Below are positions 1-64,000 of a DNA stretch of 64,000 nt, piece after piece; position 1 is the first letter of the stretch; each line of letters opens with the position of its first letter. The stretch spans positions 2,542,001-2,606,000 of the forward strand of contig JAYWIR010000030.1 of assembly GCA_036172245.1 (NCBI GenBank). The letters are read 5' to 3'. Source of the stretch: Raillietiella orientalis. Lineage: Eukaryota. A program made the translations under genes and the position numbers. The notes beneath the pieces are model-generated. The model searched no databases. It was not told where the DNA came from and saw only the letters and a list, made by a program, of their open reading frames with translations.

Positions 1-3000
1 AGGCACCGGTCCTTGCGGATGCCCAGGTTACCCGGCATGGTCACCAGGTCGCATCGCACGAAGATGCGGTCTGACTTGACCAGATCCTCCAGTCCGTCGA
101 CCATCGACTCGATTTCGCGCAGCACCTCCATCTGGCGGAAGTTCATCTGCTCAATCTGGTTGATCTGCAGGGCCATACGGTGGACTTCCCTCTGGGCCTG
201 GAGCAGCAGCTCATAGTCCGGGTGGCGTGGATCGGTGTGCTTCAGGAGCATCTGGGGATAGCAGGCGGGCGTTCGGCCGCGTTGACGTCATCGTGGAGGG
301 AACAGGAGGGCAGGAGGCAAAAGGGGGGGGGAGCGGAGAGCGTCGCCGATCCCTCTCCCTCCAGAGGATCAAAGGTCCAGTCTCCCTCTCCGGCAAGGCG
401 GAGGCCGACGCGCTGTCCTAGGGCCACCCGCCCCCTGCTCCGCCTCTCCGAGAATGAGGCGTCCCTCCTTCCTGGTCGGCTGCCTCCCCAGGAAGCGAGG
501 AGAGGTCAGCTAGCCGCCATCACGAGCAGAGCCTTCGCCTTGCCAGAGGCGGTGCACGGAAGATGGGATCCGGGGAGGTCGCTGCGCCCCCTCTGCTGTG
601 TCCTCGCCCCCGCCGCAGCTGGCGCCTGGGCCCCGTCGCGCGAGACTCCGTGGGTCGAGGACGCGCTTCCGGTTCCGCTTCGAGACGCCCGTCCGACTGG
701 ATACCACGACCATCCTCCGGTCCTTACCGCGCTCTATCCTCTGCAAGAGGGCGCTCGGGCAGCTCCCTCGGAAGAGACCGGACGCGAGGCGCTTAGGTTG
801 CCACACATCTGGTCGATCCCCGGGAACCCTAAGCTCCGAGATCACCCCTGAAGCATCGCCTACGCGTCTTCCCGGCGACGCCAGCATGGTCGCGCCAGGA
901 AGCATCCGGGGACAGCGGGGAGGAGGCAACCAGGCAACCATACCTTGAGCAGAAGCTCGTATCTGGGGATCCTCTGCACCGGCATGATGAGCAGCGAGTC
1001 CAGCGTCAGCCTGCCTTTGTGCTCCCTCGCTTTGATCTGAAAGACGTCCAGAATGGAAGGAAACGCCAAGCCCTTCTCCACCCCCGCGGCGTCCAGAATC
1101 ATCGCGATCGAGCGCGGAAGGCGGAGAGGTGAGCGGGGACAGGGAGGGAGGGATATTTTTGTGACTCACGTCCAAGAACCTGGTGAACGCGGGATTGCTA
1201 TGGGAGACGAGCTTTATGGATTCCTTGGTTTTTTTCCAGTTGCAGATGAAGCAAGTGTACGAGCTGATCAGATCCGGCCGAGTGAACTGGAAAGAAGAAA
1301 AACTTTCGGGAATCCTCGAGATGAGTCCTGACTTGGTCACCATGGCCACGAAAATGTCACCCAGGTTCTGCTCCTTGTCCCAGCTCTCGACCCTCTCTAT
1401 CAGGGTGTTGAAGAAGCATTTGTGATACTGCAAGATCGCCGGTATCTGGAAAGTACGCGTTTGGCCACAGACTCCGGCCGAGACATCCAAGAGCAACCCC
1501 GCCCAATTCCGGATAGCTCATCCAAGAAACCGCAGCCTGGGATTCACACTCCCCTCGGACCCTGTCCTGGGCGCGCTTCCAAATCGACCCTTAGCGAGCC
1601 GAGTGGTACAGAACTACGATCCCTTTTCCTCGCGCCCAAACGCTCGACTGGCGCCCCGACAATGAGCCGGCGCGCACAGAAAACAAGAATCGCGCTGGCC
1701 GAAAGGATGTCGCTTGCGAAGCAGGAGCAGGAGGCGCTCCGGGGCCTCTCAGAGAAAGCGCCAGGCTGGCGTTCGGCTCACGCAGGCGCGATCCCCTCCT
1801 TCCCTCCGACGGAGCGAACCCCTTCGCCAAGACACGTAAGGACACTGATCCTTCCCTGTGGCGATGGCTGAAACTGACCAACGAGGGATGTTCTTTCGTG
1901 ACCGAATCCACGGGGGAGGAGAAAGTCTGCTGGCCGGAATGAAGATAGGCCACGGAAGCTGCAGAAATACGGAATGCAAATGCGCGAAGCTCTTCAGGAG
2001 AGTTGCTAAATGGTCCTCCGACGAGTGACCTCCCAGACAGCCTGCAGGGCTTCTGAAGAAATCTGCTCCTCGCACCCTTGGTTTTCGAATCGCCTTTGGG
2101 AAAGACGAAGCGGGGAACCCTTGCATAATCCAGGGAGAAGAAGATTTTTTTCCGGAGACCACAGATCCATCCTCAATGCAGGCCTGCGGAAGTCCGTTCA
2201 GCGGCTACCATGGTCACCGTGCTCGAGGAAAAAGAATCGGGGAACTCTGACCAAAGGGGGAAGAGGGAGAGAGTTGGGGAGAAGCAGGTGCTTGAAATCA
2301 CCCCTCTGAAGCAAGCCAAAGAGGAAAAGCAGCCGGAAGCAGAACCCTTGAAGAACTGATGGCATCCAAAGACTCCGGGAAGAAGCACTCGCCCTCCTTT
2401 GGCGAGCGTCCCAAGAAGTCGACTGGAGAGCTTTCTGATCATGTGGCAATCTGCGTTGGTTGCGCAGGACGCGGGAGCAGATGGAGATGTCCGTTAACGC
2501 CGGTCAGCTTCCTATGAACAAGAGCATCACTGAGGGCCTAATTGGCTCTTCAAAAGTGAGAGCAACAAGAAACGAGGAACGGTCCTCCGGAGGGATCCAT
2601 GGATCTCCAGGCGGGCTCCAGGGTGGGCGGACACCAGAGATCAACAGGAGGAGAGTCTTGGCTTTTTCCGGGTTTGCTCTCCAAAGAGAAAACTCGAGAC
2701 GGAACCACCGAAATGCTGCTTCACTCCACGTGGACCAGCCACTGTTTCCATAAGCGCATGTAGAGGTTTGACGTCTTCAGATACTTCTTTGCTCCGTTCT
2801 TGCTGACCGGGAGATCGAGCGTGGCCGCAGAGCTTGCGCGGTCGTCCTCTGCCACGGAGGCAGGAAGGCCGGACGCAGTTCGCTTGATGAGGCTGCTGGT
2901 CCACAGGGAGTCGGAGGAAGATTCCAGTTCAGAGGACCTGGATTTCCAGGAGGGGGAATGGTAGGACGTGATAGAAAAAAGAAGAGCTCCAGTGCTCCGA

Positions 3001-6000
3001 AGCCAAGGACAGTGCGGAAGCTGGAGCCAAGAGAAGGAGAGTCCTACTTCCACGGAGCATGGATTCTCGGTCCAACCAGGCTAGGAGGAAGAGGAAAACC
3101 AACGAACAGCTCAATAGGGGGAACGAGGAATAATTCGAAGAGAAGTGGGGTGCTTCCGGAGCGAAGCAAACTCCAGGAAAGACGAGGAATGGAGTCTTGA
3201 AGAAGTGATGCACGAGCGGATGGACGCGATAGGGGCTGCGTCATCCGCACCGCAAGGTACCCTCTCACTTCCCCGGGCTCGTCAAAAAAAAAAGGGAAAA
3301 GAGGATTCCAGAGCGCCGCAACGCTCCCGAATAGGGCCGGTCGCTGTGGAGGGAGCTGCAAACTCCGGTGCTCTCCCTCCCTTCCCGTCCTGCTCCCCAA
3401 GTGAGCAGAAACTCCGTACCTGGGAGAAAATATCGTCCACGACGTTGGTCTCGAGATGAAGTCCGTTCATGGGATTCTTCATCGGGTTGAGATACTTCTT
3501 CATGTACCACGGGGGGAGCAGAGAGTTCGAGTTACTAGAGCGGACGGGTTGTCTGTGTTGGGTTTCTTTACCTTCACGAGTATCTCCAGGGATTCCAGGT
3601 ACGATTTCTCTGTCGACAGCAATTCTCGAACGACGTGGGACCTGATGTCCTGGAAACAAAAAGAGTCAGAGTGATAAACTGGATGGGGCAACTCGTCCCA
3701 GGCTCGCACCGCCGCCTCCAGTGCGACCGACTCCATGGAGTTGGCCGTTGCGAGCTTTCATCCTTCCCTCCCTACAGCTGGGGACATTGCGCTTTTTGGG
3801 GTGTTTCATACACTATTAACTCATCCTTGCACTTGCTTTCTCCACAAAAGGGAGGAAACAACAACAACAACAACAACAAAACGCCAACGTCCCTGCTCGT
3901 CGCGATCCGACGAAGAGCGAAAACTACCGATGAGAAGAGGTCTTCCGCCTCCTCCTTCACATCTTCCTTTTCTGCAGAGTTGCTCGTGAGCACTCTTTTC
4001 CGAGTTCTCATAGGCTCGGGAGCAGCTGTCGGTCCCCACCCTCGCTCCGAGGTTTCCCATACGTCAGATTCCCTATTGGAAATGCCGCACGTAATACGGA
4101 AGATTTCTGGAGAATTGCTGTGGCCTCGCTTGGACTGACTACTTGGCTCTGGAACATCCGCGGGCCTCTCGCCAAACTCGGGCCTCCCCGAGTCCCTTCC
4201 TTTATTTGCACCGGAGAGGTGTCGTCTCCGCCACTTTCGTCCTCGTAGATGGTAGCGAACATCTTGCGAAAGGAAGGGCTTTGCAAGAGGGCACCGGAGC
4301 CGCTCCTTTCGCTTTTTTCGTCCCTGTTTGAGAAAGATCCTTCCGAGCACGGAAAGACGGGCAGAGTCCTCTCAGAACCTCCTCCTTCAGAGCTCCACAT
4401 TCAGGCTTGTTAGCTGACCATCACAGTCGCCAGCGACTTCCCTTGTGATCGCTGCTGGGGCGTGTGAGACTCTGCGGATTCTACCCCAGACTCACGAATT
4501 ATAGATCATCGCCATTCGCTCGCCCAAGTCCCGCCTACTTGATCCGCCTTCAGTTAACTGAACGGCCCTCCTCCCCCCGGGTTTCGGAGAACAAGTGATT
4601 TCTGCGAATACTTAAGTACAGCTTCCTCACGTGGTTGACGGCCGCTTCCTGCGCAGCGGGAATGTTGATCTGCTGATCCTTCCTGGTCGATCGAGTGGGC
4701 ATCCAAGAGAGTTCCCTCATGGCACGAACCCTCACAAGTCTTCCCCCGAGAACGTCAGGAACGGCCCGACTCTTCTTCCAGGTCACTCGCGTTCATCTTC
4801 CCGCCGTGCCCTTTCCCGCCCGGAACGAAAGGGCGGAAAATAGCAGTTTGGGTTGTGGAGAGGATGATGCTCAGACGTCTTGAGCAGTCTCGCCAGTAGC
4901 TCAACGTGCTGGTGGCTGCAAGAAGGCCTCTGAGGCAGAACTGGCAACTTGGAGGAATCGGCCAAGGGGCGCTCCCAGTCAGCGTGCTCTTTGCCTCCCA
5001 TTTTTGCCCAACTGCACTCTTCCGGCTGACATGGGAAGCGGCTTCCCTGGACGAGAAGCTCCCGGCACGCGGAGCAGCCAGGGACCGCGCCGAAAGGCTT
5101 TTATTAGAACCCATTTCCTGCAATATGGGTGGACTGCTTGGGGATGGTGTACCTCGATCTAAGCCTACTTTTCCAAAGTTCCAGAGGATCCAGGCCGAGC
5201 GTTTCCTGCGCCCTGGTCCAGATTTCCCGCGGGATCGCTCGAACGAAGGTATAAGAGCACATGAAAAACATCTGTAAGGTTCTCTTGCAGCGTCTCTTCT
5301 AGTTGTTCCAGCTCAAGCATGGAAGTCGAGATTTCCGCAACCACTCTTCCCTTTTCCTTCCTGCCCCGTCCGCGGTCCTCCCTTGTGGATCGGCATGCGA
5401 AGCAACCGTCCACACGCGGACATTCTTTGATTTATATTAAACCCCAAATGTTTTTTATATCAATCATGTATTATTAATATATAATATATTACCTCTTAAC
5501 TAGAAATGTTAAAATTAATTAACTGGAGGACTCATCTTCTTAAAATATTTTTAGTATTAATAAAATAAATTTCGAAGACGCGCGGAAGAAAGACCACCAC
5601 CTTTATTGGGCCCATTAGGTCTAAGTCTGATGCTCGTATCCGTTTCCTCTTTTTCTCTGAATCACGAATCTTCTGGCCGAGGCCTCATCTTCCCAAAGCA
5701 CCACCGACCTCAAGGGCACCGGAAGACATGACCTCCGATGAGCATGCGGTCCCTTCGCACGTCTCAGAGGCCCGCACCGAGGACGACGACGCCTTATTTA
5801 TCTTTCCCCTTGCTCCTGCTGCTTGGCCAGAATTCCTCCTTTCTAAAGGAAGCTCAGCACACCGCTGGTGCTCTCTTCTCAGCCAAAAGGGAGCGAAATG
5901 AGAGACGCGCCACCTTGCAGGGAAACCTGCGCGCACGCCAAGCAAATGGAAACGGAGGAAATTAGGGAGAGGGGATCTTTCAAAAAGCCAGACGTCTTCT

Positions 6001-9000
6001 CGAATCAGATCTGGAAGTCATGAACGAAGCTGTGGATGCAGGCTTCAATCCCGGGAGGAAACTGCGATTTAGCTGTTTAACTGGAAAACGCAAATAGCTC
6101 GGAGTGCAAAAGCACACGTGAGCGGCCCTGCGAAATTCTTCGAAGGATACGAGACTCAACGCAGCGTCAAATTACGCGAGAGCCAAGTGGAATAACGAAA
6201 TTCTTGGCGCGCGAAACACAAACAAGTTTCCTGTGAAGGATTCGCTTTCCTGCTTTCCCCGTTTCCTTTTCCTGCCCGCTGCTCCCCCTGGGTTCTTGGA
6301 ACACGAAACGTTCCGAGTGCAGTCCGAACTCTTCCCGAGCTATGACTCTGGCGACCGGAAGTGAGGGTGCGATGCAAACCCAGGAGCCAGCAAACAGACA
6401 GAAGACGGAAGAAAAAAACCGAACGCCTCTGTCTTCGAGGATCAGGAAAAGCCAGAACTCACTCCCCTTTCATAACTAAGGACGCTGAATTTCAAAGAGC
6501 TGCGTCCCTCCGGGATCATCTACTGCCAACTTTCCGACAGAGCCTTGCTTTGTGCTCGGCATTCCGGGATCGAAGGAAAAGCGAAGCAAAGCCCCGGGAT
6601 CGCGATTCGCGGCGGGGTGAGCGCGCAGCACGGGTTGGCCCTCAGACATGCGTCTGGCTGCCGGGATACATCAACGTCCGTTACTTCCGGTGGTACGCAA
6701 GCTAAGATAGACAGGGCAATGCTGGCAGGAACACGAATCTAGTCTTGCGCGGAGCACCATTAAAATAAAACTTGTCTCATTGTGCATCATCTACGTCATG
6801 TACGAAAGCGCAATTGCACTGCTGCATTAGATGTATCATTCACGTATAGCATGCGCACCCTGAAGGTAATACCATCGTCATGGGAACACGAGCATTCCAG
6901 AGACTACCGGAGCTCCTTCCGTCTTTAGATCGCGTGAAAGCTGTCAACCAGTGGAACATGAGCTTCCTGACACAATTCTCATTCTTCAGCCATTCGTGCT
7001 ACTCTTCACAGGTTCAGAGAACGTAGGGACATCTTACTGGATGGAACGACAGACTTCAGGAGGCATCGATAAGTTCGACGGCAATAGAGAATTAGTGTTA
7101 ACCGAACACCATTGATGAATTGACCAGCCGCACACACAATGAAGATCGGAACGGAGAAGACAAGCAAGTAGGCAACACACGCGTCTCCACCCCGGCCACG
7201 CTTCCCGGGTTCCCTCGCACATCTTCTGGAATTCGACTGTTCTTGAGTTTGAGGTATTTACCCGCTTTGCTCTTCGGAATTCGTGAAGAACGAGGGACCA
7301 AAGTAGGCGAGTACGCGCGAGTATGATCGAATAAGGATGTCGATACATTTAGAAAAAGAATTCTCGGGACACCCGGAGACAGAATACTGCTCCCTTCTAA
7401 GGAAACCGGAGGGTGGACGATGCTGGAATGCATACGGAAAACGGAAGCAAAGAACCACACGAATCCGCCCACCAATCGTTCTTCCTTCATCCACGCAGAC
7501 CCTGATCGATTCCCCATCTCTCTCTGACCAGCATCCTTCGAAGAGTGTGCGATGCTAAGAGGACTCCGTGTTCACGATCTTGCACCCTGCTGGCAGTTTC
7601 TTCTCTCGTTGGCTGAGTGTTACGAATTATGCCTTCATCCCGAACCCTACGTTGATATGAACATACCGAACAGGAATGCCTTGAACATTCACTACGCACC
7701 CTCAATGTGAACTGATTGCCCGGATGAAATCTTGTGTTGGCTGGAAGCCTACGTCCTGCACCAAGTTGGAGCTTCAACTTGTTTCGTCACTTGAAAACGG
7801 GGATCATGCAGATCTCAGGAAATTTGAGGGAGCCAAAGCACCCGCGGATTGCGGCTCCAACAGTTCCCTGGTTTCGGTGCACGGTAAGGAGAACGCTGAG
7901 AACATCCTCGCGGAACAGGAAGATCACGGTAAACATGGAACCAACTGTTGGTCCATGAGGAAAAGAACTCGAGCTTTGATGTAAGAAGAAGAAGAAGAAG
8001 ACTGGCACCGCCTTACTTTTTTTTGGAAAGGCATCGAAAGGTGCGATTTTGCAACTCTAGTTTAGCAACAGTTTCATTCGGATACTTTTTGCGACGGTCG
8101 CTGCGCTGAATTTTGCGAAAAGAGTTTTCAGGCGTTTCCTACGCAACTGAAAAACGCCTTTGCTTTGCAAAATTATGCCCGTCGGATTCAGTTCTTGAAT
8201 TGCTTAACTCATTCGATCAGATTCTCTCATGCTAGGCGATCGTCTCAATCAAGAAATCTACGACCGAGAAGAGGGGCAACATCCATTTTGTTTTGAACCG
8301 TACGACGCGAACAAATTTTCACCCAGTGATGCCAGGGCTTTCATTTGATAAAAATAAACAGAGAAATCGGAGACAGTGTTTTACAAACCGGAAGAACGGA
8401 AGAACTATCCAAATTAGGGGGGTCATTAAAATGGGAAACCACAACGAAGATTTCCGAACGCAGTCTTCCCGAAAAATGAGGCAGATACCCTTCGAACTTC
8501 CCATGAACCCCCCTAACTGGCTCGCCGAGGTAATTCTAATAGTGGTAGCGATATGGAAGAGGGCACGAAGCTTTGAAGCGACCCACTGCGGTATTCCAAG
8601 CATGCAGGATTCTAAAATCACTATTTAGACAACTTTTCAGACGTTTACTCTTGTTTTAGGGTTCTCTCTGAAAAAGAAGCTTGAAGACAACAGCAACTGA
8701 GGAAACATTTTCTCCAGCAAAACAAAGAGATCTGGAACCTGATGACAAGAATAAATTTGCGAAGAGTAAATTTCTCAGCCACTCTCAGACGGCTGCCTGG
8801 AACACGGGTACAAGTAGAAATCTGCCGTACTTTGCAGTGACTGCAGGAACTCGGGATCCTCGGCGAACCTGCAAAGAAGCTGGGACTCCAGACAACCAGT
8901 TGCAGTAGCAACTTCTCCTTTCCTTTTTATCAATCTGCGAATGGAATCAAAAACAGAAAGTACGGGTTCTCGAATGGAGAATTTCGCGAAAGGCACGGTC

Positions 9001-12000
9001 CGATTGCTGTATATTTGGTTCCGCGAATTCGCACGCAAATATTTGGTGCTTTCGGGCGATTGAGGGGGAACGCTTCGTCTCTGAGGCGGAGGGAACACTG
9101 TTGGCCGGAATCGGTTCTCTCTCTACCGCTGGCACGTTTTCCAGCTTCTCAGAGACCGGATTTCAAGACCATTGGAAGTAAAGCCGTCCTCGGAGTGTTT
9201 CGTGACCTTCGGCGAACGAGCTGCTGCCTCTCGCTGTCAAAATGGGAACTGGAGGAAGGAAAACACGGAAGGCTGTTGTGTTGGCTTCACACCGAAGCCG
9301 ACACGTTTCAGTTGACTACCGAGAGGAGGCGATTCGGAGCTTCCTCATCGAGAAGCGCATTGATCAGCAGTACGAATCCGCAATCAAGGAGCAAGGAAGA
9401 GAGAGGCTCTGTAATCAAAACGGCATACAGGAGAGCGTGCAGATCCCGGTCGTTGCAGTGTCAACAAAGGACGAGATCGGGAAAATGTTAGTCTACAGTA
9501 TGTAATTATGAAAAGGGCAAGAGAAACAGAGGAGATGAAGAACTCTACAGGAAGAACGGACACGGAGTACGGTCCATAATAGAGCAAAAAAATGACAGAC
9601 GTGAACTATTCTACTTTTCAGAATTAATCCAGTAAAGATGGTGTACTCTTGTGGCATCCGCTCGTCCTCGAGACAGGCGAGAGAGGAGGCTGTTTCGTAT
9701 CCATGCAAATTAGGCACGGAGATTACGCGATACTTATTATGGTCAGTTGAGGCCCTGTCATCACAGACCTGACCAGGCCAGCATTCGCACATTGGCAATT
9801 TAAAACTAGCCAAAGTCACACTCTTTTGCGAGTCTCGTCACACTCTGGGATCCCTGACTGGGCATGGCCACCAGATCGTCCAAGGCAAGGAACAGGTTTG
9901 AAAATACAGAGGCGACAAGCACATGTGACTTGTGTCAAGCACCACAGATGTGATTCTTCGGTGTGAGAACAAAGGTCACCGCTTGTCCCTCGAAGCTTAA
10001 TACGAAGGAAGTCCTCGTTTATGCCTTTCGTACTTTGAAAAGCTCTTGCAAGCATAATTTTTCTCTTGCAAGAAGCCCATTAACTGGAGGGCACGATTCG
10101 GAGCAACCGCATCTGGATGAATCGGCGTTCTTGCGACTTCCACCTGCCTTACCACTTGGAACAAGAGTTCCAGCACCATCGGATTTCGGATTTACCTCGA
10201 TCGATTGCGTACTCGGGCGCTTCGCTGCTTCCAATTCATCGACTTTTCCTCGAGCACTGATTTTTTCTCGTCGGTGAACCGTCTTGCGCAACGAAGGCCT
10301 CGATGGCAAATGTTTCTGCCTCAACCGAGCATCGCAAGAGAAGAAAGAAACCGCAGAGCCATCTACTTATGATTCCTGAGGTCTTGAGTACACGAGGACG
10401 AAAGAAATCTTCCAGCATCGGACATTCCCATACCATGGAGCCCATTTTGATCTCCCAACATCAGTAACGTTCATTCCACAAAAAAAAAAAAGGAAGAAGA
10501 AGAGGAAGGAATCGCAGCTGACCAGGTGGCAAACAATTCGCCACTTTGAGGCGGTCTTGCCCCAGATCTCGGCCATGTTCTCGAAAGCGGTTTCTCTCCA
10601 GCCAACATCTGAGAGGCGAACCCGCCGCAAGAGTCGGTGACAGCAGGGCTTACAGTCCCAGAATGAGATCCTCCTGCCCCCGGCAATCAGACTCTCATCT
10701 CCCAAGCGAAGAGTTCGATGCAATGGAACTCTCAGCCTCCGCGAGTCGCGGCTGGGAAATTCGGTCATGATGCCAACAGCTGAAGCGCTGCCTCCTGTTT
10801 TTCCCATCCGATTCTGCCTTGCGCTTTTCATGGCTCCCAACCCTCGCCTCCCGCGTTCGGGGCAAGGGGAAAGTTTCGTCACCTACTTGACGGCGTCTTC
10901 CGGGAGACATGCACGGAGACGCCCTTGGCACTCATGTGGCACACTGTCCCGGTTATTCGCTCGAAAATGCAGTACCGCACGAGGCACGTGAATCCGAGCA
11001 AAGCAGTCGCGGGGGCAAGGAAGAAAGGAGAGGGAGCGCGTGCTCAAGAGGCAGCAGAAAGAGAAAGTACTTACGAATTGTTGGTTGAACAGCTCGTTGC
11101 GGATGTACAAGGTCGATCCATCGGAAGCAGCCAGGAAGTTATCCGAAGAGATTTGAAAATCCGCAGAGAATTTGCTTTTCTCAGGAGAGCTGCCTGCGAT
11201 TTCTTCTTCCGATGTTATCAGTTTGGAAGGGGATGATGCGGTGCGGAAGTGGCTTGAGTAAATGCAAGACTTGGAGGCCACCTGGTGATCGTCCTCCGGC
11301 TCCGAATGGTACTCCATGGCAGTCATGTCGGGAACCGTCTTCTGACCGCCGTCCGACTCTCTGCATAGCCGGTCCGATCTGAGGCCACGCTCCTTCCGCG
11401 GCGGGAGAGCTCCTCCCGCAGAAACGGGGTCGTCCTCGCCACGGTTCGGGAAACCACGTCCCTGGTCTCCCGGGATGGCAACGAGGCCGCACCGCGAACG
11501 CCGGCAGCAAGGGCAGCTGCAGCCTGCCACCTGAAGGAAGTCGGGAGTCGAGCGCGCGAGCGGGCAGCAGGGTGGTGATGGAGCGTTCCCGTCGGGTGGA
11601 GTGGAAGGGACGGAGGCGTCCTGCTTCTGGGACGCCTGCAAGAGGTAGATGAGGGAGTTGGCAGGAAACCGCTTGGCTTCCTCGCTGCTCGTGCACGGCG
11701 CCTCCGCGTTCCCATCCACGGGTGAGACGGCGTATCCGGCGGCGGCTTCCCGGGCCAGGGAAACTCCTTCGGCCTCGGAGCTTTCCTTGCGGGCGAAGAA
11801 CTTGGAGTTCTTCCACTTCTCGTTCGACAGGCTGATCTGGAAGCCGCACGCCTTGGAGGGGAACGTCGGGTTCTTCGGGCATTTCTTCCGCATCGCGTAC
11901 TGGATGCCCTTCGCCGATTTGTGCTCTTTCGCCGAAGGTTCCTGTGAGCCCCAAGGCATCGTGACGCTCCTCCTGCTCTCGACACCGCATCCGGAGGAAG

Positions 12001-13006
12001 GGCATTCCTTGGGGGACGGTTCCCGGTAGAGGGCGAGGTCGCTGGCGTTCCTCTGGCTTAGGCTGTCGTGTGCACACGTCGCCAGCGCACTGCCGCTCCC
12101 TTTGATGGCTTTGCGCTTTTCCTTGCGGTTCCAAGTTCTTTCAAAGTAGGGAACTTTCTTCTTGAAGGCCGCCGCCGCAACTACTGCGACCTCCTGGAAT
12201 GGAAGGCTCTTGCCATCCGCTTCTGCAGTCAAGGAAGAGTAGATGTTTTCTGACGATCGGAAGTCGGGTAGCCTGCAGACAGAATCGGCTTGACGGAAGT
12301 CCGCCTCCGAGAAGGAGAAGGAACGCGACGCAGCCGCTGCGACCATGAGCTGGGGCGCTGCTGCCGTCGCGATCTCCGATCCTTCTTCCCTGACTCCAAC
12401 GCCGCCGCCGCCGTCTTCGTGGGGTGACGGTGAGCATTCGCTCGATCGTCTGGACCCAATCTTCTTTGGCACAGAGGTCAGAGCCACGCACTCGGCGGGT
12501 AGGTTCCGGGAGTGACCTCGCTTCCCCAGCCGAGAGCACTCCTTCTGATCGTCCTTGGGAACGTAGCACGCGCACTTGGAGACGTCACTCTTCAGGTTCT
12601 TAAACCGCGACGTCATCTCGCGCAGTCGGTCCAGGTTGAAGCTCCTCGTCTTCTTGCGGACTTCGACCCTCTTCTCCCGCGTCTCCTCGGAGAACCGCCT
12701 GTTGGACAGCTCCTCCTCCTCCCCTTCCTCTTCCGGGCCGTCCTTCGCTCGTCTTTTCAGGAGAGCGATGCTCGAGTCGCGGCCGCCACCGATCCCACGA
12801 TCCAACCCGTCCTCCGGGTCCGGGAGAGCTCGGATCTTCCGGCAGATGTCTTCGAACGCCTCGGAGATCTCTGCGTTCTTGACGACGCGGCACCTTGGCG
12901 GACCCTTGCAACTGTCCGAAGCACTTACGGTTGGAGATTCCCTGGGCGTGATGAACTCCTCCTCGTTGCTGTTCCTGATCTCCTCGGACGCCTCCGCGTC
13001 TGTCAT
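1..13006 (-). CDS. ARHGEF17: Rho guanine nucleotide exchange factor, ARHGEF17-like (DH + start of PH domain); multi-exon, 3' end outside the window
   Basis: GT-AG exons, all phase 0: 11075-13006 (large low-complexity N-terminal exon; linkage inferred), 3572-3649 (DIRSHVVRELLSTEKSYLESLEILVK), 3420-3497 (KYLNPMKNP...DDIFSQ), 1341-1445, 1170-1286, 944-1036 (LLIMPVQRIPRYELLLK), 1-251 (MLLKHTDPRHPDY...EIESMVDGLEDL...KDRC). The spliced product follows the ARHGEF17-type DH domain (PVQRIPRYELL, LLKHT) and DH-PH linker. Confidence 0.88.
1500..2750 (-). mobile_element. Highly decayed non-LTR retrotransposon RT remnant in a RhoGEF intron
   Basis: Eroded motifs IRKLSSRLLGTLAKGG (domain 1/2-like) and VSGKKSSSPWIMQGFP (GxPQG-like); frameshifted. 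Confidence 0.3.
3857..3879 (+). repeat. (AAC)n microsatellite
   Basis: About 7 perfect AAC units. Confidence 0.9.
4300..5400 (-). mobile_element. Decayed LINE 5' portion (gag-like zinc knuckles followed by APE start)
   Basis: Eroded knuckle-like GGKEH and SCQFCLRGLLA, then QINIPAAQE (APE QE motif). Confidence 0.3.
8640..9300 (-). mobile_element. Decayed RTE-like RT remnant
   Basis: PESTKYLRANSRNQIYSNR resembles PESQxGFRxxRxxxDQIF; VFDSIRR follows; many frameshifts. Confidence 0.35.
9600..10250 (+). mobile_element. Decayed RTE-clade APE endonuclease remnant
   Basis: Ordered eroded motifs FFGVRTKV (GDxNAKV), LKSSCKHNFSLA, and RIWMNRRSCDFHL (TWMHPRSKHWHL). Confidence 0.5.
11075..13006 (-). 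CDS. ARHGEF17: Large (644-codon) Ser/Glu/Ala-rich N-terminal exon, probably of the RhoGEF gene
   Basis: Lies in a 730-codon ORF with GC3-rich codons. ATG at 13004-13006; strong donor TTC|GTAAGT at 11075/11074 in phase 0, compatible with the DH exon starting at 3649. Possible acceptor near 13037. Confidence 0.7.
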
Positions 13007-14799
13007 GCTCCGGTAGCAGGCGCTCCGCGCGCGGAACTGAGTCCTGAGCGGACGGGGAAATGCGAACGGGTTCACGGAATTCAGGAGGCGAGGGAGAGGG
13101 CGTGGCTGTTCCGGGAGGGCAGGGAGAAGGGGGCGGGGTGACGGGGAAGGAGGGAAGGGACCCGATGCTCTTCACTGCCCGCAACTCATCTCGGAAGGCG
13201 ATCGCCTCGTCGTAAAAGGCACGACCACATGCGCGTCCATCCTCGATTGCTGTTGCTTCTCGTCCAGCACGAATGTGGGTCGCACACGGCAATAAATTTT
13301 TTTTCGTCTCCCCCGCCAGTCGGCGGCGAATGGGAAAAAAACAGGAACGAGACAAGATTTATCCCGAAACTCCCGACTCCCCGGCAGGTTTCACCAGGCT
13401 GTTCGAGCAGACTGCGTGCGCAGAGGCGTTCGTTTCGAAAAGTGCGCGGATTAAAAAAAGACACCAATGGGATGTGGGCTGCTCCACGGATAGCTGCAAG
13501 CACGCAAGGAAGGCTGCGGCGGCAGAGAGAGGAGCAGCACGAAATTCTTATTTTACCTTCAATTTTTATCTCCTTCTCCCCCTCCTCCTTCTTTTACTCC
13601 TTCGTCGGCAGAAGCAACGACACCATTCGAAAGTCTGCGTAAAGCCGAACGATATTTCATTTCACACTTTCGTTCCCGAAATAGAACCGCGGTGGATTTC
13701 CGTGCATTCGGCTGGGATTCGGGAAATTCGTTCACTCTGGATTTCGCCGCCTCTCCTTCACACCTTTCGTCCGTGGTTCGGTTTCGCCAAACGTGACGAG
13801 ACGAACTGCCTACGTCACGCTCGGGTTTGCATGGATGTCACTTCCAGGGAGGATGGCGGCGGAGCTCCCGGATCGAACGCGAAACGGTCGTTCCCGGTCC
13901 CATTCCCTTCCTCTCTCCTCCTATTCTCTTCACCCGGTGCTTTCTTGCACCCTACCTGCCTTCCTCCCGTATTGCAACACTTGAATGTCAGAAGCGGCTT
14001 CCCGATTTCGAGGAACGTAGTGCGTGTGCACACACCGAGGGGTTCACACACTGCATGCATCCGACATTTTGTTCTTGTTTTTTTCACAGAAATCCCGAGC
14101 AGCAATGGAAGAGGGGAACAGGATGTGACGAGCAGCAGCGATGCCTTTGCTGAAAATCTTACCGTATCAGAAAACCAAAAAAAAAGGAATATATAGCGTG
14201 ACGGAATACATAAATTTGAGGTAAGGTTATGTAATAAATATTTGAGGGAACCCCTCCCCCCCCCACATGTGTAGCCGTCTTACGTGAGGGCAAACTATAC
14301 GCCTGATGCAGGGAGAGACAATGCGGGAGGCAAACGTCATGGTGATTCCGACTTTCTCGCTCAAGTGATCGCGCCAAATCGACTCTCCGCGGCACGCGCT
14401 GGCGATGATTGCAGAGGAAATCGGTTGCCGGAAAAAAATGTTCCAGTTTCGATATCGTTCGGAAAATGACCGGTTGTTCTCTGGACCTCTAAGAACCCAC
14501 TCCCCCACTTCCCGGTTAAACAATTGGATTTCGATTGCAGGAACGCCCAAAACCAGTTTGATGCTCTTCCCAGGATGCGTTTACCCTGCTGTCAAATTTC
14601 ATCCGCAATTATCTTGTGAGAGGATAATTCTGCGAGTGCCCTGTAGCACTGCCAGGTCTACCAGACGGGAAGCACGGCGAAATGAATTGAGCCCCCGACT
14701 CCCTTCAAGGTGCGTTCTGCTTCTTTTCCATGACCTTGTTTGTCTTTCTGAGACGAGGAGGAGGACTGTTGATTATCAGGAAACGACAGCATCAGGCAT

Positions 14800-15750
14800 T
14801 TTGTTTTGAAAGTGCTTGACTGTTGGGTGCTCATCAACTTTTTTAGTACAAGCAGCACCATTCGTGATTGGTGCGCAGAGGAGGAAACAGGAAGAGGAAG
14901 GAAGACGTCAGTGGCTTTCTGTCGTGACAGAAATCTCCACTCCTGTTAACGTACCATTCATCGAATCGCATGGCGTCAGGATCCACGCAACAAGTGTCTG
15001 CTCTCCGATATGGATTCTGGGCTGTCAAGGTGAGGGCGCATCACTAGATGGAAGATCGCGAACCGGAGGAAAGGATCACCCCCGTCTTCACGATTGCTCC
15101 CGTGTTGCGAACCTGCAGAACCGCATGCGCGGATGTGTCACAACTCGTTCAAGAGTAACTGATGGGAAGTTGCACGTGTCTGCTCGCGATAAGCATTGAC
15201 GTAATCCGGATGCTATTTCAATACTGGTTTTCAAGAACCTTCTTGTTGCTTCAGAGGCGAGGTGAGGAACCACAGAAGGAAATCGGATCCCCATTGTCTG
15301 TTTGCGTCTTCCCTTGCCTTTTTGTTTCTCCTCTTCGTATAAATTCGCTGCCGACGAAACGTTCGAAATGAGTGACACCGGGCCGTCGGCAACCTTCCGG
15401 AGGTGCGAGCTTTTCCGGTCGCGGTCACTTGGTTGCACGTAGAACAAGGAAGCTGCTGTCGCTATCCGGGAGTTTATTTGTCGCTGCTGCTTGAAAGTGG
15501 CTTCCTTTGTGAGCACTCGTGGGGGAAGATACTCAGCCGGTTGCCCCTCTTCAAGGAGAGCTCAGCACGAGAGACCTTGGTCTTCCGAAGCAGCGGAGCT
15601 CGAGCTGCTGAGAGTACCTCTATCGCAGCACCGCAACACGGGATGCTGGCCGAACTCGTCTGCAGCAGAGTGCAGAGCGAGGTCCGCGCGGCGGCAGAAC
15701 GCTGGAGTGGAAGAATCGACGGGTGAGGAAGCAGGACTCGCGCATCCTTG
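14800..15750 (+). mobile_element. Decayed non-LTR RT remnant
   Basis: Ordered motifs LAISIDV (D-x-KAFD region), GEEPQKEIGSPL (GxPQGSxxSP), FAADE (ADD) and CRYPGVYL (KYLGV). Confidence 0.45.
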
Positions 15751-16499
15751 TGGGTCTTCTTTCCCTTTTTGAGGAGCATGACGTGCAGGCGTATGCAGGA
15801 ACGGCAGTAGCGACTCTGTCTATGGGACTGCAGACTTTGAGCTGCGCGAGAGGCCGCTCTGACCTGGGAGTGGAGTCGCGGTCAGAGGGAGGCAAAGAAC
15901 ATGCAAAGAGGAGTGGGCGATCTCGGTGGAGGGAGACTGCAACGCCGTTTGCCAATTACCATCCACCTCCATCTGAGGGATGGCGTGACAGTCTCATGGT
16001 CCAGGGATCAGATCCGGGAGATGTAGAGTGGCACTGTTGGAGAAACCTCCCGCACTTCGTCTGTCTTCCCCAACGATCAGACGCCGGTCTCGAGTGAAAC
16101 GAGGGTTGCTGAAGAGCATGGGTTCCTGGGAAGCACCCTGTTGCATGTTGACGAGCGCGTGCTGCTTTCTTCAGGATCGCAATCGAAGGCAACAATAATA
16201 CGGAGGTGGAGCTCACGGAGAGGGAAGGGGTGCTAAGGGTGGTTGCCGAGAGTCATCTTCGATTCTTAGTTACCTCTTGAAACAGAAAAGAACAAAATGG
16301 AGGAGCAAGCCGTGAACGACCCCCTCCACCTTTCTGATCGTATGCCGACCTTTCCTCCCGACTCGACTGCCACTGCCTCTTCCGACTGCTTGCCTGACGG
16401 GAAAGTTCCGGAAGAAGTGATGGACTCGTGGAAGAATCTGCAGATCTCTCGGAAGAAGCTCCCAGAGAAGGAGAGGGAGAGGGAGAAGTAAGGGGACTT

Positions 16500-17100
16500 C
16501 GGGACGTCGACTGATGGTCCGTCCGGACCACGGAGAGTTGTCCCCGCCTGCTTGCCGCCGGCAGGCAGCGCAGAAGGACGCTCCTCAACCCGCGCGGAAG
16601 AACGACCCGGAGGGAGTGCGCGGCAGCGGCACGCCCTGCTGCTTCCGCTCTCCGTCGGGTCGAAGCACCGAGCGGTGCCGGGACTACTTCCTCCCTGGCG
16701 CCGCAGCCACTCGTTCCGAGCCAACCATAACAGAAACGGGACGCCGCCACGGCGCACCCGCCTTTCTGGACTGCATCCAGGCTTGCTCCTCGACCCAGTT
16801 ACCCGGAGACCTCAAAGCGCGCGTCCCGAGTATTTATACACCTGGGACGTGGGGGAGGACGGGACGCGAGGAGACAGCTGGCTGTCGGTCGGCCGGCATC
16901 ACTGTCTTCCTGGCAGGTCCATCGCCATCTTGCAGAGGGAGGAGAAACGGGGAGCCAACTTTGCTGCGGGTGCCACCGGCGGATATCCGCACTCTCCTGC
17001 GCGCAGGGTCAAGCATCTCTAAAGAGACTTCGTTCAGGACTGCTGACTTCTGGAGGTCCGAGGGTGCTCTCGACGACTGATCTCAGAAGCCAGCCGCCGC
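16500..17100 (+). mobile_element. Decayed RTE-like APE endonuclease remnant
   Basis: EPTITET...AFLDCIQAC...LPGDLKARV...WGRTG matches the YAPT...FY..LQ...GDFNARV...G..G pattern. Confidence 0.45.
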
Positions 17101-20100
17101 TGGTACCAACCCTCCTGGACAACTCTGCGCTTCGTCTTTTCGGGACCTCCTCACTCCGAGAATGCCATCGCGGGCATTTTCGTAGGGCCGTGCTCTTTCC
17201 CCTTCCTCCTCTCTTCCCGTGGGAGCGGACCGGAACGGAAATGCAGCAGTCCACGAGCGAGTGGCTGCAGCACCCACAGCCTGGACCTGCGCCCATCCAT
17301 CCTTTCCTTTGGAGTTTTTTCTCCCTCCTCCTCTCCGGAGGATGTGACCACGGCTGCTGAGCTATGTGACGATGACTTATGACCGAGGGATGAATGACTG
17401 CTGCCTTCTGCGTCTTTTTCTGCACTTAATCCGATCTTTTCCCTTACGCCTTTTGCCGCCACTCGACTTGCTCATCCTCTCCGCAGGATCCCTGCGCACA
17501 GCGGAATCGCTGCGCCCACCCCTGCACCCTTTTCACCCGGCTCCATATCAAGGGGAAAGGTTCCAGAGTCCGGGATTTGACTGAAGTGGTGGGAACCAGC
17601 AGCCGCGCTTCAGGAGTGTTAGGCTACCGGCTGATTTATGCTCGTAAGGGGGTCTTTCCCGCCCTCTCTCTTCTCCCGCCCATGAGATTGGCGCGCATAG
17701 GCTGTAGAGTCCCACAAGTGCGCTCCCGGGTGGTGGTAGGTGAGAGGCCCCCCTTCCCCCTTCTCCGAGGCGGTGGATTCTCACCTTTTCCCAGGGATTT
17801 CTCCGGCTGCTATGGTGGTAGGTGCGTCCTGCGTCCCGGAGGCAGTGAAAAATTCCTTAAGGAAGTGCTGTCAGGCAGTGAGCGCTGATTCGCGGGGCGG
17901 CAAGGCCGCCCAACGTGGCCCGAAAGGGGAATTCGTTCCCCCTTCCGGTTGTACTCCGAGCCAATGAGCAACCAGCCTGCTGATTCCTGCCATTCTTCAA
18001 ACAAAATGTAGGGGAGAAAAGGAAGAAGGGGAAAGAAAAATCTGGTTCAAGAGTAAACACCGGCTGCGATGGTTACAAGGATGTAGGCGACTTCACGTGT
18101 TTGCACCATAGCAGCGAAGTTGGTTGCTAACGACATCTCTGTTTGTGCCCGTCTGCCTGTGTGCAGCGCGTTGCCGAGGCTGGGATTTGGCTCTCGCGAA
18201 CAAATTGTAATCTCCAGTGCCTTTTTGGAAACCCTGAGATCATTTCTGCATCCAGGAAGCGAATGCTGGCAGGTACACTCATTTTGTGCCGTGACGAAAT
18301 GACTCTCCAGAGACGAGACCTTTTGAGCCGTTTGCGCAAGAGGGAAACATTGATCCGTGTCCAACGTTTTCTCCAGCTAATCCCGCTCTCGCCATCCTTC
18401 AAGACAAGCAAATGTACATAGCAGTGCAGAACGCCGATAAACAGAAGGGTGGCATCCGGTAATTGCGCCCAGGTCGGCATTTATCGAGAGACCAGACAAA
18501 ATTAAAATGAATGGCGCGAAAACCCACAAATAGCAGTTAATTATCTCGTTAATTGTGTGTTCCGTGGTTCTGGAGATAACGACCGATTCCAAGACCACAA
18601 AAGGAAACGAAACACTCGGAGTTGAGATCAATTTAGCGGAACGGGAAACAAGGAGGCGCCCATCGTGACCGCTGCCTGTTTGCTTCCCCGTTGCGAGCCT
18701 TCTCCGTATTGCCCTGACTCTGACCCCTGCGTCCCTTCGAGAAGATTTGCAAAGACCACCTGCCTTTCTCCTGTTTCAGCTCACATTCCGTTGTTGCCTC
18801 GTTACTCGGGGCAGAGAGAGACTCGTATCCAAGCAGTTTATCCCAAAGGTTCCAGCATCATTTCGCTTGGTCGCATGTTGAGAATTAAAATGCCGAGTGC
18901 CGCGAGTGAGACGAGCAGAGAAAGTAAACACGCGATGAAAACAAAACAAAACGGAACGAAAATGTACACAGTCTGATGTTGTTGTTTTTTTCCTCGACAT
19001 TAAGATACCCAATTGGGAAATCTCCTTGGAAGCAGGATACGCAATCGATACCATCAAAATTGGAAGGGGGAAAAGAGGTAACTATCAACAAACACGCATT
19101 TTACTCTTGTAACTGTAATGTAAGGTTTGTTATCAGACAACGGAATGAGGATTAACGGATGAAACATTTAACAGAAGCGTCATCTAGCTGAGACAACAGC
19201 AGCCAAAAAACGAGTCAGAGAAAATGTGTAAATCCAAAAACTGTAGGCACCTCGCATGGAGATGTTACGGACTGCACATCAAGTCATAGGCACCAGACCA
19301 AGGTGGAAGTCTTCACAGGTGGCCCAATACATTTTATTATAGAATAAATTTTTGATGGCTTGCCTTGTGCAACCGGGACCTTCGACAAGCAGACACTGCT
19401 AAGGTCGATGACTAGAAGATTGCCAGCCGCCGTTTCTCGGATACCGACGACTTTCCAGCAGCAGAGCCTCTCACCTCAGGCACCTTGGAACTGACACAAC
19501 TTTCCCTTCTCGGTTCGACTCTCTTCGGGCAAGCGGTGCTTCCCACGGCTGTCGGAGCGGCCCAAACTGCAAATATATGGACAACACACAATACACAAAT
19601 GGAGTACACTAAGCCACTGACTGGGTAATTATGCAAATGTTCTTTCACCTACATATAGGTAATAGCGTGAATCCAAACACTGCCTTGGGGATATGAACCC
19701 TTTTCCGTTGGGAGAGATTCATCGTAGTTACTCAGTTTGAGGGACATCCACAACTGTTATTTATGAGGCAGTCCTGAGTGCAATTTTTAGAGATTATCAA
19801 ACGTCCTGTCTTTAACACTATGATGAATGTTCAAAGTGTCTAGGTTCAAGCTGTCTGAACCAAGTCATGATGCCTTAGGATTCAGGCGACGTCTTGCCAT
19901 AAAATTTATGCAAAGCACGTTACTTCGACTCTGCCAAACCAAGGACAAGACACTCCATTTTTCATGAGTCATGAATGTCATCTTCAACTTAAGAATACAA
20001 CTAGGAATACACAAATAGAATTTCGCTTCTGTGAAAGATGTGAAGTCTGAATCTAGTAGAGAGAGTCTGTGCTTTTTGTTTCGTAGTAGCATGTTAGTGT

Positions 20101-20479
20101 TGCAACATTTTGCAAATTTGCTAGCGCTGGAAAACAAACTGATTCAATATCTATCTGATCTGCTTGTCTCTCTTGAAATTTCCAATTCAGGAAGTGAAGG
20201 ATCTGGCGAATTGACCAACACTGTGAAATTGCGTAGATGTCCACCAAGCGTAACTGGTCAGTAAAAGTCTTGAACCCATTTTTTCTATACTTGAATGGTG
20301 CAGCAGCTGAACTTGTGTGGCTCGGGATGACATGAGAGACCTCAAAGCATCTTTTTTGATCCTCTGTGTCGTGTATTTTAATAAGCAAAAATTACCATTA
20401 ACAAAAGCCAATTGAAAAGCTACTAATGAACGCAATCTCCTTTTCAAAAAGCTGAAAGATTTTTGCGTTTGCTCTTTGG

Positions 20480-21700
20480 AATTTTATGCAACTGTCTTTG
20501 GCAAACATGGGATGGACATCATCCAGATATCGGAATTACGTTGGAGAGGACGCTCATTGCCCAAACCTGACATATAAGATCTCAAAAATGAATCGAAACA
20601 CTGTCTTCTCCTGCGGATGCCAGCTGTTGGCCAATCGGTCGACATATGTCATGGAAAATGACTTCCGCGATATTCGGAATCCAAGTCTGGGCACGTATTG
20701 AGGACGCATCTTGGATCACCCGATCGGATGGACAGCTCTTAGCACGCCTATGGTAGGACAGCAAGATAGTGGATATGGCGGAGAATTCCTGAACATCTAG
20801 TGTATGTAAGCAGATTCAATCAACTCTTAATCCAGTACAATACTTTTCTGGATCATTTCGGATGTGTCACTGCTCTCCGTAGACATCCGAAAACGATTGT
20901 ACTTAAGTGTCTTCCGCATTTGTTGAGACCTATTTAGGAACCGCCTTCTAGAAATAGTGCCCGATCATCGAAGTCTTCTCAGCTGTCATAGTTTGGTGTG
21001 CCAACCGATAAGGAGTTTTACTAGGGTGCTCGAACCGTGCTCTAAATACTAGGCTGTTGCAAACCGTACTTTAAAAAAGTGTACCTAGAATACGGTTTGC
21101 ATTCGGTGCCTCATGTCCTCTATGTTGCTGCCATTTCCTGTAGGTCTTGTTTAGAGTGATGGTAGTGTCCTTAGGGTGGGTAAACAGGACGCAGTCAGCA
21201 TCCTGCCTTGTGAACACCTTTTACGTTTGTTTTGGATTCACTGATTTTTTTGTCCACTTTGAGGAAAACAAGCTTTTTTCGGTGCAGATGACGCAGTCAG
21301 TGTAGCTAATTACTAGATCGAAGATGCTTGCTGCTTGGTTGGCTGAACAGCCAGCTCACGTCAACAGTTTCGTGATTCTGCTTGAAGAAAGTGTTGCTGG
21401 TCGTTTTATTTGGAGACTGATGAGTCGTTCGTGAAAGCAGCATCAGTGTCCAGAATTTGCTGTTGTTTCTCCATCTCCTGTGCCAAATCAAGTCGGTCTT
21501 CTGATGAGTCGGCATCAGTCCCGACATTTTTCTTCCGACTTTCACTGCAAAGGTGAAATAATGCCACAGGCAAGAGCAGAGCAACGGAAAACAGATGGCG
21601 TTATCGACTACGTCCACAAGTTAGGGTATTTGATGAGTATCCACACGTCTTGTATGTGCTCCTCCACGTCTTTTACAGAATTTCTCTGAAGAATCTACCA
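20480..21700 (-). mobile_element. Decayed RTE LINE (APE C-terminus through RT domain 0)
   Basis: AVKVG, SNTFFKQ...W...PSSKH...YTDCVI, then PNIAEV...ASAGEDSV and DLICQVW, in the expected order. Confidence 0.5.
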
Positions 21701-22739
21701 CAAGTTTCCGGAACAGAGGTAGTCCATTTATTTAAAAAAGCATCTCTACTCATGTGGAGAATACTTCAACGAATCACAAGTCGTTTCAGTATCCGGCGGC
21801 CTACTGTCTGATAGATTGGGGTTTGTGAGCCAAAGTACGTCTCCGGCACACAAAGGTGCACAAACACTTTCGGACCAGTTTGGTTTCACGGGCTGTGAGC
21901 AGACGCTCGCATTCATCTTTTTGAAAGCTCAAGGGGAGATGCGACTCTGAGAGAGCGGTTTCAGATCGGAGCGCTTTTGTGCCACTGCGAAACGGAAGAT
22001 GGAAAAAGATACTCGAGCAATCAGACGAGCGCGCAACTCGATGGTCCATGGTATCGACCGCTGCTGTTTCGGATTCACAGGTGAAACGTGAGATCAACGC
22101 CGGAGCGAGAGCAAGTACTACATTGCCTGACTCTGGCAGGACATATCTCCGTTGTGACACCACTTCCCGAGTTCAAGCCTTGTGCAGCAACTTGCATGCA
22201 GCTCCTGTGGAGGAGGAGAAGGAGGGAGGGGGGGGGGGGGGAGCAATCCAGAATGGCAAAGCAGCGTAGCGAAGAGAACACGGGAAGCCAGGAGGTCTCC
22301 TTGTGGGCAGCGAAGCATGCAGCTGTGGAATAGCCCCAGCTTTCCTCGTGAGGCTCGCGCTTCGTGACAGCAACGAGATGTTTCTACGATCCCGGTTCCT
22401 CGTCCTCTCGATACTGGAAGTTCAGGGAGTAGGATTGCGCTATGATGGATGCCTGGTTCGCACGGGGTCGGTAGAATGAGCTTCCCATTCGCAGAGACTC
22501 TCGCAGGGCTGAGCTGCAAAATTCCTTCCCTCTGCCCATATGCTGCTCACGGTTTTCCGGGAAGAGAGTTTGCAGCCGGGAGAAGAGCTTTGCTGGTGCT
22601 TGCAACGGTGAATTCCGTGGGTCCCCTCCACCGCTTGGATTTCGAGGGGGCCAGCCACATCCAGAGAGGACCCGTCGTCACTTTATGAGTGGCAACGTCG
22701 CAAGCTAGACGGGCTCATGGGAATGCTTGACTACTGTCC

Positions 22740-23800
22740 ATTCCTGCGGTTGTGCGTTTGAGTGAGGAATGAGGGAAATCCGAATCGATGAATGCGCTGA
22801 CAATGGTTTGCTGCAGATTCCTCGAACTTACTGGTTTTGCGATGTGAAGTGTATCCGTGTAGTCCGTGATGCAAGAGGAGTGCGTCCTCCCTATCCCTAG
22901 CTAGTGTGAAGGTAAGAGTAAGCATGAATGTCTTAGTGGTCATGAGAACTCAGTGGTACCTGTGAGGATTGCGGGGATTCTTACCTACACCTGTCAGCTC
23001 AGCTGCCTACAGATTACTTCTTTCCAGGCGGACCGGTGCTCCTTAGCGAGCTGCTGAACCCAGCAATGCGAACAGCTCGTCTCTTGCAAGGGCTATACCC
23101 AGCTCGGCACCAGCTTCCATCGGATGCTAATTGAATGCGCAGCAGTTCCATTCTTCGAAACATCTGCAGTTTTTTCCCCAAAGACATTCTCTCGCTGAGC
23201 ACTAGAATTGCTTCTGCTCACCGACTCTATTGCAGTTAGGAGAGGACGATTGCACGACACCACCGTCCTAACGGTGCTGGTATACTCGAAAGCACGAAGG
23301 ATTCTTCAAAGTATCCTATGGTGCGGACACAAGGAACCACGCATTTCCAGCTTGTGTCTCCTTTTCTGATGCTTTGTCAGTCAGCTTACTTCAGTGTACT
23401 TCCAGAGAACAGAATGAAAGACATGGCACATAATTAATGGACCGATCCTGGTTTGCAAATAGAGTGCAAAAGTTCCTGGACACCATAATTAGTTCGCTGA
23501 TCTAAAAATACGAATTTTATCTTGAGATATGATGACTTTGAAAGAAAAGTTTGCTAGTGGCTACCAAATAGGTTGATGGAGGAGCACTTATGCCCAAAAG
23601 AACGTGTCACTTTTGAGTGTTTTCATTCTAGAGTGAGAACATCAGTTGTAGGCATCAAATTTTTCGTAAATTGGTGCAGCTGCAGGTGGAAGAGCAAAAG
23701 TTGCATCAGAAGAAACCATGGCTTTCCTTAGCTCTGACCTGAAGTTCCCACGAAGCTGTTTCTTCCTGAAGCGAGTACCGTTGAATCACCAAGAACATGA
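22740..23800 (-). mobile_element. Decayed RTE LINE C-terminal region
   Basis: KIRIFRS...YG, LAKEHRSAWKEVI (LAxDRxxWR) and an eroded terminal zinc finger HCQR...TQTH. Confidence 0.4.
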
Positions 23801-26212
23801 CTCTTGTCCGAGCAAACAGGGTTACCGGTCATGTAACTTTGAGGTCCACAGGAATAGGTGCTCTTATGAATCCCGACTTTAAACTACACAGGAAATGACC
23901 ACAGGGATTGCAATTAGGCTATGAGGATGCATTAACGTCGTTTGCTACATTTCCTGATGCATTGCTAGGAACCATTACTCGGTCGAGTGTTCCTGCTGTG
24001 AGATGGCTAGGTCACCTTTTGAGAAATCCCGTTCTGTTCTGGTCATTTCCAGCTCAGAGTAGGAGAGTAGTTTCTCCAAGGAACTGAGCGTCTGCGTTGA
24101 GCCAGCATTGAAAAGAAGTTTAATTCTTCACGCAACTGCATAATCCAAAAATAGATGAGGAACAAATGTGCCATCTCCTGGTAGCAGCAAAAAATTTCGA
24201 GTTTCCTGGAAGACCAGTCGTTGTCAAGTGTGTGGGGATACAGATTACTGCGGGCAATTCAGTACCTCACATTTCGCGGTGGAATGGGTTTCGTCCATTC
24301 ATTTCATTCAAAGGAGATGACTGCTGCATGTCTTCGGTGCTCTTCGAAAGACGAGAGCATTCCAATGGGAAACGCTGGTTTTGAAGGACTTGCTTTCTAA
24401 TAGAAGCCTATCAGATGTTCTACTTGAAGGAGTTTCTTGTAACCACGTGCCAAGTTCAACATTCCTCTTCAACGTAGTTTTCTTCTTGCAAGAACATCAT
24501 CGTCGGTGAGGAATTTCTACGTCTCAGTACCTCAGTACTACGAAGCAAATTCTGCAGTGATCGAAGACTTATCTTCCGAGAAGCCAAAAAATAAAAAAAA
24601 AATGCTTGGAAGAACTCCGGGCATAGCAGGTGAAGAATGCGTTTTAGAACTTTCTGAAAAAGTTGGCACTTGTTGAGGGAATTTCGCTGATCGTGAACCA
24701 AAGTGGGGGAACCAGGAAGAGTGGCAAACGTGTATTTCAAAGTTTGGATTTCCAGGGGCAGATCCGACGAAGGCGTTTCCTCGTTCCTTCGTAGTGTGCT
24801 CTTTCGTAAGGTCTCGGCATCACTGAGTGGTTTTTCTCCTTCCTCTCTCTTATCAATTTCAAAACCGGCCCTTTTGGATGCGGCAAAACAACAACAACAA
24901 CAGAAAAAAAATCTGTTTAGGTGGTGGATGTTGCGGGCCATCCAATGAGTTCATATTGGGAGTTCTTCAGCCTAACGGGATTTCCAACTCATTATTTCAT
25001 ATTCAGAGACTTCACAGCTTCATATATCGGATGCTACGAAGGAGGATGTAGGAATTTCTTCCAAATAATTTCCTAATCCAGTCGTCTTCAACGCGTTAGG
25101 CAAGGCATCTTGCCCACCGCAATCTGGCGGCTGCAAGACCTTTTTTAAAACGTGGTTCACGTGTGGAGATAGGGATCTGCCGAGCGGTCATTTGTGCAAT
25201 GCATCTTATCTTCCCTATGAATAGTTTTCGACCACTCAGAGACAGAAAAAGTGCCCATTGGATACTAAGAATGTGTAGCACCAAATACGGTTTCCTATCC
25301 ACGGGAAAACATTCCGGTTATCTGGTCACCAGTTCATGGAGTGACGGTCTGCCATTTGGAATCAGCTCTATAAGAGGGGGATGATGTCCGATATAGACCC
25401 GACCATAAAACGGGACAACATTTGAACAAAATGTTTTTTTTATAGTGCACATAACTGCGAGAAATAAGGAAGTCTAACCGAATAGCATGGACTCAATGCT
25501 GTTCGACCAGACCTCCGAAGCTGTCGACATAACGTTTACATGCAAGGATACGAGCACCTAAAGGAGCGAAGTCGATCATTCAGAGAGCTGCCATGTACGA
25601 ATACTCGGATGAATTCTTGGCTGAGTTCGAACAAAAAGAAAAAAATCGAGGCTGCTGCTTGCGTTTTTTCTTGTTCTCCAGTTCTCGTGGGAATCTTCTT
25701 GAACATTTAATCACAGAACAGATTAGAACCTTCAAAAGAGTCCCAAGAAGATAGCATCGTTCACAATTCTATGGCTGGCACTGTTGAAGATCAACCGAAG
25801 AGAGACTTTATCTTTTGCAACCAGTTTCTTACTGAAGAAGATGCTTTATCTCGTAATTACCTGCATCAGCGCATGGGCGATGAATTCCAAGTGCAATGAC
25901 CAACTGCGTGCTGGTTGTTAAACCATCATACCATCGCTTGAATTTTGCAGAATTAGGCCAGATAATGCGGATTTTTCGAAAACCTGTAAAATGTTCTCGA
26001 GAAGATGGAAGTGTGGTCATGGAGACGGAAGAGCAATCAGACTCTAGGAGGCGAATACCCCAAAGTAAGGAAAAATGGGCTTCAATCATCAGCAAGAGAA
26101 TGAGCGAGCTCAATACAGCTTTATTTTCCCTTGGAACAGACAATTCAAAGGCCTTTACGGTCAGCTGTTCAGCTAAACACTCCAAGTTCTTTAGTGGTCC
26201 TCCAGTGAAAAG

Positions 26213-26364
26213 GAGTGGCCGATGCCAAATGAGCGACCGATGCCAGAGGTACTGCAATACCGGGATAACTGGAGGCAAGAGAGAAATAAGCTCCTAGCAT
26301 CCCGTCCATTTCCGAAAGGTTGTTTAATATACTGGAAACCACATATTGAGCTGATAAGAACAGA
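26213..26364 (-). pseudogene. U2: U2 snRNA 3' remnant (from about nt 39), the target of the adjacent Utopia element
   Basis: The minus strand reads TCTGTTCTTATCAGCTCAATAT...TATATTAAAC...GGAAATGGACGGGATGCTAGGAGCTT...CCCGGTATTGCAGTACC, collinear with arthropod-type U2. Stem IIb is missing and the Sm site is degenerate, so it is non-functional. Confidence 0.9.
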
Positions 26365-27750
26365 TGTATTAAAGTGTATATGAAATATATTCTACAATAA
26401 ACATGATGGCTGGAAACCGTCTTACATTTCTTTCATTCTTCCTGCATGAAGCCGTTTGGCATATTTGGCATACGTTCTTATTGATCGTTCTTCCTTAGCT
26501 CGGTGATTCTTCCTGTTCCAAGTCCGCGTCGTCTTCTAATGGCTGCCCTTTATTGCGACTTCCTGTAAATACTGATACTGGGATTGGAGGCATCATCAGA
26601 TAGATGTGGATTCCCCAGGCGATGTGTCCAACCAATATCACAGCTGCAGAGGGTGCAGAAACAGTCTTTAGTTGTTCCCTCTTCTCCGCAAACAGTCACG
26701 GAACGTCTAAACCACGTAGAACTCCATCATTTAGTGGGTCCCAGTTTTCCCGAACTCCCACGATGAGTGTATGGGCTTTGATTTGTAGGTCTTTCTGAGA
26801 CCTTTGTAACGCTGTGTCCTGGCATTTTGTTTTCCTTTTCCTTCTGGCGATGTTGAGCGCTTCTTATTTTCAGATGGGCAGGCAACATCGAGTATCACCA
26901 TTCGATTGCCCTTCCGTAGCGCTTAGCCTGGACGCAGGGTGGAATCCACGTTAGAGACATTGGTTGGCTAGCATCAAGGTCTAACCAGCAGTCTTTTATT
27001 CGTGAAGCCGGATGTGTGCTAGGCAATCTTCTCCAGAAGTCGGCCCAGCCGCAGCCTACACCACAGTCGTGGTTGTGTCTATCTTCAGTTTTTCAACTAT
27101 TTCTTCAGTCTTCCTGGAGACACTTTTAACTAGCTGTATGTAGGGATGAGTGCCTCATGCAGTGATTTAGGATGCGAGGCAATGTCTCATCCCAAGCAGC
27201 ACAGCGTCGATTGATGCTGTGCTGTCGGCAGATCTGCTTTTTTTCTTCTGACATAGGAAGCAGAATGAGCCTGGCTGCACGAGCGAAGCAAACCGCAAGT
27301 GGTCTCCATTTGTAAGAAAATGGTTGCATGTTCGATGGGGACCAACACAGCATATGCTTTCCCTTGATCTAACAGCTTCTCGGCCTTAGTTCAGCTAAGG
27401 TCAAACTGCATTCCTTCGAGCATTGTGCTATCTTCTTTGTCCTGTCATCAGAGGAATCAGATCAATTTTGGCTTCGGATGCTCGCGTTTGCCAGAGGTTA
27501 TGTAACTGCTTTCTTTTCTTTAACAGGAATCCTATTCTCAGTAGCGTCTCCCAGTATTTAAAGAACAATCTGAACCTGCGAATTCCGTGCTCGATGGCAA
27601 CATCGTATGTGATGTATCTTCTCATGGTGTACAATACCTTCTTGAAATAGCCAATCGTAGAGAAAGTACGCCGTCCTGGAAATTATAGAGATGTTTCTAT
27701 CTCTACCGAGACACTTTAGACATCACCTTCAATTCTCTGGAACCCCGTTT
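26365..27750 (-). mobile_element. Utopia-like (NeSL clade) U2-targeting non-LTR retrotransposon, 5'-truncated and decayed
   Basis: NLWQTRAS, DQGKA, CNHFLTNGDHLRFA, ARLILLP, the zinc finger RRCAAWDETLPRILNHC, RLE motifs LRPG*..KGNRMVILDVACPSEN and IVGVRENWDPLND. The 3' end AATACA joins U2 TCTGTTCTTATCAG directly. Confidence 0.85.
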
Positions 27751-28039
27751 GAACCACTGGACACGACTCTGACAATCGTTCATTCAAAAGCATGGTCACA
27801 ATGTCTAGAAAAAGCCGGAGGAAGAGTCTCCGCATTCTGACTACGTGAAATTGCGACGTCATCAGTCAGTGTCAGACCGCGACAGCTCCCATCCTGGCAC
27901 ACCTTGTGAACAAAACTTATCAATATTCAACAAATGACCACGTTTCGAACATCCTTGAACGTATGATCCTGTTTCAGCACTTGTGGATTACAAGATCAGA
28001 CTTACGACAACCCTTGTGCTCTCATTCGGTGACGAACGA

Positions 28040-28495
28040 GTATTACGAGGAATGGAAGCGGTGAGAAGGTGTTAGAAAATACGTGTAAGAGAGGGAGTAA
28101 GTGTTTGTTTTAGGGAAGAGTACGATGCACTCGAATGTATTTAGAAGGTAGATAATAGCCATATGGTGATGTATGAGTTGATTGTAGAGCAAGATTATTC
28201 ATGATGTATAGGAAACAGATGAGTAAACTATGAGTAATCGAATAGAGGAGGTTTATAATGCTTTCATGGGGGAGATAGAATTGTTAGGATGAGGAAGATG
28301 GTTGATGGTACTGGGCGATGATGAATAGGGGGGATGGTATTTGTCAATTTAGGAGGAGGATGGTTGAACGTCATGAGTTACTAATAATGGTTAAAAGTCG
28401 ACAGCTGAGTGGTAATATTCCTAATTTTGGGATTATGATTAATCAAATGGATGGGGATAGCAGGGAGGGGAAGGAATTAAGGAAGATGCAGGAAG
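28040..28495 (-). mobile_element. Possible Penelope-like RT remnant
   Basis: Strong C/T strand skew and a PKIRNI motif resembling PKIHK; same texture as 44560-46170. Confidence 0.3.
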
Positions 28496-31249
28496 TTGGC
28501 TGAAATCTGCTTACGCACGAACGGTTCCGTTTAGCTATTACACCTGCTCTGGAAATCATTATTTGTATTTTGTCTTGGTAGTTTTGCGTCAATTCGATAA
28601 GCGAAGACAAGGGAAGGATTCTTTGGTGCGATCTTTCCTCCTCCAAGAAGACTCCTAACACGGGAAACGGAGGTGGGAAGCTTGAAACCATTCTCAAACG
28701 GAAAGAGACCCTAGAAGTGACCACACTGTGAAAGCAGCAGCAATAAAGACCTCTCTTGAGCGGGAATGACGGACCCACGCAAGCAAACTCTCTCCGAAGC
28801 ACCTTGATGTATCCTTGCCTCAAATCATGTGAAAGTTGGCGAGGCATAAAAACTGTTTCGGACGGATTGCTGATTTCCTTCTTCTCCATGCACCTTCGAA
28901 TCTAAACATCGTAATACGTTCCTTCGTTTCCAAAGTAGAAGGATCTTCACGTTCCCCAGAATCGAAGATGCAGTTGCAGGAACTTCTCTAATGGGCTTCT
29001 CTGCAGGAGCTCCGCCAATCGCTGGTGAAGTTTCGGAGTGGTATGCAGCTTTCTGAAGACACCTGACCTGCTTCTGAGGACAGCAAAGTACTGACGGGTG
29101 GTGGCGTTAGCAAGTGCTGCAGTGGCAAACGTGACAGTGCAACATTAAACCCACAAATCTTTCCAACAGAAGTAACAACAGGAATCGTAGGATGTGAAAT
29201 TCAATCGTACATTGCAGCAAACGTAAGTTAAACTGTGGCGCATGGAGATAGGAGACAAGTGTGAGAACGCTCAGACAAAACAGCTATGAAAGGCATGATG
29301 CAACCATGGCAACGCCCGAATGCACAGCTCTGGATTCACAAAAGATGTCGCAAAGTCGAATTCCGAATTTTCGGATCCAAAGAACAAAGTGAAGATCGAA
29401 ATTCGAAAGAGGATACGCACAGAGCACAAGTTGCTTTTATCTTCATCTACATCTAGCACTTTCCCTATTTTCCTCTTGCATAGATTTCATGTTTTCCCTG
29501 AGAGCTGCAAGGAACCAGAAAACTTCTTTCCTGACGATGTCTGCAAACATAATGTGTTCTTGAATTTGAACTGGTGGTATCTCAGAAGGGGGTGAAAATG
29601 GAGGGATCAACGAGGACAAGATGGTTGAAAAGGGAAAGAAAAAAAGTTACTAGCTTGAGATCGTTCTGAGTAGAAGGAAACCTTTCTTTCACTGAAGCAG
29701 TAATTTCTCTTGTCATGATGCATTATGCTCTCAAACCTCCTCCCCCGAATTTAAAGCTGAAAATTCAAGACATTTTCGATGACACCACCAATTGGAGAGA
29801 CTCCACCACCGAAAACAGTAACGGCCATTTCCAGCTAATACCTTTGCGAAGAAAACAGCCGTCAACCGTTCCATACTTCTGGACAAAGAGTCTGAGGATA
29901 CATGAGAGAAATTCATGTCAGCTTTTGATAATGGAAATTTTCAACAAATTTCCTCAATGCTTTTAGTAGCGGTGTCCAAGCTTCAGATGAGACGTCCAAC
30001 GTTGTCGAATGTCAAGAAACTCATCCATGGATCCTACACAGAGAAACATGAACTGTTTAGACGCAGCATGAATCGACAGATGATACTAATCCAATACCTC
30101 CATCTCATAAGCACTGTTGCCAACTGTATTAAGGAAGAATAAGCAATCTCTTTCTTCACACAAAACACAATTCTCCCCAGAAATCCCTGTGGCAATATAC
30201 TCACCATACCAACATATGCCACAACTCTACCCAACATTCCAAATTCCTTAAATCGACTGATCAAGTCAGCACTAGGTGGCTGAAAAACTCAAGAGTCCAT
30301 TCGGCGCTTACGAAACTCAAAGAGTGATTAAAATTAAAGAAGACAAATATGAATTTCAGAGGCCCAAGCTGCACAGGTTTTGAGCTTCTGCGTTCTGTTC
30401 TGTTTGTTTCTTTTGCCATGCAGTTGACGGCCTCATAATACCATCGCAAGGTAGATTTCAGTGCCTCTGTCAGTCTACGAGCAACAAAAAGAACGAACAG
30501 GGATCGTTCCAGGACGACAGGAAGCAAATGTCACTGGAGGCTTCTTCAGGATTCAAATAAAGGCTAGAATGAAGGTTATCAGACAAAGTCCACCACCTAA
30601 TTCTTAAACGCGCTCCGAACATCTATATCATTTATGAAAATTTCAAGTGCTCTTCTCCTACCTGTCTGGCATCCATTTTAAACTGAACGGATGACCAACT
30701 ACTCCAATGAGTATTCCTGATATCCAGGTCAAAATACTGTCATGCACTCTTCAAAGAGAAAAGAGTTTCCGAAATCTCTTCTTCTTTGAAGGATTTGAAC
30801 ATCCGTAGCGTATGTTCCCACTGTTTGAGGTGTGGATTCTATTCTGAAGACATCTGGAGATTCTTCTGTGATGCGGCGGCAGCACTTGATGATAAGCGTT
30901 TGTGGTTTTGACTTCAATGTCGTTCACATTACGCTCACGAATTGGCACGCCCTCATTGTTCTCCGACTGGTACCGGCTTGCACCATTGCAAGTGACGAAA
31001 GTCTTGGGCGGCTGGAAGGCGAGCAAGTTGGTGAAGCCGCCACTCCTCGTTCTCAGGCTAAAGGCCTATTTCTAGCTTGGAAGGGTTGTCGAGTGCGCCA
31101 CTTGAAGAACTTGTGGTCTCTCCTTTATGAGCAAACACTTCCGTGTTCTTCTTGAGGTGGAAATGAGATGTCCTGTTGTTTCTGCAGTTGGGTTTCCAGT
31201 GAAACCAGCGTAGGGACCCGGTTTCTGGGATAGTTGCATCCTTAAACTG

Positions 31250-31751
31250 TTTGAGGACTACTGCTGGATTGCAGTGCCCTCCAGGAACTTTGACGGAGGC
31301 TGGATTGAGCAATTCTGCACCGAGGACGCCACTAAGGACTTGCTGCGGCAATTCTTAGCGAGAGGTGAAGTCACGACGGGCGCCGTGACTGAGACGACAT
31401 GCTACACCCGCGCCATCGTTACAGCCAGCCATGACTTGGGTCTCGGGCTCAGCGAAAGGAGGTCCATCTCATGGCAACCGTCTATCCATGAGGATGGCTT
31501 CCAGTCGGGCTCATCTGGAAGAAGAAGACAGACAAGTGGGATATCACCGGATTATTATTACTAAGCAAGAAGAGGTTCTCAAGCCAAAGACTCCATTTTC
31601 CCATTATTTATTGTCCCCCTCCCTTTCGCTTCAGACTGCCCCAGTAAACAATCAGCGGGTCGGGAAACCCTTCCTGTGAACTTTTTCTATGTGCGTGTTT
31701 TCGTTCCGGGAATTGCGTACCTAAATCCTTCAGGTGTGACCGGGTGAAAAA
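31250..31751 (+). mobile_element. 3' end of an old L1/Tx1-like element related to the palindromic element
   Basis: LLLDCSALQ, KDLLRQFLARG...CYTRAIV and MRMASSRAHL align with the C-terminus at 51720-52020. Ends in the family motif ...CCGGGTGAAAAA. Confidence 0.65.
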
Positions 31752-31754
31752 CGT

Positions 31755-32310
31755 GAACGTTTGATGGAATCAAATGCTGGTATTATACTATCAGGTTGAT
31801 CAGCATCCATTTTCTCACAAGACCAAGGACTTCCAGGAACAGACTCTCTATTGAAAGACACTTTGATTTCATGATAAATAGCGTGCTGAGGTGTAAAGAA
31901 TGCAAGGAGTCGTTGATGCCTCAGACTTTGGATGGTGCTTGTTACTCGTACACCATTAACCCAGATGTATATGTTGTCAGGACCATCCAGCGAGCAATCA
32001 AATTCAAATTCAACTGGTTTTCCCACTCCACCAAATGGAACGGGTTTGAAGTGAATCATCTAACATTTGAGAAGGTAACAGCGAAGTTAAGAATTTAGCG
32101 TTGCATCTCCATGGAGTTGCATCTGAACATGCTCCCCAACTTGACAAGGAATCAATTCCACAAAACCCTCTGGTTCATCGTTTTTGATTGTAGATGGTAC
32201 AGGGTTCTCATCAGGAACCCCAACCCTACAGTTCATGCCGAGTTAGCAGTTTAGTGAAATGGAAGTCATTCAGTCAGTCGGCCAATAACCTTTAAGCCAT
32301 CCAAACCCAT
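31755..32310 (-). pseudogene. Filamin (Ig-like repeat) processed pseudogene fragment
   Basis: About two filamin repeats without introns: VELIPCQVGEH and GVGKPVEFEFD...VNG...FFTP...HEIKVSFNRESVPGSPW, with in-frame stops and a frameshift. Confidence 0.8.
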
Positions 32311-32899
32311 AAAGCTTCCCTATTTCTCTCTCCAGTGAAGGGAAAGAAATAAGCGAAGGCAAGCAACTGAATAAGTCAAGGTTCGGGATATGGATGGACT
32401 AGTCGGTAGAAAACATGATTCCGAAGTTGAGTAGAACCTAGGAGTTCATGCCCTACGGCATGTTAAAGTGTTTCTAGAGTGCTGCTGTGGTCTTTGTGGG
32501 CAGTGGTCAGCTCACTCGGGAGTCAACAAGCCTAGCATCTCTTTTTGGTGATACTTGAGTGGTGAAACAAGATGCTGTCCCTATCTCTCGTAAGATACAA
32601 CACGGATGCCCCAAGGAAAACCCTCGAGCGTGAGGTGATTCCCCTATTGCAAGCTCATGATGTGGAAGGCAATGCCCCTGGAGCGAAAACCGGGTCAGCA
32701 AGCTCTTAGGCAGCGGTGGTCCCTTCGTTCAAGAATGAAGCGATGTATTCAGAAACTGGGGCCTGTGTGGCCCTCTGGATGCAATCCAACTTTGTATCAT
32801 AAGGTAGGAAATGTTTCAAAGCCTCCATAGTTGGAGTCACCCAAACCCCAACATCTCGGAGTGCGATCCCCGTTTCGAAGAGCAAAAGCATGACCTTGG

Positions 32900-34867
32900 T
32901 TTCACCGTCTCTTACGATCCCAAGTAAGCGTTAGAGAACTCAGGATGTTTCTCGCCTGAGAGGATCATTCGACGTCGACATACTTGGGCATGTCTGCATG
33001 GTACCTGTCGGAATCTGGCGTTGTCTATGCGACTACGTTAATACCAATGCTGTCTTCTTTTTTTAAGATGTTTGTTCATTTGACGAGGGCGCCTCGTGAG
33101 GTATGGTTGACAGTCAGCCATACCACACGAGTTGTCCATCGGCGCCGGAATCGTCGATGCGCGGCATGTAGGGATGAGCAGCTTCCATGGATGCTATGTC
33201 CGCGGGACACCTAAAGAATCTGTGACTGGAGATCCGCCGGGTCATGTGCAAGCGACGAACAAGGCTGAGGCAACTTTTACCCAGTTGCACCAAGGAAGTT
33301 CCTCATTCCAAGAAGCGGAATGAACAAGCATTGCTGGCGCTGCCGGAAGGTGGCACTGAAAAGTTCATAGTCCACAAGCCGGCTACTCCAAGAAAATCGG
33401 GACCAAGGAGGATGAATAAACAAATAAACATTTATGGAGATGGAAGAAATGGACGGACTTTAGTGCGGCAGGGAGCTAATGGAAAAGGAATACGATTTCA
33501 CCGGGGATTTCCGTGGAAAATTCCTTGCAGCCTACGCGATAACTGCGCAGCATCCTGTTTTCTCGTTTCCCTCAAGTGTGGGCAACGTTTGTGTGTCCAC
33601 CGTGGCAAGGGCGTAATGTATCACCAATTACTTACCGCCTATGCAGCTTCATTGCTTGCCGTGCAGCGATAGTCGCTCGGTAAGTGAGGTCTGGATAGCA
33701 GTCTCGAAGTGAGGTCATCGCTCGCAGTCATAATCGAGACTGCTATCCAGATGACCTCTCCGTGATGATTCACGAACTCAAGGGCGATTCGGGCAGCAAC
33801 AACGTCTCGCAGCCAACTCGGCGACGCAACGGGAGCGGAAGTAGAGAAGCTCTGGCGCAAACGTTATAGCAAGCTTTTCAGAGCATCCGATGAATGGAAC
33901 TGTGCTGTGATCAACCGCTTCCAGAGGTTATGAGGGGAAAGACATCATAGTCCAGGAGAAGGTGAAGGAACGACTCGATCCCTACACGTGGAACGATTCG
34001 AGGATGCGCTTTCTCCAGAACGAGATGTCAGCGCTGATTAGTCTAGCGAGCCCATGAGGAGATAACACTAACAATTCGTGTTTCCACCTGGTGAAAAGCA
34101 CCAAAACGTCCACACACTCAGTGAAGGGACTCTGGGGGCACGCTAAGCTGTTCAGCCCACCAAAGTCTCTTCATCACGAGAAGTGTTGTGGACATCACAT
34201 CGACTATCTCGCCATACTTGCAAGGGCCGCTTTCTTCCTGCAAACGGTTTCGTACATGCAACTCGGTTCAAATTATTAACCACTTGAAATGGTGTCGACT
34301 GTATGTGCATAAGTTTGTATGGAGTCCCTCCTGCACGTTGTCAACTACACATCAAGCCATCAAGAAACAACCCGCTGTTGTGCAGAGTTAGTCAGCAAGC
34401 AATCACGAGGAGAAAATGGGAGGTGGTTGTTTCCAGCCAGCCCATCTCCGGTAAGGATTGTAGTCTCCGGATAGACTTCACCCTACAAGATGACGAAAAC
34501 GCAATTATACTTGCCGTCGCCTGCCCGTTTGAGAGCGATTCCTCCGTCTTAGGAGACTGGAGATAGAAAAAAGAGAGTTAATACTGGACTCTGACCCAGC
34601 ACTTTTCCGATAAAGGAGTGCTCGTGTTAGTAACAGACATTATTGTAGGAAGCCTAGATCTTGGGACCCAGAACACGAAAAGTTATCACAAGACCTTATA
34701 ATCGAGAAGAGGCAATCACAAGACATCAAAAAGGAAATGTTTCTTAGCAGCATTCAACGGTCCTGTGAGAGACATTGGAGCTACAGGGTGAGTCTCTGAA
34801 TGTGAGTAACGAACAAAAAGGGTTTCCATTCTCGGCATATTTGCTGAATACTGTACAGCATAATAAA
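32900..34867 (+). mobile_element. Second NeSL/Utopia-like non-LTR retrotransposon (RT to RLE), decayed
   Basis: Ordered motifs CDWRS, PEGGTEKF, LAAYA(D), ASLLAVQR, KLFRASD, FLPANG, MESLLHVVNY, LRIDF...IILAVACPFES, IIVGSL-SWDPE; AATAAA at 34862-34867. Confidence 0.7.
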
Positions 34868-35140
34868 TAGCTTTCTTTAACAAACCAAATGTGTCAGAAT
34901 TATTGAGAAAAAGACGAATTATTGACAAAATTTAGTGGCAGTACATTTCTAGCATTATGCAACATTTGATGGTATTTTTATATATTTTTATTTATTATAG
35001 ATAAAAAAGGCATTTTTAATGTCAAGTGAATAAGAAAGGCATGAATTACAAAATTGCATATATTCAAGAATTGATTGACTTAGAAATCAAAATATGAATA
35101 ATGATCAGAATTTGGAAACTTGAATTCACTTACAGCATAA

Positions 35141-37874
35141 TCAAGATGCCAGAGTTATGAGTTGATTCTGTAATTTTATTTGAGAATGCCAGGGATTTAT
35201 TATTTACCTTAAGAAAACTGAAGTGATCGATTAATTCTGTTCCAATGCTCCGAAAAAAAACCAAAGGTAAAAGTTCACTTCTATATATCCAATATAGGCT
35301 CTCCACTGTCAAAAGGATGGGAAGATTCCTCCGTTGCCTTAATGTTTCATATTTCTGGAGTATGTTCAAGCTGCCTATTCATTCAGCTGCAAAGTTGAGA
35401 AGGTTCATTATAATTCCTTACCCATTTCTTGTCCTTCCTGTAATCCTTCCTCTAACACAGCCATAAGGCATTGTGCATCACCAAAACCTAGATTTGCACC
35501 TAAGCCAGCTAATGGATGCATCCTGTGAGCAGCATCTCTATGAAAACTTTCAGCATACACTGACAAAACGCCACTGTTTTACCCTGCCAAAGCTGCTCTA
35601 TGCTGAACATAACAGGTAGCATAGCCCCCTCCTAATACATAAGACCCTAGAGTTCTTTCTTGTACATCAATCACAGTAGGAGGTAACAAAGAATCACACT
35701 GTTCACTTGAAGAATCGATCAGTTTTGTAAAACAGTTGATCCAAGAATAGGATGCTTCACTTTCTACCTAATTAAACATCTGAGTACATGTCCAATACAC
35801 CAACCAATGAAGAGCATACCAGTGCTTTATTTATGCTCTTAGCTAAATCTGCATGTGACTGAGAGAGCAAGTACTGTGCATGTTTCACAGTGGTACTCCA
35901 AATCATGCAGCTTTTGTTCTGAGATAGCTGAAACAATCGACAGTTACTCAAAGTCTTTAATCACGTCATTCTTACTGGAAGCAAAGCTAGTGGTCCAGAA
36001 GGAAGAAACTTCTGCCAGGCAGTTACATTAGGAGATGACTAAAATATTTTGAACTAAACTCTTTCCTAAAAAATGGAATACTGACTTCAGATAATAGTAC
36101 AGTTGCTGTAACAGCTCTTTGATCATGTTTCCAATTTACAAACTCTGTTTTCATAGCTTTCCTTACAGATGAGTAGCGCCCTTCTGCACCCACCTACAAA
36201 AACAGTCCATGATTCCTCTAGTGTTCCTAATTCCTTATTGCTAACTGCATGACTATTAAACAGCTGAACTTCCACAAAAGCTTTCTCGTTTCTGAAGCTC
36301 TGATAGGAGTTCATTGATTAATGATGACAAGTCTTGACTTCATTTATTGATTGATGACAAAAGAAAGCTTAGAGATTGAGAGATATCCAGCTCTAGACCC
36401 TAAGCACTGCATACTTATATTTAAATTGTAACACAATTCAGAAAAATATCCAGCATGTACTACAAAACAGTCATCTGCTTATAATCGTAAATGAATATGC
36501 ACAATTTCATTAGTTTATGTTGCACAATCATTTCAGTCCCCATCATCCCCTTCATAAGTTTCTTCGTGTTTTGAAGTGATTATGCATGGGTTTTCAAAAT
36601 AGAGAAAGAAAAAAAAAATCCAAGACAAAAAAATTGATAAAAAGTAAAAGGTGACTTTAAAAGGCGGTAATCTAAAACACAAATCACACATACAAAGATG
36701 CTCAGATCAATGAAACAAAAATAGTCATAGATTTAAAATCAACAGCATGTAGGTAACAATAATGTAACCTTAAAATACTTTTAGGTAGTCTTACTGATAG
36801 CATAAATTATTAAACAAAAACATTTATGATTGTACCATCATATTTTTAATCCAATTCTAACCAGTGACTAAAATGAAACCAATAGATGAATGAATTGAAG
36901 CATGTAACTTTTCTAATTACTCATGCACATCAAATCCCACCAAACCAGAGGCTCCCCAAAATATAATTTCACTACATGCTCTGTTACCAGTAATTCACAG
37001 AATACAGTGCCTCCATTATTCAAATGAATTTCAACTAATTTCTTATCTCTCATCTCTTCTGCTGAAGGCAAAATACAACTCTCGATTTTTGAATTATGCA
37101 GAATGGAAACATTTCTTAAATGTTTAATTTCTTCATACAAACTATTAATTATAGTATCAACTTCAATTATGAATGAAATATCTTTGGACGAATCCTTGTG
37201 TTTGAAACAAATTGAAGCATTGCTCAAACTTTCCCATATCTGAAAGTATAATTTTTCAATGCAAGAATGCACTCCATACACATGCAACAAATGTAATAAA
37301 TTTTATGCAATTCTGCATGAGTCAATAATATCTGTTTTTGAATATCCACATAAAATTTTAGAATCATAATAAAGCTGGTTTTTTAAATAATCACTTAGTC
37401 TGAAAATCACCTGTAATTCTTTAGTGGCATGACATTTGTTCTGCATGTGTTTCCACACATCCAAGCTTTCAAACCACTGCCGAGTTGTTGGATTTATAGA
37501 AATGGCTAGTCCAGAGGATGGGGCAGTATTATCCAAAATTCTTTTTTGCCTCTGCTCCACTAGTAAAATATTCTTTTTGGAAAACCATGAACTTCTTCCT
37601 AAACAGATATGATTACACTTCCTACACATAAATTCATATGTGAATAAAAGCAGTTTTTTAATTAATCACACTTTTACTGTTTACCTAAAGCACAAGCCAG
37701 TGAAAGTCCCACCATTCCACCACCAGATATAACTACATCATAAAACCGACTTTCGTTTTCTGAATTGTTTCGGGATGTACATGCTGTACGGAAACCATAC
37801 AAACACTTTAGGTGCAACCTTGAAGCATGGTTTCTTTTTAAGGATGAACACCACTTATGTTTACTGTGCAACAT
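35141..37874 (-). CDS. COQ6: Ubiquinone biosynthesis monooxygenase COQ6-like, mitochondrial; 10 exons, 467 aa
   Basis: Exons 37685-37874, 37411-37598, 36988-37239, 36086-36193, 35976-36038, 35820-35927, 35583-35767, 35422-35537, 35208-35374 and 35141-35167 all have GT-AG boundaries and consistent phases (1404 nt including stop). Motifs YDVVISGGGMVG, TAWQKFLPSGPLALLPLS and GDAAHRMHPLAGLGANLGFGD; basic N-terminal presequence. Confidence 0.92.
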
Positions 37875-39231
37875 GCCTTACTCATAAATTGAAAAACTGG
37901 TATTATCTTTTCGTTACTTACTGGTACTATCCTGCGTGCATGTGTTTCATAACACGCATTTTCGGCTTAAGGAATCAGAGACGAGAAACAAAAACGTCAT
38001 GTTATGATATAGTGGCTGTACTATGAAATCATAAGTTCGTTTTATTTACACGAAACTACCTCCAATTTCAACCTATCTATACAAAACGTAATAACCCTTT
38101 ACCAATGCGCTTTCCACAAATCTATGCAGTTCATACATAAAAACTTTCAGGCTTCTTAAAAGATTACGGGAATTCAAACCCTGGAATTCTTCAACTTTTT
38201 TACATGACAACGTGCTAAGATGCAAATGTGTACTTAAGTGCTATAATCAAGGTGGTTGTTTACCAATTGTATTATTTACTTCTAAAAGAATGTGAAGCGT
38301 ATGATATCGGTCCACCAGTCACAGTACTTAACATTAATTGCTACAAGACACTTTTGTTTCTAAAACTCTTTTTAACTTTTTAACTAAACAGCTATTTAAC
38401 AATAATGTTGTCGAATATGTTCCTTTGGTATTAAAGCATATTTCTTCTTTTTGACAAACTGAATTTAATGTTATGTAAAGTAATTTCCTATTTGTCAAAT
38501 AAAAATCAAATCATTAACAAATAAGACAACTTTGTCTAGAAACAACAGAATTTCTGCAGATAAACAGCAAACACAGCAGCAAGCAACAATCACCAGCTTC
38601 TGTATCGTTCTTTCTATCACGTGGAGGGCACATGAAATATGACAATTAAGGTTCAATCAAGGTTTCAATAAATTAACTCACAAGCCATATATTTGTGCTT
38701 GGTTTTTGATGAAAGCATTAGAGAAAACTCAGCTTTGTTCGAAAATTACAACCAGCTACAGATGGTCGTAATTACTGCAAATATCGACTTTATTTAGAAG
38801 TGGTCGCAACACCTAAAAATTGCTATCCTAAAACTGAAAACTTCAATCTTTTCGTGTTCATTAATGTCATACACCGAGTAATATTTAAAACTGAAGTGCC
38901 TGTCTGTAACTATAGTACTTACATGTAATTGTGATTACTCCAAATATCTAGAATTACATATCTCAAAGATTGAAGAACTGTTCTTCTATTCTTTGTCAAT
39001 TATTTCCACGATTGCTTGCACTGGAAACCTCCTTCGAAGTTTTGTTTCATGAGACGAAGCACATTAAATGCATCAGTTTTTTAGTTCTTCAATAGTATGA
39101 GTATTTTGCAATCATCAACAATGACCTCCAAACGAAGCAAAGTCAACGACGTTGGACAGCAAAATAAACGTTACAGAAAACAAAGGCGTTTACGGAAACA
39201 CCGACAGCCAACCCAAAATCGAAAACTTCAG

Positions 39232-39269
39232 AAAACTCGCGGCTGATGGATCCATCAGCCGCGAGTTTT
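39232..39269. repeat. Perfect 38-bp spacerless palindrome
   Basis: AAAACTCGCGGCTGATGGA|TCCATCAGCCGCGAGTTTT. Confidence 0.95.
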
Positions 39270-39383
39270 ACATTTATTTACATTTATTTATTTATTTTTT
39301 ACATTTTTTACATTTATTTATTTATTTTTTACATTTTTTTACATTTATTTATTTATTTTTTACATTTTTTTACATTTATTTTT
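39267..39383 (+). repeat. T-rich tandem repeat (about 30-32 bp unit, about 3 copies, built from TACATTT/ATTT)
   Basis: TACATTTATTTATTTATTTTTTACATTTTT recurs directly. Confidence 0.9.
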
Positions 39384-40289
39384 CATCTTCCTGGTGACAT
39401 TTTCAAACTAAGAGTGACTTTTAATGTGTGACCAGTCTTGACCAGCCTCTCAATTTTCCCCACAGCGATTTGCTAAGTGATGGCTGCAGAGGAAGAGGAT
39501 AGCACAGACTGCGGAAGGCCATGATACCTGGAAGGAAGGAAGACCACCCAGTTTGCAATAAGAAAGGATGCTGATGGTGAGATCCATCTCTGCTCTTTGC
39601 TGTCAGAGGCAGCTGAGTGTGCAGAAGGCACGTGATACCTTGCAATTATTTTTCACTAAAGGGAATGCTGACTAGCTGCAACTTTCCTGCAAGCTTCCGG
39701 AACTTACAGAACATGACAACAAAACTGTGTGGGTCATGAGTGAAGGTATGAACTTTAGAAAAAGGCATGATTTTATATAGGAAAGGAACTATAACCACAG
39801 GAAATGCCTTTTCTAGACTCGCTGACGCCAGGTCTTCATATGTCTGCTAATTTGTACAACACCTTAATGGATACGAATGCAACAATAGTGCTTAACAATG
39901 CAATGAAAGAAAGGATGGAATATAATAGAGACCACATTTCTTGCTATGTTGCCTATCTAAAATTCTAATCCTAAAGCATCGCATTTACTGCTGAAGTGAT
40001 GCAAAAACGGAATGATCTTACCATTTGAATCAAGTGGCTTTAAACGAGAAACTTCTTCCTTGTTCTCAATTATGTCTTTCTTTATTTTCTTCCTTATTCT
40101 CACTCTGTTGGAAATTGTATTCGCAGTTATCTTTTTCATTCTCTGCGAGAATCCATTTCAAAATATATCTACCTGAATCCTGCTCCAGGACACATGTAAA
40201 GTACATTTCCTTCTTCTTGGACTCTGCTAGACGTTCCAAAACTTCCCATTCCACAAACTTCGATTTTACACACTCAAAAGCTCCTTCAC

Positions 40290-41400
40290 CTCATAATGCA
40301 GTGGTATCTGAAGTTAGGGGTAAGTTGCGATCAGAGAAATTTCGGGACTAACGACTCTTCAGATAACTTCGGTACAGTGCCACTTTTGTTAGATTATCAC
40401 GCAGCATTAGAAGTCGGAGGCAGACGAAGCCTCCAATTGCTTCCAAAAGAAATAGGTACGTGATTCCTGATGAGTTTCCTGGAAGTGGTGAAAATTTTTG
40501 CTGTGTGCTAGTGGAGAACACGACATACACAGAGTGGTGGTATTTGGCACAGAATCTGGTTTAGTCGATTTGGTGAAATATAAGGGCTGAGTACGTTATG
40601 GAACATTAAAATGTAGTCGGGATACATAATACCGGCCATATTCGTTACACACAATGATAAGAAATAGCAGCATTCCTCGTCTGTTTGCTTTACTTTCAAG
40701 GAAATCTGAAGGGACTTTCAGCAGCGTTTTTTATATCCCAACGAATTTGCGCCCGATATTAGATCCTGAATCCATGATGATAGACTGTGAGAAAGGAAGT
40801 ATCGTAGCTTTGTTTAACATATACCCGAATGAAAAACTATAACTGTCTACTTATTTCATATGGTAAAAAACATTTATCTCAAGATCACTGACAAAAGTTT
40901 GGACAAAAGTTGCTCCATTAAGCAGATGCCGAATTTAACACGAAAATGATTGTGCTGACATGCCGTCCGGTTAGCTTTATCGAGCTGACGGATGAGGATG
41001 ATTTGCCCCAAGTGTTGGTTTCTATTTGGAAAGATTGCATTAAAGGGGAAAGGGGTGGATGGAAGAGGAGGACGAGGAGCCTCGAAAGAGCCGACTTGAG
41101 CCCACATTTCCCACAGAACTTTGGACGAGACAATATACGAATAAGAGGCAACCGTGTGAAAGGCTTCCACAACGCAATGCAAAGCTTGATTACAAATATG
41201 CATTAGTCTTAAGGAGCTAGCACCTCTCTTAATTCAGGAATACGTTTTAAAGATAAAAGTGGGACACGGAACGAGGAGACCAATCAACAAACCAAAAGAT
41301 GAATGATAGTAAGAACGAAAGACTGGAATACCATTGCTTAGATACAGTTCACAAAATAAAATCAGTTATTGTAGCAGAACTGCAGTGAATTTGCATACAT
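40290..41400 (+). mobile_element. MULE (Mutator-like) DNA transposase pseudogene
   Basis: HRVVVFGT, YGTLK (DGTFK), IPRLFALLSRKSE, MMIDCE, LFHMVKNI (CxFH), PTFPTELW and NRVKGFHN (NNxxEGWHN); stops and frameshifts. Confidence 0.85.
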
Positions 41401-44099
41401 CTTGAATGTGTCCAAATATTTTGGATGGTCATTTTCCTCAATGAAGTATTTTGAATTTTGTTACAAATTTTCCAAGTTTCATTATGTCTTCTTTAATGTC
41501 TGTTTTTAGTTTTCGTTATTTTATCTTATATGGCAAAACAGTCTTAAGGCCAAGTAGTCAAGCAGCCCGAAAACGTTCAGCAATGGTATTTATGGCAGAA
41601 AATGTAAACAGCAATTATAGAGCTCTCTTGGAAAAGATAGTAACGCGCGCGGTATATGCGGTAGCCGGAACCATTTCGAATCCGCCTCTGAACGGAACAC
41701 GCGTGACAGATGGTCCAGAAATGCTCCATCCCCCTTATTTGTCGATTCCAGCTGCAATCGCATGCCCTGCAAACCCCTCAACGTGCATGCACGCGTAAGG
41801 TCATGTTTTCGCAACTCTTCTGTTCGCATGAAAGACAGATGTGGGGTCTCACTCCAGGTGATTCGAGGGAATCTACCCAGAATCCATTAGGTGGGGTATG
41901 CAGGAAATTACTTTCTAGACTTCTTGACCAAGAAACTCAGAAGGGATCATTATTTGCAAAGTGCAACCATATTAGAGTATGAAAAAGCCCTCTAAGAAGG
42001 TGCAAGATGTCACGATTAAGCAGTCTTCTTGAAATGGAGAGTCAGGCGAAGATTGTCATGCAGACGAGAAACCGGGATCTTTGAACAAGCAGACAATATC
42101 CGATCATCGCCTTCAGTCACTTTAGCCATCAAACTTTACTCAGAGGCCTGATATGCCCAAGTTTGCGGGTTTCGCTGATTCTTCTTTAACGAAGGTGGAC
42201 TTCCAAACATTGCCACAATCAAAACATTCATCTTGTGCAAATGGGCAGAACTATAAAGAAGTATCCATGGAAGCAGAATGTCTAGAATTCTTTTTTTGCA
42301 TTCCCACCGAGACAGGAGATCGGAAAGATCAGACGTGCTTATCAGGGCTGGTGGCGAACCTACCCCCATTGTTTCAACATGGCTGAGGAAAGGAGGCATC
42401 GCCAAACAGAGACAAAGGGCAGCTGCGCCCTCTTAAGAAGACTCGAAGAAATGCTGCTGGAAACGCAAAATAGAAACCGGCTGCAATCTGTTGCTGCTGT
42501 AAGGTAACGACAAGAAGGAGGAGCTCTAGTGCAGTCACTTGAAATTTCTGAAAGTCGAACACCTCGAGCGTATAAGGCAGCGGAGCTGGGAGCAACCGAC
42601 AAGGTGGGTTATTAGGGGCCGCGTACGTACCTTTCGAAGTGGAATTGCAGCGTGGGTCATTATAAGAGAAGCCTGCGTTCTCCCTCTCCTGGTGAAAAAG
42701 GACCAGGTTTTTTTCCTTTTTTTTTCTCGGCTAGAAATCACAGTCCTTTCTCCGAGATACGACTAACCTTGAAACAGAGATCTAGTCTTCAGTTCTGGGG
42801 ACTTTCCTTCTACACTGTTTCAATGGAAGGTGTAGCTACTCATTCACACGAATATCCCATGCACTTCGTAAAGATCTTCGACACCACGTGAATCCAATAC
42901 CATGTAGAAGTCTCTAAGGAGACGCCAGAATCACGCCTCATCTCCCTCCCTCTCTACAGAGTTTCGAAGCTCGTGTTATCTTTGTTGTTCGGGAAGGGAA
43001 AAAACAGAGGGCTGGCTTGAGTGGATACCGTCGTTGTCTTTTCCCGTCCTCTTCGAACTTCATGCGTTTCAGCAGATGTGTGTCGGCACACTTCGAAGCC
43101 ACGACACCCATAAGGGTTCGTAAAATTAATATCCAAAGTGACGAATAAGACATCGTGATTCTTTACTGTAGTGACACACACGAGTGTCTAGAGGAACCGT
43201 TTGACCATAGCTTATTTGCATCGCACTCCGGCAGAAGACAAATCCAGGTCAAGGTATTGAAGATGTTCACTGTTCCCATGGAGTAAAATAGATGCCTTTC
43301 AACTTTTTCTAAAGTGTTGTACTGTCAGAGCTTTAGAAAAGCATATGAAACGACACTCAGTAATAGTAAAAGGCAGCTGCAGAGTCAGAGGTGCTTGAAT
43401 TTACCGAGGAAAACAGTCAGCAACCGATATCACTCAGGATGCCTCGGTTTTCAGGATTCACCTGACGGAGCCCATATTCTGCTAATGACAGCCCTAAACT
43501 GTAAAGGTATCAAAAGCAATAGAAAGGCTCTTCTGGAAAGCACGGTGAGTGATGGTAAAGGAGAGATTGTCTGCACCACAGAAAAAACGAAGATTCAAGC
43601 CCATTCGTGTGAAGATCCATTTAGTAGTGATTTAATAACACTAGAAACTATCTTAAGAGCATTTTGACAAGTAAAGGACAAGAGAAGGCCAAAATAAGAG
43701 TGCGATGGGCCTTCAGCCGAAAAGGAACCCAGAATTATTATAAGGGATCAAGCTTCAACAAGTACATGTGGAATAAAATGACTTATGGTCTGCGCATAAT
43801 CCTAATTATAATCATAAGGAAAGTCAGCGCGACTTCTCAATGAAACGCACCACATCAAGTGAGGGTCGACATCGTGAGAGGGCACGTCAGTCATCGTTGC
43901 ATTTCCTCTTCAGAGGTAAAAATTCAAGCCCTCAGATTACGAATCCATTCATGCGTTGTGGTTCCATTTAGTAACTGTGTGAGCAATGCCCACCAGAAAT
44001 GACACGGGATGCAGCAGTAGGACATCATTGTGGTATGGGACGAGTACCTTAGAGGCATCAGTATATGTTTGAGTACCTTCTAAACACACTGTCTTTCTT

Positions 44100-44540
44100 G
44101 ATGTACTCCTTGTGTTTCACGGAACTTTTGGATTTTCTTTGTTTTAATCATTGGTCAGGTTCCAAGATCTCAGAGATACTACTATTATTCCTTCTACTGT
44201 AGTGAACACTGCTTTGCAAGCAGAGTGGAGAGGCAGTCCTCGTTATTCACACCTCTTGTTCCCTGTTGTCGCTTCTAATGCGGTTGATGAGTACTCCAAG
44301 TGTAGGATGAGCACTTTGCCTTCCTTCTGCAGCACCGCATCGAGCCTTCCAGTTTGTTCCTCAAGTGGCCTGGTTCGCAGCCATAAACTCCGTTGTTCCA
44401 ATACACGTGTTTTGATTTGGGTAACCAATTTTTCGTGCCTGCATTGTGCGTGCCATTGTTGGTTAGTGATTCCTGTACTCACAATCGATGGAGTCGGATA
44501 TATCTCAGTTTGAGTGTGAGCTTAAGGTGTTTTCTCTTGC
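44100..44540 (-). mobile_element. R2/NeSL-like restriction-like endonuclease remnant
   Basis: CRHEKLVTQIK...GRLDAVLQKEGKVLILH...VEGIIVVSLRSW resembles RH...PD...(D)...G.W. Confidence 0.5.
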
Positions 44541-44559
44541 ATAGAATGTGACCTGAAAC

Positions 44560-46170
44560 AAGATGTGATGTGATGTGAATTGCTACATCGTGTTCATGAA
44601 GCCGTATGAGGTATTCTATGATGGATGAGGATGAACTTTGGAATCTTAGTGGAAGAGTGGCTAAATGTTAGGTATGGATTCTAAGTCCAATGCTTTCATT
44701 TGACCTCATTAGAATGATAGTGGTGGTTATGAGGATGAATACATTGTTGAACGGCAACTCATTGATTGATTCATTCTAGTGAGTTTAATGCTGCTTAGTG
44801 ATCCATGGTTGACTGTTTATTGGTTTATGGGTAGCTAGACCAATTCATTATGGATGAGCTAAATGGAATATTTGGGAGTGATGGAAGGTTATTCCTGATC
44901 TTGGTCCTTTAGAATACATATGTTGTGAAAATTACAATGCAAAAGGCTGGAGATGGCAGTCAGAATTTGTTTTTTAATTATGGACAAGATATTTGTCAGG
45001 TGGTCCTATAGTATTAAACAGATGAGTTGGTCACAGAAGCCACCTATTATGGCCTCTATTACTGGGAAGAAGATTATGGATGGTGATGATGTTGACAACC
45101 ATAATAGTTTGTTGTTACCAATGAGAGATCTCGGTTATGAAAATTCTAGTGATTGATAAATCAGAAGTTCCTAAGATGCCTGCTCAGCTTCTGAAGGTGA
45201 AGTAAAGTGTTCCAATGTCTTTGTAGTTTGTGGCTTGTGGATATGAGCCATCATTATAAGAATCTCACAAGATTTTGCATTTTGTACTTTTCAGTAGTTT
45301 ATTCAACTTATAGCCATATATTGGTGACATGGTGGTGCAGATGCACATATGCACAGTATTTGAATCTAAGAGATATAATTGAGAGTAGCATCTAAGTAAA
45401 ATGACAAATTGTCTGCAGCTGTGGTAGTTAGGATATGGACTAAAATATAGTGGTTGATAGAAAGAGTTAAGGTTGATATGGCGGAGATTATGAGATGAAG
45501 TGATATGCCAGTAGAGGTGGAAACAATAATAAAAGGAAGAAGGTGAAAGAAAGATAGTTAAGGAGTCTGAGTTTATGAAAGGGTAGAAAGACAAATGTTG
45601 ATAAGCTGATATTTAGGTACAGGAGCAATGGGATCGAGGATGACATGGTGCAGAGAATCACTAGTAGAGTAGGAATGAATTTTAGGGATATTTATTCGGG
45701 TAGAAATCCTGGGAAGGAAAGGTTTAGTACGTCTGAAAGGTTGAGTATTCTGCAAAACAAGGCGAAGGAGAATGTATTGAAGATTATGTGAGAGAATGAG
45801 AATAGTAATATGCATTTTGGAACAGTAATATGCATCCAATGGAAGCCAAGGAGTACACGGTAAGATGTGTTAACCCTGTTTAATAGGAAGAGGTTATTGT
45901 AGGGATCATTTATGCTATGTGGAAGATGGAGGAATGAGGTATTAGCCAAATGAATAATGCTAATACGGACAGGATGGCCCTGAGAATTGTTGGAATGAGA
46001 TTAATGGCTGATGGTGATGATGAATGATGAATGAATGTACTGAAATGATGGAATGGAAGATGAATGATGAAATGATCAATTAATGTACTAGTTTTTGTCA
46101 TGTCAGAAGGGTTAGCAGACAGAGGAGTAGGTAAAGAGGAGAGAGTCCGAAGAGGAGTAGAAAAACTGAA
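44560..46170 (-). mobile_element. Penelope-like element RT remnant
   Basis: NIPKIHS (PKIHK) and IKLT...NELPFNNV (FTxExE...LPFLDV); C/T-rich coding strand. Confidence 0.5.
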
Positions 46171-46199
46171 AATAATGAAAAAACAAAACCGCGCGCGGT

Positions 46200-47060
46200 G
46201 AGTCCCGTGTCGGGCGAGAACCAGCCGGTGCGATCCTAAAACAGCGGCGAACTTCCCACCTGCTTGATCAGGCAATGATATGGCAGAAGCTAAGGATGGT
46301 GGAGGACGGGTCCAGGTCACCTACAAAAAGAAGAAAACCGAAGAAAGCTCACGCGGAAAAATTCCGCGTTTATCAAAACTGCAAACTTCGAGGATCTTCG
46401 CGGAACGCGTGATCGAGCATGCTCCAGCGTCGGTCCATAAGGCAGCGATGACTGTGATCATTAGCAGGGGGAGAAGAGTCACCCGAAGGACGATCGTGCG
46501 AGCATGGCAGACGGCACACTCGGAGCAGTTCCGAGCGGTGACCTTGAAAAGACCCTCCCGATCTCCGAGAAGTCCGCCTAGCGAAGCGCGCGACCGCCAA
46601 GGCCGAAAGGAAGGCTGTCCGGTGGCCCGCGGAGGAAGTGTCTCATCGAGGGATTTCCGAGTTGGAAGTGGAAGCGAAAACCGCGCTTCTCATAGCGGGA
46701 GCTCGCCTCTCGTCCGTGCGAGAGGCGAAAATGGGTAGGACGCAACTGCACCTGCAAGGGAAACAGAATGCAAGCTCGGGCCCCGAAACGGTGCCGGAAG
46801 GCTTATGGGACTACTTTGCGAGGAAAGTTTTGCGAGATAGCCAGAAAGGAACGAAGGGGAAAGGGCGCGACTCTCCTTCAGCGGGCATGCTGCCAGACTT
46901 GCAGTAGTCATGTGGGGAATCGCGTCTTCCCGCTGGCTGCATAGCGTGTTGGAGAGTCAACGGATTACGCATCGCCGGGAAAAGGCGCGATACTGCATAC
47001 GATCTTCGATCCTTCGATCTGTCACTCCTGCAAGAGATTCGCAAGATCCCGCGGAAGGCT
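46200..47060 (+). mobile_element. Possible ORF1-like 5' fragment of a LINE
   Basis: GC-rich, basic 152-aa ORF starting MAEAKDGG; no diagnostic motif, called from context only. Confidence 0.25.
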
Positions 47061-47070
47061 ACACTGGTGT

Positions 47071-47543
47071 CACACCCCGGTGCTCTGGGGCATTTATTAT
47101 AAAAATAAACAAACATGTATAGGGTCATCGGCCCTACAACGTCCGAAAGAGTTCGGAACCTGCCGAGCAACCGGCACGCAGGCCGGCGAGGTTCGCCTAG
47201 GCAGCGGAGGGGGAAGGGACAAACAAAAACAAAAACAATATGTACAAAAAAGAATGTGTGTGTGGGGGGGGGGGGGTAAGGGATCATTGTCCTCTGGAGG
47301 GCGTCCTCTGCATCATTTCCAAGATGCCGGCAAATTCCATCCGAGTATGCTCCAGGTGGGACCATCTGGCTGCCGTCCTCAGGAAGCGCAGGATGAAGCA
47401 GGTGCCGTCCCTTTCGTGCCGTCCCTTTCGTGCCGTCTTTCTCTTGCCTATCTCCAGGTCGCCGCAATCCCACGTAGGCAGCACAGAGCTGCTAGGGCTG
47501 TAGCAGGCGAAAGGGCATCGGGCACGAAGAGGCGCTTCAACAC
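47071..47543 (-). mobile_element. Older 3' fragment of the same L1/Tx1-like family
   Basis: VLKRLFVPDALSPATALAALCCLRGI...LRFLRTAARWSHL plus 3' UTR and terminal AATAAATGCCCCAGAGCACCGGGGTG; contains a 14-bp tandem repeat (GTGCCGTCCCTTTC, 47402-47441). Confidence 0.85.
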
Positions 47544-49773
47544 GCCGGGGCGTTTATTTTTCTGGTAAAAACAAACAAGCAACTGTAGGGCTATTGCCCC
47601 TACAGCGTCCTAAAAAATGTTCTAATAAAGAGTCTGAAATTGCCGAGTAGCAAGCACGCAGGCTGGCGAGTTCGACTCGGCAGCGGGAGGGGAAAGGACA
47701 AATAAAAACAAAAAGAAAACACTATTTACAAAAGCAGGGAGGAGTTGGGGAAAGGATCACATTCCGCTGGAGTCGTCCTCTACATCCTTTCCAGGATGCC
47801 GGCAAGTTCGGTCCGCATATGCCCCAAATGGGACCATCTGGCTGCCGTCCTTAGGAAACGTAGGGCGGAGCAGATGATGTCCCTGTCGTTCAGTCCACCA
47901 GTGGCGGTGCTCCAGGCCGCCACAATCCCTCGTAGGCAGCAGAGGGCTGCAAGGGTTGCTGCAGGCCGAAGGGCGTCACGCACAGAGGCGCGTCAGAACG
48001 TCTCTAGGGTTGATCGTGGGTGCTCCTAGGGCCGTTGCGAAACGCAACCACAGAGGCCGGAGGGCAACACAGTCAAGAAGCAGGTGCGGGAGGGTTTCCC
48101 GTTCCCCGCACCTGACGCAATTTGGGTCCACAGCCCCCCTCGTCCAGTGCGAACGGCGGGCGTTGCTGGGGAGTCCCCAGTGCAACACCAGGAACGCCGA
48201 CTCCTGCCACTTCAGGGTAAGGGCCCGGGTAGTCTTCAGCACCGGGGGCCACTCGAGTACATCCATGGGGATGCTCAGCAGCTCGCCCCAGCGCAATAGT
48301 CCCTTTGGTGGGCACTTGGGGTCGCAGCGTCTGTCAACTGGCCCGTGGTCCAACCACCTTGCTCTCTCTCTCTTCCAGAGATACTGCACCTGACTTCCCA
48401 TTTCGCCGGCTGGCTACTGCCCAGTTGCTCCCTGAGGTGGAACAGAGCCGTGGCAAGGGAGGTCCTCTCAGCCCATGCGCTCAAGGTGGGCTGCACAATG
48501 ATGTCCTGCAGCGAGCGGCTCTTGTGATAGGAGAGCAGCATTCGCTGCCGCAACTCCGGGCTCGCTTCCTCGATCTGGGCCCACGTGCGAAGGCTTTCCT
48601 GCAACCAGGAAGTACCGTTCGCGGGCCGACAGGAGATCCAGGTGTTCGTTCTGGTCAGCTTCGCCACTCGCCGAAGTGCCAGTCCGCAGTGGAACAGGTA
48701 CCGGCGTTAGCGGCGCGCTAGGAAGGTAGACAGTCCCGCGCAGCCGCTAGCTCGCTGAACAAGGCGTCGTGCAGGCTCGCACCAGCTGGTGCTCCATAGC
48801 TTCGCTACTAGAGCTAGAGTCCTGAACTGCAGCTGCAGTTCCAGCCGCTCCAGCGTGAGGAGGCCGAGGCCTCCATCGCGACCAGGGGCACATAAGTCCT
48901 TCAAACGGACTCGGGGCCTCCCTCTGCCCCAAAGGGCGATTCTGAGGAGGTCCTTTGTCCGCTTTCTGACACCGCAGGGTGGAGGGCAAACAAAAAGCAA
49001 GGGGCGAAAAAGGGGGGCCACGAACGTGTCCCACACCACGGCCCGTTCCGGCAAGAAAAACTTGCCATCCAGGAACGGGCCGATCGCTCTCTCGGCCTTT
49101 TGGAGGCAGCTAGACCACGCTTCCGCAGGGGAATAGTTTCCCAACGGCACACCAAGGTACTTAAAGTACGGTACCGTGGGGATCCCCAAGCTAGAGCAAT
49201 CCGGCTGCCCTGCCCGTGATGAACCAGCTGCAACCTCGGATGACTTCGCTCTGTTCACCTCCAGCCCTGTCCCGCGACGCAGCAGCTCGAAAAAGTTTTC
49301 GACCGCCGACGCCGGGGTGGACATGGGGAGCAGCAGCAAAAGATCGTCCGCATAAGACGCCACGGCCGGTGTACCTGGGCACACGCGCGGCAGGCGACCA
49401 AGAGTCTCCCTGTATGCCCTCAGCACCAGCTCGAAGTAGGTGCTGAAAAGCAAGGGGCTCAAGCTGTCACCTTGCCGTATCCCGCGGCGCACCGGCACAC
49501 CGAACACGTTTCTTCCTCTGAAAGAAATATTGGTCAGCGCGTCGCGCCAGCAAGAGCACAGAAAGGCTAATAAGGAGGCCGGGAAGCCCAGGCGCTCCAT
49601 TAGCTCCAGCAGGAGCTCTTGGTCGAATGCTTTACGCAAATCGACCGCGACCGCGAGGCCCCCCTCGCGCTCCCGACCATCTCGCGAACCACCAGCGGAC
49701 GTCCCGCAACTCGGGGTGACGACCTTATTCTTTTCATCTACTCTACACCGCTAAAACTCAAACCAGGTGTTCG
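47544..49773 (-). mobile_element. Left arm of the palindrome: inverted copy of the L1/Tx1-like element (RT to 3' end)
   Basis: Reverse complement of 50030-52259 (coordinates sum to 99803); identical ORF translations. Confidence 0.95.
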
Positions 49774-52259
49774 GAAGGAGGCGGGAACGTCGCCCGCGAT
49801 GCAGGCGACGTTCCCGCCTCCTTCCGATTGGCACGGATGCGTCTTCTCCCGAAGGGAGGAGACTTACGGAACCTCAGCAATTGGCGTCCGATCACCGTTT
49901 CAAACGCGGTCGCCAAGCTGCTTGCGAAGCTATGGTCGGAACGAATGGGGCGGATGGCGGAAAGCTTCATCAGCACGGAACAGACATACGCTGTTCCCGG
50001 GCGAAGCATGGACGCCAACCTGCTCTTCGCGAACACCTGGTTTGAGTTTTAGCGGTGTAGAGTAGATGAAAAGAATAAGGTCGTCACCCCGAGTTGCGGG
50101 ACGTCCGCTGGTGGTTCGCGAGATGGTCGGGAGCGCGAGGGGGGCCTCGCGGTCGCGGTCGATTTGCGTAAAGCATTCGACCAAGAGCTCCTGCTGGAGC
50201 TAATGGAGCGCCTGGGCTTCCCGGCCTCCTTATTAGCCTTTCTGTGCTCTTGCTGGCGCGACGCGCTGACCAATATTTCTTTCAGAGGAAGAAACGTGTT
50301 CGGTGTGCCGGTGCGCCGCGGGATACGGCAAGGTGACAGCTTGAGCCCCTTGCTTTTCAGCACCTACTTCGAGCTGGTGCTGAGGGCATACAGGGAGACT
50401 CTTGGTCGCCTGCCGCGCGTGTGCCCAGGTACACCGGCCGTGGCGTCTTATGCGGACGATCTTTTGCTGCTGCTCCCCATGTCCACCCCGGCGTCGGCGG
50501 TCGAAAACTTTTTCGAGCTGCTGCGTCGCGGGACAGGGCTGGAGGTGAACAGAGCGAAGTCATCCGAGGTTGCAGCTGGTTCATCACGGGCAGGGCAGCC
50601 GGATTGCTCTAGCTTGGGGATCCCCACGGTACCGTACTTTAAGTACCTTGGTGTGCCGTTGGGAAACTATTCCCCTGCGGAAGCGTGGTCTAGCTGCCTC
50701 CAAAAGGCCGAGAGAGCGATCGGCCCGTTCCTGGATGGCAAGTTTTTCTTGCCGGAACGGGCCGTGGTGTGGGACACGTTCGTGGCCCCCCTTTTTCGCC
50801 CCTTGCTTTTTGTTTGCCCTCCACCCTGCGGTGTCAGAAAGCGGACAAAGGACCTCCTCAGAATCGCCCTTTGGGGCAGAGGGAGGCCCCGAGTCCGTTT
50901 GAAGGACTTATGTGCCCCTGGTCGCGATGGAGGCCTCGGCCTCCTCACGCTGGAGCGGCTGGAACTGCAGCTGCAGTTCAGGACTCTAGCTCTAGTAGCG
51001 AAGCTATGGAGCACCAGCTGGTGCGAGCCTGCACGACGCCTTGTTCAGCGAGCTAGCGGCTGCGCGGGACTGTCTACCTTCCTAGCGCGCCGCTAACGCC
51101 GGTACCTGTTCCACTGCGGACTGGCACTTCGGCGAGTGGCGAAGCTGACCAGAACGAACACCTGGATCTCCTGTCGGCCCGCGAACGGTACTTCCTGGTT
51201 GCAGGAAAGCCTTCGCACGTGGGCCCAGATCGAGGAAGCGAGCCCGGAGTTGCGGCAGCGAATGCTGCTCTCCTATCACAAGAGCCGCTCGCTGCAGGAC
51301 ATCATTGTGCAGCCCACCTTGAGCGCATGGGCTGAGAGGACCTCCCTTGCCACGGCTCTGTTCCACCTCAGGGAGCAACTGGGCAGTAGCCAGCCGGCGA
51401 AATGGGAAGTCAGGTGCAGTATCTCTGGAAGAGAGAGAGAGCAAGGTGGTTGGACCACGGGCCAGTTGACAGACGCTGCGACCCCAAGTGCCCACCAAAG
51501 GGACTATTGCGCTGGGGCGAGCTGCTGAGCATCCCCATGGATGTACTCGAGTGGCCCCCGGTGCTGAAGACTACCCGGGCCCTTACCCTGAAGTGGCAGG
51601 AGTCGGCGTTCCTGGTGTTGCACTGGGGACTCCCCAGCAACGCCCGCCGTTCGCACTGGACGAGGGGGGCTGTGGACCCAAATTGCGTCAGGTGCGGGGA
51701 ACGGGAAACCCTCCCGCACCTGCTTCTTGACTGTGTTGCCCTCCGGCCTCTGTGGTTGCGTTTCGCAACGGCCCTAGGAGCACCCACGATCAACCCTAGA
51801 GACGTTCTGACGCGCCTCTGTGCGTGACGCCCTTCGGCCTGCAGCAACCCTTGCAGCCCTCTGCTGCCTACGAGGGATTGTGGCGGCCTGGAGCACCGCC
51901 ACTGGTGGACTGAACGACAGGGACATCATCTGCTCCGCCCTACGTTTCCTAAGGACGGCAGCCAGATGGTCCCATTTGGGGCATATGCGGACCGAACTTG
52001 CCGGCATCCTGGAAAGGATGTAGAGGACGACTCCAGCGGAATGTGATTCTTTCCCCAACTCCTCCCTGCTTTTGTAAATAGTGTTTTCTTTTTGTTTTTA
52101 TTTGTCCTTTCCCCTCCCGCTGCCGAGTCGAACTCGCCAGCCTGCGTGCTTGCTACTCGGCAATTTCAGACTCTTTATTAGAACATTTTTTAGGACGCTG
52201 TAGGGGCAATAGCCCTACAGTTGCTTGTTTGTTTTTACCAGAAAAATAAACGCCCCGGC
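47544..52259. repeat. 4716-bp inverted repeat (2230-bp arms, 256-bp spacer)
   Basis: Mirror-image ORF track. Only one mismatch noticed (47755 G vs 52048 T). Confidence 0.95.
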
Positions 52260-52276
52260 TCACCCGGGTGTAAAAA
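49795..52276 (+). mobile_element. 5'-truncated L1/Tx1-clade non-LTR retrotransposon (RT, CCHC finger, 3' UTR, short A tail)
   Basis: LLPKGGDLRNLSNWRPI, QTYAVPGRS, DLRKAFD, GIRQGDSLSPLLF, YADD (50449-50460), FKYLGV, GGLGL and CVRCGERETLPHLLLDC. Stops at 50050-50052, 51094-51096 and 52021-52023, plus frameshifts. Confidence 0.95.
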
Positions 52277-54049
52277 CAAGAAATGGACTCTTTTTGAATG
52301 GACTTCTAGAATGGACTCTTTTTTGATGCAAATAAATGCCACGGCATATCCGGATGATAAACCATTATTATAGGAGGCTGACTGTTATGCCTCATAAATC
52401 GTGTACTTCAGTCATCTGACCAGCACCAGCAGAAAATGAGGAGGCGAAGAAGCCTCATTATACCGCAAACTCCCACCGACAGCAATCACTGTGATTATGA
52501 TTACCAAGACTTGCTTCTGCTTGAAATTTCTGGTTCCTTGTTTGCACTGGAATTCGCTTGTTACGGCCAAGAGAACGCTGCTCTGCGCAAGTACTTGGGA
52601 CCAAAGTTAAGATGGCAATAATTTGCAGAAAAATGTTGGCCTTACCCGTGAGCGAAGTTTGCAGTACTCCTCTTCATACATTCAAGTTTCTGGTCCAAAG
52701 TCATTTGATGACCTTCGATTTCTTTCTGCATTTTCATTCGTGAGACACCTTAGACGATGCTGAAAAACAGTGAGGTTAGCGCTTAGAGATTTCCAGTCCG
52801 AGCATCCAAGTCCTCGAACTGTTTGCAATGACTTGAAGCTGGAACTTTAGAGTGACTTGAGCTGTGAGATTTCGAGGAGTTCATTGCTGCCTGCGAGCAT
52901 TAACTTCAGCAAATAATCAGATTCAAATTCAGAAACCACCTCTGACGTGTTATTATGAAGAATTTTCCGCCACCACTGCTTCTAATGGGAAGTCTTAGTC
53001 CGTTCGCCGGACTGAAGGCAAGAAAAGGATTTCAACAGCTCCCTCATGCGCCCACAACCTGCGGAAATTCCAGCAAAGGTCGTGATGCTGCTGCAAAGCG
53101 TATTGTAAACAAATTGTATAAATTCTAAAGAATCCAAGTGTTTTCGTGAACTTTTATGAAGTCCGCAACATTGATCGCATGGGGTGACGATCGCGTAACG
53201 TCTGCACTGCTTTGCTTAGTGTCTCTGAGACAGCGTCGTGATAGTCAACTGCTCCACTCATAGCTTTACTAAACTGCTCAGATGCTCAGCCTGGCTTCAC
53301 TCCTGAGATTTCCTGTTAGGATGCAGGCCTATGAAAATGCATTTCATACGTGAAGGACATCACTTGTTGTAGAAACCATTCCCGAGATGAAATGAAGCTT
53401 TGTTTGTGTCGAAGTTCTATCCCTCTAGAAGAGGTCGATTGCTGCGAAAAGATAAAAGGAAAATATCGATGTTGATGCTTCATCCACGTCTATGTCTCCA
53501 CGATGCTTAGCTTTCTGTAGAGGTGGCGAATCGGTCACCGGAAGGAAACGATCTTCGTTCTCTGGGTACATATCTTTCCTATGATGGTTGATACCGCGCG
53601 ATGGAATGAAGCGTCGTGTAACCAATTTAGCTTAAACAAATGCCCGCGTTGGTCGTATAACCGCGGCACCTCCTGAGTCGCGGATTCCAACACCCGAATT
53701 TGATGCACCTTGGGTTTGGAGACCATCCGCGAGATGACGCTGAGGTGGCCCATGCCTCGCGTGTGCCTCGGTAGGGTCAGATGCCCCGTTAACTAGTCGG
53801 AAACTAGGAATTAACCCTTTGGGGTTCATCCTGGTAAGTGCAGGAGTGGTTCCTACGGTGAACTCGCTTCACGTGTGCTTCAAGTGAGTGGCAACGGGAG
53901 AACCTTGTGAGTCCCCATGAGGTAGCGTTGTGGATATGCTTCCGTAGCGGTAAGGTGACGGTGCTTGACACTTCATGAACTAAAAAAAACGGAAAGTTAC
54001 CTGGTTTCGAGGTCTTAATTGTGACCAAGAACCAGGAAAGTATTTCTGA

Positions 54050-57000
54050 GAAGCAGCACGTGTAGTGCTTTGCTGGTAGTTACCGTCACCGCCATTTGTT
54101 CAATGTCGCTTTTGGTCAGCGTCAGCTGCTTTGGAAGGCGTCAGCGTTGCGAATGGAGTACTCAGAGGAAGGACCATCCACCTCCATGCCCATGGATTTA
54201 GGCAAGCCAGGTTCCTCTAAGGAAGGTGCCTTGATGGGACCAATGGGGTCTCGACGCAGCCATTGTCCTATGCGGCGGTCGAGAAACACGCAGTAAGGTT
54301 TGCGGTGTTTAAAGTCGGCAATGAAGAGGAGCCAGTCAGGAAGTTCGACCAAGATGTAAAGCAGGTCACCTTTAAAACAGGAATACTACGTCTTGAGGAT
54401 GTGTGAGACCTGGATGTAGCTTTTCATAAGCTGACATTAATTTCAATAAGATAAAGGCAATTGTCTCCTCGGCAACGGGGTTTACGGTGTATATCTCTGA
54501 TGAGGAGTTCCAAGAATTCATGACTGAGCAAGGAATCACGATAAACGCATAGTTGCGAGGGCTCGGTGAGCTGACCAACACGGCGGTCTATCTCACCGGT
54601 ATACACTGCAAAACAACAAAAAGAAAGATATGGGAATTCTTTTCCCAATATGGAGAAGTACAGGAGGCTGCTTTCCGAAACCATATGTAAGAAATATTTG
54701 CAGAAGCAAGGGTGAAAGTAAAGCTGTTTGTCGATGCCAAGCGTCATAGACATCGATCAACACTCACAGCATGTTAGAGTACGGTATAGATTGCAACCAA
54801 CTTGCTGTGCAGGTTGAAAGGAGTTTGGGCACAGAGTGGGTGTCTGCTCCAAAGCAAAATGTTTTAAATACGGGCAGATTGGTCATTTCATTAAAGAAGG
54901 TAATAGACCTCCACAATGGAAGGACACCTAAAAAGGGAGTACGTAAAATACTTCGACTGGTTGGTGTCTAGAGGACTATCAGCTTTGCCAGAGGTGAAGT
55001 AAAGGAGGAAGAGGAAAGCGGAACAGCAATGGGAGGTTCCATGTACTCCTGTGGCAGAAGAAGAGCCTCTGCAAAAACAGAACCAACAGAAGAAACCTCA
55101 ACAACTGAAGAAGCAACAGGTGACGGTAGGAGAACTTTCTATTCCTACAGTAGAGAAGAAACAGGAATGCCTCGCTGACTGAAACTGAAAAACAGAAAGC
55201 CTCAGAGTATTTGCAGGAAGTGGCAATGCTCGCGGGAAAGATCTGTCCCAACAACACGGAGGTGGAACGCGCAAATACGCACTATGCCGGGCCGAGCTGC
55301 AGAACGAAATCCAAAAATTCCTGGTTGACGAAAAGCTAAGGTACAAAATGGAGGAAAAAATAGGTGAAGTAAAATTGAAGATCTGTGAACAAGATTGCTA
55401 GCAAGGAAAATGACAAGAGCAGCATACCAACTTCAAGAAAAGGAAAAGTAGAAACCAGCGAATCAGAAAGTGAAGCAGGGGAAAGACTATGGTTCAAAAG
55501 GAAAATAGTCAATTCTCCCAAACAAAAGGGAAAGAACAGAAGAGGAACGTAGAGACCAATGGCCTCTTTCCTGTAGTCTGCTAGGAGCATCAAAGTTGTT
55601 TCCTGGAACGTAAAGGGGTTGTGGAGCCAGCAAAAACGTAGGCTGGTCATGGGCGAATGATCGAACATGACCACATCGTCTGCCTGCAAGAAACCCACGA
55701 TTCCGTGCACCAGGTCATCCAGGAGCTCGAGAGACGATTGGATGTCCAGCTGTTCCTGAGCGCGGGACAAAAGACCAAAAGCGTAGCGATCCTCGTGAAA
55801 AACGAGATCGCACACACTGTATTGGAAACCTTCGCTCTGTGGCCAGAATGAATTGTCGGAGTATGTATGTCCTGGTCCACAAACGTTCACCTGTTTCTTG
55901 TGAACGTGTACGGGCCGCACCGTGGCAAATATCACTGTGCAGAAGCCGTGCAGTCCCTGCTGAGTAGCAAAGTCAAGGCAAAGGACATCGTAATAGTCAT
56001 AGGAGATTTGAATATGCTGAACACCATCATTCAGTCTAAGGATGCCCGAGGAAGAAAGGCCTATCGGCGGCTGTCCAACGAGTTCGGACTGCAGTGGCTC
56101 ACGGTGGGTCGCAAACCGATAGACCATGTCCTATACAGCCGGGACATCGCGAATCGTATGCAAGGCTTCGAAGACATCTTATCCGTGCTCTCCTTTGACA
56201 CTCTTGAGGATGTACCGGCTCTCTTACTGTTGCCAGTATTTCGAGAGCGAGAGATCTTAGATGTTAAGCTCCCGGTACGCCTCCATTTCTCTCTTCCTGC
56301 CGCCAAACTTCAGGCTGCTAAACAGATGTATAGTATGCTTCAACCTGTCCCAGTCTGCGACTCTGAGGATGGTAGCGTCCCGCAGTATCCGTCCCAATAA
56401 GTTCCTTGTGACAGGGATGCGTCTCAAACCAGGTGGGCATGCAGATGAATACAGCTCCCGCTCCTGCCCTCCTCCGAGGGTTTTCGGTTCTCAACGTGAA
56501 TCGAACCAAGGGTTGATCCGAGAGGTAGAAGTTGGAGAAGATCAACATCGCCACTGATGTCTTCTGTATCCTGTACGAAGACCAGGTTCAACACACATCG
56601 GAAAGAATTGCAGAGGCCTTCTACCACCATTATGCCACACACTTCCGATGAGAGGATCTGTGCCCGACGGAACAAGCAAATATCTTGCAGTATTTAAACC
56701 CAAGGGTTAAAGGTTAACACCAGGAAAAACTTCAGGAAGTCATTTCTATTAAAGAAGTGAAAAACGCCTTCCTGGGGCTGCGCAAGGATGTGGCGGCAGG
56801 TCCTGATAGTGTTCCAATCACGCACTATGAGCGCTATCCGCACGACTACATGCGTTTGTTCCACGAGTTAACGCTAGCTATTCACAAGGGAGGAAAACTT
56901 GCGACATTCCAAGAGGGAAGGATCGAGCTGATGCGAAAAGGAGACGACATAACGGAAGTCATCCAATGGCAGTCTGTCTCCATCCTAAATACGGATGCCA

Positions 57001-59184
57001 AGTAGTTGGCAAAGATCTGGGCCAACCGCTTGAGCATGGCGATGCCATCGGTAGTTTCTCCTATGCAGACGTGCGCAGTGCCCGGATGCTGCATGTGTGT
57101 GAACGTAAAGTGTGCCCGGGCCACCATAGGCTATTTTTGATAGGTCGGCGAAAACCTGGTGCTGAGCTTCACTGATATGGAGAAAACCTTTGATACTGCG
57201 GACCAAGGGATGCTTCTGAAGATCTTGAGGAAACTAGGCTCCCCAAGTTACTTCATTCAATGCGTGGAAAAACACTCGAGAAGCAACAAGTAAGGATTTT
57301 CATCAACGGACTACAAACAAAAGCAATTCGAATGGAAAGGAGTTCGCCAAGGCGATGCCCTCAGCCCGATACTGTTCGTACTATACATATAGGCAGTGTC
57401 AGCACTAGTCAATGAGAACAACCGTTTTCAAGGAATTACTATCGATGACCAGAGGCTAACTAACCTGGCATACGCAGACGATCTGCTGCTCTTCCTGAAG
57501 CATGAGAGGGATCAGCGTGCGTTCCTAGGTGTAGTTAGGCGTATGCAGAGAGGACTGGGCTTAAAAATCAATGTCCGAAAGAGTCATCTAATGCCTATCG
57601 GAATCCTGGACCGCTCCGTTCCGACAAAGGCGGGATTCCGAGTAGCGGAAGATGTAAAGTAACTACGTATCCACCTTGGCGATCCGAATGCATCCCAAAA
57701 GTTGTGGAAAGAAATCCTATGGAAAACTCAAGAAAAAGCTAACAAGTACACTCGAGTCGACTTCAATATGCAACGGAGGGCCACCTTGTGGAATGGCGTT
57801 CTACTTCCCCAAGTCTCTACGGAGCCGCCTTCTGCAGGATCGATAAGAAAACTCGAGTGGAAATTGCAAGTATACAAAGGAGAATTTTATGGAAGGAATA
57901 AAGGCCGAGGGTCAGGCTCAAACTGTTGTGCCGCCCTCGAGAAGAAGGTGGAAGTGGGATGAAACTGCTAGAACAATCAGTGGAATCCATGGATGCGCGG
58001 CAACTCCTGGGACACACCACGAACTGGGCGGAAATGCGTTCCGCAGCACACAGAGCCTACTCGAGGCTGTTGAATAAGAGACCTGATGGCTGCGTTGATA
58101 GGTGCCAGCGGAGAGTGGGTGAACATCGACCTCAAAGCGGAAACAGGAACTGGTGAGAATTCACCAATTCAAGATCGTTCCCAGAAGCAAAGAAGTATGG
58201 GAAGAAGAGCTGGCTTTGGTGATACCTCATTTGGTAACCATCCCAAGGAACACTGCAAAGTGGCTTCATCAGTGACCAAGGCTAAAGAAAGAGCAGTGCG
58301 AACTGCTCACCACAAGTGGGAATCGCCACCATATGCGACTGTATCGCTTGACCACAGGCATAAAAAGAAAGTTTAATCATCGAACACGGCAGCTTTGGAA
58401 ACAGGTGCCGCAACAAGCGTGGATGCTGATGACTAAAACCAATATCAAAAAAGTAACGTTAAAGAAATACCAGGATAACGATGTCCTCGATGCAGCTTCG
58501 AGCCGCTACGGACTTACGCACGCAAATGTGCTGGCCGTAGGGACTCACTCATGTGGAGTGACCTTTCCCCGAACACTCAGGACAACTTCCTTTTGTTACA
58601 CAACGGAGGAATTCTGAGTAGTTTCAGAGTGCGACACTGGGCCGGGAACATCCAGCAAGGATTCTGCAAGGCGTGTGGAGTGGAAGAAAAGCAGCTCCAA
58701 GTGTTCACCTGCCCCACATTGCGAACCGATTGGCAAGCGGTGAAGGCGGTGACCTGCCTGCGGGAAAAGAGGAAAATGGAAACTTGGATGGAATTGTTTT
58801 TCTGTACAAGCTCTCCATCACAGCTATTGTGAGCAAAGATGTATACATCCGGAAGACAGAGCGAAGCGAAAACAGAAGAACCCAAAAGAATTTCTATCCG
58901 GAAGAAGAGCACCAGAATGGGGGATTTTAAATGGTCTATTAAAGAAAGAAATCAGGATCAGGAACTGTGAAACAATCCCATCTTGGACGTATCACCACAT
59001 TCTCCGGAAGATGGATGAATACACCCAGGCAGGAGGGACAAACCCCAGCACACCCTAATGGAAAGCAGAAAGACAGAAAAGTGAAGTAATAGTTGAAAAA
59101 TCTATGTAATCATAAAAGACTGATTTGTAAAAGTTGTTTTGAATAAACTCATCCCTCTGCTGGTCGGACTGGGGAACTCAAAAA
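54050..59184 (+). mobile_element. Near-full-length decayed L1/Tx1-clade element (ORF1 RRM-like; ORF2 APE-RT-zinc finger)
   Basis: ORF1 VYLTGIHCK...WEFFSQYGEV. ORF2 from ATG 55559: VSWNVKG, CLQETH, NVYGP, IGDLN, IDHVL, AGPDS, WQSVSILNTDAK, RQGDALSPILF, AYADD, GLKINVRKS, REEGG, CKACG. AATAAA at 59142 and an A-run near 59180. Confidence 0.9.
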
Positions 59185-60174
59185 CGGAAAGTTCTTCGCG
59201 AACCTCTGAACGAAGGAAACATCTCGAAATACGTTGATGCTGCCGGCAGCGTCTGCACTCCGTGCGTGGCGTCTCCAGCTGCTGCAGCGCTGCATCCTGG
59301 GAATCAAGTGTTCCCCGTGCTGGAATCAGATCTTGAGATGTTGGAATCACAGAAATGATGAGAGTTTCACCCAGATGTTTTCGATGCTTTCCTGTTTCAT
59401 TCCGCTTGAATCCAACCCCGAAGTGTCTTCCCGGATCTGTTCCCTCTAAAAAAGGGAGAACACTTATGTGCATGGAAAGATGAAGTTTACTGATCGATTC
59501 GGCTTGTATTGAAGACATGCTCTAAATGACCCGCGTTACCCTTGGTAACTGCTGGCACTTGGTAACCTTCCCCCACTTAATATGTATCGAGTGTATTGCT
59601 TCCCCCCTCATGTGGGATCGACTCTCGTCTATCCTAAACATTCCGGTGGGCGACCCTAGAAACATTTTTCATCGCCTCCTGATGCAGGAAACCCTGCCAG
59701 CCGCCGCATGTGTTGCAGTTCTCTGCTGCATACGCGGGATCCTGGATAAGTGGACCGCGTCAAGGAGAGGCCGCAGCAGTCGGAATGCCATCCACTGGGC
59801 AGTCATCTCTATGGAGAAGGCTTCCCGTTGGCGCCGGCTAAGAAAAATTCTGCCGGCGCATGCAAAACTTGTTCGCATCCAAAACCGGATGCAGAGGCCC
59901 CCTCACGGCGTACCCTTCCCTTCCCTCCCTTCCCCATAAAACATTGTCCCCCCAGGTATTTTTTTTTTTTTTTGGTTTTTTCTTTCTGGTTTTCCCGCCC
60001 CCCTCCCCAGTGGAGAGGACTTTACCAGCCTGCGGATCGGTAAGGACAGGTACCCCAAGACAGTCAGAACGATGTGTTCTGACTGAAAAATAACTGGATG
60101 TAACAAGACTGTTATGAAATTTTTCTCTGTGAAAATTTTAATAATAAAATCCCTGGCTTACCCGGGTGAAAAAA
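59185..60174 (+). mobile_element. 3' part of another L1/Tx1-like element (same group as the palindromic element)
   Basis: TFPHLICIEC...DPRNIFHRL...AVLCCIRGILDKW...KASRWRRL; terminal AATAAAATCCCTGGCTTACCCGGGTGAAAAAA. Confidence 0.8.
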
Positions 60175-60179
60175 CTGCT

Positions 60180-63100
60180 GGCACAGCCTGCGTCAGAAGT
60201 TGCCAAACCCTTAAGAAGGAAGCCGAAGGCTGCATTCCGTTTTCCTGTTCATAGTATCCTCAGCGTTCTTGAGGCGAAATTGCTCCATCGAACTATAACA
60301 GGTCCTTCTTTTCCTCAGCTTATTTCTGGCAAGCTACCAATCTACAGCTTCGTGCTTCAGTCAGCAGAGCAAGATTGAGAGTCAGCACCTTGAAAGCAGA
60401 TCTAGAGCCTCTAGATCTCCAAATTCCTTCTTCCTTCCCTTCTTTGTCGATCATCGGACTCGGAATATTCTCTCGAACAGAATCCTGGCTCTTGTATCCG
60501 ACTAATGATCTCAGAACCCGAGGACATGATCTCGAGGGTACAGAGTAAATACCCTCAAGAAATCTCGAAGAGCATCGTTTGTCTTTGCTCTAAAGCTCCC
60601 TCCAGCGAACTGCATTCTTGCTGGTCGAAGCAAGAAGCCAGCACCAATCTATTTCGAATTCATCCCGCCCAGCCATGCCGCCCTCTGTGAGTCCTTTCGC
60701 CCCTCTATCGGGGATGCACAGCGTTCCGGAGGTCGGCTGAGGAATTCTGCACGAAGAGTCGGGGAGCCTGACAACCTGTTGAGAAAGAGAGGGTGGTCAC
60801 CAGAAGGGTGACTCCGACCAGAATGCTGCCTCATGGATGTGAAGGGAACACCGCAGGATGAAACAAGCATTCAGAGCTGCAGAGAGTATTGGCAGCTGTT
60901 ACCAGGTACTGAAGCGCAAGAGCACCTCCGTACCGAATAGAAAACGCGGTTGCACGAAAACGGATTCTGGCAGTGTTTTCGGTGCTCCGGGGATTCCCAT
61001 CATGCAAGTGTTCAGAGACCTTCGATGGATACTCGGAGCAGCTTCACCTAACAGAATTTGTTCCACCATGCAGTTGAGGAGGAGCACCGGTTTATCTTTG
61101 TTATTGAGGAGGGAACTGGAAGGTTTTATCTCAACTTCTCCAGATGCTGGACATAGTATCTTGCTGCCGACATCTAGCCGTCCTATGCACGAATTGGGAT
61201 TCCTGACGTCTTCATGTTTGCTTTCCTTCACCTTCCCGACGACGCCCACAATGTGTCTTTTGTTTCGAGAGGTTGGTCCCTGCTTTCCGACGGTGCCTTT
61301 CCCCTGGTCTCGGTTGCTAGGTTCTCTGGTACGCCTCACGTGATTTTAGTTTTCGTGTTTCCCCCTTCCGGAAGCCGCTGCTTTCGGCAGTTGAGGATCG
61401 ACATGGACAGCATCATTTCTTCTAGGTTTTGTGTGTGCTGTATCGCCAGTACGTCTGGACCTAATTTTTAGGAAGTAAACCAGGAATTTCTTGAATTTGT
61501 GTATTTTGTCATGAGGGATCGGAGTGATGGAGATGCAGCTTAGAAAACAGAAGCGACTCTTGCGGGAGATCACTGCAGAGGTGGGAAGATCCCTAGATCT
61601 TAAATGGCTTCGCCCATAGAAAATAGGGTCGGGAAGCAGAGTCAAGTTGGTGTGCCACCTTTTTCTTTAAGGTCCCCTTTCAGGTGAAATCCAGTGTCCA
61701 GGATCACCGCGCGTGCTCGAAATCCGAGCCATCTGCCGTGGGTGGAGCTTCCAGCGAGAACAATTCTTCTCCCGTTCCATCAGATCAGTCGCTTCAGCTC
61801 TTTCAGTGTCTCTCGGATGAGTTCGCCGTCCCCGAGGTTTCCAGAGGAGGCTCCTTCGGGGAAATTCAGGTAATACGTGTTCTCGCTCCCTACGATGTTC
61901 CTGGAATCACACAGAATGAGGCAGAATTCGACAAAGTTCTGCTGCCGCTCGGCAAATGACTCTTCCTCTAAGCCAGAAAAGAGAGCGCCAGTCAGGAAAT
62001 CGATCAAAAAGTTGGAGGCTGAAAGTCCGCTCTCGCATTCGTTCTCTTCACCCCAAACAATGAGGTGCCATCCCTCTCAGACTGTACGTCGCTCACGGCA
62101 GAGGGCGCGGCTAGGGATGCGATTGGTCCCCGCCTCCCAGCGGGTGATCTCTGGGGAGAAGCTGCTTCGGGAGGAATTCGTTACGGCTACCCGACCGCCT
62201 TGAGCCCAAGAAGAGACTTCCTTCAGTCGGTCTTTCTTGACCGAGAGTTTCTCGAGGTTCTCTCCTGAGAGTGGTTCCTCCGAGAGCGAAGTGGCCAGAG
62301 AGAACCTGACCTCTTTCCTGAAGGGGAGGTCCCAGGAAAGAACTGCAATCAAGGTACGCTGTGCTCCTTCCTGTAGCTGTCAGCATCATAGCAGGGAAGC
62401 AAGCATGGAATTGCCATAGGGAAGGATTTCACGGCGATCTGTCAATTCCTCTCTGAAAAAGGGACCACGGGAATCGGATGAGAGCTCGGAGATGAAGGAG
62501 AGGCGATATTTGTGGGCTGTGAGCATCCGGTCATCTCAGAGCAGCCCGACTCATGAAGAGTGGGCGACCTCGCCAGTCTTGAATCTGAGCTTCGGGCCTG
62601 GGTACCTGTTGTAGATCTGAGAATGGGCCTCTGTTTCGGCGGTACGGTCCGAACAGACGGGGAGAAGCCGGCACATCTGGGAGAACTCCTTTCTTCGCTT
62701 TGGGTGGCCTGCTCCGTGCTTCAGTCAGCAAAACACGGTTGTCACTTCCACCCTTCTGCAGTCTTGGAGAGTTACGTCTTCGTAGAAATCAAGAGTTTCG
62801 CTCACAGCTCCCCTCAGGCAACTAGGCTGGGTAGCTGACCTGGTGCTATCGCTTGAGAAAGGTGCCGAGGAAGGTTAGCCATCGTCCGAGGTCAGGGAAG
62901 GGAATCGAGGTTGATCGGCCGCTTCTTATTATGAAGGGAAGCTGGCCAGAGGCATCTGGCAGGAGAAAAGAGCTTAGAACTAACCAAGCCCCTTGGTTGG
63001 ATTTCAGCGAGGGACCCTACGCCTATCATGACGAATGCAGAGCTCAAGTCTCCCCTCTTTTCGCGCATTGTCGGAAAAGCAGCAACCTCCGAGCACAGCC

Positions 63101-64000
63101 CCCATTCCGGGAAGCATCCTTCCCCTCTCCTCCCTTCCCCCTTGCTTTGTGGTCGTTGCAGGAGCCATCATCCAGAAGATCGCAGGCAGCAGTGAAGGGC
63201 TGGAGATGACAGCCCCCGGGGAACAGGAGACAGAATTCTGAAAAGGCTACCCGACAGTCCTGAAATAAGGGTTGCTGTCATTGCACTGAGGGATGATTCT
63301 TGGAGAGATGCTGTTGGAGGCGAGCTGCCTCTTCCTTCGCGCCTCTCCTCGATTTTAGGGTTCTCGATAGCTGAATGACATTACCTGCTGGATCTCTGAC
63401 CGACTGTCATCTCAATATGCGTTCCGGACGCACCCGGGGATGAGGCGTCCACGCCAGATTCTCCATACGTCGCTCCGGAAACCTTGAGAAGCACTGTAGT
63501 TATCATTCATCATTGTGCTCCCAGCATCCTGACCACCCTCCCTATTCCCTACGTCTCTTCAGACCAGTCAATCTCCCTTCCCTCTGCGTACCTTCCTGAT
63601 GCTCCCGATGTCTCCGCGGATGGCTTTCTCCTCTTCCTCCTCTTCTTCCTGGTAGCTGTTGTTCCTCCCAACTTCCTTCGATGGTCCGTCTGTCCCCATA
63701 GGTTCCTCAGGCAAAATGACCGCAGACGGGAGATCGAGGTCCTGGGTCAGGTCTCTGAGGACCGCCTCCGCATTCTGGTCGGAGTAAACCAAGGTCTTGT
63801 AGCGGGTCCCTGGTATGACTGGATCGGCCTCCACGCCCAAAAGTTCGCCGTCCTCCGTGACCCCTTGCAGCTCTTCCCTAGTCTCGCTGATGATGACGAA
63901 CCGATCGAGAGGGGATGGCCCTTTGGAGTCCAGGTCATTATCGAGTGGCAGGTCTGGGTTCAGCACAATGATCCTGCTGGAGGTAGACTTTGCCTGAGGA
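60180..64000 (-). mobile_element. Decayed L1/Tx1-like element (ORF1, APE, start of RT), 3'-truncated; 5' part beyond the window
   Basis: TYSLRG (xNVRG), RIVLAG, ASRPYF, LVGYKSQD (KSPGxD) and WRS...FKVLT in the expected order; acidic ORF1-like frame at 63568-63966. Confidence 0.5.

Follow-up and report, generated by a model that had tools for sequence, protein, structure and literature searches.

A 4.7-kb palindrome of one defective L1-like retrotransposon whose anatomy is best fitted by cDNA snap-back

Structure and identity of the duplicated element

In the window, by which we mean the whole 64-kb stretch of DNA that was analysed, we found a palindrome in which a 5′-truncated, already defective L1-like retrotransposon stands beside a near-perfect backwards copy of itself (Table 1). 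Base-by-base comparison of the two arms, each 2230 nt long, returned a single mismatch (the G at 47755 against the complement of 52048), in exact agreement with the arms and the one difference claimed in an earlier note on this DNA. Inverted-repeat detection reported a slightly longer pair (47544–49780 and 50023–52259); as three further mismatches fall within the next seven positions inward of the arms, the arm ends were set at 49773 and 50030. The left arm and an older related copy adjoining it agree at the one position where the arms differ, and the change was therefore assigned to the right arm. Among inverted repeats of at least 60 nt, the window holds only this palindrome and one related 123-nt pair.

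Table 1 Features of the palindrome and its immediate surroundings (positions within the window)
Feature	Position	Strand	Description
Old related 3′ fragment	47072–47543	−	Oriented like the left arm; truncated 5′ end lies against the palindrome
Left arm	47544–49773	−	Backwards copy of element 50030–52259; lacks the element's last 12–18 nt
Inverted 24-mer	49771–49794	−	Perfect reverse complement of 49804–49827
Turn-around loop, 9 nt	49795–49803	+	Position of the right copy's 5′ end
Unique part of the right copy ('spacer')	49804–50029	+	Codes N-terminal RT motifs
Right arm	50030–52259	+	5′-truncated element: RT core, putative zinc-knuckle region at the C-terminus, 3′ UTR
Sole arm-to-arm difference	52048 (partner 47755)	+	3′ UTR
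3′-terminal stem-loop of the family	52250–52271	+	Palindrome boundary 52259/52260 lies inside its 4-nt loop
Last 12–18 nt of the right copy	52260–52277	+	3′ half of the stem-loop and AAAAAC; outside the palindrome
Short piece resembling the family 3′ terminus	52330–52365	+	Some 50 nt beyond the right copy's 3′ end

The 256 nt between the arms are likewise element sequence, continuous with the right arm. Since this spacer carries on the RT frame of the right copy, with 80% identity to residues 107–191 of the relative P0001, the right copy is taken as the primary one.

The open reading frame of the arm matched RVT_1 (E = 2.7e-12) and, in a frame different from that of the RT, zf-RVT at E = 1.7e-4 and 22.6 bits, which is below Pfam's cut-off of 27.5 bits. 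Protein searches returned P0001 as the sole close relative (78% identity), the other matches (10/11 in either search) being at most 39% identical. The best match of P0001 to a solved structure was human L1 ORF2p (7e-40 to 5e-39), against 7e-17 or weaker for R2, so that the L1-like identity, the broader part of the L1/Tx1 label given earlier, is supported through this one close relative. Identity to named L1-type proteins is only 25–28%, and more distant relatives carry PF03372, PF00078 and PF13966. The element copy is truncated at 49795, P0001 was matched from residue 105 on only, and the endonuclease and ORF1 are absent from the copy. The element resembles human LINE-1 ORF2p and the plant L1-type LINEs (APE endonuclease, RVT_1 and zf-RVT) in its RT, which is most like L1 ORF2p and may likewise be followed by a zinc-knuckle region; in contrast to them, it has no poly(A) tail and ends in a conserved stem-loop followed by AAAAAC.

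Both arms carry the same defects (two stop codons in frame, a loss of three codons and one or more frameshifts), indicating that the template was already defective. A variant genetic code is an unlikely cause of the stops, as P0001 is an unbroken 619-aa open reading frame and the element copy is also frameshifted.

Relatives were also sought in wider sequence collections. A metagenome scan with the element RT matched 169 stretches, none of them a relative, and the same scan with P0001 gave seven loci of 22–61% identity over short segments, no close one among them; a viral-contig search counted one relative and returned no locus, and a genome-contig search found a single distant locus at 26% identity. 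Elsewhere in the window, a 761-aa open reading frame (10883–13168) had no Pfam family or homologue, none of 10 long open reading frames matched in a Pfam search, and Rfam gave nothing at its gathering threshold over the entire 64 kb.

The turn-around and the outer boundaries

The inverted piece starts just where the right copy has its 5′ end, with a 24-nt stem closing on a 9-nt loop. As DNA, this central hairpin has a folding energy of −39.4 kcal/mol (z = −10.6), and none of 200 shuffles was equally stable. The loop is still element-coded, reading R-D-A where P0001 has R-E-T, and the turn-around can alternatively be read as a 3-nt loop with two additional pairs. We considered whether the inverted 24-mer might be native to the family; it is probably not, given that P0001, the single comparator, differs upstream of R-E-T. 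Between this 24-mer and the long left arm lies a microhomology junction, at which the two share three nucleotides (TCG), and the 202 nt missing from the left arm (49828–50029) are edged by a CGA repeat.

At the outer ends the two copies differ. Judged from the copies at 47072 (−) and 60142 (+), the family 3′ terminus extends 12–18 nt beyond 52259, to about 52271–52277, and its complete form, the conserved stem-loop with AAAAAC, is present on the right copy only; three independent copies serve to define this terminus. The left arm ends inside the terminal hairpin's loop, at the base corresponding to 52259; it departs from the family terminus immediately after ...CCCCGGC and abuts the DNA of the older copy. 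The earlier note had described both outer ends as the 3′ terminus of the element, which is approximately so, although the left arm falls 12–18 nt short and the right copy alone is complete. A complete terminus on the right copy alone is what would be expected if only that end had been target-primed.

The terminal stem-loop of the right copy has a folding energy of −11.5 kcal/mol (z = −2.6), and the older copy and the element at 60 kb fold in the same register, each with a weak z-score. The terminal 28-mer found 21–22 matching positions out of 28 at 47072 (−), 52330 (+) and 60142 (+), with no such match in 100 shuffles. There is no poly(A) or A tract at the 3′ end; poly(A) is also absent from many L1-clade and 'stringent' LINEs.

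Outside the palindrome, the flanks are unrelated. Local alignment of 200 nt per side gave a score of 14 (shuffles: mean 15.5, sd 2.3), which rejects a continuation of the palindrome into the flanks and bears out the claim that no flanking DNA is duplicated. A comparison of 60 nt of left flank with 81 nt of right flank gave no common 5-mer or longer that could represent a target-site duplication.

Origin of the palindrome

On its anatomy alone, we lean, with moderate confidence, towards a single retrotransposition event of a 5′-truncated L1-like non-LTR element with a snap-back of its first-strand cDNA. At the right-hand nick in the target, reverse transcription would have been primed on the 3′ stem-loop end of the RNA (~52277), and it would have run leftwards to 49795, where the free 3′ end of the cDNA may have folded onto itself through 2–3 nt of pairing with a loop of 3–9 nt. 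Extended on the cDNA itself as template, the folded end would first have copied 49804–49827, then skipped 202 nt at the CGA microhomology, by a template slip or through a later deletion that stabilised the palindrome, and then copied 50030–52259. Copying would have halted in the loop of the terminal hairpin, 12–18 nt before the start of the cDNA, and the halted end could have been attached, with no homology involved, to the target DNA upstream, namely the older related copy, after which second-strand synthesis would have opened the hairpin into a linear 4.7-kb palindrome. The order of these events, as well as any cause of the stop, we infer from the anatomy, and the copy-back polymerase may have been either the element's RT or a host enzyme.

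Several observations argue for snap-back. The copied-back stretch of 2254 nt lies inside the 2483-nt right copy, beginning 9 nt from its 5′ end and ending 12–18 nt from its 3′ end, so that the extent of the cDNA explains both limits. The 24-nt stem and 9-nt loop at the 5′ end of the right copy, with the 3-nt overlap to the long arm, are best fitted by a self-primed end, and the two flanks differ, neither being an inverted copy of the other. The earlier note had proposed a fold-back of the truncated cDNA, which then served as its own primer and was copied in full; the folding, self-priming and self-copying are the best fit to the anatomy, but not the whole length, since 202 nt and the last 12–18 nt were left uncopied. 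Against snap-back stand the undetectable target-site duplication, the stop short of the cDNA start, for which there is no demonstrated reason, and the defects common to both arms, which are the expectation for an old resident copy duplicated later. With a template that was already defective, snap-back needs the mobilisation of a dead copy in trans, or a long gene conversion that homogenised the arms.

The same defects, combined with one difference in 2230 nt, fit an old copy that was duplicated recently at the level of DNA, which we consider unlikely yet worth weighing seriously. Here, a double-strand break or replication stall at about 49795 in the decayed copy would have been followed by resection, self-annealing of the 3′ tail at a tiny inverted repeat and fill-in by a host polymerase, the product then being joined to the other end of the break with loss of the intervening DNA. 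Self-annealing of resected ends is the model put forward for L1-associated inverted duplications in bioRxiv 10.1101/2024.12.14.628481, and the lack of a target-site duplication is neutral to favourable for this account. Inverted duplications with 1–15 bp of microhomology are reported in PMC12350158 to be common in human long-read data, with a median of 284 bp; the length seen here is far beyond such typical events. Moreover, the fill-in must have ended by chance no more than 12–18 nt from the 3′ terminus after ~2.46 kb, for which we would put the odds at roughly 1/100 (an inferred estimate, not computed), and neither the loop nor the arms contain any non-element DNA.

An origin in the assembly or library, whether as a snap-back chimera formed during amplification, a fold-back read or a mis-join of two copies, appears improbable. 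Chimeras made in vitro likewise have tiny loops and microhomology, and a duplicated read would yield near-identical arms; however, a fold-back read or molecule would double the flank as well, and the flanks here are unrelated. Three distinct junctions, an asymmetric 202-nt gap, the one difference between the arms and a stop at the element boundary also speak against an artefact, as does a centre with no N or adapter-like insert.

Still less probable are two priming events, either on both strands of a target break, as an extreme form of twin priming, or as independent head-to-head insertions of one young subfamily: the left flank does end in ...ACAC, which complements the GUGU closing the terminal stem-loop and could in principle have primed there, and the clustering of family 3′ ends described below would suit such insertions, but the 3′ half of the terminal hairpin is missing from the left arm, priming at GUGU needs an unexplained 8-nt skip, both 5′ ends must fall within 9 nt of each other without intervening target DNA, and twin priming in its usual definition copies non-overlapping parts of the RNA, whereas 2230 nt overlap here.

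Known systems and neighbouring copies

Twin priming of L1, reportedly described by Ostertag and Kazazian in 2001, likewise leaves a LINE insertion with an inverted segment on its 5′ side, formed during integration. Twin priming, however, inverts the 5′ part, with a short overlap at most, through internal priming by the second target strand; in the palindrome the inverted part duplicates the 3′ part, with 2230 nt present in both orientations, and the 24-bp stem with its 9-nt loop marks self-priming. The earlier note likewise set the palindrome apart from classic twin priming, as inverting without duplicating; this needs qualifying, as PMC12350158 records twin-priming variants in which the inversion breakpoint carries duplications.

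Snap-back is a named class of 5′ junctions among R2-protein insertions in human cells, in which an upstream junction to antisense insert is described, with internal gaps, some of them with microhomology (PMC11371274, PMC11331408). As these reports set it out for the R2-protein (PRINT) system, the cDNA 3′ end primes cDNA-complementary synthesis before the 5′ junction is made, so that upstream target becomes fused to antisense insert, much as proposed for the palindrome. PRINT is an engineered system from the restriction-like endonuclease clade, directed at the rDNA of cultured cells and followed through junction reads, whereas the palindrome is a natural, apparently fixed L1-like copy in which 2254 of 2483 nt were copied back.

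For L1 itself, ORF2p is reported to extend hairpins and to copy DNA templates (PMC10830420). In L1-associated inverted duplications, as described in bioRxiv 10.1101/2024.12.14.628481, a single-stranded 3′ end anneals to itself, forming a small hairpin from about 2 bp of homology, and synthesis follows at the break made for target-primed reverse transcription. In those described events, genomic DNA beside the insertion is duplicated or a chromosome-scale foldback results; at the present locus the duplication is confined to the cDNA of the element, and to either side of it the chromosome is intact.

The locus is most likely a natural example of this already known mechanism, and the idea of snap-back is not new. 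A full-text literature search found no natural snap-back palindrome of kilobase scale described for an L1-clade element, which is not proof of absence. The way in which LINE insertions finish the second strand and the 5′ junction is a matter of continuing debate, and snap-back products have so far been mainly junction reads from engineered systems or tumours. At this locus the turn-around, the internal skip and the two outer junctions can be read base by base, and as an apparently fixed natural copy it suggests that snap-back intermediates can resolve into a stable, heritable structure. Snap-back would also be one route by which long retrotransposon inverted repeats, the kind of locus able to give hairpin RNA, arise in a single step. 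For this locus, the hairpin RNA, the siRNAs and the fragile site suggested in the earlier note would be putative consequences. The value of the example is limited, as it is one locus, read from assembly sequence, and the mechanism is known. It is a long shot that this stem-loop-tailed L1-like family repeatedly finishes its insertions by self-primed copy-back of the entire first-strand cDNA, leaving heritable kilobase-scale hairpin loci that are stabilised by off-centre microhomology deletion and feed dsRNA into silencing of the family; if it were so, the locus would be a natural record of second-strand synthesis by a LINE RT in vivo.

The palindrome lies among further remnants of its family. 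The old 3′ fragment on its left was aligned over 47100–47539, with 70.8% identity over 459 nt. On the right, the piece at 52330 does not fold into the stem-loop and is preceded by about three copies of a 13–15-nt repeat. These two neighbours were rejected as the arms of an earlier palindrome, as their alignment score of 29 lies within the shuffled range (mean 22.7, sd 3.2, maximum 33). Altogether, four family 3′ ends fall within 5.3 kb in the order (−)(−)(+)(+), a hint of an insertion hot spot or preferred site.

A near-perfect palindrome made of an L1-like element

The palindrome is real. An inverted-repeat search of the window detected the pair 47544-49780 / 50023-52259, and base-by-base comparison returned the arms proposed in the earlier note, 47544-49773 and 50030-52259, each 2230 nt long and differing by a single mismatch (47755 G versus the complement of 52048). 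Inward of the arms, the same comparison gave three mismatches in the next seven positions, beyond which the symmetry is gone. The absence of flank duplication noted previously was borne out by gapped local alignment of the outer 200 nt on each side, which scored 14, with shuffles averaging 15.5 (sd 2.3) and reaching at most 28. This is the sole inverted repeat of at least 60 nt in the window, except for a related 123-nt pair, and the window contains no N.

The right arm has a reverse transcriptase (RT; Pfam RVT_1, E 2.7e-12) on its plus strand, followed in a different reading frame by a cysteine-rich region matching zf-RVT under the Pfam cut-off (E 1.7e-4). The protein database yielded one close relative, P0001, a 619-aa ORF without interruption and 78% identical; the remaining 10/11 matches in each of two protein searches were at most 39% identical, several of these distant matches being plant L1-type proteins with APE endonuclease, RVT_1 and zf-RVT. 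Among solved structures, P0001 best matches human LINE-1 ORF2p (E 7e-40 to 5e-39), ahead of R2 proteins, which match far less (7e-17 or weaker); the palindrome element is therefore L1-like, in agreement with the L1 part of the L1/Tx1 label first assigned from sequence. In IMG/VR viral contigs, a scan with P0001 flagged a single stretch as encoding a putative relative.

Alignment to P0001 places the start of the window copy at about residue 105; measured against this protein, the copy is 5'-truncated, with the endonuclease and all upstream parts absent. It is also defective: two stop codons interrupt the frame, three codons of the RT are deleted relative to P0001, and there is at least one frameshift ahead of the zinc-knuckle region. 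Because all of these lesions fall within the arms, both arms carry them.

Centre and outer ends of the palindrome

The 256-nt spacer belongs to the element rather than being foreign DNA: it extends the RT frame of the right copy and aligns to P0001 residues 107-191 with 80% identity, so that the right copy is unbroken from 49795 rightwards. The turn-around loop at its 5' end reads R-D-A (R-E-T in P0001), and left of the loop likeness to P0001, the one comparator, is lost. As single-stranded DNA, the central hairpin folds at -39.4 kcal/mol (z -10.6), with 0 of 200 shuffles equally stable. The long left arm ends in a 3-nt overlap (TCG) with the 24-nt inverted piece. Followed in the sense direction, the left copy passes from 49804-49827 straight to 50030; 202 nt are missing, and each breakpoint is preceded by CGA. 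The 24-nt snap-back and this jump thus make the left side a reversed right copy with one internal skip, its start offset by 9 nt from the 5' end of the right copy.

Coordinates of the palindrome centre, the family 3' ends and related features
Feature	Position	Strand	Remarks
Old copy (older related 3' fragment)	47072-47543	minus	~71% identical; adjoins left arm
24-nt inverted piece	49771-49794		perfect reverse complement of 49804-49827
Turn-around loop	49795-49803		9 nt; would be 3 nt with two further internal pairs
Terminal stem-loop, right copy	52250-52271	plus	-11.5 kcal/mol, z -2.6
Short 3'-terminus fragment	52330-52365	plus	21/28 match; no stem-loop fold
RT of decayed element at 60 kb	56700-58114	plus	27% identity to P0001
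End of decayed L1-like element	60142-60175	plus	family 3' end

The element's 3' terminus had been placed at both outer ends, but only that of the right copy is a true terminus. In an alignment of family 3' ends, the terminus extends beyond 52259 via ...TCACCCGGGTG and, probably, AAAAAC, as far as about 52271-52277; the right copy contains it complete. The left arm leaves the terminus just past ...CCCCGGC, within the 4-nt loop, and continues as old-copy sequence; a GTGT that would resume the terminus beyond an 8-nt gap is a possible 4-nt continuation, indistinguishable from old-copy sequence. The old copy and the 60-kb element fold in the same stem-loop register, the z-score being weak in both. 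At both 47072 and 60142, 22/28 positions agree with the terminal 28-mer of the right copy, and 21/28 do so at 52330, a level reached by none of 100 window shuffles, and a 14-nt motif, written after the copies had been seen, occurs four times versus 0.18 expected in the window. No target-site duplication was found: the 60 nt of left flank and the 81 nt of right flank that were compared have no stretch of five or more nucleotides in common.

Origin of the inverted copy

With moderate confidence, we consider snap-back of first-strand cDNA during insertion the most likely mechanism. Reverse transcription from the RNA 3' end would have been primed at the right-hand nick, and the cDNA would have grown leftward up to 49795, where its 3' end would have snapped back on itself and been extended along the cDNA. 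This extension would have made one 202-nt skip and halted 12-18 nt short of the cDNA start, before the extended end was joined to upstream DNA without homology. Snap-back accounts for the tiny-loop turn-around exactly at the primary copy's 5' end, for the spacer being element sequence, for the 3' terminus being complete on just one side, and for a duplicated stretch (2254/2483 nt) limited at both ends by the cDNA. The fold-back and self-priming suggested in the earlier note are retained as the best available reading, but not the copying of the whole length, since 202 nt and the last 12-18 nt are absent from the left arm. Equally, the 202 nt may have been lost later, in an off-centre deletion by which the near-perfect palindrome became stable; long palindromes can undergo central rearrangement.

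The mechanism is not new, and each step has precedent. In R2-protein-mediated insertions in human cells, snap-back is a named class of 5' junction, in which upstream sequence can meet antisense insert and gaps can occur internally, some of them showing microhomology (PMC11371274; PMC11331408). Efficient extension of short hairpins, DNA-template copying and template jumps are described for L1 ORF2p (PMC10830420), and L1-associated inverted duplications have been explained by self-annealing over a 2-bp homology (bioRxiv 10.1101/2024.12.14.628481). The literature searched contained no natural kilobase-scale example from the L1 clade.

The strongest evidence against snap-back at insertion is that the arms share the same disabling lesions, yet differ at 1/2230 positions. 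Decay after insertion at the site would make the arms diverge, leaving three alternatives: a template RNA from a dead copy putatively mobilised in trans, which would be plausible in a family recognised by its 3' stem-loop; arms homogenised by gene conversion; or an old resident copy later duplicated at the DNA level. A DNA-level fold-back, in which a break or stall at ~49795 would be followed by self-annealing of a resected tail, fill-in and joining with the left side lost, requires a single coincidence: its fill-in must stop within 12-18 nt of the element terminus after ~2.46 kb (about 1 in 100, an estimate rather than a computation). We regard this fold-back as unlikely. An assembly or library artefact is more doubtful still, agreeing badly with two flanks that are unrelated to each other, three distinct junctions, an asymmetric gap and a boundary at the element end. 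Least probable are two priming events or two insertions, whose 5' ends must coincide within 9 nt and whose left copy would have needed priming with the conserved hairpin lacking its 3' half.

Neighbouring family ends and other features

A stretch of 5.3 kb contains four family 3' ends (47072, 47544, 52244 and 52330), arranged (-)(-)(+)(+); the site may be a hot spot of insertion, or self-targeting may be at work. The young palindrome is nested between the older pair, 47072 and 52330, which we also considered as inverted copies of each other; such likeness was not detectable. The 5' truncation of the old copy meets the palindrome, and this copy carries a 14-nt unit repeated 2.6 times at 47402-47437 together with a G-run that the young copy is without. 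About three copies of a 13-15-nt repeat (AATGGACTCTTTTTG) precede the 52330 fragment, the whole stretch spanning 52282-52365 (+); the fragment is perhaps a copy truncated to a very small size, or else a non-autonomous partner. The 60-kb element is heavily decayed (56700-60175, +; all ORFs at most ~140 aa), and its 3' end carries the AATAAA...CCNGGCTNACCCGGGTG-AAAAAC stem-loop terminus common to the palindrome element. With the same terminus and an RT this distant from P0001, there are therefore two distant families with one 3' end in common.

Elsewhere in the window, a GC-rich region contains a 761-codon open frame (10883-13168, minus strand) that matched no Pfam family and had none of 8000 scored candidates as a homologue. 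An AT-rich minisatellite of TTTTACATTTATTTA-like units, spaced 8-13 nt apart, occupies 39266-39397 within a block of 33-35% GC at 36-40 kb, the retroelement being roughly 60% GC.
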